Positions 1 to 64,000 of a stretch of 64,000 bases of DNA are shown one piece after another. The stretch is from a virus (Duplodnaviria > Caudoviricetes). The position numbers and the translations under genes were made by a program. The DNA is taken from IMG/VR virus record IMGVR_UViG_3300029969_000013, positions 1 through 64,000 of that record. The stretch is one strand, 5' to 3'. Numbering within the stretch: position 1 is the first letter of the stretch; each line of letters begins with the position of its first letter. Under the pieces are notes generated by a model, which saw nothing but the letters and a program-made list of their open reading frames with translations, was not told where the DNA came from and made no database searches.

Positions 1-3
1 TCA

Positions 4-279
4 TTGAGCGGACTTGCAGGTGAGTTGAAGGGTACTTTGAATGCTAGAAACACTACTGCAGGTGTGAATCGTGTATCTGTAAAGTCTAACGAAATTTGGA
101 TACATTATAATGATGATATCAATTTAAACAATGTGATGACAGCTGTAATTGATACATTAAATTCAGCTAACTACCACATCTTAATATTTAATCGACTTGC
201 ACGTACAGATAATGCAATTGTATTTACTGTAAATGGTAATGATACTGCAAATGCAATGGAGCCGATGTCAAATGAATAA
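4..279 (+). CDS. 3' end of a hypothetical protein (ACT-like alpha/beta segment), probably truncated by the window start
   Basis: ORF is open from the window edge and overlaps the next start (ATGAATAA). Confidence 0.5.
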   Translation: MSGLAGELKGTLNARNTTAGVNRVSVKSNEIWIHYNDDINLNNVMTAVIDTLNSANYHILIFNRLARTDNAIVFTVNGNDTANAMEPMSNE

Positions 280-598
280 AAAGCTTCCGATAACAGAGGA
301 ATTAGATTTTCATTATCTTTTGAACTTAATGCCGCTTCTACACAATGAACCAGAATATTCATGGTTACCAGAATTATTTTCTACTATTGATTATGGAAAT
401 CTCATAAAATTATGTAACTATGCAGGTGGTGAAGTGATTAAGATTCCTACATTAAATCAACTATCTACTAGTATAGATTCACTTCAGTGGTTCTATGATA
501 CAGAGATTTCTCATAAGAAGGATGCTGATGAAATACCATTGCAGTATAAAGATCTTGTGTTGAAAATAAAGGAGATATACAATGCTAGAAACTGTTAA
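272..598 (+). CDS. Putative Mor/C-type transcription activator family protein
   Basis: NLIKLCNYAGGEVIKIP resembles the Mor-family L..lC..fGG..iyIP motif; GGAG Shine-Dalgarno (SD) before ATG 272. Confidence 0.45.
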   Translation: MNKKLPITEELDFHYLLNLMPLLHNEPEYSWLPELFSTIDYGNLIKLCNYAGGEVIKIPTLNQLSTSIDSLQWFYDTEISHKKDADEIPLQYKDLVLKIKEIYNARNC

Positions 599-779
599 AG
601 CTTGTATTGAAGATGCTCCTAAGACATCATTTTCTGAATTTTTTCAAGAGTATGTATTAAGTGTACAAGATTCAAACATTGACAGAGAGTTCAAATATCT
701 AGTGAATCGAAACATTCTAGGTGTTACTAATATGTCAGCTCTAATTCAAAATACAATAGAAAGGTTGAAATTGATATGA
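582..779 (+). CDS. Hypothetical protein
   Basis: ORF with AAGGAG SD, coupled to its neighbours. Confidence 0.6.
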   Translation: MLETVKACIEDAPKTSFSEFFQEYVLSVQDSNIDREFKYLVNRNILGVTNMSALIQNTIERLKLI

Positions 780-1084
780 TTACAGCTACAAATTTGCAAT
801 GTGCATATAATGATCTGTACAAAGAAGTGCGTAGATATATATGGGACTTTGAAACTGTAAGTGCGCTTGCAGATTTAGAAGTTGCTACATATCAAACATT
901 TCCAGATATAGATCAACTTAAGATAGCTTTCGGTACGTTCAAACGATATGTAGATAGTACCGGGTTGTTACGTGATGATGAAGATCTAAAACGTGCATTC
1001 GATGCATTTGATGAAATTTTATCGGATGATGATCTTGAGTTATATGCAAATATTAAATCATTCCAGGAGGTACCTGTATTATGA
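776..1084 (+). CDS. Hypothetical protein
   Basis: ATGA overlap with both neighbours. Confidence 0.7.
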   Translation: MITATNLQCAYNDLYKEVRRYIWDFETVSALADLEVATYQTFPDIDQLKIAFGTFKRYVDSTGLLRDDEDLKRAFDAFDEILSDDDLELYANIKSFQEVPVL

Positions 1085-1272
1085 GTAAAAAGATACGAAT
1101 TATGAAATCAAAGGTAACTGCAAATTCTGAGCCAGCACCTACAGCATATTCAGAAGCAGTAGATCATATTCAATCAGCTATTCAAGCATTGAGTGAGGCT
1201 GCTAAGAATGGAGATGTAATTGCAAAAGAGTCTATTGCAAATCTCGGTGTTGTAATGCTTGACTTAAAATAA
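1081..1272 (+). CDS. Small hypothetical protein with basic leader (KVTANS)
   Basis: GGAGG SD; basic N-terminus followed by a helical body. Confidence 0.7.
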   Translation: MSKKIRIMKSKVTANSEPAPTAYSEAVDHIQSAIQALSEAAKNGDVIAKESIANLGVVMLDLK

Positions 1273-1286
1273 TCCGGAGGTGTTCT

Positions 1287-1802
1287 ATGGATGACATCAA
1301 AACTGTTGATAGTTCAGAAGTAGTTTACGACCCTGTATACCAACGACAAAAAGAGGGCGTGGCGAAAATGCGTACGTCCTTATTGGCGTGTACAGACGAA
1401 AACGGAATAACGATTCGTGGTACAATTGAATCTATCACAGCAATGCGAATATATCATCAAATGATGAGAATTATCAAATATACAGAATTAATGGACAAAA
1501 TAGAGGATAAGTTATACAAGTCTATTGATAATTTGATTGATACTGCTCCTAATGACACTCAAACATTAATTCAGCTTCTTACTATTCAAGAGCGACTACA
1601 AAAGAGCATGATTGAATCTCATAAGCTATTACAACCATATTTGGACATTAAAGAATTTTCTGTAGTAGATCTTGTACCTCAAGAATCTACAGCTTCCTCT
1701 GGTTCTCAGTTGAATATGAATTCTGAAGATCGTGATAGACTTCGTTCTAATGCTCAACAAGTTCTTCTTCAATTGAAAGAAGGTGGGATGATTGCAGGTT
1801 GA
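1287..1802 (+). CDS. Hypothetical protein, candidate terminase small subunit
   Basis: Helical 171 aa ORF immediately upstream of and overlapping terL; assignment is positional only. Confidence 0.45.
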   Translation: MDDIKTVDSSEVVYDPVYQRQKEGVAKMRTSLLACTDENGITIRGTIESITAMRIYHQMMRIIKYTELMDKIEDKLYKSIDNLIDTAPNDTQTLIQLLTIQERLQKSMIESHKLLQPYLDIKEFSVVDLVPQESTASSGSQLNMNSEDRDRLRSNAQQVLLQLKEGGMIAG

Positions 1803-3741
1803 TGAAACATATGCTTCGTTGCCGGAGAGAATTCAGAAAATATTTGCCAACTGTAATGAGGTTGAACAGCAATATTTGTTACAGATTCTAGAAGAGCTTA
1901 GTGAATCTGATTGTGGATATTCTAAAACATATGAGGATATTTGGTTATCTGATTACAAAGAAATACCAGTAGATATTGACACATTCTTGGAGTCTGAAGC
2001 ATATCTTGGAAAAACAAATAGGTGCGGAGATGCTGTATATCCATTTTGGCGTAATGAGCTTAGAAACTTTTTCGGTGCTGGTAATCAGTATCATGAATGG
2101 ATTCTTACAGGTGCTACTCGTATCGGTAAATCATCTACAGGTATTTCAGGAACAGCTTACATGCTATATAGATTGATGTGTTTGCGAGATCCTCAAAAAT
2201 ACTTCAACAAGAAAGACGTTTCTAAGTTCTCTATATTGTTCTTCAATATCACAAAAGATTTAGCAAAAGGTGTAGCGTTTCGTGAGTTTAATGATACGCT
2301 CAAGGCAAGCCCTTGGTTCAATGCACATGGTACATTTTCTACTAGTGAGCGCGATTTCTATTATATTCCAGAGGGTGGAAAAATAATTATTGACTATGGT
2401 TCAGATGCTTCGCATGGTTTAGGACAGCAAGTATTTGTAGGATTCATGGATGAGTGTAACTTTAGTAAAGCTGGTATCAAAGATGTAAACAAAGCTAAAG
2501 CACACATGAAAGATACATACAATACAATTTCAGCCCGTGTTAAAGGTACATTCAAACACGGTGGTGAAGTATTTGGTAAAATATTCGCAGTTAGTTCTAA
2601 ACGTAGTGATAGTGACTTCATGGAAGCATATGTACAAGAACAACTTAGTGCAGGTGCTGGTGATCACATGTATATATCAGATGCACCACAATGGGAAGTG
2701 CTTCCAAAAGACACATTTGCTAAAGAAACATTTTATATTGCAGTAGGTGATAGACATCACAAAGGCTTTGTTGTTCCTGATAATCAATGCTTCCCTGAAG
2801 CTTTAGAAGATTTAAGAAAACAAGGTTACAGATTGCTACAGCCTCCAATAGATATGAAATCCGATTTCATTGCAGATTTTAACATTGCACTTCGAGATCT
2901 TGCTGGTATAGCTGTTACTGGTACAATGTCATTCATTACTCAGGACGCAATCACACAATGTACCAATACAGATCGTAGAAATCCATTTTATTCTGATATA
3001 TTAGAAATTGGTACAAAAGATAATTTCACTATTGAAGAATTTTTCCATATGAAAGAAGTTCCTCCAGAGTTGAAACGAACTCCTATATTTATACATCTTG
3101 ACTTATCATTAAATATTGACCGAACTGGTATATCTGGTGGAGGTATAACAGGTCATAAAGACATTACAAATAAAGAAGGTGCAAAAGTATCATTACCATT
3201 TTTATCACATCTATTTTCAGTAGCTATTCAAGCTCCTAGAGGTGACAAGATAGCATATGGTAAAATTGTTGCATTTATATGTTGGTTACGTAAATCAGGA
3301 TTTCGTATTGAACGAATAAGTCGAGACCAGTTCCAAAGTGAATATCTTGGACAAGTTTTAGAACAAGAAGGGTTCACGGTTGATAAGCTATCACTTGATA
3401 GAACAGCTGATGGTTATACAGCACTTCGTTCCGTTTTACTTGAAGAGCGTATTGATCAGTTGGACAATAAATTGTTACAAGATGAACTTGTTCATCTTCA
3501 ACGTGACAGTATAACAGGTAAAGTAGATCACCCAGCTGGTGGTAGTAAGGACGTTGCAGATAGTCATGCAGGTTGGGTATGGAATGCTATCAAAAATAAT
3601 CCAGGTGTTATAATACCTGCTAAAAAAGTTGTATCTGCTATTGCAGCTGTTAATAATTCACGTCAACGTGGGGCAACATTACCTAGTATGTTCCCTAATT
3701 TGAATATAGTCAGCACATCTAAAAACAAATTTAAACGATGA
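1792..3741 (+). CDS. terL: Terminase large subunit
   Basis: Walker A TGATRIGKS, Walker B VGFMDE, RNase H-like nuclease IHLDLS...DHPAGGSKDVADS. Confidence 0.93.
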   Translation: MQVDETYASLPERIQKIFANCNEVEQQYLLQILEELSESDCGYSKTYEDIWLSDYKEIPVDIDTFLESEAYLGKTNRCGDAVYPFWRNELRNFFGAGNQYHEWILTGATRIGKSSTGISGTAYMLYRLMCLRDPQKYFNKKDVSKFSILFFNITKDLAKGVAFREFNDTLKASPWFNAHGTFSTSERDFYYIPEGGKIIIDYGSDASHGLGQQVFVGFMDECNFSKAGIKDVNKAKAHMKDTYNTISARVKGTFKHGGEVFGKIFAVSSKRSDSDFMEAYVQEQLSAGAGDHMYISDAPQWEVLPKDTFAKETFYIAVGDRHHKGFVVPDNQCFPEALEDLRKQGYRLLQPPIDMKSDFIADFNIALRDLAGIAVTGTMSFITQDAITQCTNTDRRNPFYSDILEIGTKDNFTIEEFFHMKEVPPELKRTPIFIHLDLSLNIDRTGISGGGITGHKDITNKEGAKVSLPFLSHLFSVAIQAPRGDKIAYGKIVAFICWLRKSGFRIERISRDQFQSEYLGQVLEQEGFTVDKLSLDRTADGYTALRSVLLEERIDQLDNKLLQDELVHLQRDSITGKVDHPAGGSKDVADSHAGWVWNAIKNNPGVIIPAKKVVSAIAAVNNSRQRGATLPSMFPNLNIVSTSKNKFKR

Positions 3742-5318
3742 AAGGTTGGATTAATATGACAATGAGAAACCTTCTCAAACCCGGAGATTTTGTATCCCTA
3801 GTACCTGTAGGTGTACATCTTACACTTCAGTATAATTCTGATGGTAATATCGAAAAAGTATATACTGGATTCAAAGAATCTAGAGTAGATCATTCTAATG
3901 AATTAAGATCGTCATTAGTTCAAAATCATATTGTACCTGGTAAAGTTCATATCAAACATGGGACAAGCTGGGTAATGGGTGTATTATACACAAATGAGCT
4001 TTTCAATGATACAGGACATTTACCTGAGTGTGTACAAGCTTCATTGTTGAGTGCGTATATCAAACATCCTGAGCATTTTAACTTCTTCGCATTTGACTTT
4101 GAAAGTACAATGACTGAATTCAAAGGAGCTACTCCGATTAGACAAGCATTGGCGATGTCAAGATTCAATATTCTTCCAGGATGGCTTGTACCTAGCAGTT
4201 TTACTGACAATACAGTAAATACTTGGATAAATAGCCCTCAGTACACATTCAATCATATAATCACAAATTATATTGTATATCATAAAGGTACCGTAAATTA
4301 CATTTCAGCAAATACATCACAGTTTGTAGCAAATAAGGTTGTCAAGTATACAGACATGAATGGATATGTCAAAGGTAAAATATATGAAAATTCAGAAGTA
4401 CATATGTGTGTGGATTATTCAGATGTTGTACGTTTGAATATTCAGCCGAATACTCTATTGATTGTAGATAATACAAATCAGCTGATATTCGCAAAGCCGA
4501 CAGATAATAAGAAACGTGATAAGCGTCCTAGCTCTATAGTATGTAAATGCTGTGGTAAAACATACCAAGTACCTTATACAGGAGTTGTACAGTGTCCTGA
4601 TACACATTGTGTTTCCAAACTTCTACCTAATGTGATTCAATTTTTCAATACGTTAGGTATTGTAGCTCCTGCTTCTGAAACTATTACAGATTGGTTAAGT
4701 TCTCAAAAGATATTATGTATTCCTGACATCTTGTCACTTAAAGATTATCAGGAATTAGAAGTTGATGTGACAGTTTCAAAGCTGTTGAGAGCTATTGTCC
4801 CTGTTTCTGTAATTCCAAGAGATGATATATTCATCTTATTTGCAAATGCTTGTAACAACAATGTAAAATCTGTTCGTTACTATGTTAACAATCCAGCGCT
4901 GATTACAGCTGATTTAGGACTTACCCATGCGGATCTTCCTAAACTTTTGAATTGGCTGAATGATGATTGTAATGCTACAGATATACAGTCTCTACTAGAT
5001 GCTCCTCAGCTTAAATTTAAGAATTTGGATAAGCGTTTTGATGGACCGCCAATATTCCGAAATAAATTAATCTATATAACAGGTGAATTTATACGTGGTA
5101 ATTCGGCAGAAATTGCTGCTATACTGCAAAGTTATTCAGCACGAGTTACTTTACAATTCTCTGAAGATGTACATTGTGTATTAGTAGGTGGTCGCAATGA
5201 AAATATAGATGGACGTTCTATCACATCGGCACACAATCTAGGTATATCTGTAATGGATGAGGAATCGTTTTTTAATTATTATCAGATTGATGAAGATCTG
5301 AAAGCGAACCTTGTATAA
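3738..5318 (+). CDS. NAD-dependent DNA ligase-like protein, apparently catalytically inactive, with Zn finger, HhH and BRCT
   Basis: LigA-like domain order: LVPVGVHLTLQY (aligns to EPKxDG, no Lys), FFAFD, OB-fold YSDVVRLNIQPN, CKCC..CPDTHC, C-terminal BRCT IFRNKLIYITGEF..GISVMDEESF. Confidence 0.75.
   Translation: MKGWINMTMRNLLKPGDFVSLVPVGVHLTLQYNSDGNIEKVYTGFKESRVDHSNELRSSLVQNHIVPGKVHIKHGTSWVMGVLYTNELFNDTGHLPECVQASLLSAYIKHPEHFNFFAFDFESTMTEFKGATPIRQALAMSRFNILPGWLVPSSFTDNTVNTWINSPQYTFNHIITNYIVYHKGTVNYISANTSQFVANKVVKYTDMNGYVKGKIYENSEVHMCVDYSDVVRLNIQPNTLLIVDNTNQLIFAKPTDNKKRDKRPSSIVCKCCGKTYQVPYTGVVQCPDTHCVSKLLPNVIQFFNTLGIVAPASETITDWLSSQKILCIPDILSLKDYQELEVDVTVSKLLRAIVPVSVIPRDDIFILFANACNNNVKSVRYYVNNPALITADLGLTHADLPKLLNWLNDDCNATDIQSLLDAPQLKFKNLDKRFDGPPIFRNKLIYITGEFIRGNSAEIAAILQSYSARVTLQFSEDVHCVLVGGRNENIDGRSITSAHNLGISVMDEESFFNYYQIDEDLKANLV
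5307..5317 (+). promoter_or_regulatory. Class A motif AACCTTNTATA (representative copy, before portal)
   Basis: Recurs at 5307, 9167, 14018, 18743, 33779, 37733, 38116, 38133, 52610, 62777, mostly in front of structural genes. Confidence 0.65.
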
Positions 5319-5339
5319 ATATAATAGAGGTGAATAATT

Positions 5340-6833
5340 ATGTCTAGAATCATAAATAAGTTGTTGAAACGTGGACACAAATATGAACATAAGAAGTCTT
5401 GGCTTCGTAATGTTGTATCAGGTTCGTTTTTGAAAATGTCTGATCTTAGAGGTAGCACAGATATTGATGATATAAAAACTAAGATTGATACTATGCGTGC
5501 TCTCGCTAATGACTCTCAAATCAGCACAGCACTTTCATATTATGCAACTGATGCTACAACTGCAAATACTAAAGGCCAGATAATTTGGGCGACTTCTGAT
5601 AACAAAGAGTGTGCTAGAATTATAAATGGCCTATTCAAACGCTGGAATATTAATTTGTATGTACGAGATCATATATTGGAATTAGCTACTATTGGAAACT
5701 TCTATATGCCCACTACATGGATGTATAATGATTATTCTAAATCATCTATACATATGGGTGTAGGTCTTGATAATAATACAATTCCTGATGATAAGTATGA
5801 TATGGTACCAGCATATATGATACCACCTGAGGATATAATCCACATATGGCATGAAGGTCAGCCCCAAGGTTATATCTATCAGCCTGAAGACGGCATACAG
5901 GATTATGTTTCATATCCAGAAGATTCTGTAATTCATTTTTCATTAGGTGGATTGCTAGGAAAATATACAATTGATACACGTAATCCAGATGGTACAGAGG
6001 ATACTTACGACATTCAGTTTGCTGAGCCTCTCATGAGTAATGCAGTATCTCCTACACAGACATTAAGTCTATTAGAGGACTCATTGTTATTATCTTCATT
6101 AAGCCGTATCATAAAATTTATAAATGTAGATTGTCAAGATGCTGAAGAGGAAGAGGTTCAAAATATCTTACAACAGATGAAGGATACTATTGAGCAGCAA
6201 TTGTCTTTGAATACTGCAACAGGCGATGCTCAAAGTTTCGTAAATCCTCAAAGTCCCAATAATCTGATTTATTTAGCACAAGTAAATGGTAAAGATGCTG
6301 TTTCTATTACAGATTTGAATATGGCAGAAGCTACTGAAGCAGATAATAGCTTGCTTGATTATTATCAAAACAAAAAGTTATCTGTATTAGGTGTTCCTAA
6401 AGAAGCAATGAATTTCTCTTCTGCAGAGGGGTTAGGAAATGCTGGTACTGTAATGTCACAACGTTCAGCATTGTATGCAAACATTCTAGAACGATTAATG
6501 AATGCATACAAAGAAGGATGGAGAACTGCTATAAATGCATATTTTAGGATAAACGGATATAGTGGATATGTAGATAAGTTTGATCTGCATATGAATCCAA
6601 TCATTACTACACAATCAACTGTTCAATTTGAGAAACGTGATGCAGCGCTTAACCAAGCTACTACTCTTATAGAACTGCTTAAGAACATAGGTATTCAAGA
6701 TGCAGATAATTATCGTGATTCGCTTGTAGAAATTCTTTCTGAAGTGTTCCCACAGATTGGTGCAGACATTCCAGGATGGGATATTCATACTGACGGAGCT
6801 GATCTGGGAGGAGGCGATGGTGATGTTCTCTAA
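5340..6833 (+). CDS. Portal protein (T4 gp20-like)
   Basis: About 500 aa after terminase; RDHILELATIGNFY, LEDSLLLSSLSR, ALGVPK-type motif VLGVPKEAM. Confidence 0.8.
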   Translation: MSRIINKLLKRGHKYEHKKSWLRNVVSGSFLKMSDLRGSTDIDDIKTKIDTMRALANDSQISTALSYYATDATTANTKGQIIWATSDNKECARIINGLFKRWNINLYVRDHILELATIGNFYMPTTWMYNDYSKSSIHMGVGLDNNTIPDDKYDMVPAYMIPPEDIIHIWHEGQPQGYIYQPEDGIQDYVSYPEDSVIHFSLGGLLGKYTIDTRNPDGTEDTYDIQFAEPLMSNAVSPTQTLSLLEDSLLLSSLSRIIKFINVDCQDAEEEEVQNILQQMKDTIEQQLSLNTATGDAQSFVNPQSPNNLIYLAQVNGKDAVSITDLNMAEATEADNSLLDYYQNKKLSVLGVPKEAMNFSSAEGLGNAGTVMSQRSALYANILERLMNAYKEGWRTAINAYFRINGYSGYVDKFDLHMNPIITTQSTVQFEKRDAALNQATTLIELLKNIGIQDADNYRDSLVEILSEVFPQIGADIPGWDIHTDGADLGGGDGDVL

Positions 6834-7176
6834 GTCATTATCAAACACATTTTTCCGAGAGTTAAAGCAGTATAACAGTACAAATTTTAAATCTCTTCAT
6901 AATGCAGAACTTAATGATGACAATCCTGAAATCATGAAAGCATTCAGTAGTGTGATAACTAGATACTTTATATTCTGTGAGAAACATCCGGAACTGTCTG
7001 AAACTGAAAAGCGAATGCTATACTTCCAGTTAAAGATTGATATGGTAGCTCGTTTCTTCTCTAACTATCCTAACACTAATACAGATGATTTAATAGCGTT
7101 CCAAACTGAATTACGTTATTATATCAAAGAGTCAGAAAGTGGTGATGAATATGTCGAGTCAACCATTGCGATATAA
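6823..7176 (+). CDS. Hypothetical protein
   Basis: GGAGG SD before ATG 6823. Confidence 0.7.
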   Translation: MFSKSLSNTFFRELKQYNSTNFKSLHNAELNDDNPEIMKAFSSVITRYFIFCEKHPELSETEKRMLYFQLKIDMVARFFSNYPNTNTDDLIAFQTELRYYIKESESGDEYVESTIAI

Positions 7177-7762
7177 TATATCAGATTGGCATCAATTATC
7201 TGATACAAAGTCGAATAACAGTAGAGATCTTCACATATCTGTTACAGATATCATACAAGATGCTCGACTTACTGGACTAAGAATACAACTGCATCATAAA
7301 TCTTTTGGTGTGTTATTTGCATGTGTATTGAATGCTCAAGGCAGTATGGTAACTGAATTCAATGATAATCTTGTTGTAGAATTCACAGCAGAACAAATTC
7401 TTGCTGAATTGAAGAAATATGGATATTTGATTACATTTGAACCTCGTGCACATTTACCTGGTAATCAGTTGCAATATCTCATGACACTTAGAGAACTGGG
7501 ATATGATAAACTCAGAGTAATGCAGGTATATACATATGACATCACTGGAACTAGACAATTCCAATGGTATGTTATTGCATTCAATATTCATGATGAAAAC
7601 TGGTTAAATAACGGATATTCAATACCTGAAAAGGAATTTCTTGATGCACTTAAAGCTGGTAAATGTGTGAACATATCGGCTATCAGTAAGACACAGAGAT
7701 GGTCATGGAGTTGGCTTGATTATGTAGCTAATATTGATGATATATTGGAGGACAATGCATGA
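7151..7762 (+). CDS. Hypothetical protein
   Basis: Coupled ORF, GGTGA SD. Confidence 0.7.
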   Translation: MSSQPLRYNISDWHQLSDTKSNNSRDLHISVTDIIQDARLTGLRIQLHHKSFGVLFACVLNAQGSMVTEFNDNLVVEFTAEQILAELKKYGYLITFEPRAHLPGNQLQYLMTLRELGYDKLRVMQVYTYDITGTRQFQWYVIAFNIHDENWLNNGYSIPEKEFLDALKAGKCVNISAISKTQRWSWSWLDYVANIDDILEDNA

Positions 7763-7998
7763 GGAATAAATTTGATCCAAAACATATAAGGAGTATATGT
7801 AAGGATGTTGATCCTGATACAGTTCCATCAATGGACGCACAAACAGCTCTTGACGAATTGTGTAGATACTTCTTAGGTTCTGATTGGTATGATGAATCGG
7901 GACTTATACATCCAGAACAAATAAATGTAAACATTGTATGTGCAATTGAAAAGCAATACAAAGGTGCAAAGTTAAAACGCAAAGTAATATATGAATGA
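7759..7998 (+). CDS. Hypothetical protein
   Basis: GGAGG SD, ATGA overlap. Confidence 0.65.
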   Translation: MRNKFDPKHIRSICKDVDPDTVPSMDAQTALDELCRYFLGSDWYDESGLIHPEQINVNIVCAIEKQYKGAKLKRKVIYE

Positions 7999-8008
7999 GA
8001 GGTGATAA

Positions 8009-8548
8009 ATGATGTCTGTTATGCTTATAGGTGAAGATATTAAGCTTATGAGAGCAAGATATGACGAAGCCCTTGAGATGCAAGGAATACCTTGTAAGTA
8101 TCAGTTTCCTAATATGGCTACTACAAATGAACAAGGTGAGCCACTTGTTGATAGCTATTCTGATATGATTGAAACTCATATATTCTTCGAAGGTACACCA
8201 AAAGTAAAAACATTCAAACGTTTAGGTTGGGTGGTTGAAAATGATAAAGATTTACCTTTCTTATTACATTGTAGTTTTAATTTACCAAATCTACAGAAAG
8301 ATAGCTTATTTCATCTTTCAGGACAGTACACAGGTATGCCTGATAGAGTATTCAGAGTTACAGAATTGACCTGTGATATGCAAGCTCCTGACCATATGAT
8401 TGCACAAGTAGTACCTGTATATGATAAACAGACTGTCGGTAAGACGAAGAAAGAAAGACAGAATACATTCAACACAAGCAATCACTTCTTATCTGAACCT
8501 ACAGATTATAGAGGTCAATATATATCAGAACAAGAAGGTGAACAGTAA
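8009..8548 (+). CDS. Putative head-closure/neck protein
   Basis: Position before terminator-like protein and sheath; beta-rich. Confidence 0.45.
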   Translation: MMSVMLIGEDIKLMRARYDEALEMQGIPCKYQFPNMATTNEQGEPLVDSYSDMIETHIFFEGTPKVKTFKRLGWVVENDKDLPFLLHCSFNLPNLQKDSLFHLSGQYTGMPDRVFRVTELTCDMQAPDHMIAQVVPVYDKQTVGKTKKERQNTFNTSNHFLSEPTDYRGQYISEQEGEQ

Positions 8549-9168
8549 TGTTATATCTGTACGATGAAGCAATTGTAAATGATTTGAAACGATCATTCAA
8601 TCCAAACGCTGTAGAAAATCCTGTTGTAAGTGTTGTTTCACCAGATAGAATTGTAGATATAGCTGCACAATTGCAGAATGATGAAATATCATTTCCTATT
8701 GTAGCACTTACTCGAAATGATGATACATCAATTGATACAAATCTTACTAATTTTACTCGTATGCATAAAGGTGTAGCTACTGTTATTGATCCAAAAACAA
8801 ACAACTTGTATTATGAACAGTCTATTCCTTTGAAGCTTGAGTATGCATTAACTGTACTTGCAACAAATACAGCTGATATGGATGAGCTTGTACGTGAATT
8901 GATATTTAAGTATACAAGAATGTATTTTTTGACTATTACATTACCATACGAAGGTCAACGAAAAGTGAGATTTGGTGTAACTGTAGATTCAGATTCTGGT
9001 ATAGAACGATCTTCAGGTATAGTTGAATACTTAGAGTCTGGGCAGCTGTACCAGTCTATAATCCATCTTAGATGTGAAGGTTGTGTATATGTCAAATATA
9101 CTCCTATGCATTTGAAGCGTACACAGCATGAAATTGTACCTACAGCTGTAAATCCTTCAAAACAGTAA
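8548..9168 (+). CDS. Putative tail terminator/completion protein (T4 gp15-like)
   Basis: YLYDEAIV...FPIVALTR...KLEYALTVLATNTADMDEL pattern, directly upstream of sheath. Confidence 0.55.
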   Translation: MLYLYDEAIVNDLKRSFNPNAVENPVVSVVSPDRIVDIAAQLQNDEISFPIVALTRNDDTSIDTNLTNFTRMHKGVATVIDPKTNNLYYEQSIPLKLEYALTVLATNTADMDELVRELIFKYTRMYFLTITLPYEGQRKVRFGVTVDSDSGIERSSGIVEYLESGQLYQSIIHLRCEGCVYVKYTPMHLKRTQHEIVPTAVNPSKQ

Positions 9169-9204
9169 CCTTATATATTTACATAACAATGTGAGGTGAG
9201 AAGT

Positions 9205-9438
9205 ATGATTTATAAAAATATGTCACGCACCACAAAAACTTTTTATGGTGTGCAATTCAAACCTGGCGAAGAGCATGAAGTGCCTGGGTACATCAACCAT
9301 CCTAAGTTTTTGAGACTTTCGGCCTTCTCTCCTAAGCTGGATGAATCATCTAATGTTGTAGAAACAACTAAGAAGACGTCGACGTCAAAGACTACTAAGA
9401 AGGAGGTAACCGCTAATGGCACAGATAACAATAAATGA
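9205..9438 (+). CDS. Small hypothetical protein with K/T/S-rich tail
   Basis: GAGGTGA SD; typical small gene before sheath. Confidence 0.6.
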   Translation: MIYKNMSRTTKTFYGVQFKPGEEHEVPGYINHPKFLRLSAFSPKLDESSNVVETTKKTSTSKTTKKEVTANGTDNNK

Positions 9439-11506
9439 AATCAGCCAAAATTATACATATAATATTGGTACAACTTCATTTGCAACTGTAGCTTTGCCTA
9501 TAACTGCTATGTGGGGTCCTGCATATATGGATCCAAAGACTGTCGGTGTATCTCAAGATGAAATGCTTGAGATGATCAATTGGCAGCATTTCCCTGCTAC
9601 ACAATCTGGTCTTGAGTCTTTTGTAGCAACTTACCGAGGTCCTGAATCTAATTTCCGTATGTATAATGATTATTCATACCAGATGGCTATGACATTGCTT
9701 ACAGCTGGTTATGATGTACTTGTATGTCGTGTATGTCCTGGTACAGCTGCAACTAATACTATGTCAATCGCCAACATGTATTATTTAACTATATCGGCTA
9801 AGTATCCAGGTACTTTTGGTAATCAGCTGAAAGTAACTCTGAAGAAGATAACAAAGAAGGTATATGATACAAAGACTTCAACATATGTAGAAGTTCCATA
9901 CTATTGGAACGCTGTTGTCTATGTTGTAGATAATTCTGGCATTCAAACAGCTGTTGAAAATCTTATATTTGTATTTGATGTCTTAAATTCTACAGATACA
10001 ATTCCTCATATAAGTGAAGTTGAATCAAAGTTCATAACATTTGTTTATGAAAACACTGTATTGAATGACGATATGGCTATGACAGGTGAGCAAGTTGTAT
10101 ATCTTTCAGGCGGTACAGATGTTGATAATAACATATCAAAAGTACCATCTACTGCTGTTCGTGGTAGGAATATGAGTGATATAAGCTGGTTCAATCCGCT
10201 GGCAACTAAACCAACTGGTTGGGACACAACATATTCTAATTATTATACGTATGGTGGTGTCGGTGGTGTAGATAATTTACCAGCTTTTCTAGCAGTTTCA
10301 TCATCTGGCGGTGGAGCTATACCTACATTTACACCAGGACGCTACTATGAAAAGCTGGATATAACTGATAACAGTGCAACTATGTTGACTGATTTAGCTA
10401 AAATTCGCTATACTGCTGCTGGAATTTCAAATTCTAATTATGTGACTGCATTAGGTAATGTAGCAGCGACTATTATAGACGCTAATACAATATCTGCATT
10501 TGCACATATGGAGTGGATATACAATGCAGCTTATGTTGTGTATGATCTTTTGAAAGATAAGCTTAACTATAACCCACAGCGTATCATAAGCCCTGGTTGG
10601 GATGACCAAGATTATATGAAATTAACAGGAGAATATGGTACAATATTTGACATTTCACCATTACATTCTAAGATCTTAGAAGTTGCATATTACAGTAGAT
10701 GTGCTACTGGTTTGATTGACATTCCTCGTTCTTGTCCAAGAAGTCTTGTATGGAATGATGATCTTGAAAATCCTGGATATGCACAGATGCTATCACGTGC
10801 TGATTCGGCTGCAAGTAGTACTGATGTAAATGCTATTCTGTTCAATACACATTGTGCTCTATTTGCACCTTGGGGTCAGTATAGATATGTAGGTATGGGC
10901 AAGCAATGTATTGCTCCTCCATCATTCTTAGCATTGATGATAAACAGGGCTATGATTTTGAATCAGTCTTTACAGTATGAATGGGCACTTCCTACAAATA
11001 GAAAGCATACCCTTAAGATCGGCAAGATGGATTATAAGGTTCCAAAGAAGATTTTGGATATATGGCAAACCCTTGAAGGTGTCGGTGTAAATGTAATAAC
11101 AGAGATTCCTGAACTAGGTCTCAGCCTTTGGGGCAACTCTACATTGTATGAAGTACCACCGGCAACATATCAAGCACTTGCAAATCTGTCTACTCGTTAT
11201 CTTGTAAATGCTGTAGAAGATGTCGCATATAAATGCGGTCTTGCTATTACATTCCAATATAACAATGAGCAAGCTTACAATCAGTTCTATGCAGGAGTAA
11301 CACCTACACTTGATACCATGAAGAATGTCGGCGCTATTGACGACTACTATGTAAAGATGGCTGCTGATATTAATGGCCTTGACCAAGTTAATGCCAATAC
11401 CGTTATTGGTAAGATTTACCTTGTCATCAACGGCGTTATTAATGATATCATCATTGACCTCATTGCTCTGCCGCCTGGATCTGATTTGAACCAGTATAAG
11501 TCTTAA
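9416..11506 (+). CDS. Tail sheath protein
   Basis: 696 aa; MWGP N-terminal motif; C-terminal sheath domain GVNVITEIP..SLWGNSTL..NLSTRYLVNAVE. Confidence 0.9.
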   Translation: MAQITINEISQNYTYNIGTTSFATVALPITAMWGPAYMDPKTVGVSQDEMLEMINWQHFPATQSGLESFVATYRGPESNFRMYNDYSYQMAMTLLTAGYDVLVCRVCPGTAATNTMSIANMYYLTISAKYPGTFGNQLKVTLKKITKKVYDTKTSTYVEVPYYWNAVVYVVDNSGIQTAVENLIFVFDVLNSTDTIPHISEVESKFITFVYENTVLNDDMAMTGEQVVYLSGGTDVDNNISKVPSTAVRGRNMSDISWFNPLATKPTGWDTTYSNYYTYGGVGGVDNLPAFLAVSSSGGGAIPTFTPGRYYEKLDITDNSATMLTDLAKIRYTAAGISNSNYVTALGNVAATIIDANTISAFAHMEWIYNAAYVVYDLLKDKLNYNPQRIISPGWDDQDYMKLTGEYGTIFDISPLHSKILEVAYYSRCATGLIDIPRSCPRSLVWNDDLENPGYAQMLSRADSAASSTDVNAILFNTHCALFAPWGQYRYVGMGKQCIAPPSFLALMINRAMILNQSLQYEWALPTNRKHTLKIGKMDYKVPKKILDIWQTLEGVGVNVITEIPELGLSLWGNSTLYEVPPATYQALANLSTRYLVNAVEDVAYKCGLAITFQYNNEQAYNQFYAGVTPTLDTMKNVGAIDDYYVKMAADINGLDQVNANTVIGKIYLVINGVINDIIIDLIALPPGSDLNQYKS

Positions 11507-11576
11507 TCCTAATATACATGCATTTCTGTACATTATAGAGATGCATGTATCATCTTATACAGAAAGGAATGATATT

Positions 11577-12122
11577 ATGTTTACACCTTTACAGATGGGT
11601 ACAAACCACATGTTAGGTATCGACAATTATGTACCACTTACTACAAATAACTTTGAAGTAAGAATATATAACATGGATGGTTCAGCGCCTACAGAGTTTT
11701 CTGATATATTGACACTTTCAACTGATGAAGTCGGATCTATTTCAGAATCTCAGGATATTATCACTGTACATTATGGCAACGGTGTTATCAAGTTCCCAAG
11801 TAAGGTTGACTTCGCTGAAACTGATTGGACTCTCAACTGCTTCTGCGAACCGAACGTTATCGAAAATCTTCGTGCTTGGAGACGTCTTGTATATGATCCA
11901 GATACTCAGAAGATGGGTCTACCGTCTCAGTATATGAAGCAAGTGTACTTCATCAAATATGACGGTCAGGGCAATGTGCGTGACGTAATTAAATGTCCAG
12001 GTACATGGATTGGTGCATTGGATAATGGTGCACATAGTCAAACTGGTGGTGAAGTTGTTAAGATCAAAGTACCATTCATCATCTCAAGAGCGATTTATCT
12101 CAAACCAGAAGATTTAAGATAA
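11577..12122 (+). CDS. Tail tube protein (T4 gp19-like)
   Basis: Follows sheath; NNFEVRI, LRAWRRLVYDPDT, KYDGQG pattern; AAAGGA SD. Confidence 0.85.
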   Translation: MFTPLQMGTNHMLGIDNYVPLTTNNFEVRIYNMDGSAPTEFSDILTLSTDEVGSISESQDIITVHYGNGVIKFPSKVDFAETDWTLNCFCEPNVIENLRAWRRLVYDPDTQKMGLPSQYMKQVYFIKYDGQGNVRDVIKCPGTWIGALDNGAHSQTGGEVVKIKVPFIISRAIYLKPEDLR

Positions 12123-12124
12123 TG

Positions 12125-12134
12125 AATCGTTATA
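12125..12134 (+). promoter_or_regulatory. Class B motif AWTCGTTATW (representative copy)
   Basis: Recurs at 12125, 41218, 42813, 45513, 46644, 50811, 51493, 51602, 55609, 59463, 62099, 62794, 63349, nearly all intergenic. Confidence 0.7.
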
Positions 12135-12158
12135 ATATATGGACATATTAAATGTGGA

Positions 12159-12578
12159 GTGAGCTATCATTATGAAAAAAAAATTAAAGCTGTTCCTGGA
12201 AAAGGTATTGTTGCAAGCGTAAACCCTTCTACTCGTAATTATGTTAAGGCTTCTACATCTGGTGCTAGTATACCAGCGCCGTTTAATAAGTACTACGATG
12301 TAGCCACCAGACAAGATTTTCAAGACATGGGTCTTGATACAGATTATTACATGGTTCCGTCTGATGCTTATGAAAATTACAGAGAATTGGAATTAATAGG
12401 CCATGCAGTTGCTAAGCCTGAGTATGAAGAGGCGCTAGGAGAATATTCATGTGTAGATATTGTTCGTGACAGCAGTTACAACAATTCTATAATGCTGGTA
12501 TTACCTGTAGGTGATCGTATATACGATGTTTCAATCAATGAAATTGAGGATCTTATAGATAATGCCAGTGATATCTAA
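12159..12578 (+). CDS. Leader-bearing acidic protein; likely true ATG (12172) is out of frame across an A9 tract
   Basis: Shares KAVPGKGIVAS leader with the next gene; the GTG start at 12159 lies inside the SD. Confidence 0.6.
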   Translation: MSYHYEKKIKAVPGKGIVASVNPSTRNYVKASTSGASIPAPFNKYYDVATRQDFQDMGLDTDYYMVPSDAYENYRELELIGHAVAKPEYEEALGEYSCVDIVRDSSYNNSIMLVLPVGDRIYDVSINEIEDLIDNASDI

Positions 12579-12650
12579 TTAACTATATTATCAAGAGGTG
12601 TTATTATGAGAAAATTTAAAGCTGTTCCTGGAAAAGGTATTGTTGCAAGC
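12184..12650 (+). repeat. Exact 35-bp direct repeat (12184-12218 and 12616-12650) encoding the KAVPGKGIVAS leader
   Basis: TTAAAGCTGTTCCTGGAAAAGGTATTGTTGCAAGC occurs twice. Confidence 0.9.
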
Positions 12651-13049
12651 ACTAATACAAACAAGAAACGTCGTCCTATAACTGCTTCTTCTACATCAGA
12701 TGAACAGATGTTCCAGAAGTATCACAATGAACTCATCAATGAGTATGAAAACGGTGATGCTGTTTCAGATGAATTAGATCTATGGATTGAAGAAACACTT
12801 ATGTCTGCAGTTCTGACAGCAGCTGAAAATGCATATGGTGCTGACGGCATTGAATTCTTTGCAGAGCCATCCGGCCAAGGGGGCAGAGGCGAAGATTTTG
12901 TAACACTCACATATCCAGATGGTTCAACTGAGGACTTTACAATTGATTTACAAGATGAGTATCAAATGGCAGCAGATTGTATACGTGACGCAAACAGCTT
13001 CAAAGAATGTGTCAATATGCTCGCAGACGCTCTCTATCTTGATAGATAA
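12606..13049 (+). CDS. Leader-bearing acidic protein (putative internal head protein)
   Basis: MRKFKAVPGKGIVAS..KKRRPITASS leader followed by a D/E-rich domain. Confidence 0.7.
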   Translation: MRKFKAVPGKGIVASTNTNKKRRPITASSTSDEQMFQKYHNELINEYENGDAVSDELDLWIEETLMSAVLTAAENAYGADGIEFFAEPSGQGGRGEDFVTLTYPDGSTEDFTIDLQDEYQMAADCIRDANSFKECVNMLADALYLDR

Positions 13050-13051
13050 GT

Positions 13052-13570
13052 ATGAAACGATTTATATCATGTTCTACACATAATGACATTCAATACGTAG
13101 AGGAAGATCACAAGTTATTATCTTCTATAGGATATGATGCTGTATATCAAATACGATCTAGTGTTGAACCTTTTGTAACTAAATGTTGCAATGCTATATG
13201 GGATTCATTACCTGAAGTAGGACCTATGGAGTACTATATAGATAAAGAGTTTGACACCCGGAGTAGATTATATACTAAGGGCATTGGTCTGAAAGGTATC
13301 ATCGCATACATGCCTACGCATGAAGAAGATACAAAAGGAGATCCAATCATACCTGAAGATTGCATATCTGGTAGATTATATTCAGTGATTATTCGTCCAC
13401 AAGATAAATCATTATCTACTGGAATTCCTGTCGATTGTGAGGTAGATGGATATATCATTACTTTTGAAAATTCGTATGCTGTCGGAATGTGTGATAATGA
13501 TGACATTAATCTGAAAGATGCTGTAAATAAGTTTATACTTAGATACAATGCTCATTTCAGACGTAAATAA
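13052..13570 (+). CDS. Hypothetical protein with MKRFISCS leader
   Basis: Coupled ORF. Confidence 0.7.
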   Translation: MKRFISCSTHNDIQYVEEDHKLLSSIGYDAVYQIRSSVEPFVTKCCNAIWDSLPEVGPMEYYIDKEFDTRSRLYTKGIGLKGIIAYMPTHEEDTKGDPIIPEDCISGRLYSVIIRPQDKSLSTGIPVDCEVDGYIITFENSYAVGMCDNDDINLKDAVNKFILRYNAHFRRK

Positions 13571-13590
13571 ACATTAAACAATATACATCT

Positions 13591-13636
13591 AAAGGCCTCA
13601 ATTGTTATCTCTAAGAGTTATACATTTGAGGCTTTT
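13591..13636 (+). terminator. Rho-independent terminator
   Basis: AAAGGCCTCAA...TTGAGGCTTTT inverted repeat followed by a T-run. Confidence 0.7.
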
Positions 13637-13666
13637 GTTATACATTGGAGAATAAGGAGTGATATT

Positions 13667-14014
13667 ATGAAACGAAAAATCTTAGCAGCTAGGGGATTCA
13701 AACGAGCAGCTGAAAAATATGCTGATAGTTTAAATGATAGTATTTTTGAAAATAGTAATATGTATTATGCAACTGTTGATACTAAAAGAAAACTTGTAGT
13801 AATATGTGATAAGCATACTGATAATGTTGTGACTGAAATTCGACTTAAGACTGTCCCTATTGACGTTACAAATTCTGAATATCGTCTTGCAACACCTAAA
13901 GAAATTTCAAAAGGTATTGGTTTATATGTACGAGATAAGCACAGCTCTAGTACAGAGAAATATATTCCAGAAGCCGAAGAAACAACTTCAATTGCAAATA
14001 GATACAGAAGATAA
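13667..14014 (+). CDS. Hypothetical protein with MKRKILAA leader
   Basis: AAGGAG SD. Confidence 0.7.
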   Translation: MKRKILAARGFKRAAEKYADSLNDSIFENSNMYYATVDTKRKLVVICDKHTDNVVTEIRLKTVPIDVTNSEYRLATPKEISKGIGLYVRDKHSSSTEKYIPEAEETTSIANRYRR

Positions 14015-14075
14015 CAGAACCTTATATATAAATGTAATTGAACTCACCTAAAACTTTTAAGGAGTGTGTAAATTT

Positions 14076-14891
14076 ATGATTTCAGAAAAAATCGAACTGT
14101 TAGGTAAAGGCTTGTACTCTGATATACCAGATGTACTTACACTTACAAATATTCCTACTGCATCTGAACTTGACTGCGTTGGCGGAGAAGATTTTGACAA
14201 AGTAATGTTAGATACAATCTTGCCAGAAGCTGTTGAAGAAAAAATCAATTTTTATGACTTGTTAGAGATTGATTATCAGTGGGTATGTAGATGTTTACGT
14301 CTGCTTAACTTTGGACCGTATTATACTACAAATGCAATATTCTGTAGCAAATGCGGAAAAACTTCATACGGAGAGTATCAAGTTAATTTGAATACTATTG
14401 CATGTAATCCAATTCCAGATGGATTTGTAAATGATATCATAATTACAAAGGATGAATTTTTAGATTTCAATGGTGATATCACACTTAAGCTTCCAACAAT
14501 TCGTACTATTAATACTGCCTACAAGGATAAAGCATTCCAGCTTGCAAACGGCAGCACAAATAGAGAGCTTGCAAGAATTTGCTATATGATCAAATCCATC
14601 AAAGGTAAGTCTAATCTTACTCCTATTGATATAAAGCTGATGATTCAGCAGCAGTTATCAGCAGCGGATTATATTATCCTCAAGAATAAAGTAACTGAAA
14701 TGACTGATTTTGGTCTGCGAGCTGGTGGTGTAGCACAGTGTCCTTCATGTGGACATGATCACGCTGCATTCATTGCACTTCCAGATGATCGTTTCTTTCG
14801 TCCGACCATGGGAAATCTCAAACAGTGGCAGCTCGATAAACGTTCAGGGAAAAATGAAGACGTTTCAAGAAATACGTCAACAAATGTATGA
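14076..14891 (+). CDS. Baseplate hub/tail assembly chaperone (T4 gp26-like, Zn ribbons)
   Basis: CSKC and CPSC pairs, LLEIDYQWV..LRLLNFG pattern, upstream of tape measure. Confidence 0.6.
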   Translation: MISEKIELLGKGLYSDIPDVLTLTNIPTASELDCVGGEDFDKVMLDTILPEAVEEKINFYDLLEIDYQWVCRCLRLLNFGPYYTTNAIFCSKCGKTSYGEYQVNLNTIACNPIPDGFVNDIIITKDEFLDFNGDITLKLPTIRTINTAYKDKAFQLANGSTNRELARICYMIKSIKGKSNLTPIDIKLMIQQQLSAADYIILKNKVTEMTDFGLRAGGVAQCPSCGHDHAAFIALPDDRFFRPTMGNLKQWQLDKRSGKNEDVSRNTSTNV

Positions 14892-15060
14892 GAACATAAT
14901 CGATGAAACTTTATTCATTGCACGAGCTTCTGAGGGTGCAGTTTCTGCTGAATGGATAATGGAACAGCCAATATTCATACGAAAGAAATATGTTGATTCA
15001 TTTACTAAAGAGTTAAAAGAACGTGAACGTGCATTGAAAAATAATGGTAAGAAGCGTTAA
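14854..15060 (+). CDS. Small tail/baseplate assembly protein (T4 gp51-like)
   Basis: SAEWIMEQPIFIRKKY pattern, just before tape measure. Confidence 0.5.
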   Translation: MKTFQEIRQQMYENIIDETLFIARASEGAVSAEWIMEQPIFIRKKYVDSFTKELKERERALKNNGKKR

Positions 15061-15066
15061 GCATCA

Positions 15067-15102
15067 ATGAGGGATGGGATTGAATAGTCCCATCCTCATT
15101 TT
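15067..15102 (+). terminator. Rho-independent terminator
   Basis: GAGGGATGGGATT-GAAT-AGTCCCATCCTC hairpin followed by T-run. Confidence 0.75.
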
Positions 15103-15136
15103 AATATGTTGTGTGTAAAATGGAGGTGTATGCAAT

Positions 15137-18100
15137 ATGCCAGATAACAACAATGGAAACAATCCTTCAAATGCAGGCTCTGGTAGCAACCCTGATATAT
15201 TATCTTCTTTACAAGGATATATCAATAATACTAATACTAGTAGAAATAATGCTATAGCATTGTTGAAGTCTATTGACCAAACTACTAAACAAATATTGCA
15301 GTCTGGTGGTGGAATGTCTGCATCTAATGCACAGAACATGATGCCAGGCGCACGTGGTAGCAATACTTATTTTCAAAGTCGTACAAACTACAGTAGTCGT
15401 GGATTAGGTGGAGGGGGTTCTTTCAGACAGTTTACAGATAATCTGCAAAAAACTATGATGGAAGAACTCATCGGAAATGAATTCAAAAACAGCTTACGTG
15501 ATATACGAGATAAGTTAGCTCGAGATTTAGGTGTAAATGTAGAACAAGTTCCTGCTGAGCTTGGAAAAATGCTTGGTGGTAAATTAGCAGGTGCTATCAA
15601 AAATTTAAAGCCTGTAGATGAAGCAATTGGATCATTTAAGGATATTGTATCCGGTAAATTCAATGACATTAAGAATGCTTATGTACGAGGTCGTAATAAT
15701 AATTATGCAAGCACACATGATGGTGCTGCATATAATCCACAACGGTCAAGTGCAGCTACTATACGTGATGCTATTAGAACACCTTCAGGAACATCTATGT
15801 TCGGAGGAGGATCTACACCTGGTAGTAATAATAGAGCTGCTTATAATATACAAGCTCAAACCGTTATTATACGTGCGAACAGTATAATACAAGAGTCTGA
15901 AAGACCTGAAGGGTTACAAGGTAATTTATCGGATGATGCACTCTCTAGCATATTAGATTTGCTAGGAGGTGGTAGCAGTGTTGATGACATGGTAAATGGT
16001 ATTTCATCAATACTGAAAGGTAGTGCATCTTCAGCCGGTGCTGCTGGTGCTGGAGCCGCAGGTGCTGGAGCTGCAGGTGCTGGAGCTGCAGGTGCTGGAG
16101 CTGGAGCTGCCGGAGCTGCCGGTGCTGGAGCAGGAGCTGTCGGTGCGGGTATTACTGAAGCATTAGGTGCATTATCTGCAGTTGCTCCTGAAATATTACT
16201 TATCATAGGTGCAGTAGTTGCTGCTACTATGGTCTTTGACGCATTAGTAGATGCAGTCAAGCCAATGATAGAAGGTTCTAAGAAGCTGTTTAAATCGTTG
16301 TCAGATGCTGCAAATCGTTATGAAAAGAGTAGAGAAGAAGGCTTAAAAGCAGCAGAGGCTCGAATGAAAGCTGATTTTGAGACAGTAATTCGTGAGCCAT
16401 TCAAGATACTAGAAGACGCAGCTCAAAATTTATATGATGCATGGGATCAAAATGTAAGAATTATTAATGGTACACAAGGTTATAATAAAGATCAGCTATA
16501 TGACTTGATAGGAGGTTTTGCTGATCGTTTAAGAGCAGAGGGTCTTGAACGTGTTGTTAGTACTGATACAGTTACTACTAATCTTGCAAAAGTATTAGAA
16601 TCTGGATTAAGTGGTTCAGTTGCAGAAGAATTTGCATATTTAGCTACAAAACTGAATGCCGCTATTCCTACTGAAGACTTTTTCAACTATGCTAGTACAT
16701 ACAGTTCTATTGCTGCTAATGCAATTCAACAAGGTAAGTCTCAATCCGAAGCTATTTCATATGCTAATAGTCAACTGGAGTCATTTGCAAGTAACTTGTT
16801 ATATGCAAGCCGAGAAATATCAGGTGGCTTTACAACTGGTCTTAAAGATGCAAATACATTGTTCCAACAGTCTGTTCAGATTGCACAAGCAAGTAAGACT
16901 AATAATGCTACTCAGATTTCAGGTGTAATGACTGCAGTATCTGCAATAGTCGGTGCAGTTGCTCCAGATCTTGCAACGTCTATGACAGATGCTATCTATA
17001 AAGCTGCAACAGGTGGTAACAGTTCTGAAATTGTAGCGTTACGTTCGCTTGCAGGTATCAATGCATCTAATACTGAATTCTTGAAAAAGCTTTCTGAAGA
17101 CCCACAAGGCGTGTTTACTAATTTATTTGATAACTTGGGCAATATGCAGAAAATGTCCCAAGATTCATATATGGAAGTTGCAGAAGGTTTATCTAGTGTA
17201 TTTGGTGTATCTATGGATGCATTTGCTCGTGTGGATTTCAATTATCTAGCACAAGCAATATCTTCTATGAATACTTCTAATGGTTTATTAGAAGAGAATT
17301 TAGAATTACTTGCATCAGGTGAAACTACTACTAATGCTGAGCAACTTAGAATGCAGCAAATAAATGAGTACATGTGGAATGAAGGTCTTGCATATGTAAT
17401 GGATAACGCTGCTGCTAGAGAGATTCAAAAGCATATGTGGGACGAGCAAATTGCTCGTGAGCTTATGGAGTCCGAATATAGTGTAAACATTAAAGGTGCT
17501 GCACTTGAATTTTTAGAAGGTATCAGAAAAACCATTGATAACATTCTTGGTTTTTTGAATCCTTTCAAAATGTTCAGCAAACTTTCTAATTTAGTAGGTA
17601 GTATAGAAGAAGCTGGAGCACAAGATGTAGATGTTAAGCAACTACTTGAATTAGGTAAACTGGGCGGTGGCAATGCTACAGCATTATATCAGCTTACTAC
17701 TAGAAACGCAGATCTAAATCTAACTGAGAATTTAGTAAATATGATGGGTGGTGTATCTGCATACAACATTGCATCTACTAAACGAAAAGTTACTAGCGAT
17801 TTATTGTATACTGGTTGGAACAACTTATTTGATGCTACATATGGTGGACAAGGTATGAATGCATTATATGCATTAGTGTCTACTGGAGCTGGTAAAGCTG
17901 GTCAAGGTATTTCATCATTGTTCAATGGTAAGTCTGCATACAGCTGGGGAACTATAGGTAAGAGTACAGCAAGTGCATTATCATCAACTGCTAGTTTATC
18001 TGCATCTTCTACATCAACAGGGTTAGCTGCAATTTCATCTGAACAAAAGGAAGCATCAGCAACTGCACAAGCTCAAAAAGTAGCAACACAGAATTTAACC

Positions 18101-18739
18101 AATATGTTGAATTCTATGCAAACTTATGTAGATGAGGCAACTGCTAAAGGTGAGACTGCTGATTATGATGAATGGGTAAAATCGGCATCATCTGCAAATA
18201 GCATAGATGATTTTGCTGCTGCTTTGCAAGAAGCAGGTATGACAGAAGAAGCTGTTAAATCTCAATTTGATTCAGCTACTACTCAAGCAGCACAAACAGC
18301 TGAAAAAGAGCGTAAGCTTAGAGAAGAAAAATTCTGGACAGATACCGTAGATTTATTGACAGTTAACAATACAATGCTTCAATCTATATTTGATAAACAA
18401 ACAGAGTTCTTCCAAGCGATCGTAGATTACTTCATAGATCACTTAGTATATTCATCTTCTTATAGTCATACAGATGTATCTACAGTGCAAAAGAAGGAGA
18501 AAAACAAATCAGAAACTGCTATATATGAATTAGCACGAGCACTTACTCAAAATACAACCGATCTATTAGATCCAACAGTACAGACAAATGCAATACTTGC
18601 ACAGATATTAAAATTAGTCAATGTGTTGGTACAACAAGGTACATTGAATACAGAATCTGGAGCTATGTCTAACATACTTGCAAATATGGCAACAGGTAAC
18701 TGGGAGTTAAAGGTACCTACATCGTCATCATCTGAATAA
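15137..18739 (+). CDS. Tail tape measure protein
   Basis: 1200 aa, Ala-rich and helical, with a hydrophobic segment; follows the chaperones. Confidence 0.85.
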   Translation: MPDNNNGNNPSNAGSGSNPDILSSLQGYINNTNTSRNNAIALLKSIDQTTKQILQSGGGMSASNAQNMMPGARGSNTYFQSRTNYSSRGLGGGGSFRQFTDNLQKTMMEELIGNEFKNSLRDIRDKLARDLGVNVEQVPAELGKMLGGKLAGAIKNLKPVDEAIGSFKDIVSGKFNDIKNAYVRGRNNNYASTHDGAAYNPQRSSAATIRDAIRTPSGTSMFGGGSTPGSNNRAAYNIQAQTVIIRANSIIQESERPEGLQGNLSDDALSSILDLLGGGSSVDDMVNGISSILKGSASSAGAAGAGAAGAGAAGAGAAGAGAGAAGAAGAGAGAVGAGITEALGALSAVAPEILLIIGAVVAATMVFDALVDAVKPMIEGSKKLFKSLSDAANRYEKSREEGLKAAEARMKADFETVIREPFKILEDAAQNLYDAWDQNVRIINGTQGYNKDQLYDLIGGFADRLRAEGLERVVSTDTVTTNLAKVLESGLSGSVAEEFAYLATKLNAAIPTEDFFNYASTYSSIAANAIQQGKSQSEAISYANSQLESFASNLLYASREISGGFTTGLKDANTLFQQSVQIAQASKTNNATQISGVMTAVSAIVGAVAPDLATSMTDAIYKAATGGNSSEIVALRSLAGINASNTEFLKKLSEDPQGVFTNLFDNLGNMQKMSQDSYMEVAEGLSSVFGVSMDAFARVDFNYLAQAISSMNTSNGLLEENLELLASGETTTNAEQLRMQQINEYMWNEGLAYVMDNAAAREIQKHMWDEQIARELMESEYSVNIKGAALEFLEGIRKTIDNILGFLNPFKMFSKLSNLVGSIEEAGAQDVDVKQLLELGKLGGGNATALYQLTTRNADLNLTENLVNMMGGVSAYNIASTKRKVTSDLLYTGWNNLFDATYGGQGMNALYALVSTGAGKAGQGISSLFNGKSAYSWGTIGKSTASALSSTASLSASSTSTGLAAISSEQKEASATAQAQKVATQNLTNMLNSMQTYVDEATAKGETADYDEWVKSASSANSIDDFAAALQEAGMTEEAVKSQFDSATTQAAQTAEKERKLREEKFWTDTVDLLTVNNTMLQSIFDKQTEFFQAIVDYFIDHLVYSSSYSHTDVSTVQKKEKNKSETAIYELARALTQNTTDLLDPTVQTNAILAQILKLVNVLVQQGTLNTESGAMSNILANMATGNWELKVPTSSSSE
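16034..16149 (+). repeat. Imperfect 15-bp tandem repeat (GGTGCTGGAGCYGCA) encoding a Gly-Ala tract
   Basis: Visible repeats; translates to GAAGAGAAGAGAAGAG... Confidence 0.9.
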
Positions 18740-18792
18740 TATAACCTTCTATATTTATACACATCTAAATATAGAGAATTGGAGGTAAATAT

Positions 18793-21615
18793 ATGAATTT
18801 TGTCAAGTTTCCAGTAAACGCTACAAATATATTTCCTATTGCTAATACTAAGAAGGGTGGACAGTTAGTAACTGAATTCAATCTTAGAACTATAGATAGC
18901 GTAAGTACTGATGAATCTATTCAATATATGACTGGGCCTTCTTATGTACATGCTTCAACTGATTTTGAAGTTAAAAGCCAAGGTTCAAATGATGCATTCT
19001 TTGCAGATCAAGATATATCTGGATCAAGTTCAGTATTAACTATCATGCCAGGTAGAGGTGTTATCAATGGTCACTTTGTAGAGTTACTTTCACCTATTGA
19101 AATTGATATGACAGAGGCATATGCATTAGCTACTAAAGCAGGTGAAACTTTAAATGGTGCATTAGCTATTGGACTTAAAGCAATGTACAGTAGTGAAACT
19201 ACTATGGCAGGTGCATTGTTACCTGAGTCTGTATCAGAGATTAATGTAGAAAATCCTGAAGATAGCATAAGCTCGTTGTATGAGGGTATTCAAATTGTAA
19301 TTTTACCTGTAGAAGAATTTATATTACCTATAGATTCACCTACAGATGCATCATTAGTAACTGCTCATATAAAGCTGGCTCAATTTACTTATATAAATGG
19401 TGCAATCAAAGGGTTAACTAACAACTATCCTGATAAGTGTATAATGTTACCAGCAAGTAGAGTAGGTACTATGGGTGGAAATGGCAATAGTAGTGGTGCG
19501 TCTAGTGAATTTATCAGCAAAAAAGGTCTAGATCCTAAGAAGCTATATACATACGCAGGATACAGTACTAAGAAAACACCTGAGGGTGAAACTGTAGTAG
19601 CTGATACTTGGTGCGATTCTATGGATGCACTGATGGTGTGGGATGCAGATCCACAACTGATACCTGCTAGTTCTGAAGATGCAATTCAACCTTATAGTGA
19701 AGCTACATTTGCAGTGCATGGAAATGAAGTTCGTCTGTATCTTCCTCACAAACAGCCTGATATTAATGGTAAAGAATTCATAACTGACCAAACAGGTGCA
19801 CCTCAACGTTATAAAGCTAAATCATATCCATTACCTGTTGCAAGCTTTGTAAATGGTACACCTGGAACAGTTGATGCTGCTTATACAAATAATGTCAAGA
19901 AGATTAAAAACATGATAAACAACATATATCAACTTATGTTGGCTAAAGGCACTCAACGAGGTTATATTGATATATTATCTTTCAACGATGACGGTGGTAA
20001 AGATCTACCTGATATCAATACAAACTGGGCAGTAGGGGATTACATACTTGTAGGTACAGATAATACAGTAAATGAAACCACCGAAACTGTTACTACATGG
20101 ATAAGAAATCCATCTACTTTATATGTAGTGTTACCTGGTGTTGTTAATACTATTTCTAGTCCAGCAAAACCAGCAAGGCCTGATGGAATGGAACTTGCAT
20201 CTGTTACATTGTCTGGTGAGCAGATGGAAGAATTAGGTATAAACAGTGGTGGTATGTTAGTTCTAGATACTGATAAATTCAATAAAATAATTGATTTGAA
20301 GGCTACTGAATATAGAGGTATACCAAATCATGATTATTTTACCATAACTTACGATACTGGAGCATTAACACAGAATACAATTTATTATACTGTAGCAAGC
20401 ATTTTACCAGGTTCTAGAATATATACTGACCCTCCTATAATGCTTACTGGTCAAATTCCGCTTGCAAGTACAGAACAAATTGGTGGATTTATAGATGTAG
20501 AAGAGACTGCACTTGACCAGGGTTTTGTTCATCTAGATAGCAACGGTAATCTTGTTTTACTTGATTATGCATTACTAAGATCAGGTGTACTTGCTTATCA
20601 GTTAGGAGAAGATTTTACAACACCTGCAGGTTCAAGTTATGAAGAAATACAATCCTTGCTCAATGAGTATGTAAACGAACGTGTTGCATTTCCAAATGCA
20701 TCTCATCTAGAAACATCTGAACATCCACATGTTATCTATATCAATTTGAATTTAAGTGCAGCTGAATCACCTACAGTTTTAAATATTGGTGACATTGATT
20801 CTAGATTTGGAACTTCTATATGTTTAAACATATTCGGAGAGATTGATTCAAATACTATAATAAATATCAGTAACTGCGAGAAGATACGAATCGGAAATAT
20901 ACCAATCTCTACAAATGGTGGTCCACAGATTAATCTATATAGATGTAATTTGTATTATGATGCGGGTGTACTCAACTGGGTAAGAAATATTGACAATTTG
21001 CAACTATGGTATGAGAAGTATGCTGTAAATGGTGAAGATCTTTCGACTTTACCAGATCTAATGGTAGATGGGCTTACTGTTACAGAAGTAGGATATCCAC
21101 CAGCTGGACAAGATATAGGATACTGGACAGAGGATACTCCTAATGATAATCATTTTAGATATGCACTGAAAAGTGTAACACTCGACACGCATGGTATGGT
21201 AACAGGTTGTGCTGTATTAGTTAAAAATGAAAGTACTGCAAACGTAGAAACTGGTAAGTTAATCATTTCTGGTAAATGTGATTTCCCTTCTGGTAATGGC
21301 CTAGATATGCCACTTGCTAGAATTGATAAGCCTGTTAAGATTACAGGAGAATTCATAGTAGCTTATTCAACTACGTACGACAATACATCAAAACGCATGT
21401 TAGTACAAGATACTAAATTCACAATGATTACTCCTTACTATGATGGTCTTGATATTACAAATAATAAGGCTGGAACATTAGTACCTGGAAAGATACACTT
21501 CTTATGCGATGTATTCTATGTATCTCGAACAGAGGGATTAGATCCACCTCCGCAGTCATTAGATGGATGGGACACATCAACATATCATATGTTTGAAGGC
21601 TACACGCTTTCATAA
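18793..21615 (+). CDS. Large virion structural protein (tail/baseplate associated)
   Basis: 940 aa, beta-rich, in the tail module after a late-type promoter motif. Confidence 0.55.
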   Translation: MNFVKFPVNATNIFPIANTKKGGQLVTEFNLRTIDSVSTDESIQYMTGPSYVHASTDFEVKSQGSNDAFFADQDISGSSSVLTIMPGRGVINGHFVELLSPIEIDMTEAYALATKAGETLNGALAIGLKAMYSSETTMAGALLPESVSEINVENPEDSISSLYEGIQIVILPVEEFILPIDSPTDASLVTAHIKLAQFTYINGAIKGLTNNYPDKCIMLPASRVGTMGGNGNSSGASSEFISKKGLDPKKLYTYAGYSTKKTPEGETVVADTWCDSMDALMVWDADPQLIPASSEDAIQPYSEATFAVHGNEVRLYLPHKQPDINGKEFITDQTGAPQRYKAKSYPLPVASFVNGTPGTVDAAYTNNVKKIKNMINNIYQLMLAKGTQRGYIDILSFNDDGGKDLPDINTNWAVGDYILVGTDNTVNETTETVTTWIRNPSTLYVVLPGVVNTISSPAKPARPDGMELASVTLSGEQMEELGINSGGMLVLDTDKFNKIIDLKATEYRGIPNHDYFTITYDTGALTQNTIYYTVASILPGSRIYTDPPIMLTGQIPLASTEQIGGFIDVEETALDQGFVHLDSNGNLVLLDYALLRSGVLAYQLGEDFTTPAGSSYEEIQSLLNEYVNERVAFPNASHLETSEHPHVIYINLNLSAAESPTVLNIGDIDSRFGTSICLNIFGEIDSNTIINISNCEKIRIGNIPISTNGGPQINLYRCNLYYDAGVLNWVRNIDNLQLWYEKYAVNGEDLSTLPDLMVDGLTVTEVGYPPAGQDIGYWTEDTPNDNHFRYALKSVTLDTHGMVTGCAVLVKNESTANVETGKLIISGKCDFPSGNGLDMPLARIDKPVKITGEFIVAYSTTYDNTSKRMLVQDTKFTMITPYYDGLDITNNKAGTLVPGKIHFLCDVFYVSRTEGLDPPPQSLDGWDTSTYHMFEGYTLS

Positions 21616-21632
21616 TTGGGGGTGCTTATATC

Positions 21633-22268
21633 GTGTTTATACATGATCTTATCAAGATACATTTAGTTAGGGAGGGTTACCTTCCTAACTATCCATATCA
21701 TCTAATATCTGATGTTGAAATGTGCGATGCATTTTTCAACAAAGATGATGAATCTAAAAGCTACTTCCATGTAACATATCCAAGAAGTGTTGCTGAAAAT
21801 GTAGGACCTGCTTATACATTAAGAGACTGCAAAGGTGAACCTATATTAGATGAAAACGGAAATGAAATAATTGAAACTCCATATGAGGGTCTTGAACGTG
21901 TAATCGGATATTATATGAACAAACTGAAAACTACACATGACGACACATGTGTACTTCCAGATTGGGTGTATTCTTATATGTTAGGTGAAGTCATAAGTGT
22001 GCATAGTGAAATAATAGATATACACGATCTGATAAAACCTTTAGGTGTAGATAACATAGATGATATATTTACTCCTGTAGCTGCAAAAGCTTGCTACGAT
22101 ACTAGTAGAAAGTGGATAAAACAACATTTGATAGATGTATGGGGGCATAATGAGTCTGGATTAGATTCTACAGAATGTCCAGGGTGTCAAAATGTAAGAC
22201 CTCCTACAATGTTTGGTGAGCCGCATGTAATAAAAAGCATTCGACTTGATAGTGTATCTCCTATATAA
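21633..22268 (+). CDS. Hypothetical protein in the baseplate module
   Basis: GGGGTG SD, GTG start. Confidence 0.65.
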   Translation: MFIHDLIKIHLVREGYLPNYPYHLISDVEMCDAFFNKDDESKSYFHVTYPRSVAENVGPAYTLRDCKGEPILDENGNEIIETPYEGLERVIGYYMNKLKTTHDDTCVLPDWVYSYMLGEVISVHSEIIDIHDLIKPLGVDNIDDIFTPVAAKACYDTSRKWIKQHLIDVWGHNESGLDSTECPGCQNVRPPTMFGEPHVIKSIRLDSVSPI

Positions 22269-22282
22269 GGTGGTGATAATAA

Positions 22283-23278
22283 ATGCAATTCTTAAAGATA
22301 ACACCTTCAACTACATTGTCTGATTTATCTTCACAGGTAGGTGTACGCAATGTAGATGCTATATTGTCATTAAACATGATAGATCGTGTTCCTAATATTG
22401 GTCAAGCTTATCAAAATAACTACGAGAAGGCTCAATCGCGTGATGCAGTACAAGCTCAGACTAAAATAACACGCTTGAATACAATGACATCTGATTCAGA
22501 TGTATTTGAAACAGCCGCATTATTAAATGAGCTAGATTGGAGATATCTAGAAACATATGGTAGTTTGCCTAATGCATTACACATACCAGAGACTATTACA
22601 TTACCAAGTTCTGTATCTATTGTAGGAAACGGTGAACCTGTATCTAGAACAATATATGATAACGTTATAGCCCAGCTGAATAAGTCATATACTATAGACC
22701 CGTCAGTATTCAGTGAATATAGTACTAGAAAAGGATCAACAATTTCAGATACCTCATCGTCTGAGGGCGTTATGCAATGGTTCAAACTTCCATGGGGTTT
22801 AATTACATTACATTCGTCTCTAAGTGGAAATTCTGTAGACTTCCCGGTGTATCCTGAGGATTTTGATGATAGTATTTCAGCTAACTATGAACAAATGCCT
22901 GAAACACTGTATCAGTATGAACCTTGGCAAGTGTATAAGAGCTCTGGACCCCGAACTAACACATATACATTCAAGATGCATCGTGATATGTGGACAGGGG
23001 ATCATAGAGATGGTAAATGTGCAGAACTTGTTAGATTTTGTCAAGCAAACTGTTATCCATTGTTTAAAGGAGCTGCTGTTCAAACTTCAATAGTTACATT
23101 ATACATTGCAGGCAAACCTCTCATTTCAGGTATAATGACCAATGTCAAAACTAAATTTGAAGGTCCTATTGGTCTTGATGATTTTCCGTTAGTATGTACA
23201 TTAGACATAACTATCACAGAAGTATCACAAGAAGCACTCAACTATACTAAAGTATCTGAGAAAGGGTTGATTGGATAA
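22283..23278 (+). CDS. Putative tail tube initiator (gp48/gp54-like) with N-terminal LysM-like segment
   Basis: KITPSTTLSDLS..AILSLN (LysM-like); YKSSGPRTNTYTFKMHRD (tube-initiator-like). Confidence 0.55.
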   Translation: MQFLKITPSTTLSDLSSQVGVRNVDAILSLNMIDRVPNIGQAYQNNYEKAQSRDAVQAQTKITRLNTMTSDSDVFETAALLNELDWRYLETYGSLPNALHIPETITLPSSVSIVGNGEPVSRTIYDNVIAQLNKSYTIDPSVFSEYSTRKGSTISDTSSSEGVMQWFKLPWGLITLHSSLSGNSVDFPVYPEDFDDSISANYEQMPETLYQYEPWQVYKSSGPRTNTYTFKMHRDMWTGDHRDGKCAELVRFCQANCYPLFKGAAVQTSIVTLYIAGKPLISGIMTNVKTKFEGPIGLDDFPLVCTLDITITEVSQEALNYTKVSEKGLIG

Positions 23279-23784
23279 TGCGAACAAGTTCAGATTTAAT
23301 ATATGATGAGGGCAAAGCATTAGAACAATATTTAGAGAAGAAAGATATACCATTCTATAAGCCTATATATTATGACACGCTTGTACCTTATCAGGTGTTA
23401 GAACACAAAGGTATACAATATAATGTATGTTATGATTATAATCATATAAGTCGATACAAAGGATTAAGACAGCTTACTCATAGTCCTGCTGAATCTGATA
23501 GATTCATAACATTGGAAACTCCTAATCCTATATTGAGTAATGCTAATTTCATATATTATGATGTACCATTGACAGAAGAAAACAGATTAGATCTGATAGC
23601 TAATAGATTTTATGGTTCAGCTCAGTATAGCTGGATAATTGCATATTTCAATGGCATTGAAGATGGATTTACAGTAAGTGAAGGTCAGAGATTACGTATT
23701 CTTGAAAACTTTACAGATCTATTCAGCAATGGTGAATTGCTTGCTCCAATTCCAGCATTGCAGTTGAATTTAGGTTCAGAATGA
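23278..23784 (+). CDS. Baseplate wedge protein gp53/tail X-like (LysM fold)
   Basis: ENRLDLIANRFYGSAQYSWIIAYFNGI..EGQRLRI. Confidence 0.75.
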   Translation: MRTSSDLIYDEGKALEQYLEKKDIPFYKPIYYDTLVPYQVLEHKGIQYNVCYDYNHISRYKGLRQLTHSPAESDRFITLETPNPILSNANFIYYDVPLTEENRLDLIANRFYGSAQYSWIIAYFNGIEDGFTVSEGQRLRILENFTDLFSNGELLAPIPALQLNLGSE

Positions 23785-23808
23785 TAATTTATGAAATGAG
23801 GTGGTACA

Positions 23809-25266
23809 GTGAAAAAACAACCATTTGTAAACTTTACATTAGCAGGCGTTAATCTTACTGAATTTGGAATGACTATTCCAAGTCCTGTATCTTCTCTAGA
23901 GATCGCAAATAGTGAAATAGCTAGTATGACATCATGGACACTTACATGCGTAGTAGGGGGAGATTCAAATAAGAAAATGAATGTAGCTGCATTTGAAGCT
24001 CTACTATATAGTGCTGCACAATCAGCAAGTCAATATGCTAATTCGAGTGGTATACCTGTAGCATTTATATTTGGTTGGCTTGATGATGCTGGTAATGTAG
24101 CTGAATATACATCTTATCAAGGATTCACACTTAAATTTACTGTATCAACAAATGGTCTGTATATGCAATATAAATTAACTGGGTATGCTACATTATCTAT
24201 GCAAAGTAGTATGCCGGTTCTCAGGATACCTGCTATATCTGGTATAGTACAACCATCTGCTATTGTAACAGCTTTAGCAAAATCTGTCAAAGCTACTTCT
24301 TATTATGAGTTAGATATTGATAGAAATGATGCTCCTACTCTAGTAAACCATGGTCCATTGACTACTAGCTTTAACAAGTATGTAAGAGGGGAATTTACAG
24401 GTGATGATGATTACGACGATTTTCCTGGATTACTTCCCCTATCTAAATCATATAGTGCATCTAGAGATTCTGCAGGTATAAAGTATCCATATAAAAAGTT
24501 AAGTCAGATACTAAATAATGTGTCAGTCTCGCCTATAGGTGATTTTCTTAAAACTAGTAATGTAGATACTACACCACAATGTTCGTCGTTCAGCTATTGG
24601 GTAGACGAACCTACTATGACACGACCTGGTGTCATACATTATAAGAGTAATGCCGGTTTGACATCAGCACAGAATAAAGATATACTTGAATTTGGTACAT
24701 CTAATACAAATGTATTAGCATTAACTGGTACATATGATGGTGTAGCTTATAATATGTCAAATATGAATTTCACACAACTTGGATTTTCAGTAGACGGTAG
24801 TGGTAATACAATTATGCAAGGTGCAGAAGTTGTAAATAGCTGGAGCAGCTCATTGGGACAGGTATTTCAAACTGCTAATATCATCAATGACATAAATGCG
24901 CTTGCTACACAGTTTAGCGGAGACTTTTCTGTTACTATTGCAGGTAGTGTAAAGCAATATTCATTAGCACAGCCGGTATCATTATTAGTTATGATGGGTG
25001 GTACTTTGTCTCCTATATCTGGTATATACAACATAACATCCGTTAGTCATGTATTGAGTACTACATTTTTAACTACATTGAAACTACAACGACTTGTAAT
25101 GAGTAGTGCAAATCAAGTTGCTACAACACAAGGAATATTTATTGGTGGCAGTGGTAAATATGGATCATCTTCATATACAACTACAAATAATATAATTACA
25201 CCATATAAAGTAGAATTAGGGGACATGTATCCTAATTTTGAACACATGTCTTCTAATATACTTTGA
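23809..25266 (+). CDS. Baseplate hub protein (gp27/gpD-like)
   Basis: Position; GIYNITSVSHVL..TTLKLQR C-terminal motif. Confidence 0.6.
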   Translation: MKKQPFVNFTLAGVNLTEFGMTIPSPVSSLEIANSEIASMTSWTLTCVVGGDSNKKMNVAAFEALLYSAAQSASQYANSSGIPVAFIFGWLDDAGNVAEYTSYQGFTLKFTVSTNGLYMQYKLTGYATLSMQSSMPVLRIPAISGIVQPSAIVTALAKSVKATSYYELDIDRNDAPTLVNHGPLTTSFNKYVRGEFTGDDDYDDFPGLLPLSKSYSASRDSAGIKYPYKKLSQILNNVSVSPIGDFLKTSNVDTTPQCSSFSYWVDEPTMTRPGVIHYKSNAGLTSAQNKDILEFGTSNTNVLALTGTYDGVAYNMSNMNFTQLGFSVDGSGNTIMQGAEVVNSWSSSLGQVFQTANIINDINALATQFSGDFSVTIAGSVKQYSLAQPVSLLVMMGGTLSPISGIYNITSVSHVLSTTFLTTLKLQRLVMSSANQVATTQGIFIGGSGKYGSSSYTTTNNIITPYKVELGDMYPNFEHMSSNIL

Positions 25267-25844
25267 TGCATGGAGGTGCAATGTCAATGGCAGCTGTGTA
25301 TAAGAAACTTTCTAATTCACCGCTTACAAAATCAGATACTAATATACTAGTACCATATATAGATAGTCAATCTCATAGTTGGTATAAGAAATATGGCGGA
25401 TATCATACTGGTGTAGATGTTGAAGGTTCAGAAATATATGCATATCAATCAGGTGTTGTGATTCAGATTGGGGATTTAGATGACGGCCTAAAAGCAGTCG
25501 TTATACAATATACAGCCAATATATCTTTACGATATGCAAATATGTCAAGTTTACTTATAAAGATGGGCGATGTTATTAAACCTGGTGAATTATTAGGAAT
25601 AGCCAAGAAATTCGTACATTTTGAATATTTATCTAAAACTAAAGAAGATTCAATATGGCCTGTTCGTGTCGGTACTATGACATACTTCAAACATAATCCT
25701 GAATTGATATTTGACGGTGTTGTAAAGCTAAATGCTAATGATTGGTCACAAATAAAGACAGCTGATACTACAAGTCGACCTTATGTATTGAGAGAATCTC
25801 AATATTCTGAATTTGATACAGATGGTAGCGGAGGTGATAGATAG
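25263..25844 (+). CDS. M23 peptidase-family protein, likely degenerate
   Basis: YHTGVD (HxxxD) present; HxH reduced to FVHFE and YAH replaced by YAN. Confidence 0.7.
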   Translation: MMHGGAMSMAAVYKKLSNSPLTKSDTNILVPYIDSQSHSWYKKYGGYHTGVDVEGSEIYAYQSGVVIQIGDLDDGLKAVVIQYTANISLRYANMSSLLIKMGDVIKPGELLGIAKKFVHFEYLSKTKEDSIWPVRVGTMTYFKHNPELIFDGVVKLNANDWSQIKTADTTSRPYVLRESQYSEFDTDGSGGDR

Positions 25845-27559
25845 TGTCAAATTCTAACCTTGTAAGTTATATAGATTCTGGTTCTAAAAATTATAATGCA
25901 CGTACTGGGTCTATCACAAAGATAACTGTACATCATGCAGCTGGAAAATGTACATTATCCCAATTTACAAACATAATGCATTCTGGGCGTGAAGTTAGTT
26001 GGAATTATGCAATTGCATATGATGGCTCTATTGGATTATATATACCTGAAAAGTATAGAGCATGGACTACAGCTAATAGAGAAAATGACAATGTTGCAAT
26101 TACAATTGAAGTATCTAATTCATCAAATGGAGAGCCATGGCCTATATCAGATGCAGCTTATAAATCATTGTTGAATTTATGTGAAGATATATGTAGAAGA
26201 AATAATATACAAGCTATACAATATACAGGTAATAAGTCAGGAAACTTAACAATGCATAAATGGTTTGCATCTACAGGATGTCCAGGACCTACATTATCAA
26301 CTAAATTCTCAGACATAATGCAGAAAGTCAATACACGATTAGGTCAACCAAGTACATTACCATATATAACAGATCCTACTACTGGTGAAGTTACAGCTGC
26401 TGGTTTAGTATATAATGCAGTTACTATAGATATTGCATCTTTAGTTGATTATTCACAATTTACTCCATATGTAGCAACTATTGATAGAACTGTTAAGTCT
26501 ATAGATTTCAAAAAACTAAAAGAACATAGTGTATCAGCTGTTATGATTGAAGCTGGTGGTCTATATAATCGTTCACATTCTGTAGTAGAAAACTATGCTA
26601 ATCCATTACTAGATGAGCAAGTAAGAGGTGCAGGTGAAGCTTCTATTGATTATGGATTGATTGCAGATGTACGTTCTAGAAATGTAGAAGAAGCTAATGC
26701 TGAATTGAAAGAGCTTACAAGAATAATACAGAAGTATACACCACCATACGGCGTTTGGTTGAATTTGAATTTATCCGCTGATAAATCTACCAACAATAAG
26801 ATAATAGATAGATATGAATTTGTATTACAAGCTTTAGGTTTGAAAGATAAAATAGGATTCTATGCTACTAGAGAACAGATGTCAAAAATTGATTGGAATG
26901 AAGATCGTCAAAACATTTGGTATCTATGGCTCAATAACCATGTAAAAGAAGAAGAGCATTTAGCACAGCTGCTGTCTCCTGAATTTTTCATGTTTGATAA
27001 AGATAAAGCAAGCGATGTACCTGTTATCAATACTACAATTTATACTGGATATAGTGATACTGGAATAGAATCTGGAATACTTACAGAATACAGCGATTGG
27101 GTGTTTGTAGGTGATTCTAGGACTGTAGGCATGGGCAATAGTGTTTCAGGTATAACAACTATGGCGAAGGTTGGCGGAAATTATAAGTACTTCTCGTCTT
27201 TGATATCTAATATCAAGAAGCTTCATAATAAGAATATTGTACTTTGGTTTGGTGTCAATGATTTGAATAATGTAAGTAAATATGTGATGGCCTATAACGA
27301 TTTATGTTTCACCATGACAGATTGTAAAATAATTGTAGCAACTGTAGGTCCTACAAGAGGTTCATATGCTAAATTGATGCCAGACATACAAGATTTCAAC
27401 GCTGCATTGAAAGATAGATTGAATCATAATATTACAATTGTCGATGTATGTTCTAAAATGATAAGTGGTACGTATACATCACCTGATGGGTTGCATTATA
27501 ATTCAAAAACTTATAAATGTGTATATAACTACATTACAAATGGAGTATATACAGAATAG
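25844..27559 (+). CDS. Virion-associated hydrolase: Amidase_2 + degenerate GH25-like + SGNH/GDSL esterase
   Basis: ITVHHAAG..AWT..ITIEV..HKWFASTGCPG; IDFKKLK..VMIEAG; GDSRT/GVND/DGLHY. Confidence 0.8.
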   Translation: MSNSNLVSYIDSGSKNYNARTGSITKITVHHAAGKCTLSQFTNIMHSGREVSWNYAIAYDGSIGLYIPEKYRAWTTANRENDNVAITIEVSNSSNGEPWPISDAAYKSLLNLCEDICRRNNIQAIQYTGNKSGNLTMHKWFASTGCPGPTLSTKFSDIMQKVNTRLGQPSTLPYITDPTTGEVTAAGLVYNAVTIDIASLVDYSQFTPYVATIDRTVKSIDFKKLKEHSVSAVMIEAGGLYNRSHSVVENYANPLLDEQVRGAGEASIDYGLIADVRSRNVEEANAELKELTRIIQKYTPPYGVWLNLNLSADKSTNNKIIDRYEFVLQALGLKDKIGFYATREQMSKIDWNEDRQNIWYLWLNNHVKEEEHLAQLLSPEFFMFDKDKASDVPVINTTIYTGYSDTGIESGILTEYSDWVFVGDSRTVGMGNSVSGITTMAKVGGNYKYFSSLISNIKKLHNKNIVLWFGVNDLNNVSKYVMAYNDLCFTMTDCKIIVATVGPTRGSYAKLMPDIQDFNAALKDRLNHNITIVDVCSKMISGTYTSPDGLHYNSKTYKCVYNYITNGVYTE

Positions 27560-27574
27560 TAAAGGTGTGGTAAT

Positions 27575-29737
27575 ATGAGTTTTGTTCCTAGATTAGAAGC
27601 TCCTTCAAGCTCTAGTCCGTATTGGAGGACTACCGGCTCAGGTGGCTATAACAAATGTATAAATATATCAGGTGGTTCTACTATACCGAACTGTGTAGGA
27701 TATGCTTATGGTAGATTCATGGAAATAATGCAAGCTACATCATGTAACTTGTCAACAAACAATGCAGGAAAGTGGTATGGTAACACAAGTGATGGATATG
27801 CTCGTAGCGATAAACCACAATTAGGTGCTGTAATTTGTTGGGACCACCCTGGGCAAGCTGGACATGTAGCTATTGTAGAAAAAATAAATTCTGATGGTTC
27901 AATAGTTACATCAAATAGTGCATACAATGGTAAACTATTCTATACGCAAACACTTAATCCACCTAATTATACATGGAGTAGTAACTATAAGCTGCAAGGA
28001 TTCATATGTAACCCTTCAGTATCTGGAAACAATACAATTGGACAAGCAAGTAAGTTATCATTATTTTTACAAACTGCTAAATCACAAATAGGAAAGAAGC
28101 AGGATTGGGTCAGATCTGTCATAAATTGTGGTGATATTGAATGGTGTGCTGCATTTGTATGTGCATGTGCAAAAATTGCAGGTGTGTTAGATGTCATAAT
28201 TCCTAATAGTTATGGCTGCGGAACATTATTGAGTACTGGAGTAAGCAAAGGATGGGGCACATTTCTTAAAGGACCTTGGTTCAACTGTAATGTAATACCG
28301 CAGGCTGGTGATTTAATAACATTTAGACGCAATCGTGGTTATACAGATGAATACTCTTGTAGTCATATAGGAATAGTTACAGGGTGTGACGGATCTACTG
28401 TATATACTGTAGAGGGTAATACTGTTACATATGATAGACATACAAGTTCTATAAAGGATAAAAGTTATGGTGTATCTTATGAATGTATTCATGGATATTA
28501 TAGACCTAATTGGTCTGTAGTAGGTGCAAGTGCTGGAGATTGGATGCTTGGCGGTGGTGCAGCATTTTCGTTATACAATACACAGAATACCCGTGAAGAT
28601 GCTATGATACGTGAAATTGGATACTTAGATAACGATTATAAACCTTCTATATCTACATCCAAGATAAAATTGTCCGTTATTAATTATACATCGAAACTGG
28701 CTGAAGTATTTTCTCAAATAACTGTTGCGTATGGTGGATTTGGTGATGTAATGGTAGATGGTATAGATGATCCAAACGCTCGCACAATCATAGCTTATTT
28801 AGTTGGGAAAGGTCTGAATGCAGCAGCTGCTTGTGGAGTATGCGGAAATGTGAAACATGAGTCTGGATATAAAACAGATGCAGTTGGTGACTATGGCACA
28901 TCATTTGGAATATGTCAATGGCATAATGAACGTGGTACTAACATGAAGAGCTTTGTAGGTAGTGATTGGGCAACTAATCTAACAGGTCAACTTGATTTCT
29001 TATGGAATGATCTGACATCATTGTTACCATCGACTCTTAAGAAATTACAAGCAGTTCCGAATACTGTAGAAGGCGCTAAACGTGCTGCTGATGTATTTGT
29101 TCGTGAGTTTGAACGTCCTGCACAAGTAGATACACAGTCGGCGTTACGTCAAGCAACTGCTGCTGGGTTATTCAGTAGTTGTGTTATACAACAATCAACT
29201 GCTGCTGGTGGAGGTGTAGCGAGTCAGGTAACTACACAATCTGGGGGTACACCGTCTAATCCTAAGACAATAACAATACCTGCAAATGTCAATCAGTCTG
29301 GTATTACAGCAAATTATACTAACTACACATATTTTTATACTAGATGGGCTAGAAGTTCTATACAGCGAAAACTTGCAGATATATGGAATCAACAAGGTAG
29401 GCCTAGTGATAGGAACATTGCTACTATAAACGGATATTATTTATGTGCTGTAACTTTGACTATAGGAACAACTGGGGATCTAATAACTGTTGTATTGCAA
29501 GACGGTACTTCATTCAATTGTATAATAGCTGATTCTAAAGGTGCAAATCCTGGATTGACTGGAGAATCGGGCAATCAATTTGGACATTCATTCGGAAATG
29601 GAACTATTGATGTCATTGAATGGGAGAAGAAAGGATCGGCAGCTTCTGGGACTGACAATCATACACAGATTGACTTAAAAGGGTGGAAAGGTAAGAAAGT
29701 AGCCAAAATTCTTAATTATGGAACATTTCTTAAGTAA
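27575..29737 (+). CDS. Virion-associated hydrolase: two CHAP-like domains + phage tail lysozyme + C-terminal beta domain
   Basis: NCVGYAYGR/GHVAIVE; WCAAFV/SHIGIV; GNVKHESG..GICQW..FERP. Confidence 0.85.
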   Translation: MSFVPRLEAPSSSSPYWRTTGSGGYNKCINISGGSTIPNCVGYAYGRFMEIMQATSCNLSTNNAGKWYGNTSDGYARSDKPQLGAVICWDHPGQAGHVAIVEKINSDGSIVTSNSAYNGKLFYTQTLNPPNYTWSSNYKLQGFICNPSVSGNNTIGQASKLSLFLQTAKSQIGKKQDWVRSVINCGDIEWCAAFVCACAKIAGVLDVIIPNSYGCGTLLSTGVSKGWGTFLKGPWFNCNVIPQAGDLITFRRNRGYTDEYSCSHIGIVTGCDGSTVYTVEGNTVTYDRHTSSIKDKSYGVSYECIHGYYRPNWSVVGASAGDWMLGGGAAFSLYNTQNTREDAMIREIGYLDNDYKPSISTSKIKLSVINYTSKLAEVFSQITVAYGGFGDVMVDGIDDPNARTIIAYLVGKGLNAAAACGVCGNVKHESGYKTDAVGDYGTSFGICQWHNERGTNMKSFVGSDWATNLTGQLDFLWNDLTSLLPSTLKKLQAVPNTVEGAKRAADVFVREFERPAQVDTQSALRQATAAGLFSSCVIQQSTAAGGGVASQVTTQSGGTPSNPKTITIPANVNQSGITANYTNYTYFYTRWARSSIQRKLADIWNQQGRPSDRNIATINGYYLCAVTLTIGTTGDLITVVLQDGTSFNCIIADSKGANPGLTGESGNQFGHSFGNGTIDVIEWEKKGSAASGTDNHTQIDLKGWKGKKVAKILNYGTFLK

Positions 29738-29746
29738 GGTGATATC

Positions 29747-30046
29747 ATGATTACATATGGATTTGCAAAAGGATATAAGTATGCAGGTGACGGTACACTT
29801 TTGATACGTGTGCGAATTCCGTCAGTTCATGGGCCATATATGCAGTCTGACTCTAATGGTAAGAAACTTAGAAATTATGTTATGGATAATGATCTACCTT
29901 GGTACACATCAGTATTGTTACCACATATGCCGCATGAAGGTGAAGTAGTAGCTGTATCATCACTTAACAAAGGGAATAGTGATTTTATCGTCATTGGTCT
30001 AACAGGTGGTAGTTATAGTGCTGGTGCTACAAATTTAGGAGGGTGA
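29747..30046 (+). CDS. Baseplate spike OB-fold protein (gp5/gpV N-terminal-like)
   Basis: IRVRIPSVHG and MPHEGEVVAV motifs. Confidence 0.65.
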   Translation: MITYGFAKGYKYAGDGTLLIRVRIPSVHGPYMQSDSNGKKLRNYVMDNDLPWYTSVLLPHMPHEGEVVAVSSLNKGNSDFIVIGLTGGSYSAGATNLGG

Positions 30047-30051
30047 TATCA

Positions 30052-30501
30052 ATGACAAATTCATTATCGTTTCCAAATATGTTTGATGTAGCTCGTAATA
30101 AGGTAGGTGTTATATCAGATAATGAATCTATTGTAAACAGATCTAGATTACTGATACTTACAGAGCCAACAGAGTTATATCATAATCCAGATTTTGGTGT
30201 AGGTTTAAAACGACATCTATGGCATTACAACACTGAAAATGAAAAAGCTATAATGAAAGATCGTATAGTTGATCAGCTACGATTGCATGAACCTTGCTGT
30301 GTTCCTGATAAAACATCTTTTGCAGATGGTCTATTATTCACAGGTGTAGAAGATGACAATACATATCAGAAATATAATCGTATTACTATGACAGTAGGTA
30401 TAAAGACTATATTTGGTGATGATGTAACAGTAGAGCTTCAAGATTTACAGTCTATAATAGATGCCGGTCAGCTTCGGTACAAGGATATGCTATCCGATTA
30501 A
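30052..30501 (+). CDS. Baseplate wedge protein gp25-like
   Basis: ILTEPTELYHNPDFGVGLKRHLW..LRLHEP. Confidence 0.8.
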   Translation: MTNSLSFPNMFDVARNKVGVISDNESIVNRSRLLILTEPTELYHNPDFGVGLKRHLWHYNTENEKAIMKDRIVDQLRLHEPCCVPDKTSFADGLLFTGVEDDNTYQKYNRITMTVGIKTIFGDDVTVELQDLQSIIDAGQLRYKDMLSD

Positions 30502-30521
30502 GAAAGGAAGGTCGATTTTGA

Positions 30522-32504
30522 ATGTCAGATAGATCTAAAGGGCTAATAAAATACACAAGCCGAGATTATAATTCTATTGTTGAAGAGTTTTGGAATTTAG
30601 TACCTAAACTCACTGAATTATGGAAACCTGAAGCTGATGCTGATCCTGGTGTAGTACTTGGAAAATATCTTGCAAGTATTGCAGATATGCTCGGTGTAAA
30701 CCTAGATTGGCTTGCAAATGAAATATTTGGTCCATCTGTTACTCAAAGGAAAAATGCAGAAAAGATATTTGGATTAGTAGGTTATACTCTTGGTTGGTAT
30801 ACAGCTGCAAGAACAGAGGTTACGTTTGTGAATAATCTTGAAAATCCAATAACCCTTGATTTTGGATTCAATGGAGAAAATTTCTGCACATTGAATGCTT
30901 ATACAGATATAACACAGCAACCACGTGTTATAACATATAACATTCTACCTCGTACAAGTGAATATGGTGCACAAGAGACACGTAGTAAGCGTGAGATAAT
31001 TGCATCAGCTGTCGATACTTTTGAAGAGTATGATCAGGTTACATTGCAACCTGGCGAAAAAGTAACACGTGTAGCGATAGAGGGTGAGCTTAGACAAGTA
31101 TCTTATAAAGTATCAGAAGTTAAAGATAACAATTACATCATAAAATTACCTTCTCAGCACATAGACACTACAGCTGTTTGGATGAAAGCTCGAACTTCAT
31201 TGAATTTTTCTGATGGCTATGAACGTACTAACTGGAAGCAAGTAGCGTCTGCATCTGAATTTGTAACACCTGAACCAAGATTCGCTGTTACATATGATAA
31301 CTACAGCAATGCTCAAATACAAGTATCTAACTATTTAAATCAGCTTGAAAATTACAATGACAATTACTTAACAGTATATTGGATTGAGTGTTCAGGTGCA
31401 ATTGGTTCTGTAAGTGAAAATGTACTTGGTAACTTTCAACCAGCTAAACCCGCTGGATATGGTGGAAGTGAAAATCCTACAAGTATGGATGGCATCTTAA
31501 TATCTAATCTATCAAATACTACAGAAATACCACATACACATACAGTAACAGGTAAGAGCCCTGAAACTGCTAAGGAAGCTTATGTGAATAGTAGAAACTA
31601 TGTAAACACTTGGGATAGTTTAATTACTATTCCAGATTATAATAGATTCATAAAACGTGAGCCTGGAATTGACTGCGGTACAGTTATAGATTGTCAGAAA
31701 GCATTGGAAATTAATCTTGCTATATATAAGAACAAGTCTTTGACTGATGCACAAAAATCTAAAATGTACATCACATATCATGACTTTCCTGAGAATGAAA
31801 CTGATATGTTTGATTGGGAGAATATCCTTAAGTTAGGATTTGACCCAGAAGACCCTAATAAGTTTGTATTTTCGACAAATTTCAAAACATATACTGCAAT
31901 GTGTTTTGCAATTTATAATGATTTTGAATCAGTATCATATGGACAAAATACTATTGCAACTATCAATAAACCTAATCCAACTTGGGAGACACCTGTAACA
32001 GAGTCTGCACTATTTAAACGATATAAGTTACCAGGTGAGGTTATAACTGGAATCTTACGTGATTATGCTCCTATAGGTGCAATGTCAGTTGAATTGCAAT
32101 TTGGATATGCTAGAATATTCCCTTGGTATATAGTTGGAGAAATTTATCCAAAGAATCCAGTTTCATCAGATGTGGCATCTAATATTATCGCTCGAGTAAA
32201 GGAAGCATTAGCATTGTATTTTTCACCTGCTAATCGTGAATTTGGTCAGAAGCCTACAATCATGGAAGTAGTAGATGTTATTGAAAACGCAGATAGCAGA
32301 ATCAAGTACTTTGATGCAGGTAGTTTAAATAATCCAGTAATTGTATACAAAGAATTTGTTAAGAATCAATATGGAAATACTATGCATATCGCATATGATA
32401 TTGAATATTTCAATCCTATTTCATTCGCACAGTATAAAGATCCAGGAGCATTAGCAACTAATCCTAACTTACGAATTGCACCTGATTGGGTACTTTCTAA
32501 ATAA
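30522..32504 (+). CDS. Baseplate wedge protein (T4 gp6/baseplate J-like)
   Basis: YTSRDYNSI..DPGVVL..SVTQRKN..LITIPDY. Confidence 0.8.
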   Translation: MSDRSKGLIKYTSRDYNSIVEEFWNLVPKLTELWKPEADADPGVVLGKYLASIADMLGVNLDWLANEIFGPSVTQRKNAEKIFGLVGYTLGWYTAARTEVTFVNNLENPITLDFGFNGENFCTLNAYTDITQQPRVITYNILPRTSEYGAQETRSKREIIASAVDTFEEYDQVTLQPGEKVTRVAIEGELRQVSYKVSEVKDNNYIIKLPSQHIDTTAVWMKARTSLNFSDGYERTNWKQVASASEFVTPEPRFAVTYDNYSNAQIQVSNYLNQLENYNDNYLTVYWIECSGAIGSVSENVLGNFQPAKPAGYGGSENPTSMDGILISNLSNTTEIPHTHTVTGKSPETAKEAYVNSRNYVNTWDSLITIPDYNRFIKREPGIDCGTVIDCQKALEINLAIYKNKSLTDAQKSKMYITYHDFPENETDMFDWENILKLGFDPEDPNKFVFSTNFKTYTAMCFAIYNDFESVSYGQNTIATINKPNPTWETPVTESALFKRYKLPGEVITGILRDYAPIGAMSVELQFGYARIFPWYIVGEIYPKNPVSSDVASNIIARVKEALALYFSPANREFGQKPTIMEVVDVIENADSRIKYFDAGSLNNPVIVYKEFVKNQYGNTMHIAYDIEYFNPISFAQYKDPGALATNPNLRIAPDWVLSK

Positions 32505-32515
32505 GGAGGCTAACA

Positions 32516-33775
32516 ATGGATATCAAAAATATATCATTACCTGAGATATATAAAGAGAGTGAAGATTTCAGATTTTTCTGTAAATGGTTTAGAACAGCTC
32601 TTGATAAAATAAAATATGACACAGAAAATTTTTTCGACTTATATGACCCATTACGTTGCCCAGAGGAGTTACTCTGGGCTCTTGCTGATACAATGGGGTA
32701 CAAATATGATGATCGTCTTCCAACATCTTTCAATCGATTAGTGTTACTATATTTTATGTCTATGATACGAAATCGTGGAAGTAAAGATGGTGTAACTCTT
32801 GCAGCTGAAACTAATTTAGCTCAATTTACTATATTGATGAGAGCTCAGGGTTATACAGACGAGTATGGAGATAAACATGACGGTAAAGAGATTCTATATA
32901 ATCGACTTGAGGATACATCTATACCTGTAAATTCTGTATATGTAACACCGCATACAGAGGCTGGGTATATTGATGTAGTTTACTTTTCTACAAAAGTTCC
33001 TTTAGACGCTTGTATTGAATATGTTAGGCCTTTAGGAATGTTCTTGTTCCAGACAGCTGGTGTTCGTTTTGATGCACGTACTAAGATCACAGTAGATGCT
33101 CGACTTACGCATACAGCAGAGCTTGGAATCTCTATTGGTCCTACACACGTTGGACATTATCGTAGAGAAGATTATGCACGTTTACAGAAGACTATAGACA
33201 ATGCTCCTAATATGCCTGTAAATGATAAATCACATGTTAGAAAACCTGTATGGTATAGAAATAGTGATTATGAAGATACTAAATTTGGAGATGCTTCATA
33301 TGGTAGTGGTGCTGGTAAGTATCCTGATGGAGATGGTCCTGGTTGTGATCCTGGATATCGTTCTTTATTCTCACTACAGATGTCTAATAATGAAGAAATT
33401 GTAAAATCCTTGATTGATCCAATTTTCAGCTTAGGATATGAACCTCAGTCTATATCTACACAAATTCCTCTAGATTATCTGAATCCTCCATATAGAAATA
33501 CTGATAGGCCTAGAGTTAATCTACGTTATGATAAACACATGGACGAGCTGTCTACACCTGGTATTAAGTTGGGTGAATATGATGTTGTAACTGTTGATAA
33601 TACACGTAGTAAGAATGTATTGAATCCAAGACCAGCAGTTAATCCAGTTATGTCATCATTAGGAGATTCTATAGCTATAAATGATACAAACACTAAGTAT
33701 ACAAAAGCAGATTCCGATGGTAATATAACTACTGAGAGTGTATTAGATGGTGATCTTGTTCCTGATAATTCTTGA
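32516..33775 (+). CDS. Baseplate protein (gpI/gp7-like)
   Basis: YDPLRCPEELLWALADTMGY..RNRGSKDGV. Confidence 0.7.
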   Translation: MDIKNISLPEIYKESEDFRFFCKWFRTALDKIKYDTENFFDLYDPLRCPEELLWALADTMGYKYDDRLPTSFNRLVLLYFMSMIRNRGSKDGVTLAAETNLAQFTILMRAQGYTDEYGDKHDGKEILYNRLEDTSIPVNSVYVTPHTEAGYIDVVYFSTKVPLDACIEYVRPLGMFLFQTAGVRFDARTKITVDARLTHTAELGISIGPTHVGHYRREDYARLQKTIDNAPNMPVNDKSHVRKPVWYRNSDYEDTKFGDASYGSGAGKYPDGDGPGCDPGYRSLFSLQMSNNEEIVKSLIDPIFSLGYEPQSISTQIPLDYLNPPYRNTDRPRVNLRYDKHMDELSTPGIKLGEYDVVTVDNTRSKNVLNPRPAVNPVMSSLGDSIAINDTNTKYTKADSDGNITTESVLDGDLVPDNS

Positions 33776-33808
33776 TATAACCTTTAATAATTGTATAGAG
33801 GTGATAAT

Positions 33809-34078
33809 ATGCCTACAGCTATATTCAAAGAAAAATTTCCAAAAGTAGGACAAGGTCCAGCTATTAAGGTGAGTGAAGATTCTAATGTAGTAGATGCTAA
33901 AGCAAAGGCAAAAGATGATGTAGGATTTACACATCCAAACTTGCATCGAAGAATAAATACACCACCAGACGGCACGTTACATCATAAATATGAATTAGGT
34001 ATTCAGAGTGTTGATTCGTTTAGGACTACAGAAACTATAACGCATGATGAAGAATCGACTACATCTGAAATACCTTGA
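33809..34078 (+). CDS. Hypothetical protein
   Basis: GAGGTGA SD, preceded by the class A promoter motif. Confidence 0.6.
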   Translation: MPTAIFKEKFPKVGQGPAIKVSEDSNVVDAKAKAKDDVGFTHPNLHRRINTPPDGTLHHKYELGIQSVDSFRTTETITHDEESTTSEIP

Positions 34079-34096
34079 TATGAAAGTAGGTGATTA

Positions 34097-36421
34097 TTGT
34101 TGAAACTTGATGCTGTTCAATGTTCGAAAAATCTAGGAGTTAAATACAACGTAACATTTAGAATATTAGATGAAGCAACAGGTCAGTTAGTTTCTGAACA
34201 TATCGGTCATAATCAAGCTACAAATTCAATGTTAACTGGTATTGCACATTATCTTAAAGGTGATGGTGTTCTCAATCAAGCAAAATATATGTTATCTAGA
34301 CATATTCCTAGATACATATCTCTTGGTACTATGGGGCTATTCTCTCAAGATGAGGAAGTTGTTGCTGTGCCTACCGATCAGGGTAAAATTGAATATGTAA
34401 ACACTGGACTACCTGCAGGTATAGGTGACAAGTTATATGAAGATGATGGTGTTACAGTACGAAGTGAAGTAGATCGATTCAAATCATATATAGCTACTAT
34501 GCCAGGATATGGTGCAGATGGTTATGATAGCAATCGCAATAACAATAGAAAGTATATGGGATTAGGTCCTGTATTTGCAAACAGAGCTTCTGCAAATACT
34601 GAGAATCCTAAAACTGTAGATTGTGAATTAATATCTGATACGTTTCCAAGAGCTGCTATTTCATATAGAGAAATTGTACCTGAAACCCATTCTGAAATTT
34701 CAGAAACTATTGATATTATATATAGTGCTATGATATCAACTGGTGCACTTGCACAATTCAGAGAGCCTGATAAGGATTATGTATTCATAACAGAATCAGG
34801 TTTATGGTCTTCTGATGTATGGACAAGTGGTGCAAGTAACGGCTTATTAGCTGGATATAGAATTGTTCCGCCTGATGAGAAAAATTGGGATATGACTAAG
34901 GAAGCTAATCGTGAGCTTCTCAAACGTAATATCTTGAAAGTTCGTAAGAATCAAGTTGTTCAAGTAATATGGAAAATTCAGTTAGGTTCACATCGTCAGC
35001 TGATTGGTAAAGATATGCATTGTGATTGTACATGTCCATCTCCTGATTGTCCTTGTCATGGTGGTCAAGATCCAAAGCCTGAATATCCAAAGATCTCTTT
35101 GAATATTGTACAAACTAATGTTATGTTGAATCCTGGTGAATCTGCTACATTAGATTTAGATATAACTACTACTGCTGCTGAAGGAAGCACACCTATTACA
35201 GAACGTTGGACACCTACATCTTTTACTAAAGTTATATGGTCTTCAAGTAATCCTTCAATTATATCAGTTGATACTGCTGGTAAAGTTACAGCATTAGCAT
35301 CTGGTGAAGTTTCAATTGTAGCTAAACTTTCATCTGATAATGCTATATACGATACGTGTACTGCAATAAGTAAAGTTGATTTGCCGATTGATGAGGAATC
35401 TATTGCATATGCTATGTTTTCTACTGGTAGTATGTATTTAGGTGCTCGTGTTCAAGTTACAGCTAATCAGCTTGCAGTTAAAGAGCAGCTCATATGGGAA
35501 GCATCTGGTAATCCTGATGGCGTTATAACTGGAGTTGGATCAAATGCTGGTATGTATCTATTATGTGATAATACATCAGAGTCTAGGCCATCAGTAGTGT
35601 CTAATGGTTGGAACTATTTTGATATAAATGTATTTGCACCTGATACTATAACATATTCTTTGTCTAATTATACAACACCTGATGGTATATATCGTGGAGG
35701 TTCATTACATAAGCTTCCTAATGATTATGTTATGCCTTCTATTCGACTCATAAATGTTGCATATAACTTACAAACGTTAGAACATATTGATGCTACACTT
35801 GGATATACAGTTGTTATAACTGAAGAGCTTGCAACAATTTTATCCCCTACACAGCCAAGTAGCTCTAGCATATTCACGCAAGTGTCATTGTCAGACGGAA
35901 GGAAGATTTCAGGCTATTTAGTAGGTACAATTAATTCCACAAATGTAACTGCTACTTACACAGAAAATGGATCTACAGCTTCTAAAATATTACATGGCTA
36001 CGGATCTATACACATGAATTCATCTGAAAATTCACAAGTTCATATATACATAGAACCTGGAAACTACGCGATATATCAACTTCTGCATAGTGGAAATTTT
36101 GGATATTTTGAGTTTGTAAGTGCTACACCTACTACTCCAGTTCTCTTATATGTACAAGAACGTGTTCAATTATCAGATGATGGATACATTATAAATAACG
36201 GAAATAGTCGGTCAGGGTTGATATATTGTAATGGTGGAAATCTTATAGAGTCGGATGGTAATTCATATCCATCATTTATTTGTGGTACACATAGTGATAT
36301 CAGATTGTATGTAGAGGCACCTAATGGAACAATTAACATACGTAATGATTCAGTTGTTAGAGGATGCTTGTATGCTGATAACATTGTATTAGGTAACGAT
36401 GTACAAGTTATCATTGAATAG
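34097..36421 (+). CDS. Tail fibre/receptor-binding protein with Ig-like (BIG2) domain
   Basis: N-terminal baseplate-attachment-like region; VIWSSSNPSIISVDTAGKVTALASGEVSIVA; beta-helix-like C-terminus. Confidence 0.7.
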   Translation: MLKLDAVQCSKNLGVKYNVTFRILDEATGQLVSEHIGHNQATNSMLTGIAHYLKGDGVLNQAKYMLSRHIPRYISLGTMGLFSQDEEVVAVPTDQGKIEYVNTGLPAGIGDKLYEDDGVTVRSEVDRFKSYIATMPGYGADGYDSNRNNNRKYMGLGPVFANRASANTENPKTVDCELISDTFPRAAISYREIVPETHSEISETIDIIYSAMISTGALAQFREPDKDYVFITESGLWSSDVWTSGASNGLLAGYRIVPPDEKNWDMTKEANRELLKRNILKVRKNQVVQVIWKIQLGSHRQLIGKDMHCDCTCPSPDCPCHGGQDPKPEYPKISLNIVQTNVMLNPGESATLDLDITTTAAEGSTPITERWTPTSFTKVIWSSSNPSIISVDTAGKVTALASGEVSIVAKLSSDNAIYDTCTAISKVDLPIDEESIAYAMFSTGSMYLGARVQVTANQLAVKEQLIWEASGNPDGVITGVGSNAGMYLLCDNTSESRPSVVSNGWNYFDINVFAPDTITYSLSNYTTPDGIYRGGSLHKLPNDYVMPSIRLINVAYNLQTLEHIDATLGYTVVITEELATILSPTQPSSSSIFTQVSLSDGRKISGYLVGTINSTNVTATYTENGSTASKILHGYGSIHMNSSENSQVHIYIEPGNYAIYQLLHSGNFGYFEFVSATPTTPVLLYVQERVQLSDDGYIINNGNSRSGLIYCNGGNLIESDGNSYPSFICGTHSDIRLYVEAPNGTINIRNDSVVRGCLYADNIVLGNDVQVIIE

Positions 36422-36432
36422 AGGTGAGATAT

Positions 36433-36771
36433 ATGGATGAAATTATGTTTACACCTGCAGCTGTATTGGATCTTCTGACCCAAATTGAAGAGTTACGTGG
36501 GTATGATATTGGTATAGATGATTCTTCTAATATGCTACGAGTTACAATTGGAGATTCAATTTACAACATAAATACTCGTAATACAACTGACATATCTGTA
36601 GATGAATCTGTCGTAGATGATGTTGAACTTGTAAATCAATCAGCTTATGATAATTTATCAGATTCTGGTGAAGTTGAACTTGAGCCAATTAATTCTGGGT
36701 TGATAAAACAAGTAGCAAAAACTCTATTAGTTGGCGGTCTTGTCAGACTAACTGCAAAGCTTTTGAAGTAA
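36433..36771 (+). CDS. Acidic hypothetical protein in the head module
   Basis: GAGGTGA SD. Confidence 0.65.
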   Translation: MDEIMFTPAAVLDLLTQIEELRGYDIGIDDSSNMLRVTIGDSIYNINTRNTTDISVDESVVDDVELVNQSAYDNLSDSGEVELEPINSGLIKQVAKTLLVGGLVRLTAKLLK

Positions 36772-36784
36772 GGAGTGATTTTAT

Positions 36785-38125
36785 ATGAGGGCACGTGTAA
36801 AAGATAAGCCTATAATTGATGCATCAGATACACCCATATTAGGTACATATGAAGGTGAAGCATTAGATACTAATATTACAAACAACAATGGTTTGGATAT
36901 TACTGCAGAGGTAATTAAACAAGTTTTAGCATCTGACGAATATGCACAAGGTCTTGAAAACGGTTGGTTCATCGGATTCCTAGGTCATCCAGAAGATCCA
37001 AACTGTATGGATTTTAAAGATGGATGTATTGTATTAACTGATATGTCAATAGATGATAACGGCAAAGTTTATGCTAAATTTAATCTTATTGATACACCAG
37101 TAGGTAGAATTGTAAAGACTCTTCAAGATGCTGGAGTAGTATTTGGAATTTCTATAAGAGGGGCTGGAGATATTGTAGGTAACTCTGTAGACCCAGATAC
37201 TTTTGTATTTAGGGGATATGACCTTGTTTCATTTCCAGCATATCCAGACTCTATTCCTACATTTACAGCAATTGCAGCTTCTACTAATCTAGAAGACAGA
37301 AAGAAGTATCAAGCTGTATGTGCAGCTGTTAAAAATAATCTGTCTACTATAACAAGTGCATCTACTATAGATGTATTGAAATCTCAATTTGCACCTCAGT
37401 CAAATGAATATAAGTTGCTAGAATCTAGACAGACTGAGCTAGATGTTGACATTGTAGATGATGTAAATGCACAGAAGATAGAAGCAATGACTCAGCTGTA
37501 TTTAGATGCAATGCAAAATGTAACTTCGTTGGCGAAACAGCTTGAATCTGAAAAGAGACAAAATGCTTCTATATCATCTGCAACTCGTCGTAAATTAGCA
37601 GCTGTTGAAAGAATAACTGCAAGTCAGCTGCACGATGCTCTTTCTGAATTAGATTCTATAAAGGCATCTTATAGGGATATGAAGCATAAGAATGCTATAT
37701 TAGGTGCTAAATTATCTGAAGTAAAAAAGACTAACCTTATATATAAACAGAAGGTAGAATCAAGTACATCCGAACTCAGAAAGAAGAGTAGAATTATTGC
37801 AAGTCTTCAAAGGGAGCTTAGTGAAACCGTCACAGCAAGTTCTAAGATCAAGGCAAGCGCATCTAACCTAGGTGTAAGTAATGAACGTCTTCAAGATGAG
37901 GTGAACATTTATAAAAATCAGCTTGATTCTTATCAACAAGCTTATGCAAGTATGTATGCTGCTGCAGTTGGTGTAGATCCAGGACATCTTCCTATCACAT
38001 CTTCTACGTCTATAGAAGATTTACAAGATATGATTGAAAATGCAACAAATACAGCAGGAATGTCTTCGATGATAGAACCTGTATATATCGAAGATGAAGA
38101 TGATACAGATATTGCAACCTTGTAA
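36785..38125 (+). CDS. Prohead maturation protease fused to a coiled-coil scaffold domain
   Basis: GFLGHPEDP (His), GISIRGAG (Ser), YDLVSFPAY as in T4 gp21/HK97-clan proteases; long coiled-coil C-terminus. Confidence 0.85.
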   Translation: MRARVKDKPIIDASDTPILGTYEGEALDTNITNNNGLDITAEVIKQVLASDEYAQGLENGWFIGFLGHPEDPNCMDFKDGCIVLTDMSIDDNGKVYAKFNLIDTPVGRIVKTLQDAGVVFGISIRGAGDIVGNSVDPDTFVFRGYDLVSFPAYPDSIPTFTAIAASTNLEDRKKYQAVCAAVKNNLSTITSASTIDVLKSQFAPQSNEYKLLESRQTELDVDIVDDVNAQKIEAMTQLYLDAMQNVTSLAKQLESEKRQNASISSATRRKLAAVERITASQLHDALSELDSIKASYRDMKHKNAILGAKLSEVKKTNLIYKQKVESSTSELRKKSRIIASLQRELSETVTASSKIKASASNLGVSNERLQDEVNIYKNQLDSYQQAYASMYAAAVGVDPGHLPITSSTSIEDLQDMIENATNTAGMSSMIEPVYIEDEDDTDIATL

Positions 38126-38173
38126 TAACTATAACCTTATATGTAATTAAATAAATATTAGGAGTGATTCTAT

Positions 38174-39649
38174 ATGGCAATTAAGAGATCGTCTCGTAGA
38201 CCTATTGCGTCTAGCGTAAATAGACGTAGACCTATTACAGCTGGTACAAGCATTACTTCTGGTGCTAGAAGTAAGAAAGCTCCAAATTCTAAGATAATGG
38301 CAAGCTTCAATGCATTGAATCCAGCACAGAGAGCATTTGTTCGTCAGCTGCAGTCAACATGTCGTAAGCATTCATCTATCATGGGTGCAACTAATACATC
38401 TAATATTGCTGCAAGACCTGAATTCATGGAACTCCTTCCATTATTCGTTCAGAAGCTGCTTATTCTTGATGTATTCGGATCTGTTGCAATGAAGTCCAGA
38501 CAGCAGATGATTCCGTATTTCAAGTTTATAGCTGAAAACACTAAAGGTGAAACTGCTAAGGGTACAATCTTGTCAAGCCCAATGGTTCAGAGACAGGGTC
38601 TTGATCCAAACTTCACAGGACGTGTTGTTAAGAATGAAGTTATCGGTTCGGGTGTGCTTACAGCAGCTGCTGATACAGTTATTGCATCGTTTGCATATCT
38701 TCCTGTACTTCCTGGTTCTGTTACAATCGAAACAAATAAGAGCGGTACTACTACATCTTATGTAGATAATGGCCTTGGTGAAATTCTTGACAGCACACAG
38801 ACTACAATTGCTAATATCAACTACAGCACAGGCGAAATTACACCTGTTACAGCTGGTGTTACACCTCTTACACTCGCAAGCGGCGATACAATGAAGGCTA
38901 CATATCAGTATGACAATGAGACTGTAGGCCCAAATGCCGAAGGTAATTACGGTGCTCAGATGGGTAAGGGTTATCTACAGCTTGATGAATTCAATCTTAT
39001 TGCTGAAGCACATCAGCTTGCTTGCTACTGGTCAATCTATTCTGCATTTGCAGCTCAGACAGAATACGGCAGCAACATTGCAGATGTTGCCAAGGAAGCA
39101 GCATTCTCTGAACTTACAGCTGAGATTAACACAAAAGGCTTCCAGGAACTTGAAAAGGCTGCAAGCTTCAAGCCGCAGTATAACTGGGATGCATCTCCAG
39201 TTCTTACAGGTTCTGTTGTGCCTTCTGATTATCTCAACATGTTCAAGCTCAAGCTGAACCAGGCATCTTCTGCTATTTATCAGGCAACTAATCTGTCACG
39301 TGGTAACAGACTTGTAGTCGGTTCTAACGTAGCTGCTTATGTTGCAATGATTGATAACTTCGTTGCAGACAGCACAGAAGATACAGTAGGTCCATATAAG
39401 CTTGGTCGTCTTGATCAGTTTGAAATTTATGTAGATCCTGCTTACGATCCTAATAAGTGGGTAATGTGCTGCAAGTCTAACGACATTAGACGTAACTCTG
39501 CACTGTTTGGTGAGTACATGCCATTCACAGATACACAGGCAATTGGTCTTGCTAACTCTAGCGTTCAGCAGGGCTACGCTACAATGTATGCTATGAAGGT
39601 TGTAAACCCAGCAACAGTTGTCAGTGGTAAGATTACAGGCGTATTTTAA
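38174..39649 (+). CDS. Major capsid protein (T4 gp23-like) with basic propeptide
   Basis: EAHQLACYWSIYSAF, ELTAEIN, GYATMYAM motifs; directly after the protease; optimised codons. Confidence 0.88.
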   Translation: MAIKRSSRRPIASSVNRRRPITAGTSITSGARSKKAPNSKIMASFNALNPAQRAFVRQLQSTCRKHSSIMGATNTSNIAARPEFMELLPLFVQKLLILDVFGSVAMKSRQQMIPYFKFIAENTKGETAKGTILSSPMVQRQGLDPNFTGRVVKNEVIGSGVLTAAADTVIASFAYLPVLPGSVTIETNKSGTTTSYVDNGLGEILDSTQTTIANINYSTGEITPVTAGVTPLTLASGDTMKATYQYDNETVGPNAEGNYGAQMGKGYLQLDEFNLIAEAHQLACYWSIYSAFAAQTEYGSNIADVAKEAAFSELTAEINTKGFQELEKAASFKPQYNWDASPVLTGSVVPSDYLNMFKLKLNQASSAIYQATNLSRGNRLVVGSNVAAYVAMIDNFVADSTEDTVGPYKLGRLDQFEIYVDPAYDPNKWVMCCKSNDIRRNSALFGEYMPFTDTQAIGLANSSVQQGYATMYAMKVVNPATVVSGKITGVF

Positions 39650-39694
39650 TTAATACGCCTACCAATACAATTATAATGACGGAGGTTATGCAAT

Positions 39695-40102
39695 ATGGCA
39701 ACTTATAAGATTAAGATCACCTATAATGGTCCTGCAAAGCCTGAAAGTATTCGCTTTGTAGCTCCAATTTGTCCTATTTACTGCCCTTGCAATAGTTATA
39801 CAGATACCGCAGGATATGACGGCACTGTATATGATACTAATGTTAAAGGCTTCGGCGAAATTGATGTTATGGAGCCTTATGCTTCTACATCATTCCCATT
39901 CCCAGTACCGCTTGCACAGTTCAAGGTAGCTGTTATTGGTACACCTGTTACTGCATCTGATCCGGACGGTCCTAAGTATGTTGAATTTGATGTTGACACA
40001 TACATGGAAGCATTCTGGTACAAGCAGGCCGGCGTTGCTCTTGCCGATCAAGGCTTCGTAGTAGAAGTTACAGAAAATAAACCGGCAGCTGGTAATTCCT
40101 AA
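39695..40102 (+). CDS. Putative capsid decoration/structural protein
   Basis: Directly after the capsid gene, strong SD, optimised codons. Confidence 0.45.
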   Translation: MATYKIKITYNGPAKPESIRFVAPICPIYCPCNSYTDTAGYDGTVYDTNVKGFGEIDVMEPYASTSFPFPVPLAQFKVAVIGTPVTASDPDGPKYVEFDVDTYMEAFWYKQAGVALADQGFVVEVTENKPAAGNS

Positions 40103-40136
40103 TCAATTCAATCTTGTTTGTAAGGAGGTCTAACAT

Positions 40137-40847
40137 ATGACAATGAATGAAATCGTTGAACAGGTAGCATTTATGTTAGGCCTACCTGCAAACGAAAATG
40201 TAGAAGGTATGCAAATCGAACAAGCTGTTAACATTGCATTCAGAGAGCTGAAGCGATACATGAAAACTCCTGTAGATAAAACAGTACCATATGCTCCTAG
40301 ATTAGATCTAGTGAAATTAGGTATCAACACCAAAAGAGTTTTATACGTACAAGCAGCTCATCCGAAGCTAGGTCTTACCTTAGGTTCTATTGAAAGCGGT
40401 AATGTCTTTCAAGTAGCAGCGTCTGTAAATACATCAAGTACAGGTAATTCCGGTACATCGATAAATATAGACCCTATAATGAATGAATTAGCATTATCGC
40501 AAGTTCGTAATTGTCTTGCAACAGATTTTCAATGGAAACATGATACACTTAACAATGTAGTCTATTGTGCGCACAGAGCTCCTGTACCCGCCGCAGTTAC
40601 AATTCGTTATGTACCTATATACAACGATGTATCTGAAATAGTAGGAGACACCTGGATAGATTACTTAATACGAATGAGTGAAGCCAACATGAAAAAGTCA
40701 TTAGGCAGATCACGTTCTAAATATAAAATCGACGGGTCTAATGTTTCACTTGACGGGGATACACTTTTATCTGAAGCTAATGCGGAGCTGGAAGCTATTC
40801 GCAATGAGCTGAAAGAAAAAGGCAGTAAACTTGTTATTCTTAATTAA
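40137..40847 (+). CDS. Head-tail adaptor/neck protein (T4 gp13-like)
   Basis: LGRSRSKYK..VSLDGDTLLSEANAELE C-terminal motif. Confidence 0.65.
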   Translation: MTMNEIVEQVAFMLGLPANENVEGMQIEQAVNIAFRELKRYMKTPVDKTVPYAPRLDLVKLGINTKRVLYVQAAHPKLGLTLGSIESGNVFQVAASVNTSSTGNSGTSINIDPIMNELALSQVRNCLATDFQWKHDTLNNVVYCAHRAPVPAAVTIRYVPIYNDVSEIVGDTWIDYLIRMSEANMKKSLGRSRSKYKIDGSNVSLDGDTLLSEANAELEAIRNELKEKGSKLVILN

Positions 40848-40883
40848 TAAAAATTCAATGTACAATACAAGGAGGAATTGCAT

Positions 40884-41219
40884 ATGTTCATTCAGAAGAA
40901 AGGCATTAGAAGAAGAGTTATGGCGGAGACTGATGTAGCACCTGATGCTGCAGAGCTGTTATTCCAGGCTGAAGATGTTGCTGAGCTTGTTGCTGAGGTT
41001 ACCGGTGAAGTTGTTGAAGTTGAAGCTGACGACGCAGGTGAGTCTGTTACATTCAATGTCGGCGAAGAGGCATTTACAGTTGAAGCTGAAGGTACAGAAG
41101 AGACTGTTGAATCTTCTACACGTCTTGCTCGTTCTAAGAGACCTGTATCTGCATCTACTAAGCGTGGTACTGTTGGAAGAAATAGCAGAACTGTACGTAA
41201 GGCACCTCGCAGAAGATAA
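40884..41219 (+). CDS. Acidic protein with basic C-terminal tail (RPVSAS), putative internal head protein
   Basis: AAGGAGG SD; E/A/V-rich body. Confidence 0.65.
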   Translation: MFIQKKGIRRRVMAETDVAPDAAELLFQAEDVAELVAEVTGEVVEVEADDAGESVTFNVGEEAFTVEAEGTEETVESSTRLARSKRPVSASTKRGTVGRNSRTVRKAPRRR

Positions 41220-41247
41220 TCGTTATATAATATGTAAATACGACATA

Positions 41248-41283
41248 AGGCTTCTAAGTAATATCGCTTGGGAGCCTTATTTA
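41248..41283 (+). terminator. Rho-independent terminator
   Basis: AAGGCTTCTAAG...CTTGGGAGCCTT followed by a T-rich tail. Confidence 0.6.
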
Positions 41284-41303
41284 CTACATTTGAGGTGATA
41301 ATT

Positions 41304-42311
41304 ATGAATGTTAAACGTACTAAGAGACAACCTGTATTAGCAGGAGAAACATTGAAGAAGCTTACAAGTTTCTTAAAAGGTGTATCTGAGAAGCTGTTTA
41401 ATCTATTTGATACGTTAGGTGATGAAGGCTTGAAGATTATAGATCAGAAAGATACGCAAGACGGTGGTCAATGGTTAAAGTTAGAATATAACGGTAATAA
41501 TGCTGAAATAACAATTACACCTGCAGACGATAAAGGTGTATTCAATATTATCTTGAAATCTCCAATGGGTGGTACAACTAAGTTTGACAAGATAAGCGAA
41601 GCGGATATTGATACTAAAGTTAAGTCAGCGTTGAAAGATATATTCAGTAGCACACAGCTGAGTTTTTCTAATCCTAATAAGCTTAAAGTTACATTACAGA
41701 GTGTAACATCGGCAACAGGTGTAGACATTAATTTAACTGCAATCAAAGCTAATTATGATACATCGGCAGCTATTCAAGATTTGGAAGCTATACTAGGTGA
41801 CGATGATTTTGTATCGCAAGTTACAGCTGAACCTATTTCATTTGAAATCACAGATAATGGTGAATGCTTTGATATTGAAGAAACATGCAGCTTTGACACT
41901 TCGGATACAATTGTACAGCTTATTCAAGCAGCAATGCAGTTATGGGCTAACTTAAAAGTTATCCATTGGGCTGCTAGAGGCTTAAATAGTTTTGAGCTGC
42001 ATTCAAAATCAGATAACTTAGCATTCTGGGTGATGAATGATGTAGACTGCTTTGGAGAGTATCTTGTTGAATTTAAATGCCCTGCAGTTAATCCATTACT
42101 AAATCAATGTAATTTATCGTTGATATCAGACCAGCAAGGATTTAATGCCGAAGAAGGATATTGTATAATGAAGTCAGAAATTTCTAAATATGTAAACATA
42201 TTAGAAACATTATATGTTAACTTTCCGCATGATTTCCAAAGTGTTCTTGATAACATGATAAGAACTTGGAAGAAAGAATCTGAATATTTCCTCACAAGAG
42301 CTACAATGTAG
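41304..42311 (+). CDS. Leader-bearing protein with C-terminal Dps/ferritin-like domain
   Basis: IHWAARGLNSFELH...VDCFGE matches the Dps HWxxxGxxFxxLH..D..E pattern. Confidence 0.65.
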   Translation: MNVKRTKRQPVLAGETLKKLTSFLKGVSEKLFNLFDTLGDEGLKIIDQKDTQDGGQWLKLEYNGNNAEITITPADDKGVFNIILKSPMGGTTKFDKISEADIDTKVKSALKDIFSSTQLSFSNPNKLKVTLQSVTSATGVDINLTAIKANYDTSAAIQDLEAILGDDDFVSQVTAEPISFEITDNGECFDIEETCSFDTSDTIVQLIQAAMQLWANLKVIHWAARGLNSFELHSKSDNLAFWVMNDVDCFGEYLVEFKCPAVNPLLNQCNLSLISDQQGFNAEEGYCIMKSEISKYVNILETLYVNFPHDFQSVLDNMIRTWKKESEYFLTRATM

Positions 42312-42321
42312 GAGTGTCTAT

Positions 42322-42807
42322 ATGCTTAAACGTGTACGCAATATAGTATATGCACACTGTTCTAATTTTGATGAATGGTATAATCATTGTATTCAAATAA
42401 GTTCAAAATCTGAAGTTGATGAATTGTATGAATCTGCATATGTTCAATATATGGATATGATTGGTGAATCACATTATGTGCTCAAATATAATGAAGTCAA
42501 AAATATGGTTTCTATCATAAGTAGCCCAGACTGGGACACTCGTCAAGAGCCTACAGTAGGAGATAGTATATGTGCTTCTTATGATGAGTATGGTGAAGTA
42601 AAGTGCAAGCTAATCAAATCTACAGGACAAATATATCATAATAAATGGATGTTTGTTCAACCATCATATACAGGATTCAACATTACAGCTTCCAAGTTAC
42701 GAACAGTGTTATGGAATCGTATTCTTAACATCAAAGAGCTTAAATGTAAAATATCATATCGCAAGTATTGGAATCAATTATTGAAAGAAAACGGATTGTC
42801 TCTATAA
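42322..42807 (+). CDS. Protein resembling the non-catalytic domain of phosphorothioation-associated methyltransferases
   Basis: KRV..VYAH, SIISSPDWDT..EP, IYHNKWMFV..Y.GF motifs (recalled family pattern, not searched). Confidence 0.45.
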   Translation: MLKRVRNIVYAHCSNFDEWYNHCIQISSKSEVDELYESAYVQYMDMIGESHYVLKYNEVKNMVSIISSPDWDTRQEPTVGDSICASYDEYGEVKCKLIKSTGQIYHNKWMFVQPSYTGFNITASKLRTVLWNRILNIKELKCKISYRKYWNQLLKENGLSL

Positions 42808-42863
42808 TGTAGATTCGTTATATACATTACAGTCTGCTACATACTATGTAGAGGAGGATAGTA

Positions 42864-43262
42864 ATGTCACTAGAAAAAGATTCCAAATTCAGACGACATC
42901 TAGAACATTGTGATAATATATATGTAGAAGTAAGAAATGTGATGAAATCTGCTAGAAGATTATCAGAACATTATAACAATCAACTGCTGCATTCTAATGC
43001 AATATCTCATGTTGTACGAGGTGATGAATTGGAAACACATCCAAGTTTAGCTGATAGTAAGAATGAATATGAAGCACGTCATATAAGAAATCTATTTTGC
43101 ACAATTGATGATAAAGAAGTATGTGATGCTGTGTATGATTCGTTTTATGATAGTAAATCTGCTAATCACCTTATATATGTGTATAACAATGTCGAAGATG
43201 AACCTCGTAAGGCTCGTGTACGTGTTCTGACTCGCATGTTATGGCATACATTGATTAAGTGA
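42864..43262 (+). CDS. Hypothetical protein
   Basis: GGAGGA SD, class B promoter motif upstream. Confidence 0.7.
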   Translation: MSLEKDSKFRRHLEHCDNIYVEVRNVMKSARRLSEHYNNQLLHSNAISHVVRGDELETHPSLADSKNEYEARHIRNLFCTIDDKEVCDAVYDSFYDSKSANHLIYVYNNVEDEPRKARVRVLTRMLWHTLIK

Positions 43263-43276
43263 ATGGAGGATTAATT

Positions 43277-43756
43277 ATGAGTGAAAATAAAAATACTGTA
43301 GAGGATATCTTAACTCCACCAACAGATTCGGATGTAGATGTTAAAAAGGAATCGGCTGATAAGAAAACAACTGATACAAAATCTACTGCAAAGAAAACAG
43401 AATCTGCGAAAAAGACAGAAACTGCAAAGAAATCTGATTCTGAGAAAACTGCATCTAAAGAAGATACAAAAGTTACAGAGAAACAAGTTGAAACTTCAAC
43501 AGGTACAGAGTTAGTAACAGACAAATCAAATAAGTTGACAGCTGGTACAGAATTTACAGCGAATCGCTTAGTACGAATCTACCCTACATCTAATATGTAT
43601 ATGTATACAAATACACGTTCAGGCAAGATGTATATATATGCAGATGGTGTAGTAAACGGCCGTATTCGTCTAACTGATGATATAGAAAAAGTTGGTCAGC
43701 CCTTCGGTTGTATCGGCTGGGCATCTGTAGATGCTGTAATGCTATGTATTGAATAA
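43277..43756 (+). CDS. K/T/S/E-rich protein with C-terminal SH3b-like domain
   Basis: Low-complexity N-half; NGRIRLT..VG..IGW motif. Confidence 0.55.
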   Translation: MSENKNTVEDILTPPTDSDVDVKKESADKKTTDTKSTAKKTESAKKTETAKKSDSEKTASKEDTKVTEKQVETSTGTELVTDKSNKLTAGTEFTANRLVRIYPTSNMYMYTNTRSGKMYIYADGVVNGRIRLTDDIEKVGQPFGCIGWASVDAVMLCIE

Positions 43757-43768
43757 GGAGGTATTCAT

Positions 43769-43897
43769 ATGAGTGATGTAAAGAAGCTTACTACTGATAA
43801 TGGTTTGATCGAATCTATCGAATGTGACCTCACATACGAAGATTTACCCGAAGATATGAAAGCAGAGTTTGCTGATGGTAAAGGAGGCGAAGACTAA
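43769..43897 (+). CDS. 42-aa acidic peptide coupled to the endolysin (absent from ORF track)
   Basis: AAGGAGG SD; MSDVKKLTTDNGLIES...DGKGGED; TAATG overlap with the endolysin start. Confidence 0.65.
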   Translation: MSDVKKLTTDNGLIESIECDLTYEDLPEDMKAEFADGKGGED

Positions 43898-44949
43898 TGG
43901 CTTATACAAACAGTCCGTTAGTTACTAAAACACAAAGATCTTCTAAACATAATGACAGAAGATATCCAATCACTAAAATTACTATACATCATGCTGCCGG
44001 CGTTATGAGTTTCGACACACTTCTGAATTATGTTGCAACTTGTCCTAGAGATATGTCTGCTAACTATGTACTGCGTCAGGGCAAGCTTGGACTTGTTGTC
44101 GATGAAAAATACAGAGCTTGGACATCTTCTAATGCAGAAAATGATCATAGAGCTGTAACCATTGAAGTCGGCAACTCATCTTCAGGTGGACAGTGGCCTA
44201 TTGCAGATGTCGATCTTGAATTGCTTATCAAATGGTGTGCAGACGTATGTAAGAGAAACAATATTCCGAAGTTGTATTATGATGGAACTCCTAATGGATC
44301 TCTTACACTCCATGAGATGTTCGCTGCAACTGGCTGCCCTGGACCTTATATCAAGTCGAAAATCAATTATATTTGCACAGAAGTAAACAAGCTTATTAAT
44401 TCTACCAGCACTGGTAATACAACGTCATCTGCGCCAAATGCGACTGGTAATTCAACCTATAAAGTTGTGACAAACGTGTACGGTTATATGACAGCAGCTG
44501 ATGCTGTAGCTGACAAAAACCGCAGGCGTACAGTTACTCCTGGTACTTATTATATATATAATGAGACATCTACAGCGGTGAATGTGACATTGAATAAAGC
44601 TGTTCCAGGTGCTTGGATTTGTAAAGCTAAAAACATCACAGCGTCTACATCTACTCCATCTACTAAGAAGTCTGTGGAAGCTATTGCCAAAGAAGTTATT
44701 GCTGGTAAATGGGGCAACGGTTCAGATAGAGTAAATAAACTTACAGCAGCTGGTTACAATGCTACAGAAGTACAGTCTAAAGTAAATGAATTGTTATCCG
44801 GCAAGAAATCTACAAAGAAGTCTGTTACAGAAGTTGCTAAAGAAGTAATTCTAGGTCAATGGGGCAACGGTTCAGAACGTAAGAAGAAGCTTGAAGCTGC
44901 TGGGTACAATTATGCTGAAGTACAAGCTGCTGTAAATAAATTACTGTAA
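43897..44949 (+). CDS. Endolysin: Amidase_2 + two Cpl-7 (CW_7) cell-wall-binding repeats
   Basis: ITIHHAAG..AWTS..HEMFAATGCPG; two copies of KSV..IAKEVI.GKWGNG..R..KL.AAGYN..EVQ..VN.LL. Confidence 0.92.
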   Translation: MAYTNSPLVTKTQRSSKHNDRRYPITKITIHHAAGVMSFDTLLNYVATCPRDMSANYVLRQGKLGLVVDEKYRAWTSSNAENDHRAVTIEVGNSSSGGQWPIADVDLELLIKWCADVCKRNNIPKLYYDGTPNGSLTLHEMFAATGCPGPYIKSKINYICTEVNKLINSTSTGNTTSSAPNATGNSTYKVVTNVYGYMTAADAVADKNRRRTVTPGTYYIYNETSTAVNVTLNKAVPGAWICKAKNITASTSTPSTKKSVEAIAKEVIAGKWGNGSDRVNKLTAAGYNATEVQSKVNELLSGKKSTKKSVTEVAKEVILGQWGNGSERKKKLEAAGYNYAEVQAAVNKLL

Positions 44950-44962
44950 TCTAGGTGGTAAT

Positions 44963-45469
44963 ATGAATCTTAGAATAGCAGGAACTGTCAACGATTCAAT
45001 CGTTGATGGTCCTGGTATACGTTTTACTATCTTCACTCAAGGATGTCCTCATCGCTGTAAAGGGTGTCACAATCCACAAACTCATGATCTATATGGTGGT
45101 AAGATAGTTACTATAGACAGCTTGATATTACAGATACAATCTAACCCATTATTAGACGGAGTAACATTCAGTGGAGGAGAACCTTTTCTACAAGCTGAAT
45201 CATTAGCTGAATTAGGTAAATATATTCATGCTCATACATCTCTCAACATAGTGACATATACAGGCTATACATTTGAAGAACTGCTTTCAGCATCAAATGT
45301 TGATAAAGCTTGTATGAGGTTACTTGAAGAAAGTGATATCTTGATTGATGGGTTATTTATAGAGTCTGAGAAAAGTTATGAACTCCGATTCAAAGGTAGC
45401 TCTAATCAAAGATGTATAAATGTTAAAGATAGCCTATTGCAGAACAAAATAGTATTAGCTAACATATAA
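44963..45469 (+). CDS. nrdG: Anaerobic ribonucleotide reductase activating protein (radical SAM)
   Basis: DSIVDGPGIR, GCPHRCKGCHNPQT, GVTFSGGEP, FKGSSNQR. Confidence 0.92.
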   Translation: MNLRIAGTVNDSIVDGPGIRFTIFTQGCPHRCKGCHNPQTHDLYGGKIVTIDSLILQIQSNPLLDGVTFSGGEPFLQAESLAELGKYIHAHTSLNIVTYTGYTFEELLSASNVDKACMRLLEESDILIDGLFIESEKSYELRFKGSSNQRCINVKDSLLQNKIVLANI

Positions 45470-45470
45470 G

Positions 45471-45509
45471 ATAGGAGTGCAGGTCACATAGATCTGCACT
45501 TCTTATTTT
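45471..45509 (+). terminator. Rho-independent terminator
   Basis: GGAGTGCAG...CTGCACTTC hairpin followed by T-run. Confidence 0.65.
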
Positions 45510-45585
45510 ATGAATCGTTATGTATTGTATAGTAAATAAAAATATAATTTACTATATGAACAAAACGTAAAAATACTAAGGAGTT

Positions 45586-46266
45586 ATGACAATGGACAAA
45601 TTTACAAGAAGACGTGCAATTGCAACTTGTGCGTTATTAGCAGTTGTAGGTGTAAGCGGTTTTGGTATTGTTAAAAACAAATGCGAATCTCAGTGTAGTG
45701 CAATTCCTACTACATATGAATATACAGATGAAGTAACAACAATGCCTTATATGGTTACAAATACATCTACAAAAATTGAAACAACAACTGAAGCTGCTAC
45801 AACATCTGTTACTACTACAACTACAACGACAGAAGCAGCACATCTATATACAACAGTATGCGAAACTTGTGGAAGTAATATTACTGGTGTATATCTTACA
45901 GATACAGAAGTACAGATCTTAGGTACACTTGTATATCTTGAAGGTGGGGTAGAATCTTATGACTGCCAGAAAGCGATTGCAAGTACTGTTATAAATAGAA
46001 TGATTACCTCTGGAGATACACTTATTGAAACTATCTATGCAGATAATCAATATTCAGTAGCATGTATGCTCGATGATTCATCACCTTCAGATGAATCGTT
46101 AAATGCGGTGATGGAAGTATTAAACAACGGAACTACAGTACCGGAATACGTTACATTCTTCAGATCTGGTTACTATCATGATTGGGGAGATCAAGTACCA
46201 TATTGCAGGATTGACGATACATATTTTACATATAGTCAATCGTTGTTAGACGCTTATGAAAATTAA
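45586..46266 (+). CDS. SleB/CwlJ-family cell wall hydrolase (Hydrolase_2) with N-terminal membrane anchor and Thr-rich linker
   Basis: LVYLEGG..KAIASTVINR..IYADNQYS..YFR-like FFRSG. Confidence 0.75.
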   Translation: MTMDKFTRRRAIATCALLAVVGVSGFGIVKNKCESQCSAIPTTYEYTDEVTTMPYMVTNTSTKIETTTEAATTSVTTTTTTTEAAHLYTTVCETCGSNITGVYLTDTEVQILGTLVYLEGGVESYDCQKAIASTVINRMITSGDTLIETIYADNQYSVACMLDDSSPSDESLNAVMEVLNNGTTVPEYVTFFRSGYYHDWGDQVPYCRIDDTYFTYSQSLLDAYEN

Positions 46267-46285
46267 ACTATAAAGGAGTAATAAC

Positions 46286-46645
46286 ATGAAATTTGAAGTA
46301 ATCAATAGTGACGGACAAGTTGTTATGCAGACTACATCAAATGAATGTGTACCTACTCTTGATGAATTAGAATCAATGTCTTCCGCAGGCTATCGTTACA
46401 AGGTAGATGGTAAGATAATTGGTAAAACACGTGTTATGAAAGCAGTAGGCGGAAGCAAGCTTACTGCTTCTTCTATTAACACAGCATCAAAGAAGTCAGG
46501 TAAACAGGTTAGATGTATAGAAACTGGTGACATATATTCAAGTAAAGTAGAAGCTGGTAAGGCTTTTGGAATTTCAGATTCTTCTGTATATGATTCAATT
46601 AGACTCAATAAGAAAGTTAAAGGTTACAGCTTTGAATTAGTATAA
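46286..46645 (+). CDS. NUMOD1-type HTH DNA-binding domain protein
   Basis: KQVRCIETGDIYSSKVEAGKAFGIS..GYSF. Confidence 0.7.
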   Translation: MKFEVINSDGQVVMQTTSNECVPTLDELESMSSAGYRYKVDGKIIGKTRVMKAVGGSKLTASSINTASKKSGKQVRCIETGDIYSSKVEAGKAFGISDSSVYDSIRLNKKVKGYSFELV

Positions 46646-46714
46646 TCGTTATTGTACATGTAAATATGTTATGAACATGTATTTGACTATTTTATTAATT
46701 CATAGGAGGTAAAC

Positions 46715-48535
46715 ATGATACATGTAATTCAAAACAATGATGTATATGAACTTACATTTAAATATGATGAGCTGCTTATATCATATGTAAAAAATGTACC
46801 AGGTCGTACTTGGTTACCAGATAAAAAGAAATGGACTATTCCAAAGGAGCATCTAGGATGGTTCCTCAATGAGATAAAGGGCACAGTATATGAAAATTGT
46901 GTTAATATCATATCAGATGAACACTTGAATGAAAATGCTACGCTTGATTCAACATCTGAATCCCAAATTCCTAATATAGATATTTCTGATATAGATCAAT
47001 ATGTTATGGAAGGAGGTTCATTATATAAACATCAGATTGATTTCTTGAAATATGCTAAATCTAGAAATTCAGCAGGGTTCATACTTGCAGATGAAATGGG
47101 ATTAGGTAAAACTTTGGAAGTAATAAACTATGCACTTTATCAAAAGAAAGTACATGGATACAAACATTGTTTAATCATATGCTGTGTGAATTCTGCAAAA
47201 TATAGTTGGAAAGAAGATATAGAGAAGCACACTAAAGGTGCAGAGTCGGCATATATTTTAGGAACACGAAAGAAACGTAATGGTGGTATTAGATATGGTA
47301 CATCTGGAGCTGATAAAACTCAAGATTTGATATCTGGGCATATGTATAGTGATCCAAGTGAACCTGAACTTCCATTCTTTCTTATTACTAACATTGAATC
47401 ATTGAGGACAAGATCTGGTAAACAATATACACTAGTTGCTGAAATTGTCAAGATGACCTGGAAGAAAGAAATGCCATTGATAGCTTTAGACGAAATACAC
47501 AAGAATATGTCACCTAAATCTACTCAAGGTAAGATGGTTCTTAAAATCAAACAAATGACTGGAAGTGCTATAGAGTGGATTCCAATGACAGGTACTCCAA
47601 TTGTAAATAAGCCTACTGATGTATTTACACCATTGAAATTGATAGGTGTGCATAGTGTCAAAAGTTACTGGGAATGGTGTAAATTGTTTGTTATATATGG
47701 AGGATATGGTGACCATGAAATAATGGGATATAAAAATATACCTCAGCTGAAACAGATGTTACAAAATAATATGCTTCGTAGATTGAAGAAAGATGTACTA
47801 GATTTACCAGATAAAATACATCATAATATATATGTGGAAAACACACCTACACAAGCACAGTTGTATGCATCATTACAAACTGAAATATATGAAAATAAAG
47901 AATCTATATTAGGATCTATGAATCCATTAGCATCATTCCTTCGTTTACGACAGGTCAATGGAAGTCCAGAACTTGTTGATAAATCTATTGTAGTAGATGA
48001 TAAGTATTTATCAAAGAATGCTAAGCTGGCTGAACTTATGAGGTTGCTTGAAGATATAATTGAACGAGATGAAAAAGTAGTAATATTTTCAAACTGGGTA
48101 GAACCGCTCAAAACCTTATATAGATTTGTAGCAGCAAAATATAAAACTACATGTTTTACTGGTACAATGTCTGAAGAAGATCGACAGAAGCATAAACGTG
48201 TATTCTTGAATAATCCTGACTATAAGATTATGCTTGGCACTATTGGCGCACTTGGTGTTAATCATACTCTTACTGTTGCAACAAATGTTATTTTCTATGA
48301 TGAACCTTGGACACCTGGTGATAAGATTCAAGCTGAAGATCGTTGTCATCGTATTGGTTCTAAATATCCGCTTAATATTTACACATTGTTGACAGTTAAT
48401 ACTGTTGATGATACTGTCCACAAAATAATAGGTGATAAAGCGGATATCTCAGGATACATTGTAGATGGTAAGCTGGATTTGAGAAATAATCCAGAATTGT
48501 TTGAAAAGCTTCTAGGAGATGTACATCGAATTTAA
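46715..48535 (+). CDS. SNF2-family helicase/translocase
   Basis: LADEMGLGKT, LDEIH, MTGTPIVN, MLRRLK, QAEDRCHRIG. Confidence 0.93.
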   Translation: MIHVIQNNDVYELTFKYDELLISYVKNVPGRTWLPDKKKWTIPKEHLGWFLNEIKGTVYENCVNIISDEHLNENATLDSTSESQIPNIDISDIDQYVMEGGSLYKHQIDFLKYAKSRNSAGFILADEMGLGKTLEVINYALYQKKVHGYKHCLIICCVNSAKYSWKEDIEKHTKGAESAYILGTRKKRNGGIRYGTSGADKTQDLISGHMYSDPSEPELPFFLITNIESLRTRSGKQYTLVAEIVKMTWKKEMPLIALDEIHKNMSPKSTQGKMVLKIKQMTGSAIEWIPMTGTPIVNKPTDVFTPLKLIGVHSVKSYWEWCKLFVIYGGYGDHEIMGYKNIPQLKQMLQNNMLRRLKKDVLDLPDKIHHNIYVENTPTQAQLYASLQTEIYENKESILGSMNPLASFLRLRQVNGSPELVDKSIVVDDKYLSKNAKLAELMRLLEDIIERDEKVVIFSNWVEPLKTLYRFVAAKYKTTCFTGTMSEEDRQKHKRVFLNNPDYKIMLGTIGALGVNHTLTVATNVIFYDEPWTPGDKIQAEDRCHRIGSKYPLNIYTLLTVNTVDDTVHKIIGDKADISGYIVDGKLDLRNNPELFEKLLGDVHRI

Positions 48536-48549
48536 ACGGAGGTGTATAA

Positions 48550-48780
48550 ATGAAACGCAGAGTAATATCAGCTCAAGCTATAACAGCTGCTGAAAATGAT
48601 TCAGCATTTGATGATATCATTGGTAATATCAAAGCTGATTTTGAATATATTATAGACGGACTTGAAACTCTTAATCGTAGAGGTGCAGATTCTGTAAAGC
48701 AAGCGATGTCTATTGCTACTAGCATAAGTGCTGACCTTGAACAGCACATTGCTGCAGTAGCTGATTCTATTACAAAGTAA
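48550..48780 (+). CDS. Leader-bearing small protein (MKRRVISAQAITAAE)
   Basis: GGAGGTG SD; basic leader and acidic helical body. Confidence 0.7.
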   Translation: MKRRVISAQAITAAENDSAFDDIIGNIKADFEYIIDGLETLNRRGADSVKQAMSIATSISADLEQHIAAVADSITK

Positions 48781-48795
48781 TTGAGGTGTATTTAT

Positions 48796-49779
48796 ATGAA
48801 AAAGTTTAAGAAGTATCCATCAAGTATTAAAGCATCGACAGGAGGTCGTAATAGGAAGAAATATGTTCAAGCTGCAGAAAGCGATTACATCAAAATCGGT
48901 AACATGATGATTCCAAAGAATGCTGCGTCTTATGGATATGATAGCTACGAAAATATTGCACGAGATGCAAAGCAGCGTTTGGACATTGAAAGAGAAACTA
49001 AACGTAAGGCAGACGAAGCTGCTGCAAAGGCTGCAAAAGCTAATGATATAAAAGCCAAAGGTGCAGCGTTGTATCAAGAATGTAAAGAAGCTATATCTGA
49101 TGCATCTTCTGATAAAGATAAGGTAAATGCTTTGTTCGATATCTTAGTACCAGATTCTGGAAAATCTGATACGCTTGCAGGTGAGATCATAAGAGCTGTT
49201 ACTCGAATCGGTTATAGATGGTACAATGACGGAGATTATTTCTATACAGGATATGGTCTTGAAACATGCGGCTCAGATGCTGCATTCCTTGCAGATATTA
49301 TCGGTGGTGATACGTTCGATTTAATTGTAGATGCTACAGATAATATGGGAGATGAACAAAGATATGATATGTTCATAGAAGATCTTACACACGATGTATT
49401 AGATTATGTTATGGACAATCCCGATATATTTGGAGTTGAATCTACGTATGACTCTCGTAACTATACAAGTAATACTTTAGACGAAATAAAAGAAAATTCT
49501 AAAAATATGGAATTTGAGCCTGATGTATATGGTTTTGCAGAGTTTGTAGATAGCGGTATTATATCCTGGAGCGATGTTGAATATTGGTTACAAGAACTAA
49601 CTAGTTACTATGGTGGTACTGTTAATGCGTGGGCAAGAGATGGATTCACTATAGTTGATATAGATATGGATCAATATGACGAATGGGAAAATATGTACGA
49701 AAAAGAGTTGGATTCTTACATGTCTGAGCTTGAATCTGAGCTTGAAAACGACGAAAATTACGATGAAGATGAGGAGTAA
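48796..49779 (+). CDS. Leader-bearing acidic protein (SIKAS, VQAA)
   Basis: GAGGTG SD; very D/E-rich body. Confidence 0.75.
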   Translation: MKKFKKYPSSIKASTGGRNRKKYVQAAESDYIKIGNMMIPKNAASYGYDSYENIARDAKQRLDIERETKRKADEAAAKAAKANDIKAKGAALYQECKEAISDASSDKDKVNALFDILVPDSGKSDTLAGEIIRAVTRIGYRWYNDGDYFYTGYGLETCGSDAAFLADIIGGDTFDLIVDATDNMGDEQRYDMFIEDLTHDVLDYVMDNPDIFGVESTYDSRNYTSNTLDEIKENSKNMEFEPDVYGFAEFVDSGIISWSDVEYWLQELTSYYGGTVNAWARDGFTIVDIDMDQYDEWENMYEKELDSYMSELESELENDENYDEDEE

Positions 49780-49785
49780 TGTTAT

Positions 49786-50049
49786 ATGAAGAGAATTTAT
49801 TCAGCTCTTAATAAATATACAGAATACAGCATTTCTGATGTAGAAAGGGAGCTTCTCAATCGTATTGGATCTAGAGTCGGGGCTGAGTCTGCTATTATCG
49901 TGAATCTCGGTACAGGTGAAGCGGGTGTAATCTCTGAAACTGCTGATGGTGATATTGTACTTGATAACTTAGATACTGGAAAGCGTACATGGGATGCACA
50001 AAATGTAATTGAAGAGGTGCTAACATCATGGGACAAATCTATTAAGTGA
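49786..50049 (+). CDS. Leader-bearing small protein (MKRIYSA)
   Basis: GAGGAG SD. Confidence 0.7.
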   Translation: MKRIYSALNKYTEYSISDVERELLNRIGSRVGAESAIIVNLGTGEAGVISETADGDIVLDNLDTGKRTWDAQNVIEEVLTSWDKSIK

Positions 50050-50057
50050 GGTGCTGT

Positions 50058-50297
50058 ATGAAACGATTTATCAAATGCTCTGCTAATACGTGTAAAGCTA
50101 CAGGTCGTACTTGGTCTGAATTTATCCGAAATATAAAATCTGCTTTAGGATATGAAGTAGATTCTGCATATCGTAGATCACCTGATCAGTTCATATTGAT
50201 GTATTTAGATGGTGCAGAATATGAAGGTGAAGTAACTAGATATTCAGACGGCACATATGAATTGGTATGTGATAACATATATCCAGCTAGGATGTAA
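50058..50297 (+). CDS. Leader-bearing small protein (MKRFIKCSA)
   Basis: GAGGTG SD. Confidence 0.7.
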   Translation: MKRFIKCSANTCKATGRTWSEFIRNIKSALGYEVDSAYRRSPDQFILMYLDGAEYEGEVTRYSDGTYELVCDNIYPARM

Positions 50298-50312
50298 CTA
50301 AAGGAGATAGGC

Positions 50313-50804
50313 ATGAAGTTCAATGTTGATACTAGTATAGGTAAGAAAGCAGAGGCTAAAATAAAGGAATGGTTAGATAAGCCTGAAGAAGGATATTGCT
50401 TCGACAGAATACCTGACCAGATGACTGGATTTTATGGTTCTAAAAACATATGTGATTTCACATTATTCAAGTCACCTAACATGTACTACATTGAATCTAA
50501 AGCTACATGGGAAGATAGATTCGACTTCTCTATGCTAACGCCTACTCAACATGATGGGTTGCTAAAGAAGTCGAAAATTCCTAATGTATATGGAGTAGTG
50601 ATTGTGTTATTTGCACATCATCAACGTGCATTTATAATTGATATAAATGAAATCAAGCGTCTTGAAGATTCAGGGAATAAGTCTATCAATATCAAGAAGA
50701 TTGACAATTGGGGCATTACATATACAGAGGTTCAGACAATACCAAATAGTCGTAAAACATTTCTTGATTATACTGGAGAGTTTGCTGTAAAACCAAGTCC
50801 TTAA
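50313..50804 (+). CDS. recU: RecU-like Holliday junction resolvase
   Basis: PD-(D/E)XK motif CDF..YYIESKAT, FDFSMLTPTQ. Confidence 0.75.
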   Translation: MKFNVDTSIGKKAEAKIKEWLDKPEEGYCFDRIPDQMTGFYGSKNICDFTLFKSPNMYYIESKATWEDRFDFSMLTPTQHDGLLKKSKIPNVYGVVIVLFAHHQRAFIIDINEIKRLEDSGNKSINIKKIDNWGITYTEVQTIPNSRKTFLDYTGEFAVKPSP

Positions 50805-50873
50805 ATTGCGAATCGTTATATAATGTAACATCATAACAATCAAATATATGTTATGAAGACTGGAGGTTACATT

Positions 50874-51479
50874 ATGAAAGAGAACAAATTACACTATGCA
50901 GCATTTGGAGAGCTTGAGAATGCATTCTACAATGAGCACTATAATCTTGAAATAAGCGAAAATGGTGATCTTGAAGCAACAGCTTTTGAAGATGCAGATA
51001 TGATGCCTAAAATCGCTATTCATAAATCTGAAGTTGATGGTAATTATTACTACTCAGCTGCACTATCGTTTCCTTTACTCGATAGCACAGAAATGGAATT
51101 CTATGACAGTATTGCGTACTGGATGAAGCGTTGGAGTGATATTGGTCATATCATAACTATGCTGGATCAGTTTGTATATAATCCATCTTTGTATGAAGAC
51201 GAAGAAGAAAATGCAGAAGATTCGGCAGATGATTGTGGTATTCAATCTGTAATAGAGTTTATCAATTCTGATAACTTTGACATTGGTTGGTTCGTATGTG
51301 ATATGTACAATGGTAATGCTAGCTCAACTGGAGATGCATTTAGACAGCTTATAGTAGAATCGGCTATCAAATATCTCAATGATGCTTGCAGCGGAAATAA
51401 TGGACTATGTCATGATGCTATAAATAGTACAGAAGTTCATAAGACGCTTTGGGACATGACCGAAGGTTATAAAGTATAA
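50874..51479 (+). CDS. Acidic hypothetical protein
   Basis: GGAGGT SD, class B promoter motif upstream. Confidence 0.7.
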   Translation: MKENKLHYAAFGELENAFYNEHYNLEISENGDLEATAFEDADMMPKIAIHKSEVDGNYYYSAALSFPLLDSTEMEFYDSIAYWMKRWSDIGHIITMLDQFVYNPSLYEDEEENAEDSADDCGIQSVIEFINSDNFDIGWFVCDMYNGNASSTGDAFRQLIVESAIKYLNDACSGNNGLCHDAINSTEVHKTLWDMTEGYKV

Positions 51480-51503
51480 ATTTTATACAAACAATCGTTA
51501 AAT

Positions 51504-51540
51504 AGTATGCACGTCTATCTGATGTGCATACTTTATTTTT
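51504..51540 (+). terminator. Rho-independent terminator
   Basis: AGTATGCAC...GTGCATACT followed by T-run. Confidence 0.7.
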
Positions 51541-51645
51541 AAGAGGTTTGATGCTATGAAGAACTATATAGTTGGTGCAGTTGTAGCGACTGTAAAATGT
51601 GATTCGTTATATAATATGTAACAAATTACAACGGAGGTATTTAAT

Positions 51646-52551
51646 ATGTATAATCTTGATGTTATATCAAAAGGAGAATTTCGTTTCTGGTTCAAGCGAA
51701 GAGGTATATCCTGCGTATGGGATGTTTTTGAAATGACTAAAAATATCAATGATGCAGATGCTGTACCGCTTACAACATACTATGAAGAGAGTGATCTAAT
51801 TGATCTAATTGATGATTTTGAAACTGAAGATTCTAACATCTTTGATGAAATTCGTAAAGAGTTCAATATGTTCCGAGAACAGAGACCTGAATATGGTGTC
51901 GGCATTCCTATTGATGTTCGTCTTATTTCTGATTGCGAATGTTCTGATGAGCTGCTTGAAGAACGACAGTATGTTTTTGAAAAGTTGCTTACTGCGGTAA
52001 TTGCTATGCAAGAAACAGGCGACCGTGGTATTGATTATGCACGTAGATGTATTAATTGGCTGAGAAATGGAGATTTTTATACAGCTCCTGCGTCTACAAG
52101 ATTCCATGAAGCTGAACCTGGCGGTCTTCTTAAACATACACTTAAAGTTGTAAATGCTATTTATCAGATCAGCGTTGTAGACTCTTTCAGCGAAGTGAAG
52201 TTACATGAAGCAGTACTGGTAGCTCTTGCACATGATTGGTGTAAGATTGGAACATACGAAATGTACATGAGAAATGTTAAAGATGATGCTACTGGAGTGT
52301 GGAACAAAGTCCCTTCATACAGGAAAGTTGAGTCCCCTATTCCATTTGGTCATGGTACATCATCTATGTATACTGTACAGAAATTCGTTCATCTGACCAT
52401 GGAACAAGCGTTAGCAATCAGATGGCATATGGGTAGGTGGTATGTATCTGATTCTGAAATTAATGAACTTCAGCATTCAAATGAAATCTATCCACTTGTC
52501 CATATGATTCAGTTTGCCGATCAGCTTGCAATCACATCTTATTTTCACTAA
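51646..52551 (+). CDS. HD-domain phosphohydrolase with N-terminal extension
   Basis: APASTRFH..GGLLKHT, LAHDWCK, IRWHMG, QFADQ. Confidence 0.85.
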   Translation: MYNLDVISKGEFRFWFKRRGISCVWDVFEMTKNINDADAVPLTTYYEESDLIDLIDDFETEDSNIFDEIRKEFNMFREQRPEYGVGIPIDVRLISDCECSDELLEERQYVFEKLLTAVIAMQETGDRGIDYARRCINWLRNGDFYTAPASTRFHEAEPGGLLKHTLKVVNAIYQISVVDSFSEVKLHEAVLVALAHDWCKIGTYEMYMRNVKDDATGVWNKVPSYRKVESPIPFGHGTSSMYTVQKFVHLTMEQALAIRWHMGRWYVSDSEINELQHSNEIYPLVHMIQFADQLAITSYFH

Positions 52552-52576
52552 AATATTAAACATATTATGATAATAC

Positions 52577-52605
52577 AGTAGGCGTTCAAACTGGACGCCT
52601 ATTTT
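52577..52605 (+). terminator. Rho-independent terminator
   Basis: TAGGCGTTC...GGACGCCTA followed by T-run. Confidence 0.7.
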
Positions 52606-52648
52606 GTATAACCTTTAATATCATAGAACATATATTAGGAGGTATACT

Positions 52649-53302
52649 ATGGGTTACATTCCGACTACTATAAAACAGTATGCAAACGAAGACATAAATG
52701 CTGCACTGAAAGCAGTATCAAACAACATGAAGTTATCATCAATGTCATTTGATAAGGACGGCGTAGATAAAAATAGCGATGAATATACTGTGTATGCAAC
52801 AGCTATTATTGCATGTCCAGATCTCAAATTACAATTTGAGTTCATAATGGAATATGTAGTAACATCAGACGGTTCTGTATATGCAAGTGGTACAGTTGAT
52901 GAGTTTGCTGATTCACTTGAAGATAGATATGCTGCTTGCGAATCTGGTGAAGATGGTGAACCTATCACCGCATCTACTAGAGTCAAGCGACAACCTATCA
53001 TGGCAGCAGAAGACGAAGATGAATTCATAGACACTGTAGATGATCTTTCAGATAGTGTAGATGATATACAAGATACGCTTGATGAGATTGACGGAACAGA
53101 AATCGAAGAAGATGAAGTTGATATTGAGGTTGATAACAATATCGCCAATCATTACATTGCAGAATGTGATACGTGTCATGGGCTTTTCATTTCAGCGTTG
53201 ATTGAATCAGATCAAGAAGTTGAAAAGGTATCTGGTGTCTGCCCACTCTGTAATAAAGATACAGATCAATATCTAAAATTTATCGTGCGTCCTATTGAGT
53301 AG
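52649..53302 (+). CDS. Two-module protein: internal PITAS/RQPIMAA motif, acidic linker, C-terminal Zn ribbon
   Basis: CDTC and CPLC pairs; preceded by the class A promoter motif. Confidence 0.7.
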   Translation: MGYIPTTIKQYANEDINAALKAVSNNMKLSSMSFDKDGVDKNSDEYTVYATAIIACPDLKLQFEFIMEYVVTSDGSVYASGTVDEFADSLEDRYAACESGEDGEPITASTRVKRQPIMAAEDEDEFIDTVDDLSDSVDDIQDTLDEIDGTEIEEDEVDIEVDNNIANHYIAECDTCHGLFISALIESDQEVEKVSGVCPLCNKDTDQYLKFIVRPIE

Positions 53303-53317
53303 AGGGAGGTGTGGTAA

Positions 53318-53785
53318 ATGGATTGGAGTTCTATATTTGTTGCGAGTTTACCAGTAATATCGGCTGTGCTCGTAGCAGTTCTAAATAATTGGGAAAAGAT
53401 CAACCCAAGTAAACGTAAAATAAATGAAATGTATAAACTTGTATCCGATCTTAAATCGGAATTACAGTCGAACAGTCAACAGTTTGATGAGTTATCTAAA
53501 CAAGTAAGATCTGTATCGTCTGCACAACGTATAAGTTTGCAAACTAGAATCCTTGAATACTGTAAAAAGATTCAAAATTCTATAGATGACGGAGAGATAG
53601 ATTACCGTGAAGATTTGAAGCAGCTTATCATATTATATAGGGAATATTATCTATGTGGGTACAACAGCCAAGGTAGATTATACTTCAATGATACTATTCA
53701 AAAAGCAACAGACGATAACAATACGCTTGTTCATGAGCTTATGACTACATATTTTTCAGAATACGACCCAGATGCACATATTTAA
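53318..53785 (+). CDS. Membrane-anchored coiled-coil protein (holin-associated type)
   Basis: N-terminal hydrophobic helix followed by a coiled coil; adjacent to the holin candidate. Confidence 0.5.
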   Translation: MDWSSIFVASLPVISAVLVAVLNNWEKINPSKRKINEMYKLVSDLKSELQSNSQQFDELSKQVRSVSSAQRISLQTRILEYCKKIQNSIDDGEIDYREDLKQLIILYREYYLCGYNSQGRLYFNDTIQKATDDNNTLVHELMTTYFSEYDPDAHI

Positions 53786-53797
53786 GGAGGAGTAATT

Positions 53798-54181
53798 ATG
53801 TGGAATCAAATATTATCAGCAGTGTTAGGTATCGCAATAACAGCACTTGGTACAGTAATTACTACAGTGTTGTTACCGGCATCATGTAATTGGCTGAAAG
53901 CTAAAACACATAGCCAGCATTTACAATCCGTTATTGATGATATAACATTTACAGTTCAGTCTAGTGTAGATATGCTGGAACAGACAGTTGTAAAGCAGCT
54001 TAAGGAAGAAAAATCCTGGAATGCAACATCTCAAGCACAAGTTCTAGAAACAGCTGTAACTGAAATAGTGACGAATTTATCAAATCAGACATTTGACATA
54101 TTGAAAGCAGAAGGTTATAATATTGAAACTTTGGTAAAGCGTCACATTGAAGCATATATTCAATCTAAGAAAATAATTTAG
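53798..54181 (+). CDS. Putative holin (LL-H-like)
   Basis: Single N-terminal TM helix; EQTVVKQLK..AQVLETAV pattern. Confidence 0.6.
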   Translation: MWNQILSAVLGIAITALGTVITTVLLPASCNWLKAKTHSQHLQSVIDDITFTVQSSVDMLEQTVVKQLKEEKSWNATSQAQVLETAVTEIVTNLSNQTFDILKAEGYNIETLVKRHIEAYIQSKKII

Positions 54182-54191
54182 AGGTGATTTC

Positions 54192-55589
54192 ATGCGAATA
54201 ATCAGATCGAATCGCAATATTAATGCTGCATCTATGCCGCCTACTCCTTATGATATTGGACCTGAAGATCCTAAGGAGTATAGCAAGCTCGATGAGTTTG
54301 ATTCTGAATTAGAGCTGTACTTTGATGAGCCTATAACTATTGATGAGGATGGTTATGTTGAGCTTACAGGTACAGAGTATATGCTCAATCCTGCACCAGA
54401 CCGAATGGGCATGTATCTTGACTATGATTACAATGTTGAGATAGCAGATGCCGATGACATATATGATCGACTTGGCGATGAATTAAATGCTATAGGCATA
54501 GGTTCTAAATATGCACCTGGAACATACAAAGTGACTGGTATTATCAATCTAGTTTCTTCTGTTAGCGGCATAGAATATGATGACGAATATTCTGGTGTTG
54601 ATGAAGACGGTGATCCAATTGTAGATAGGTCTTATTATAAAGATGATTCAGACTACACTATCAAATCATTTATAGTATCTGATGTAAAAGTATCTGGTGC
54701 TACTATAAACAGCTCTACAACTGTAGTAGGATACGATGGCATTGATGAAGATAGCTGGAAGTATCTCCGTAGTAAGCAGGTAATAGACTCAGACGGTATG
54801 CTGACTGATTACACATTGTACAAAAATGCAGATGGTACACAGTTTATATGCATGTTTGGTGATAATGATTTGTATGAACCTGATCCTGATTATGCAGACT
54901 GGGAAGGTAGCTCCGAGGAGGAAGCTATTGAATGGTTTGACAATTACAGCAGCGGTTATGATGAATACGATGATATCTATGGTGCAGAGTCTGCAGATGA
55001 ATCTGATGCATATGATGAAATCAAAGAAATAGGCCAGGAGTTTACATCTGAAAATACATCCATTAACAGCGGTAGACTTCCAGCAGTGTTCAACATGGTA
55101 AATTTTGAACCTAGTACAGTCAACCTCGACTACGGCGGTGGTAAGTTTGACAATGTTGCAGAGTATCTTACACAGTATGATGTTATCAATCTTGTATATG
55201 ATCCGTACAACAGAACTGCAGAGCATAACAAAGAAGTCATTGGACTTATTCGTGAACATGGTGGAGCAGATACAGCTACATGTTCTAATGTGCTGAATGT
55301 TATCAAAGAACCGGAAGTTCGTTTGAATGTTCTTCAGAATATCAAGAAGCTTGTAAGACCTGGTGGTACTGTTTACATTACAGTATATGAGGGTAAAGGT
55401 AATGCAGCTGAAGGTCCTACAAAGTCTGGCTATCAACTTAACAGAAAGACAGCCGATTACATGGAAGAAATCCAGCAAGTATTTCCTGATGCAAGACGTA
55501 AGGGTAAACTTATCATTGCTACTAACAGTGGTGCTGTTACAAGCTCTACAGATTATGAGGATGATGACATCGAACTTATCACGCTGTAA
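54192..55589 (+). CDS. Leader-bearing multidomain acidic protein with C-terminal class I SAM methyltransferase domain
   Basis: NLDYGGGKFD (motif I), YDPYN, CSNVLNVI, VRPGGTVYITVYEG. Confidence 0.8.
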   Translation: MRIIRSNRNINAASMPPTPYDIGPEDPKEYSKLDEFDSELELYFDEPITIDEDGYVELTGTEYMLNPAPDRMGMYLDYDYNVEIADADDIYDRLGDELNAIGIGSKYAPGTYKVTGIINLVSSVSGIEYDDEYSGVDEDGDPIVDRSYYKDDSDYTIKSFIVSDVKVSGATINSSTTVVGYDGIDEDSWKYLRSKQVIDSDGMLTDYTLYKNADGTQFICMFGDNDLYEPDPDYADWEGSSEEEAIEWFDNYSSGYDEYDDIYGAESADESDAYDEIKEIGQEFTSENTSINSGRLPAVFNMVNFEPSTVNLDYGGGKFDNVAEYLTQYDVINLVYDPYNRTAEHNKEVIGLIREHGGADTATCSNVLNVIKEPEVRLNVLQNIKKLVRPGGTVYITVYEGKGNAAEGPTKSGYQLNRKTADYMEEIQQVFPDARRKGKLIIATNSGAVTSSTDYEDDDIELITL

Positions 55590-55615
55590 CATCGGTTGAT
55601 AATTTATGAATCGTT

Positions 55616-55658
55616 ATAGACTACATAGTCAAACATACTTGGCTATGTAGTCTATTTT
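55616..55658 (+). terminator. Rho-independent terminator overlapping a class B promoter motif
   Basis: ATAGACTACATAGTCAA...TTGGCTATGTAGTCTAT followed by T-run. Confidence 0.7.
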
Positions 55659-55690
55659 ATTATTCAAGTTAAATATTGGAGGTTATGATA

Positions 55691-55888
55691 ATGGCAAAGA
55701 ATCCTGCTCAAGAGAGAATCACACATAATTTCATATCAGATGGTAGCCCTTATGATAAGTGCAAGAAATGTATACATTTCACAAGAGAGGGAGGTTATCA
55801 GCATTGTAAAAAGTTCGACAGATTTGTTCCGACAATTGGGTTCACGTGTTATAAGTTCAACCCTAATCAGACAGGAGGAGATATTTAA
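55691..55888 (+). CDS. Small Cys-containing protein
   Basis: CKKC..HC..TC; GGAGG SD. Confidence 0.6.
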   Translation: MAKNPAQERITHNFISDGSPYDKCKKCIHFTREGGYQHCKKFDRFVPTIGFTCYKFNPNQTGGDI

Positions 55889-57516
55889 TGGCACTTAATC
55901 CGGAACAGCAACTGGCAGTGGATTCTAATGCTAATAAAATATTAGTATTAGCTGGCGCAGGTACAGGTAAGACACATACTATGATTGCTAGAATATCTAG
56001 ATTAGTTGAAGATGGTGTAGATGTATCTAATATATTAGTGTTGACATTTACCAATGCAGCTGCACGAGAAATGAAAGAGCGTTATACAAAATTACACCCA
56101 GGTGAGATATCTCCTAAGTTTTGCACATTCCATGCATTTTGCTATTCTCTTATAGTAAGAGATACTATAGTTAGATCTATGATTGGATACACAACTGTTC
56201 CAAGTATTCCATCTGATTCTGATATCCGTAGATTAGAAACTATGTGCAAGAAACAATGCGGCGTAAAGCTTTCAGATGATAAACTTAAAGGGAAATGCCC
56301 ACTCACTAAAAATGAGAAATTTGTATACGATATATACTGGAAGCAATATAATAAGTTGATGAAGATGGAAGGGTACATAACATTTGACATTATGTGCGAG
56401 AGTATTTGTAAGCTGTTTTATGATAATGCACCTTGTATACAGCTGTATAAACATTTATACAAATATATCTTTGTTGATGAGTTTCAAGATACTGACCCTC
56501 GTCAGTGGAAATTTGTAAAATCGTTCACAGATTCTAATCTGTTTGTAGTAGGTGATGCTAAACAAGCTATATATTCGTTCAGAGGTGCTGATAGCGAAAT
56601 AATTAAATCACTTGCTGAAGACGATGACTGGAATACAATTAGGTTATCTCACAATTATAGGTCTGCTAAGTGTATATGTGATTATGCTAATACTATTCAC
56701 AGAAGCTGGCAAGGTGCTGCATATAACTTGCAAATAGAATCGGATAAACAAGATGGTGATGTGTCGATTGTAGGTGAATTTTGCTTTACAGGTAAGGATG
56801 CAGTTTCGCAGATATTCTCTATTCTTGAAAATCAGAATGCTACAGACACATATGCAATACTCTGTAGATCTAACAATGAAGTTTCACAAGTTAAAGAATT
56901 GCTGAAAAGTATAAATATGCCGTTTCGCACTAACAAACGCGAAAAAGATGCAGAAGGTATACTGAAATGTGCAGCAGATAGTGCATATATGGTTAGCTGG
57001 TTAGCTGATAAGTTATCTTCTACTGAATACAATAACTATATTCGCTTATGTGCAGTTGATCCTTATTATGAAACAGAGGAAGGTTTCTTATCTGAATATG
57101 AATCACGTGTAGCTAAATATACATCTGATATATTTACAGTAAGAGCTATGTTACTTTCAGATGTATTAGCTCAACAGAAATGTATAGACATCGGTAAAGT
57201 ATTACATGTGCCTATGGCGGTTGTAAATCTTAGAGATGATTCAAATGAAGCTGTAATTGAATACTTATTAGCTGCTATTGAATCGTCTAAGGTTGAAACA
57301 AACTTATACGTAGGTACTATCCATTCTGTAAAAGGTTTGGAGTTTGATATTGTACACCTCTTAGGTGTTAATGGAAGATGGTTTCCTGTGAATAAAAATG
57401 ATGAACAGCGAAATGTATACTATGTAGGATGCACACGTGCAAAAAGCAAGTTAGTAATCTGGGAATCTGAACCGGCATTCGATGACAGCTATTCATATGA
57501 AACGGAGGGCTTCTAA
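55888..57516 (+). CDS. UvrD/PcrA/Rep-family SF1 helicase
   Basis: LAGAGTGKT, LTFTNAAA, VDEFQD, VGDAKQAIYSFRGA, NYRS, TIHSVKGLEF, YVGCTRAK. Confidence 0.95.
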   Translation: MALNPEQQLAVDSNANKILVLAGAGTGKTHTMIARISRLVEDGVDVSNILVLTFTNAAAREMKERYTKLHPGEISPKFCTFHAFCYSLIVRDTIVRSMIGYTTVPSIPSDSDIRRLETMCKKQCGVKLSDDKLKGKCPLTKNEKFVYDIYWKQYNKLMKMEGYITFDIMCESICKLFYDNAPCIQLYKHLYKYIFVDEFQDTDPRQWKFVKSFTDSNLFVVGDAKQAIYSFRGADSEIIKSLAEDDDWNTIRLSHNYRSAKCICDYANTIHRSWQGAAYNLQIESDKQDGDVSIVGEFCFTGKDAVSQIFSILENQNATDTYAILCRSNNEVSQVKELLKSINMPFRTNKREKDAEGILKCAADSAYMVSWLADKLSSTEYNNYIRLCAVDPYYETEEGFLSEYESRVAKYTSDIFTVRAMLLSDVLAQQKCIDIGKVLHVPMAVVNLRDDSNEAVIEYLLAAIESSKVETNLYVGTIHSVKGLEFDIVHLLGVNGRWFPVNKNDEQRNVYYVGCTRAKSKLVIWESEPAFDDSYSYETEGF

Positions 57517-57517
57517 G

Positions 57518-57877
57518 ATGTTGTTTGACGTGCCTAATTGTTCAGCTGCTATGATAAATAATACAGAACAGTTGTTGAAATCTATAGCATGGCATTTATC
57601 AGCTAAACGCGGTTGTAGAGGAAAAGTCTACACTGTTATCATTGATGACGATAAAGTCATATTCAACATTGATATTGAATTACAATCACATTCATCTAAG
57701 GTTCAAAAAACACCTGTAATACAGCATATATTCTTATATCATTTTCCGTTGATAATGGCGTATACACAGGACATTAACAATACCTGTAATATTAAACCAG
57801 ACGTTTTAATACCTGGTAAATACGAATATAGACCCTTTGCATCTGGTAAGTATCGTAGATGGTTTAGAATTAATTAG
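57518..57877 (+). CDS. Hypothetical protein
   Basis: GGAGG SD. Confidence 0.6.
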   Translation: MLFDVPNCSAAMINNTEQLLKSIAWHLSAKRGCRGKVYTVIIDDDKVIFNIDIELQSHSSKVQKTPVIQHIFLYHFPLIMAYTQDINNTCNIKPDVLIPGKYEYRPFASGKYRRWFRIN

Positions 57878-57891
57878 ATAAGGAGATCAAT

Positions 57892-58212
57892 ATGATATTA
57901 ATTGGTACTGTTAAATGCTTGTCAGATGATGCAATCATGTGGTTCCGTTATTCACCTAAATGTGATGATACTTCGGAATACTTTTCAGCGATAGTTTATC
58001 CTAAACTATATCCAACATACGAATCAGCTGTTAGCGGTAATGAAGATTACTTGTATGGATTCAACACATGTAAACATAATTTAGAGGATGTAGTGTTATA
58101 TCCATGCTGCACACCTGAACTTCAAGCATATGAATTTATTCCTACATCTAGAGATGTCAAAGCTTGCAGATGTCCTGAATGTATGATGATACAGCTTGGA
58201 TATTACTCATAA
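57892..58212 (+). CDS. Hypothetical protein
   Basis: AAGGAG SD. Confidence 0.6.
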   Translation: MILIGTVKCLSDDAIMWFRYSPKCDDTSEYFSAIVYPKLYPTYESAVSGNEDYLYGFNTCKHNLEDVVLYPCCTPELQAYEFIPTSRDVKACRCPECMMIQLGYYS

Positions 58213-58224
58213 GGAGGTAACATA

Positions 58225-58887
58225 ATGAGCAAAGTAAAAGTAGGAGGCATCTATAAACATTTCAAAGGAAATTTTTATAGAGTGCTGTCAATTGCAAAAC
58301 ATTCTGAAACAGGAGAAGACGTTGTAGTATATAAGCCATTACTTGGTTATGTAACTTATGTGCGACCTTTGAGTATGTTTATGTCTAACGTAGATTCGTC
58401 TAAATATCCTGAAGCTATACAAAGATCACGATTTCAATATTGCCGTTGTTCTTATGAAGATTATATGGATATACTGTATGATTCGCTTTCTGAATCTGAC
58501 CTCAATAAGTATAAGATAGGTGAGCAGATAAATTATAAATATGTAGAATGCGATGAGCCTGTGTGCGACTTAAAATACAAATACAGTATAGATGATAAAG
58601 AATTTATTGAATTTGCAATGTTCTATAGTGAATATAATTATTCATGGTTGTGCACATCACACAATCCGCTAAGTTTATATCAAGTTCCACTGTCTATTCG
58701 CGTAATTGATTGTCTTAAACGCCGAAATATCAATACACTTCATGATTTGTTAGATGCTGGGTTAGATAAGATAGCTGGATTGAAAGGTGTAGGTATTTCA
58801 ACACTTCGAGAAATAAAACAAGTTATAGAATTGTGTGGAGATAATGCAAATATAATATTGGAAAGGAAGCTACACAATAAAGAATGA
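58225..58887 (+). CDS. DUF1653 domain fused to an RNA polymerase alpha-CTD-like domain
   Basis: GGIYKHFKGNFY..AKHSET..YVRPLSMF; LSIRVIDCLKRRNINTLHDL..LKGVGISTLREIK. Confidence 0.75.
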   Translation: MSKVKVGGIYKHFKGNFYRVLSIAKHSETGEDVVVYKPLLGYVTYVRPLSMFMSNVDSSKYPEAIQRSRFQYCRCSYEDYMDILYDSLSESDLNKYKIGEQINYKYVECDEPVCDLKYKYSIDDKEFIEFAMFYSEYNYSWLCTSHNPLSLYQVPLSIRVIDCLKRRNINTLHDLLDAGLDKIAGLKGVGISTLREIKQVIELCGDNANIILERKLHNKE

Positions 58888-59453
58888 GCAAACAGAGTTG
58901 TAAAATAGATGGTATGCTTCTTGCTACATTGCTCACAACATTGTTCTACTCTGCTACATATCCATATATTCATAAAGAGATAGTATCAAATGTATCTGAT
59001 TCTATCATAGCACTTAATCAAATAATCAATTGCATCTCTATTATAGTATATGGGCGTGTATGGAACAAAAAATCGGATAGATTATTCAAATTCTATCCGA
59101 TGTTTTGCATACTCGAAACTATACTTAGTATAGGATCAGCAATATGGGCAATAATGTCAGGTGATATTGTAGCATATTACATTGTAGATACATTGATATT
59201 CGCTATTGTTACTCGTAACATATGTTGTGGAGGGGTTAAGTTAAGAGCAATTCGTTATAGAACAGAGAAGGAAAGAGAGCATTTTGATAACAATAATAAT
59301 TCAATGTCTGCTATAGCTACTATCATAGGTTCGTTCATAGCAATGATACTTGAATTAGATTTCAATATGATGCTCATCCTAGCAACTATTGGAAACTCAA
59401 TAGATAATATATTTTACATATGTATATTCTATAATCAGAAGAAATGGAGCTAG
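58884..59453 (+). CDS. Multi-pass membrane protein
   Basis: About 5-6 hydrophobic segments. Confidence 0.6.
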   Translation: MSKQSCKIDGMLLATLLTTLFYSATYPYIHKEIVSNVSDSIIALNQIINCISIIVYGRVWNKKSDRLFKFYPMFCILETILSIGSAIWAIMSGDIVAYYIVDTLIFAIVTRNICCGGVKLRAIRYRTEKEREHFDNNNNSMSAIATIIGSFIAMILELDFNMMLILATIGNSIDNIFYICIFYNQKKWS

Positions 59454-59515
59454 TAATACATGAATCGTTATTATATACATACATCAATAAGTATAAATAA
59501 TATCAGGAGGTATAC

Positions 59516-61333
59516 ATGATGAAACTTTCATCTATCCACATTCAAGGTATGCATAACGTTGAAGACAAAACCTACTCCCTTAGTAATATGAATTACTTTG
59601 TAGGTCCTAACGGTGCAGGAAAATCAACAGCTATGCAGGCAATTCAGCTTGCACTTCTCGGATACATTCCAGGTACAGACAAGAAGAAATCAGCTATCTT
59701 CCAACATTCAAATGGACAATTCATGTCAGTATCTTTGGTACTCGAAGATGGTAACAAGCAAATAACTATCAACCGTACTTGGAATCGTAAAGGTAAGGAT
59801 GTTGTAGCAGCTGTTAACACAGTACCAGATGATATAGATGTCGAATCTATCATTGGAGAAATCTCGCTCCCAATCCTTAACTTCAATGAATTCATCTCGA
59901 TGACATCTAACAAGTTGAAGGACTGGTTTATCAACTTCCTTCCAAACAGTGATTCTTCTATTGATTGGGACAAGAAGCTTCGCCAGGAGATTGCTGATTA
60001 TGGTAAATTACTCAGTCCAGAGTATGTAACTGAAATAATTACTTATGTTACTAATCTCAAGAGTAAAGGTCTCGATCAGATAAGAGAATTCAATGCGTTT
60101 TTAAAACAGCAGCAGTCTTTCAAGAAAACTGAACTTACAAGAGTACAAGGCACCATTCAGAGTCTCATTTTCTATGATGACTGTGACAATTCAGTAGATG
60201 TATGTACTCTCAAGGAACAGAATCGAGTAGATTCACTTATCAAAGATAACATCAATCATCAGCTTTTAAGGATTTCTAACAATAAGAAGATTGATGCTCA
60301 ACTTAGTTTGCTTACAGAAGTAGTAAGTGATTCACTTGAATCTGATAATAGATATCAGGAAAATCTCAGCAACATTGCAGCTGCTGATAAAGTAATTGCC
60401 GAATGTAATAATACAATTAGTGATTATTCAAATTCACTTGCAGCTCTCAAACAGAAGCGTGCAGATAAAGTTGAAGTAATCAACGGTGCAGGTGTATGTC
60501 CTTACAGCGGATCAGTTTGTGAATCCATTCGTAAATTATTAGATGTGTTCAAATCCGATGTTGAAAATATTGACGCTGATATTATCAGATTCAATGACGA
60601 ACGTTCAGCTAAAGAAAAAGAACGAGTTGCTGCAGATACTCAGAAGCGTATGTGTGAAAATCATAACGCTAAGATAACAACACAGTACAGCCAGTATGCA
60701 TCTCTTAAGAAGCAGTATGACTTTAGTGTTGTTGATCTTGAAGAGTCTATGCTCCAGAAAAATCTAAAGAAAACAACATCTGATATAGAAGCTAGAAATG
60801 ATCTTATTATTAAACTAGAAGCTAATAAGCAATACAACGAGCTTACACATACATTGACTGCTCAGAAGTTTCAGATTGAACAGGAGCTTGAGATTCTGAA
60901 AGCTTGGATAAAGCTTACAGATGTAAATGGTATGCAGTCTACAATCATGGAAGCTCCGTTCAATAATCTTGCTGGTAAAATGTCTGAGTATTTGAACAAA
61001 TTCTTCAACAGAGATGATCTGACAGCTGCATTTCATCTTACACAAGAAGCTAATAGTTTCAGTTTTGGAATCCGTAAAACTGATAACACATATCTGGAAT
61101 TCGACTTACTGTCTAGTGGTGAAAAATGTTTGTACACATTGTCGCTTATGCTTGGTCTGATTGAAACATCTGCTACACAGCTGCCAATTATTCTCATTGA
61201 TGACTTGCTTGACCATCTTGACCAGGAACGAATTGCATCTTGCTTTGAAACCTTGTATGATATTGATAATGTACAGGTACTTCTTGCAGGTGTACAAAAC
61301 TCACCTATCGCTGAAGGTATTATTGAGGTGTAA
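59516..61333 (+). CDS. SbcC/Rad50/SMC-like ATPase (gp46-like)
   Basis: GPNGAGKST, central coiled coil with CPYSGSVC, LSSGEK, ILIDDLLDHLD. Confidence 0.9.
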   Translation: MMKLSSIHIQGMHNVEDKTYSLSNMNYFVGPNGAGKSTAMQAIQLALLGYIPGTDKKKSAIFQHSNGQFMSVSLVLEDGNKQITINRTWNRKGKDVVAAVNTVPDDIDVESIIGEISLPILNFNEFISMTSNKLKDWFINFLPNSDSSIDWDKKLRQEIADYGKLLSPEYVTEIITYVTNLKSKGLDQIREFNAFLKQQQSFKKTELTRVQGTIQSLIFYDDCDNSVDVCTLKEQNRVDSLIKDNINHQLLRISNNKKIDAQLSLLTEVVSDSLESDNRYQENLSNIAAADKVIAECNNTISDYSNSLAALKQKRADKVEVINGAGVCPYSGSVCESIRKLLDVFKSDVENIDADIIRFNDERSAKEKERVAADTQKRMCENHNAKITTQYSQYASLKKQYDFSVVDLEESMLQKNLKKTTSDIEARNDLIIKLEANKQYNELTHTLTAQKFQIEQELEILKAWIKLTDVNGMQSTIMEAPFNNLAGKMSEYLNKFFNRDDLTAAFHLTQEANSFSFGIRKTDNTYLEFDLLSSGEKCLYTLSLMLGLIETSATQLPIILIDDLLDHLDQERIASCFETLYDIDNVQVLLAGVQNSPIAEGIIEV

Positions 61334-61336
61334 ATT

Positions 61337-61864
61337 ATGAAAGATGTTTACAGCAAAATTGTATATGACACATTTGATATCGCAGATGCGATATCTGAAC
61401 TTAATGACACAATTAACAATACTGTCAACTTCAATGAAAAACACCCGCCTGTTTATATTTGCATAATGGATGGCGCAGTGCAATTCTTTGCAGATATAAC
61501 ACGTAAATTACCTTCTGGACAATGCGTATATGTGAAGGCAAGTAGCTATGGACATACTCAACAATCTGGAGAACTTACAGTTTCTGAGATACCTAGTGAT
61601 TTGAATTCTAATCAAATCTTCATATTTGACGATATATGCGATACAGGTTCTACACTAAAAGCTGTTAGTGACATTGTACAGCTCAAATATCCAAATGCTG
61701 ATGTATATACTGTAGCTCTTGTTGACCGTGCAAGCGATGGAAAAGGAGTACCTTACTGGTCTGCTATCACTACATCTAAATCTACATTCTTTGCAGGATA
61801 TGGTATGGATGATAAGGGGCAAGGCAGAAATTTACCATTTATCTACGATTGTACGGAGGAATAA
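61337..61864 (+). CDS. Hypoxanthine/guanine phosphoribosyltransferase-like protein
   Basis: CIMDGAVQFFADI, FIFDDICDTGSTL (PRPP loop), FFAGYGMD. Confidence 0.8.
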   Translation: MKDVYSKIVYDTFDIADAISELNDTINNTVNFNEKHPPVYICIMDGAVQFFADITRKLPSGQCVYVKASSYGHTQQSGELTVSEIPSDLNSNQIFIFDDICDTGSTLKAVSDIVQLKYPNADVYTVALVDRASDGKGVPYWSAITTSKSTFFAGYGMDDKGQGRNLPFIYDCTEE

Positions 61865-61866
61865 GT

Positions 61867-62262
61867 ATGAAAATTCAAGAGGGTCAAATGTATGAAATCA
61901 CTGTAGTTAAGATTCTGCCTAAGGGAATAATTGTGCAGATTAAAGGAACATCTGACACAGAGTTTATACATATATCCAAACTGTCTACAAAATTTGTATC
62001 AGACATATCTAAATTGGTACAAGTAGGTGACTGTTTTGAAGCTATATGTGTGAAAGGTTCTACTAGATTAGAATTATCTTTGAAGCACCTAAATTTAGAA
62101 TCGTTATATAAAAATGTAGATCGCAAGTGTCTTGAGAAACACAATCAGCCAAAATCTTCATTAGACGAGATGATTGCATCGGCTGAGGCTATTTTCAAAG
62201 ACAAAAGGCGAGATGCAGATGCTAGATTGAAACGTAGACGTAAGTCAGGTTTCAAAAGATGA
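61867..62262 (+). CDS. S1 RNA-binding domain protein (YugI/GSP13-like)
   Basis: EGQMYEITVVKILPKG..FIHISKLS..VQVGD..LSLK, basic tail. Confidence 0.8.
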   Translation: MKIQEGQMYEITVVKILPKGIIVQIKGTSDTEFIHISKLSTKFVSDISKLVQVGDCFEAICVKGSTRLELSLKHLNLESLYKNVDRKCLEKHNQPKSSLDEMIASAEAIFKDKRRDADARLKRRRKSGFKR

Positions 62263-62281
62263 ATAATACGGAGGATAAATT

Positions 62282-62755
62282 ATGATTAAAGAAGTTAAAA
62301 AATGTATGTATCATTCTACATTACTCAATGAGGATTTCGATACACTATTCCATGCAAAGGATGCAGAGCTCAATATACGTATACATATTCGTAAGAATAT
62401 TGAATCGTTGATAAACATAATCGACTACTACAATGAATTATGTGATGAATATAAGTCTGCAGTACATCAGGGTGATTCTGAAAGTGTCGAAAAATATGAA
62501 CAACTGCTCGACGAGACATTCAATAAGTTCTATGAATTAGGTGTCCATAAATTGCTGTTCCCTGAGAATGAAGATTCAGCAGAGGTAGAATTTGAAAAGG
62601 CAATGCGTGCATATTGTGGTGAATCAGATACCGATGATACAGCTGAATGTATGGAAGATGTTGATGTAGAACGTGCACCGTCCAGTGGCATTTTAGTTAA
62701 AGTGCATAAGGTAAGAAGGTCACATTGCGGCAATTGTAACAGATGCAAACAGTAA
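62282..62755 (+). CDS. Acidic hypothetical protein
   Basis: GGAGGA SD. Confidence 0.7.
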   Translation: MIKEVKKCMYHSTLLNEDFDTLFHAKDAELNIRIHIRKNIESLINIIDYYNELCDEYKSAVHQGDSESVEKYEQLLDETFNKFYELGVHKLLFPENEDSAEVEFEKAMRAYCGESDTDDTAECMEDVDVERAPSSGILVKVHKVRRSHCGNCNRCKQ

Positions 62756-62810
62756 ATGATTCAACATTATACATTTAACCTTGTATAATTAGCGATCGTT
62801 ATTATAAGTG

Positions 62811-62880
62811 GCCAAGATGATGCTTGGCAGGGAATCTGCAATGAGCAGAGTACTACCGTCTGTGGGTTGACGGTAGACCA
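62811..62880 (+). ncRNA. Candidate structured RNA: three hairpins ending in an 8-bp stem + ACCA
   Basis: GCCAAG/CTTGGC, TCTGC/GCAGA, CTACCGTC/GACGGTAG then ACCA; starts right after two promoter motifs. Confidence 0.45.
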
Positions 62881-62881
62881 A

Positions 62882-62971
62882 GCCGGAGTAGCCCAAAATC
62901 AGTCAGAGGTACTTGTCAGTCCTAGGCAACGTCAAGAAACAGTGTTGGTTCAAATCCAGCCTCCGGTACCA
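62882..62971 (+). ncRNA. tRNA-like RNA with extended anticodon arm centred on TAG (Leu-like)
   Basis: Acceptor GCCGGAG/CTCCGGT, GTTGG-TTCAAAT-CCAGC T arm, A-CCA end; 15-nt region in place of the 7-nt anticodon loop. Confidence 0.7.
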
Positions 62972-63096
62972 GACTCGCTTTCTTAAGATAGCTTCTTGTT
63001 CCGAGTCTGAAATAGAAAGAAGCTATAGTGTAGTAATATGCAACTATATAGCATATACGTCTTTGACAGTTGAACGGATATAATCAACTGTAATGA

Positions 63097-63173
63097 GGGC
63101 CTTTAGCTTAGTCGGTTAGAGCAGCTGACTCATAATCAGCAGGTCGCCAGTTCGAGACTGGCAAGGCTCACCA
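63097..63173 (+). tRNA. tRNA with CAT anticodon, most likely Ile2 (lysidine type)
   Basis: Full cloverleaf GGGCCTT/AAGGCTC, GCTGA-CTCATAA-TCAGC, encoded CCA; acceptor and D arm resemble Bacillota tRNA-Ile2. Confidence 0.9.
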
Positions 63174-63267
63174 GCCCGAAAGGGCAAAATTTCAATTGTT
63201 GTCATAAAGTTACTTGTTTTTAGTTCATTTTGTCTTAGAAACTTATCATGTATCTAAGACATTTTCT

Positions 63268-63334
63268 CCTTCAATAGCTTAATTAGTAAAGCAAATGTTT
63301 ATTGATGCTGGTGCAAATCCAACTTGAAGGTCCA
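63268..63334 (+). ncRNA. tRNA-like RNA with truncated anticodon arm
   Basis: Perfect acceptor CCTTCAA/TTGAAGG, D arm GCTT/AAGC, T arm GCTGG-TGCAAAT-CCAAC, T-CCA; only 14 nt between D and T arms. Confidence 0.7.
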
Positions 63335-63383
63335 GTCCTAAATAGGACAATCGTTATTAATAACAGAAAGCAACATAAAATGT

Positions 63384-63459
63384 TGGGGTATAGCCAAGTG
63401 GTAAGGCAACAGACTTTGACTCTGTCATCTCGCTGGTTCGAATCCAGCTACTCCAACCA
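63384..63459 (+). tRNA. tRNA-Gln (TTG)
   Basis: TGGGGTA/TACTCCA acceptor, ACAGA-CTTTGAC-TCTGT anticodon arm, TTCGAAT loop, CCA. Confidence 0.95.
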
Positions 63460-63559
63460 GCAGTACGAGTTGCTGCCAATGTAGGTTTTAGAGCAAATGT
63501 TGTTCCTACATAAAAATAAAACAGGTATGTGCGGCGAGACGGACCTAAACGCCGACCAT

Positions 63560-63661
63560 GTAGTGTCAGCGTAGCGAGATGATATGCATTCAACCATATG
63601 GGAATAGGTGGTTTACTCATATGGTAACCACCAGCAGGGGCAGGACCTGCACACTGCACCA
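63560..63661 (+). ncRNA. tRNA-like RNA with enlarged/duplicated central arms and non-consensus T loop
   Basis: Acceptor GTAGTGT/ACACTGC, D stem GCGT/ATGC, GCAGG-7nt-CCTGC arm, A-CCA end. Confidence 0.5.
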
Positions 63662-63702
63662 GCGTCAAAAGACGCACTTTCATAATTCTTTTCTTTTAGG
63701 CG

Positions 63703-63807
63703 AGCAGATGACCTCCAAATCAAATATCTGCAAAGTAGCTCCTTAACTGATGGCCTGAAATTCAGGCCTTAACAAGAACAAGAGGTAACGACTTATGTTC
63801 TTGACCA
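63703..63807 (+). ncRNA. Candidate structured RNA: three hairpins ending in an 8-bp stem + ACCA
   Basis: GCAGAT/ATCTGC, GGCCTGA/TCAGGCC, CAAGAACA/TGTTCTTG then ACCA. Confidence 0.4.
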
Positions 63808-63969
63808 GTCGGTTTGTCTTTTCTATTTCTTCGTTCCGACAACAAAAACCAGTAAATAGAACGTTTAGTACATACGGTAGGATATCTCATGTATTTGATA
63901 GTATTTAAAGAGGTGCACATTTTTAAATACGTCGGTACAATTAGATAGAATGAAAATGTACTTACATAT

Positions 63970-64000
63970 CTAGATGTAGCTCAGTTTGGTAGAGTGCTTG
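63970..64000 (+). tRNA. 5' part of a tRNA cut by the window end (Pro-like)
   Basis: CTAGATG-TAGCTCAGTTTGGTAGAGT: canonical D arm; C1 and the following bases resemble tRNA-Pro. Confidence 0.7.

What the first reader, a model, noticed from the sequence alone, without database searches (positions are those of the whole stretch)
62853..63807. Three hairpin+ACCA 'minihelix' units between the tRNAs
Seen: a stem followed immediately by A-CCA occurs three times: CTACCGTC/GACGGTAG-ACCA (62853-62880), CGGCG/CGCCG-ACCA (63532-63558) and CAAGAACA/TGTTCTTG-ACCA (63773-63807). The first and third each close a three-hairpin unit. The second could also form a 4-bp pseudoknot (AGGT 63523 with ACCT 63543), which is weak evidence. 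Known: acceptor minihelices are substrates for CCA-adding enzymes and some synthetases. Inference: deliberately CCA-ended non-tRNA ncRNAs.
Basis: partly seen in the sequence, partly recalled or inferred. Interest (0 to 1): 0.7.

Follow-up and report, generated by a model that had tools for sequence, protein, structure and literature searches.

The report
CCA-tailed hairpin RNAs in phage tRNA island
Between the tRNA genes of a large gut or rumen phage lie small conserved folded RNAs that end in the same ACCA tail as a tRNA without being tRNAs; two of the three reported ones are real, conserved RNA families absent from the RNA family library, and the third is weak.

Summary
Together they exceed chance: 3 observed against 0.28 expected in shuffles, and 2 with 8-bp stems against 0.014.

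- **Setting.** They sit on the tRNA strand in the tRNA island of a 77-kb fragment of a large phage. A relative is a prophage of Ruminococcus callidus.
- **Unit 1 (62808-62880).** This is a conserved RNA found in six lineages: AGGGAA, a hairpin, GUA, an 8-bp hairpin, then ACCA. All three hairpins covary. The core is 90-96% identical between four lineages, as conserved as the canonical tRNAs. A tRNA or tRNA-like gene always follows within 0-1 nt.
- **Unit 3 (63705-63807).** It ends in a 12-layer stem with a 7-nt loop, the geometry of a tRNA minihelix. One clear homologue ends UCCA; one doubtful homologue ends ACCU.
- **Unit 2 (63532-63558).** It is weak. A 5-bp stem before ACCA is at chance level, nothing covaries, the proposed pseudoknot fails, and deeper relatives lack the ACCA. 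It is the end of a leader abutting a new 102-nt pseudoknotted tRNA-like RNA.

Most likely these are co-transcribed modules that RNase P releases with tRNA-like CCA ends. No expression data exist and the function is inferred. None is in Rfam 15. Other first readers of this scan noted the same cluster, on this same genome only.

The parts
62795..62807 (+). Promoter-like motif ATCGTTAT-TATAA directly upstream of unit 1
   Evidence: ATCGTTAT occurs 15 times on the + strand of the 77-kb genome; the 9-base form AATCGTTAT is 14 forward / 3 reverse. The forward copies are mostly intergenic, and the same position is kept in L001/L005. The phage encodes a sigma-70 region-2 protein. A generic sigma-70-like site also lies at 62761-62789. 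The transcription start is inferred, not shown.
62808..62880 (+). Unit 1: hp1 62811-62828; linker AGGGAA 62829-62834; hp2 62835-62849 (loop AAUGA); GUA 62850-62852; hp3 62853-62876 (loop UGUGGGUU); ACCA 62877-62880
   Evidence: Covariance model R1 finds it in window, L001/2/5, L007, L016 (= L053/L054), L037 and weakly L014. 15 of 21 pairs change on both sides and 96% of cells are paired, against 34-45% when partners are slid. MFE z = -3.4. The core is 90-96% identical across four lineages.
62882..62971 (+). tRNA-like gene abutting unit 1 (acceptor GCCGGAG/CUCCGGU, canonical T arm, abnormal anticodon arm, A-CCA)
   Evidence: Rfam tRNA 29.6 bits, E = 8e-4; not called by ARAGORN. Counterparts in L001, L007 and L016 start 0 nt after the ACCA of unit 1.
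63479..63558 (+). Unit 2 leader: hairpin 63479-63511 with a conserved 19-nt loop, an A-rich linker, then hairpin 63532-63554 + ACCA 63555-63558
   Evidence: 83-85% identical in L005 and L016. The 5-bp hairpin has no compensatory change: a G.U appears in L005 and only 3 bp remain in L016. z = -0.4. L015 and L012 have a different hairpin plus AUA(CA)UAU here.
63560..63661 (+). 102-nt pseudoknotted tRNA-like RNA starting 1 nt after unit 2: 7-bp acceptor, D-like hairpin, H-type pseudoknot, T-like arm (loop GGCAGGA), A-CCA
   Evidence: 16 of 33 pairs change on both sides in all five helices on a plain MAFFT alignment. Model R2 finds a fifth lineage, L012 13185-13286, with a fully changed acceptor stem. 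No Rfam or ARAGORN call.
63705..63807 (+). Unit 3: hairpin 63705-63731; hairpin 63752-63768; minihelix 63773-63803 (8 bp + A.A + 3 bp, 7-nt loop GUAACGA); ACCA 63804-63807
   Evidence: MFE z = -3.4, with 0 of 200 shuffles as good. The homologue L015 10676-10710 has two swapped base pairs, a conserved inner GAG/CUU and loop, tail UCCA, and a different strong hairpin upstream. A candidate in L023 4698-4732 has an all-different 8-bp stem and tail ACCU (E = 0.38).
63097..63173 (+). tRNA-Met(CAU), canonical, CCA encoded
   Evidence: ARAGORN and Rfam 67.5 bits.
63268..63334 (+). Short tRNA-like gene with almost no anticodon arm, U-CCA
   Evidence: Rfam tRNA 37.4 bits with 7 nt in place of 15 in the anticodon arm; not called by ARAGORN.
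63384..63459 (+). tRNA-Gln(UUG), canonical, CCA encoded
   Evidence: ARAGORN and Rfam 65.2 bits.
63970..64000 (+). 5' part of tRNA-Pro(UGG), which runs to 64046 beyond the window
   Evidence: ARAGORN on the whole contig.

Best explanation
The three motifs belong to three different small RNA modules in the tRNA island of a large phage of anaerobic Clostridia. They lie on the same strand as the tRNAs and probably on the same transcript.

Unit 1 and unit 3 are independent, conserved structured RNAs. Each ends in a terminal hairpin plus NCCA that imitates the acceptor end of a tRNA. For unit 3 this is a full 12-layer minihelix.

Unit 2 is only the 3' end of a conserved leader in front of a 102-nt pseudoknotted tRNA-like RNA.

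Proposed mechanism (inferred): host RNase P cuts at the 5' end of the tRNA, tRNA-like gene or helix that begins 0-1 nt after the ACCA. That single cut releases the upstream unit with a tRNA-like CCA-OH end. RNase P may also cut at the base of the terminal hairpin and free a 28- or 35-nt mini/microhelix.

The products are non-decoding acceptor-end mimics. They would engage factors that read tRNA 3' ends, such as RNase P, the CCA-adding enzyme, possibly a synthetase, or a host tRNA-end-directed defence. The unusually strong sequence conservation of unit 1 implies a sequence-specific partner that I could not identify.
For: **Shown.**
- The motifs exist and exceed chance.
- Unit 1 occurs in six lineages. 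Compensatory changes are seen in all three helices, and G.U pairs fit only the + strand.
- The unit 1 core is 90-96% identical between lineages whose neighbouring SbcC-like protein is about 40% identical. Canonical tRNAs of the same islands are 61-92% identical.
- The next tRNA-type 5' end lies 0-1 nt after the tail in every lineage, including L014, where the unit sits flush between two tRNA-Leu genes. Canonical tRNA-tRNA spacings are at least 3 nt.
- Unit 3 has a homologue with swapped base pairs and a retained NCCA.
- Perfect stems of at least 7 bp directly before NCCA are about 3.8 times denser in the family's tRNA islands than elsewhere (22 in 77 kb against 101 in 1352 kb).
- About 117 distinct canonical tRNA 3' ends in the family encode CCA, so encoded CCA is the local rule.

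**From the literature.**
- RNase P cleaves acceptor/T-stem hairpin model substrates and several phage non-tRNA RNAs, including M3 and P1/P7 C4 (PMC11143913).
- T4 makes two small RNAs of unknown role, RNAC and RNAD, from its tRNA region (PMC3014915).
Against: - There are no transcript or end-mapping data.
- L037 has ACGA instead of ACCA, and the L023 candidate has ACCU.
- RNAfold pairs GU of the GUA linker with AC of the tail, which would leave only CA free.
- The unit 1 hairpin is 8 bp with an 8-nt loop, shorter than a 12-bp minihelix. None of the loops has the T-loop consensus.
- Unit 2 fails every structural test.
- The family is small: 5-6 lineages for unit 1 and 2-3 for unit 3. The unit 1 alignment was fitted to the model.
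- No tRNA-end enzyme (CCA-adding enzyme, RNA ligase, RtcB) is encoded in the 77 kb held, although the record is only about 51% complete.
Confidence: 0.55

Rival explanations
1. The units are processing and stability signals only, analogous to t-elements. The hairpin+NCCA recruits RNase P or other tRNA-processing enzymes, or blocks exonucleases, so that the long island transcript is cut correctly. The released pieces have no function of their own.
For: - The units always abut another processed element.
- Plant mitochondrial t-elements are tRNA-like cis-signals for RNase P/Z (PMC1920247).
- Earlier follow-ups in this scan read phage minihelices this way (unchecked AI notes).
- The CCA is not strictly kept (L037 ACGA, L023 ACCU).
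- In L015 and L012 the leader before the pseudoknotted RNA has a hairpin without CCA.
Against: - A shape signal does not need 90-96% sequence identity in stem, loop and linkers.
- No ORF ends next to the units need defining, because they lie inside an ORF-free tRNA block.
- Canonical tRNAs in the same islands are processed without such leaders.
Confidence: 0.25
2. The units are decaying remnants of tRNA genes, that is, internal-deletion derivatives that are drifting.
For: Clear deletion-type microhelices sit next to their parent genes: genome 65229-65256 copies the tRNA-Gly acceptor, and L012 13450-13487 copies the acceptor of the pseudoknotted RNA. The island also holds several anticodon-arm-defective tRNA-like genes.
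Against: Units 1 and 3 have no recognisable parent tRNA. Unit 1 is conserved as strongly as real tRNAs across deep divergence, and its covariation maintains the helices. Unit 3 keeps its geometry through two swapped pairs.
Confidence: 0.08
3. For unit 2 only: the 5-bp stem before ACCA is a coincidence inside a conserved leader, and the ACCA has no tRNA-like meaning.
For: - 6-10% of all ACCA in the genome have such a stem.
- z = -0.4.
- No compensatory change is seen, and the stem is eroded in L016.
- It is absent from L015 and L012.
- The proposed pseudoknot is not supported.
Against: The ACCA plus 1-nt spacing to the next acceptor stem is kept in window, L005 and L016, and mirrors the unit 1 arrangement. 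These three are only about 15% diverged here, so this says little.
Confidence: 0.55

Closest known systems
Acceptor/T-arm minihelix and microhelix model substrates of RNase P, CCA-adding enzyme and some aminoacyl-tRNA synthetases
   Same: A hairpin immediately followed by a single-stranded NCCA. Unit 3 has 12 stacked layers and a 7-nt loop, the geometry of the acceptor + T-arm stack. RNase P cleaves such hairpins (PMC11143913), and HisRS charges 13-bp and 8-bp helices (PMC9976931).
   Different: These are natural, genome-encoded and conserved. The loops lack the UUCRANY T-loop consensus. Unit 1 is only 8 bp with an 8-nt loop and is fused to two upstream hairpins through conserved linkers. Cleavage and charging were not tested.
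Small non-tRNA RNAs encoded in phage tRNA regions or processed by RNase P (T4 RNAC/RNAD; phi80 M3 RNA; P1/P7 C4 antisense RNA)
   Same: They are phage-encoded, lie in or next to tRNA genes, and are made by tRNA-processing enzymes. The roles of RNAC and RNAD are unknown (PMC3014915, PMC11143913).
   Different: There is no sequence similarity to any GenBank phage outside the tRNA-Met and tRNA-Gln genes. The architecture differs: three hairpins, with the acceptor mimic made by a local hairpin rather than by the 5' and 3' ends.
t-elements of plant mitochondria (tRNA-like processing signals)
   Same: [quoted passage not shown]
   Different: t-elements mark mRNA ends. These units lie within an ORF-free tRNA block, and unit 1 shows sequence conservation beyond what a shape signal needs.
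tRNA-like structures at the 3' ends of plant RNA virus genomes (e.g. Tymovirus TLS, RF00233)
   Same: The acceptor end is built locally at the 3' end of a longer RNA and terminates in (A)CCA. They are RNase P substrates (PMC11143913).
   Different: There is no Rfam match in the units, and no acceptor pseudoknot or separate T arm in units 1-3. The host is a DNA phage and the element is internal to a polycistronic transcript.
ROOL and GOLLD large RNAs of phage tRNA islands
   Same: Same genomic niche. ROOL sits in the tRNA islands of relatives L016, L037 and the R. callidus prophage. ROOL and GOLLD are often near tRNAs in phages and prophages (PMC5737381; bioRxiv 10.1101/2024.12.08.627333).
   Different: Sizes are 50-110 nt against about 580 nt, with no sequence or structure relation. 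The window's own genome has no ROOL.

Membership tests
Canonical tRNA (Rfam RF00005) | Cloverleaf with the acceptor stem formed by the 5' and 3' ends, a D arm, a 7-nt anticodon loop and a T arm | tested here: not met
   No tRNA match at 62808-62880, 63479-63558 or 63705-63807 even at E <= 10, and ARAGORN calls none. The stems next to ACCA are local hairpins.
Acceptor/T-arm minihelix | About 12 stacked base pairs closed by a 7-nt loop | tested here: inconclusive
   Unit 3 meets it: 8 bp + A.A + 3 bp with a 7-nt loop, and 12 continuous pairs in L015. Unit 1 has 8 bp and an 8-nt loop; unit 2 has 5 bp and a 13-nt loop.
Acceptor/T-arm minihelix | T-loop consensus UUCRANY | tested here: not met
   The loops are UGUGGGUU, AGACGGACCUAAA and GUAACGA.
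Acceptor/T-arm minihelix | Single-stranded 3' NCCA directly after the stem | tested here: inconclusive
   The tail is present in the window for all three units and kept in 5 of 6 unit-1 lineages (L037 has ACGA). RNAfold can pair GU of the linker with AC of the tail.
Acceptor/T-arm minihelix | Cleaved by RNase P, extended by the CCA-adding enzyme, or aminoacylated | not testable with these tools
   Needs in vitro assays or RNA end mapping.
t-element-like processing signal | tRNA-like fold located at the end of an mRNA or ORF, whose terminus it defines | tested here: not met
   The units lie inside the ORF-free block 62760-64110. The nearest upstream ORF ends at 62755 and the promoter-like motif lies in between.
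Phage tRNA-cluster small RNAs (T4 RNAC/RNAD type) | Encoded within the phage tRNA cluster on the tRNA strand | tested here: met
Phage tRNA-cluster small RNAs (T4 RNAC/RNAD type) | Sequence or structure homology to RNAC/RNAD or other described phage RNAs | tested here: not met
   blastn against 50,697 phage records matches only the tRNA-Met and tRNA-Gln genes (query 377-474 and 676-760), never the units. Rfam 15 has no match.
Bacterial tRNA-Pro acceptor identity (considered for all three units) | C1:G72 and A73; the anticodon determinants G35, G36, G37 lie elsewhere in the tRNA (PMC9976931) | tested here: inconclusive
   All three units have C1:G72 + A73. Among the family's canonical CCA-encoding tRNAs this combination is exclusive to tRNA-Pro (10 of 10). 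The unit 1 loop keeps GGG in all lineages. But the L015 homologue of unit 3 has U73, L023 has G1:C72, the hairpin is far too short to span a synthetase, and chance is about 0.5%.

The most novel reading that the evidence does not exclude
The phage tRNA island encodes a set of non-decoding acceptor-end mimics: the unit 1 RNA, the minihelix of unit 3, the pseudoknotted 102-nt RNA, anticodon-less tRNA-like genes and microhelices. They would work as decoys or competitors for factors that read tRNA 3' ends. Unit 1 would be a proline-type mimic, carrying C1:G72, A73, CCA and a conserved GGG loop. It could titrate a host enzyme or a tRNA-end-directed anti-phage toxin, or be charged without ever decoding.
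Probability: 0.15. Interest if true: 0.85.

Novelty: new variant of a known kind. Interest (0 to 1): 0.58.

Why it matters
Phage tRNA islands are known to carry tRNAs and, in some phages, the large ROOL and GOLLD RNAs of unknown function. This locus shows that the same islands hold several small RNA families that keep only the business end of a tRNA (helix + CCA). They are conserved as strongly as real tRNAs, and none is in Rfam.

If they are released as CCA-ended RNAs, they are natural minihelices. Until now minihelices have mainly been laboratory model substrates. They could reveal how phages manipulate or exploit tRNA-end enzymes or escape tRNA-directed immunity.

A cultured strain, Ruminococcus callidus ATCC 27760, carries a prophage with unit 1, the pseudoknotted RNA and ROOL. 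That makes the question experimentally testable.

Tried and rejected
- **Exact and degenerate DNA patterns for unit 1 in IMG/VR.** They returned only contigs of relatives already held.
- **Pattern for the pseudoknotted RNA in IMG/VR.** It also returned only known contigs.
- **SbcC-profile search of IMG/VR.** It added only one contig, L055.
- **Unit 1 model on 151 genomes of the R. callidus family.** Only the one prophage matched, so unit 1 is not a copy of a host RNA.
- **Known families.** No Rfam family matches any unit at E <= 10. There is no ROOL in the window's own genome.
- **tRNA-end enzymes.** No CCA-adding enzyme, RNA ligase or RtcB is encoded in the 77 kb held.
- **'Every CCA is followed by a G-initiated hairpin'.** Across 117 distinct tRNA 3' ends of the family, hairpins start at offset 0 no more often than at offsets 1-11 (24 against 20-27), and G is not the preferred next base. 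I dropped this as a general rule.
It is not maintained in L005 or L016.
- **Unit 1 as a rearranged or permuted tRNA, or a Tymovirus-like TLS.** I found no consistent fold or match.
- **NGG triplets in the loops of units 2 and 3 as proline anticodons.** I gave these no weight, since such triplets are expected by chance in loops of 13-15 nt.
Full report
**Where it is.** The window is the first 64 kb of a 77,110-bp virus record that CheckV estimates as about 51% complete.
- All long ORFs are on the + strand.
- Positions 62760 to about 64110 and 64930 to about 66390 are ORF-poor blocks. They hold canonical tRNA genes: Met 63097, Gln 63384, Pro 63970, Gly 65058 and Leu 66200.
- Rfam scores two further tRNA-like genes only weakly: 62882-62968 and 63268-63331.
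- Upstream genes encode an SbcC/Rad50-like ATPase, a phosphoribosyltransferase-like protein and an S1-domain protein. Downstream genes include a sigma-70 region-2 protein, anaerobic ribonucleotide reductase and an NAD-dependent DNA ligase.
- A profile of the ATPase retrieved 46 related metagenomic loci, with contigs of up to about 250 kb. Most that extend downstream of the ATPase gene carry a tRNA island there.
- One conserved piece of unit 1 occurs once in the chromosome of Ruminococcus callidus ATCC 27760. There it sits in a prophage-like region with 14 tRNAs and a ROOL RNA. The hosts of this phage group therefore probably include anaerobic Clostridia.

**The observation.** All three hairpin+ACCA motifs are exactly as described. 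In 2000 dinucleotide shuffles of 62760-64110:
- ACCA occurs 13 times against 5.2 expected;
- hairpin(>=5 bp)+ACCA occurs 3 times against 0.28 (P = 0.003);
- hairpin(>=8 bp)+ACCA occurs twice against 0.014 (P = 0.0005).

A caveat applies to unit 2. A stem of at least 5 bp precedes 6-10% of all ACCA genome-wide, so unit 2 alone is at chance level. Across the phage family, perfect stems of at least 7 bp directly before NCCA are about 3.8 times denser inside tRNA islands than outside.

**Unit 1 (62808-62880).**
- *Start.* It begins immediately after a strand-specific, mostly intergenic motif, ATCGTTAT-(N)ATAA. ATCGTTAT occurs 15 times on the + strand; its 9-base form AATCGTTAT is 14 forward and 3 reverse.
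- *Relatives.* L001, L002 and L005 carry the same element with hairpins 1 and 2 entirely rewritten but still paired.
- *Model search.* A covariance model built from these found further copies in L007, L016 (also L053/L054), L037 and, weakly, L014.
- *Conserved core.* It reads AGGGAA, hairpin 2 (loop AAUGA), GUA, then CUACCGUC-UGNGGGUU-GACGGUAG, then ACCA. Hairpin 1 is variable.
- *Covariation.* On the model-fitted alignment, 96% of cells pair, against 34-45% when partners are slid. 15 of 21 pairs change on both sides, including 4 of 8 in the terminal hairpin through L014. G.U pairs fit only the + strand.
- *Conservation.* The 52-nt core is 90-96% identical between lineages whose ATPase is about 40% identical. 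Canonical tRNAs in the same islands are 61-92% identical.
- *Junction.* In every lineage a tRNA-type 5' end follows within 0-1 nt. It is a tRNA-like gene with a short or aberrant anticodon arm in window, L001, L007 and L016. It is an acceptor/T-arm minihelix in L037 and a normal tRNA-Leu in L014, where the unit is flush between two tRNA-Leu genes. Canonical tRNA-tRNA junctions in the family are never closer than 3 nt.
- *Exceptions.* L037 reads ACGA. RNAfold can also pair GU of the linker with AC of the tail.

**Unit 2 (63532-63558).**
- The stretch 63484-63662 is 83-85% identical in L005 and L016.
- The 5-bp hairpin shows no compensatory change: a G.U appears in L005 and only 3 bp are left in L016.
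- The region folds no better than shuffles.
- The AGGT/ACCT pseudoknot loses a pair in both relatives.

What is strongly supported is its downstream neighbour, 63560-63661. This 102-nt RNA has a 7-bp acceptor stem, a D-like hairpin, an H-type pseudoknot, a T-like arm (loop GGCAGGA) and A-CCA.
- All five helices covary on a plain MAFFT alignment, with 16 of 33 pairs changed on both sides.
- A fifth lineage, L012, has a completely different acceptor stem.
- In L015 and L012 this RNA is preceded by a different hairpin (GNNNG-GAAAGA-CNNNC) and AUA(CA)UAU, not by ACCA.

So unit 2 is best seen as the end of a lineage-specific leader, and its ACCA may be incidental.

**Unit 3 (63705-63807).**
That makes 12 layers, the geometry of an acceptor + T-arm minihelix.
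- A strong hairpin, 63752-63768, lies 4 nt upstream. The MFE z-score is -3.4.
- L015 10676-10710 has the same 35-nt module. Two base pairs are swapped, the inner GAG/CUU and the loop (GURAYGA) are conserved, the tail is UCCA, and an unrelated strong hairpin lies 2 nt upstream.
- A model built from the two also picks up L023/L024 4698-4732 at E = 0.38. That copy has an all-different 8-bp stem, the same inner helix and loop type, and a strong hairpin 6 nt upstream. It sits right after the island promoter motif, but its tail is ACCU.

**More of the same kind.** These elements lie outside the reported coordinates.
- A 7-bp hairpin+ACCA at 65026-65056 ends 1 nt before tRNA-Gly.
- A microhelix at 65229-65256 is made from the tRNA-Gly acceptor strands.
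- L012 13450-13487 repeats the acceptor stem of the pseudoknotted RNA around a 19-nt loop.

The islands are thus rich in RNAs that keep only helix + NCCA.

**Interpretation.**
- *Shown:* the existence of the motifs, their conservation and covariation, their strand, and their abutment to tRNA-type 5' ends.
- *Inferred from established RNase P biology:* RNase P cleaves the 5' end of any acceptor-like helix, including hairpin model substrates and the phage RNAs M3 and C4 (PMC11143913). Its cut at the downstream element would therefore leave units 1 and 3 with CCA or CCA+1 ends. It could also release the terminal hairpins.
- *Speculative:* the function. The sequence-level conservation of unit 1 argues for a specific partner and against a pure processing signal.

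All three units have C1:G72 + A73. Among the family's canonical CCA-encoding tRNAs that combination is exclusive to tRNA-Pro (10 of 10). [quoted passage not shown] The unit 1 loop also keeps GGG. I treat this as a lead only.

**Comparison with what is known.**
- No Rfam 15 family matches the units.
- No GenBank phage matches them.
- The closest known things are laboratory mini/microhelices, T4 RNAC/RNAD (roles unknown, PMC3014915), phage RNase P substrates, mitochondrial t-elements (PMC1920247) and plant-virus tRNA-like structures.
- ROOL shares the genomic niche in relatives (PMC5737381) but is absent from this genome.
- Other first-stage notes on this same genome describe the cluster in similar terms. 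Follow-ups elsewhere in the scan read phage minihelices as processing signals. I used those as leads and as a rival, not as evidence.

**Verdict.** This is a new variant of a known kind and is moderately to highly interesting.

Noticed in passing
window 63560-63661: A 102-nt tRNA-like RNA whose anticodon region is replaced by an H-type pseudoknot. All five helices covary across five lineages, it ends A-CCA, and it is not in Rfam.
   Followed up: yes
window 62795, 63350 and 13 more + strand sites in the 77-kb genome (e.g. 41219, 50812, 59464, 66353, 66918): Strand-specific, mostly intergenic motif ATCGTTAT(N)ATAAT: ATCGTTAT has 15 + strand copies, and the 9-base form AATCGTTAT is 14 forward / 3 reverse. 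It is shared by relatives. It is probably the promoter class of the phage's own sigma-70-like factor (genome 67842-68441).
   Followed up: partly
genome 65402-65417 (beyond the window); L005 13928, L012 12852 and 13166, L015 11467 and 11543, L016 16539 and 16802: Recurrent small-hairpin motif YGGARAGACR (e.g. UUCG-GAGAGA-CGAA), 23 forward against 1 reverse over the family's loci, several of them in tRNA islands. Its function is unknown.
   Followed up: partly
genome 65026-65056 and 65229-65256 (beyond the window); L012 13450-13487: A further hairpin+ACCA ends 1 nt before tRNA-Gly. Two microhelices reuse the acceptor strands of the neighbouring gene: tRNA-Gly in this genome, and the pseudoknotted RNA in L012.
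   Followed up: partly
window 62882-62971 and 63268-63334: Two tRNA-like genes with good acceptor, D and T arms. One has an over-long anticodon arm and the other almost none. Counterparts in L007 and L016 are 68 nt with a 3-bp/5-nt anticodon stub.
   Followed up: partly
L016 15803-16368, L037 15022-15621, L053 2808-3373; L037 5530-5747: ROOL RNA (285 bits) sits inside the tRNA islands of relatives and of the R. callidus ATCC 27760 prophage. A HEARO RNA lies in L037. Neither is present in the window's own genome.
   Followed up: partly
L053 (NZ_CP186925.1, around 1.4385 Mb): A cultured Ruminococcus callidus strain carries a prophage-like region nearly identical to metagenomic relative L016, which gives a host and an experimental system for this phage group.
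   Followed up: partly
genome 65133-66199 (beyond the window): About 1 kb of ORF-free sequence between tRNA-Gly and tRNA-Leu holds further CCA-ended tRNA-like structures (e.g. ends near 65618 and 65941). It has no Rfam match apart from weak tRNA-type hits.
   Followed up: no
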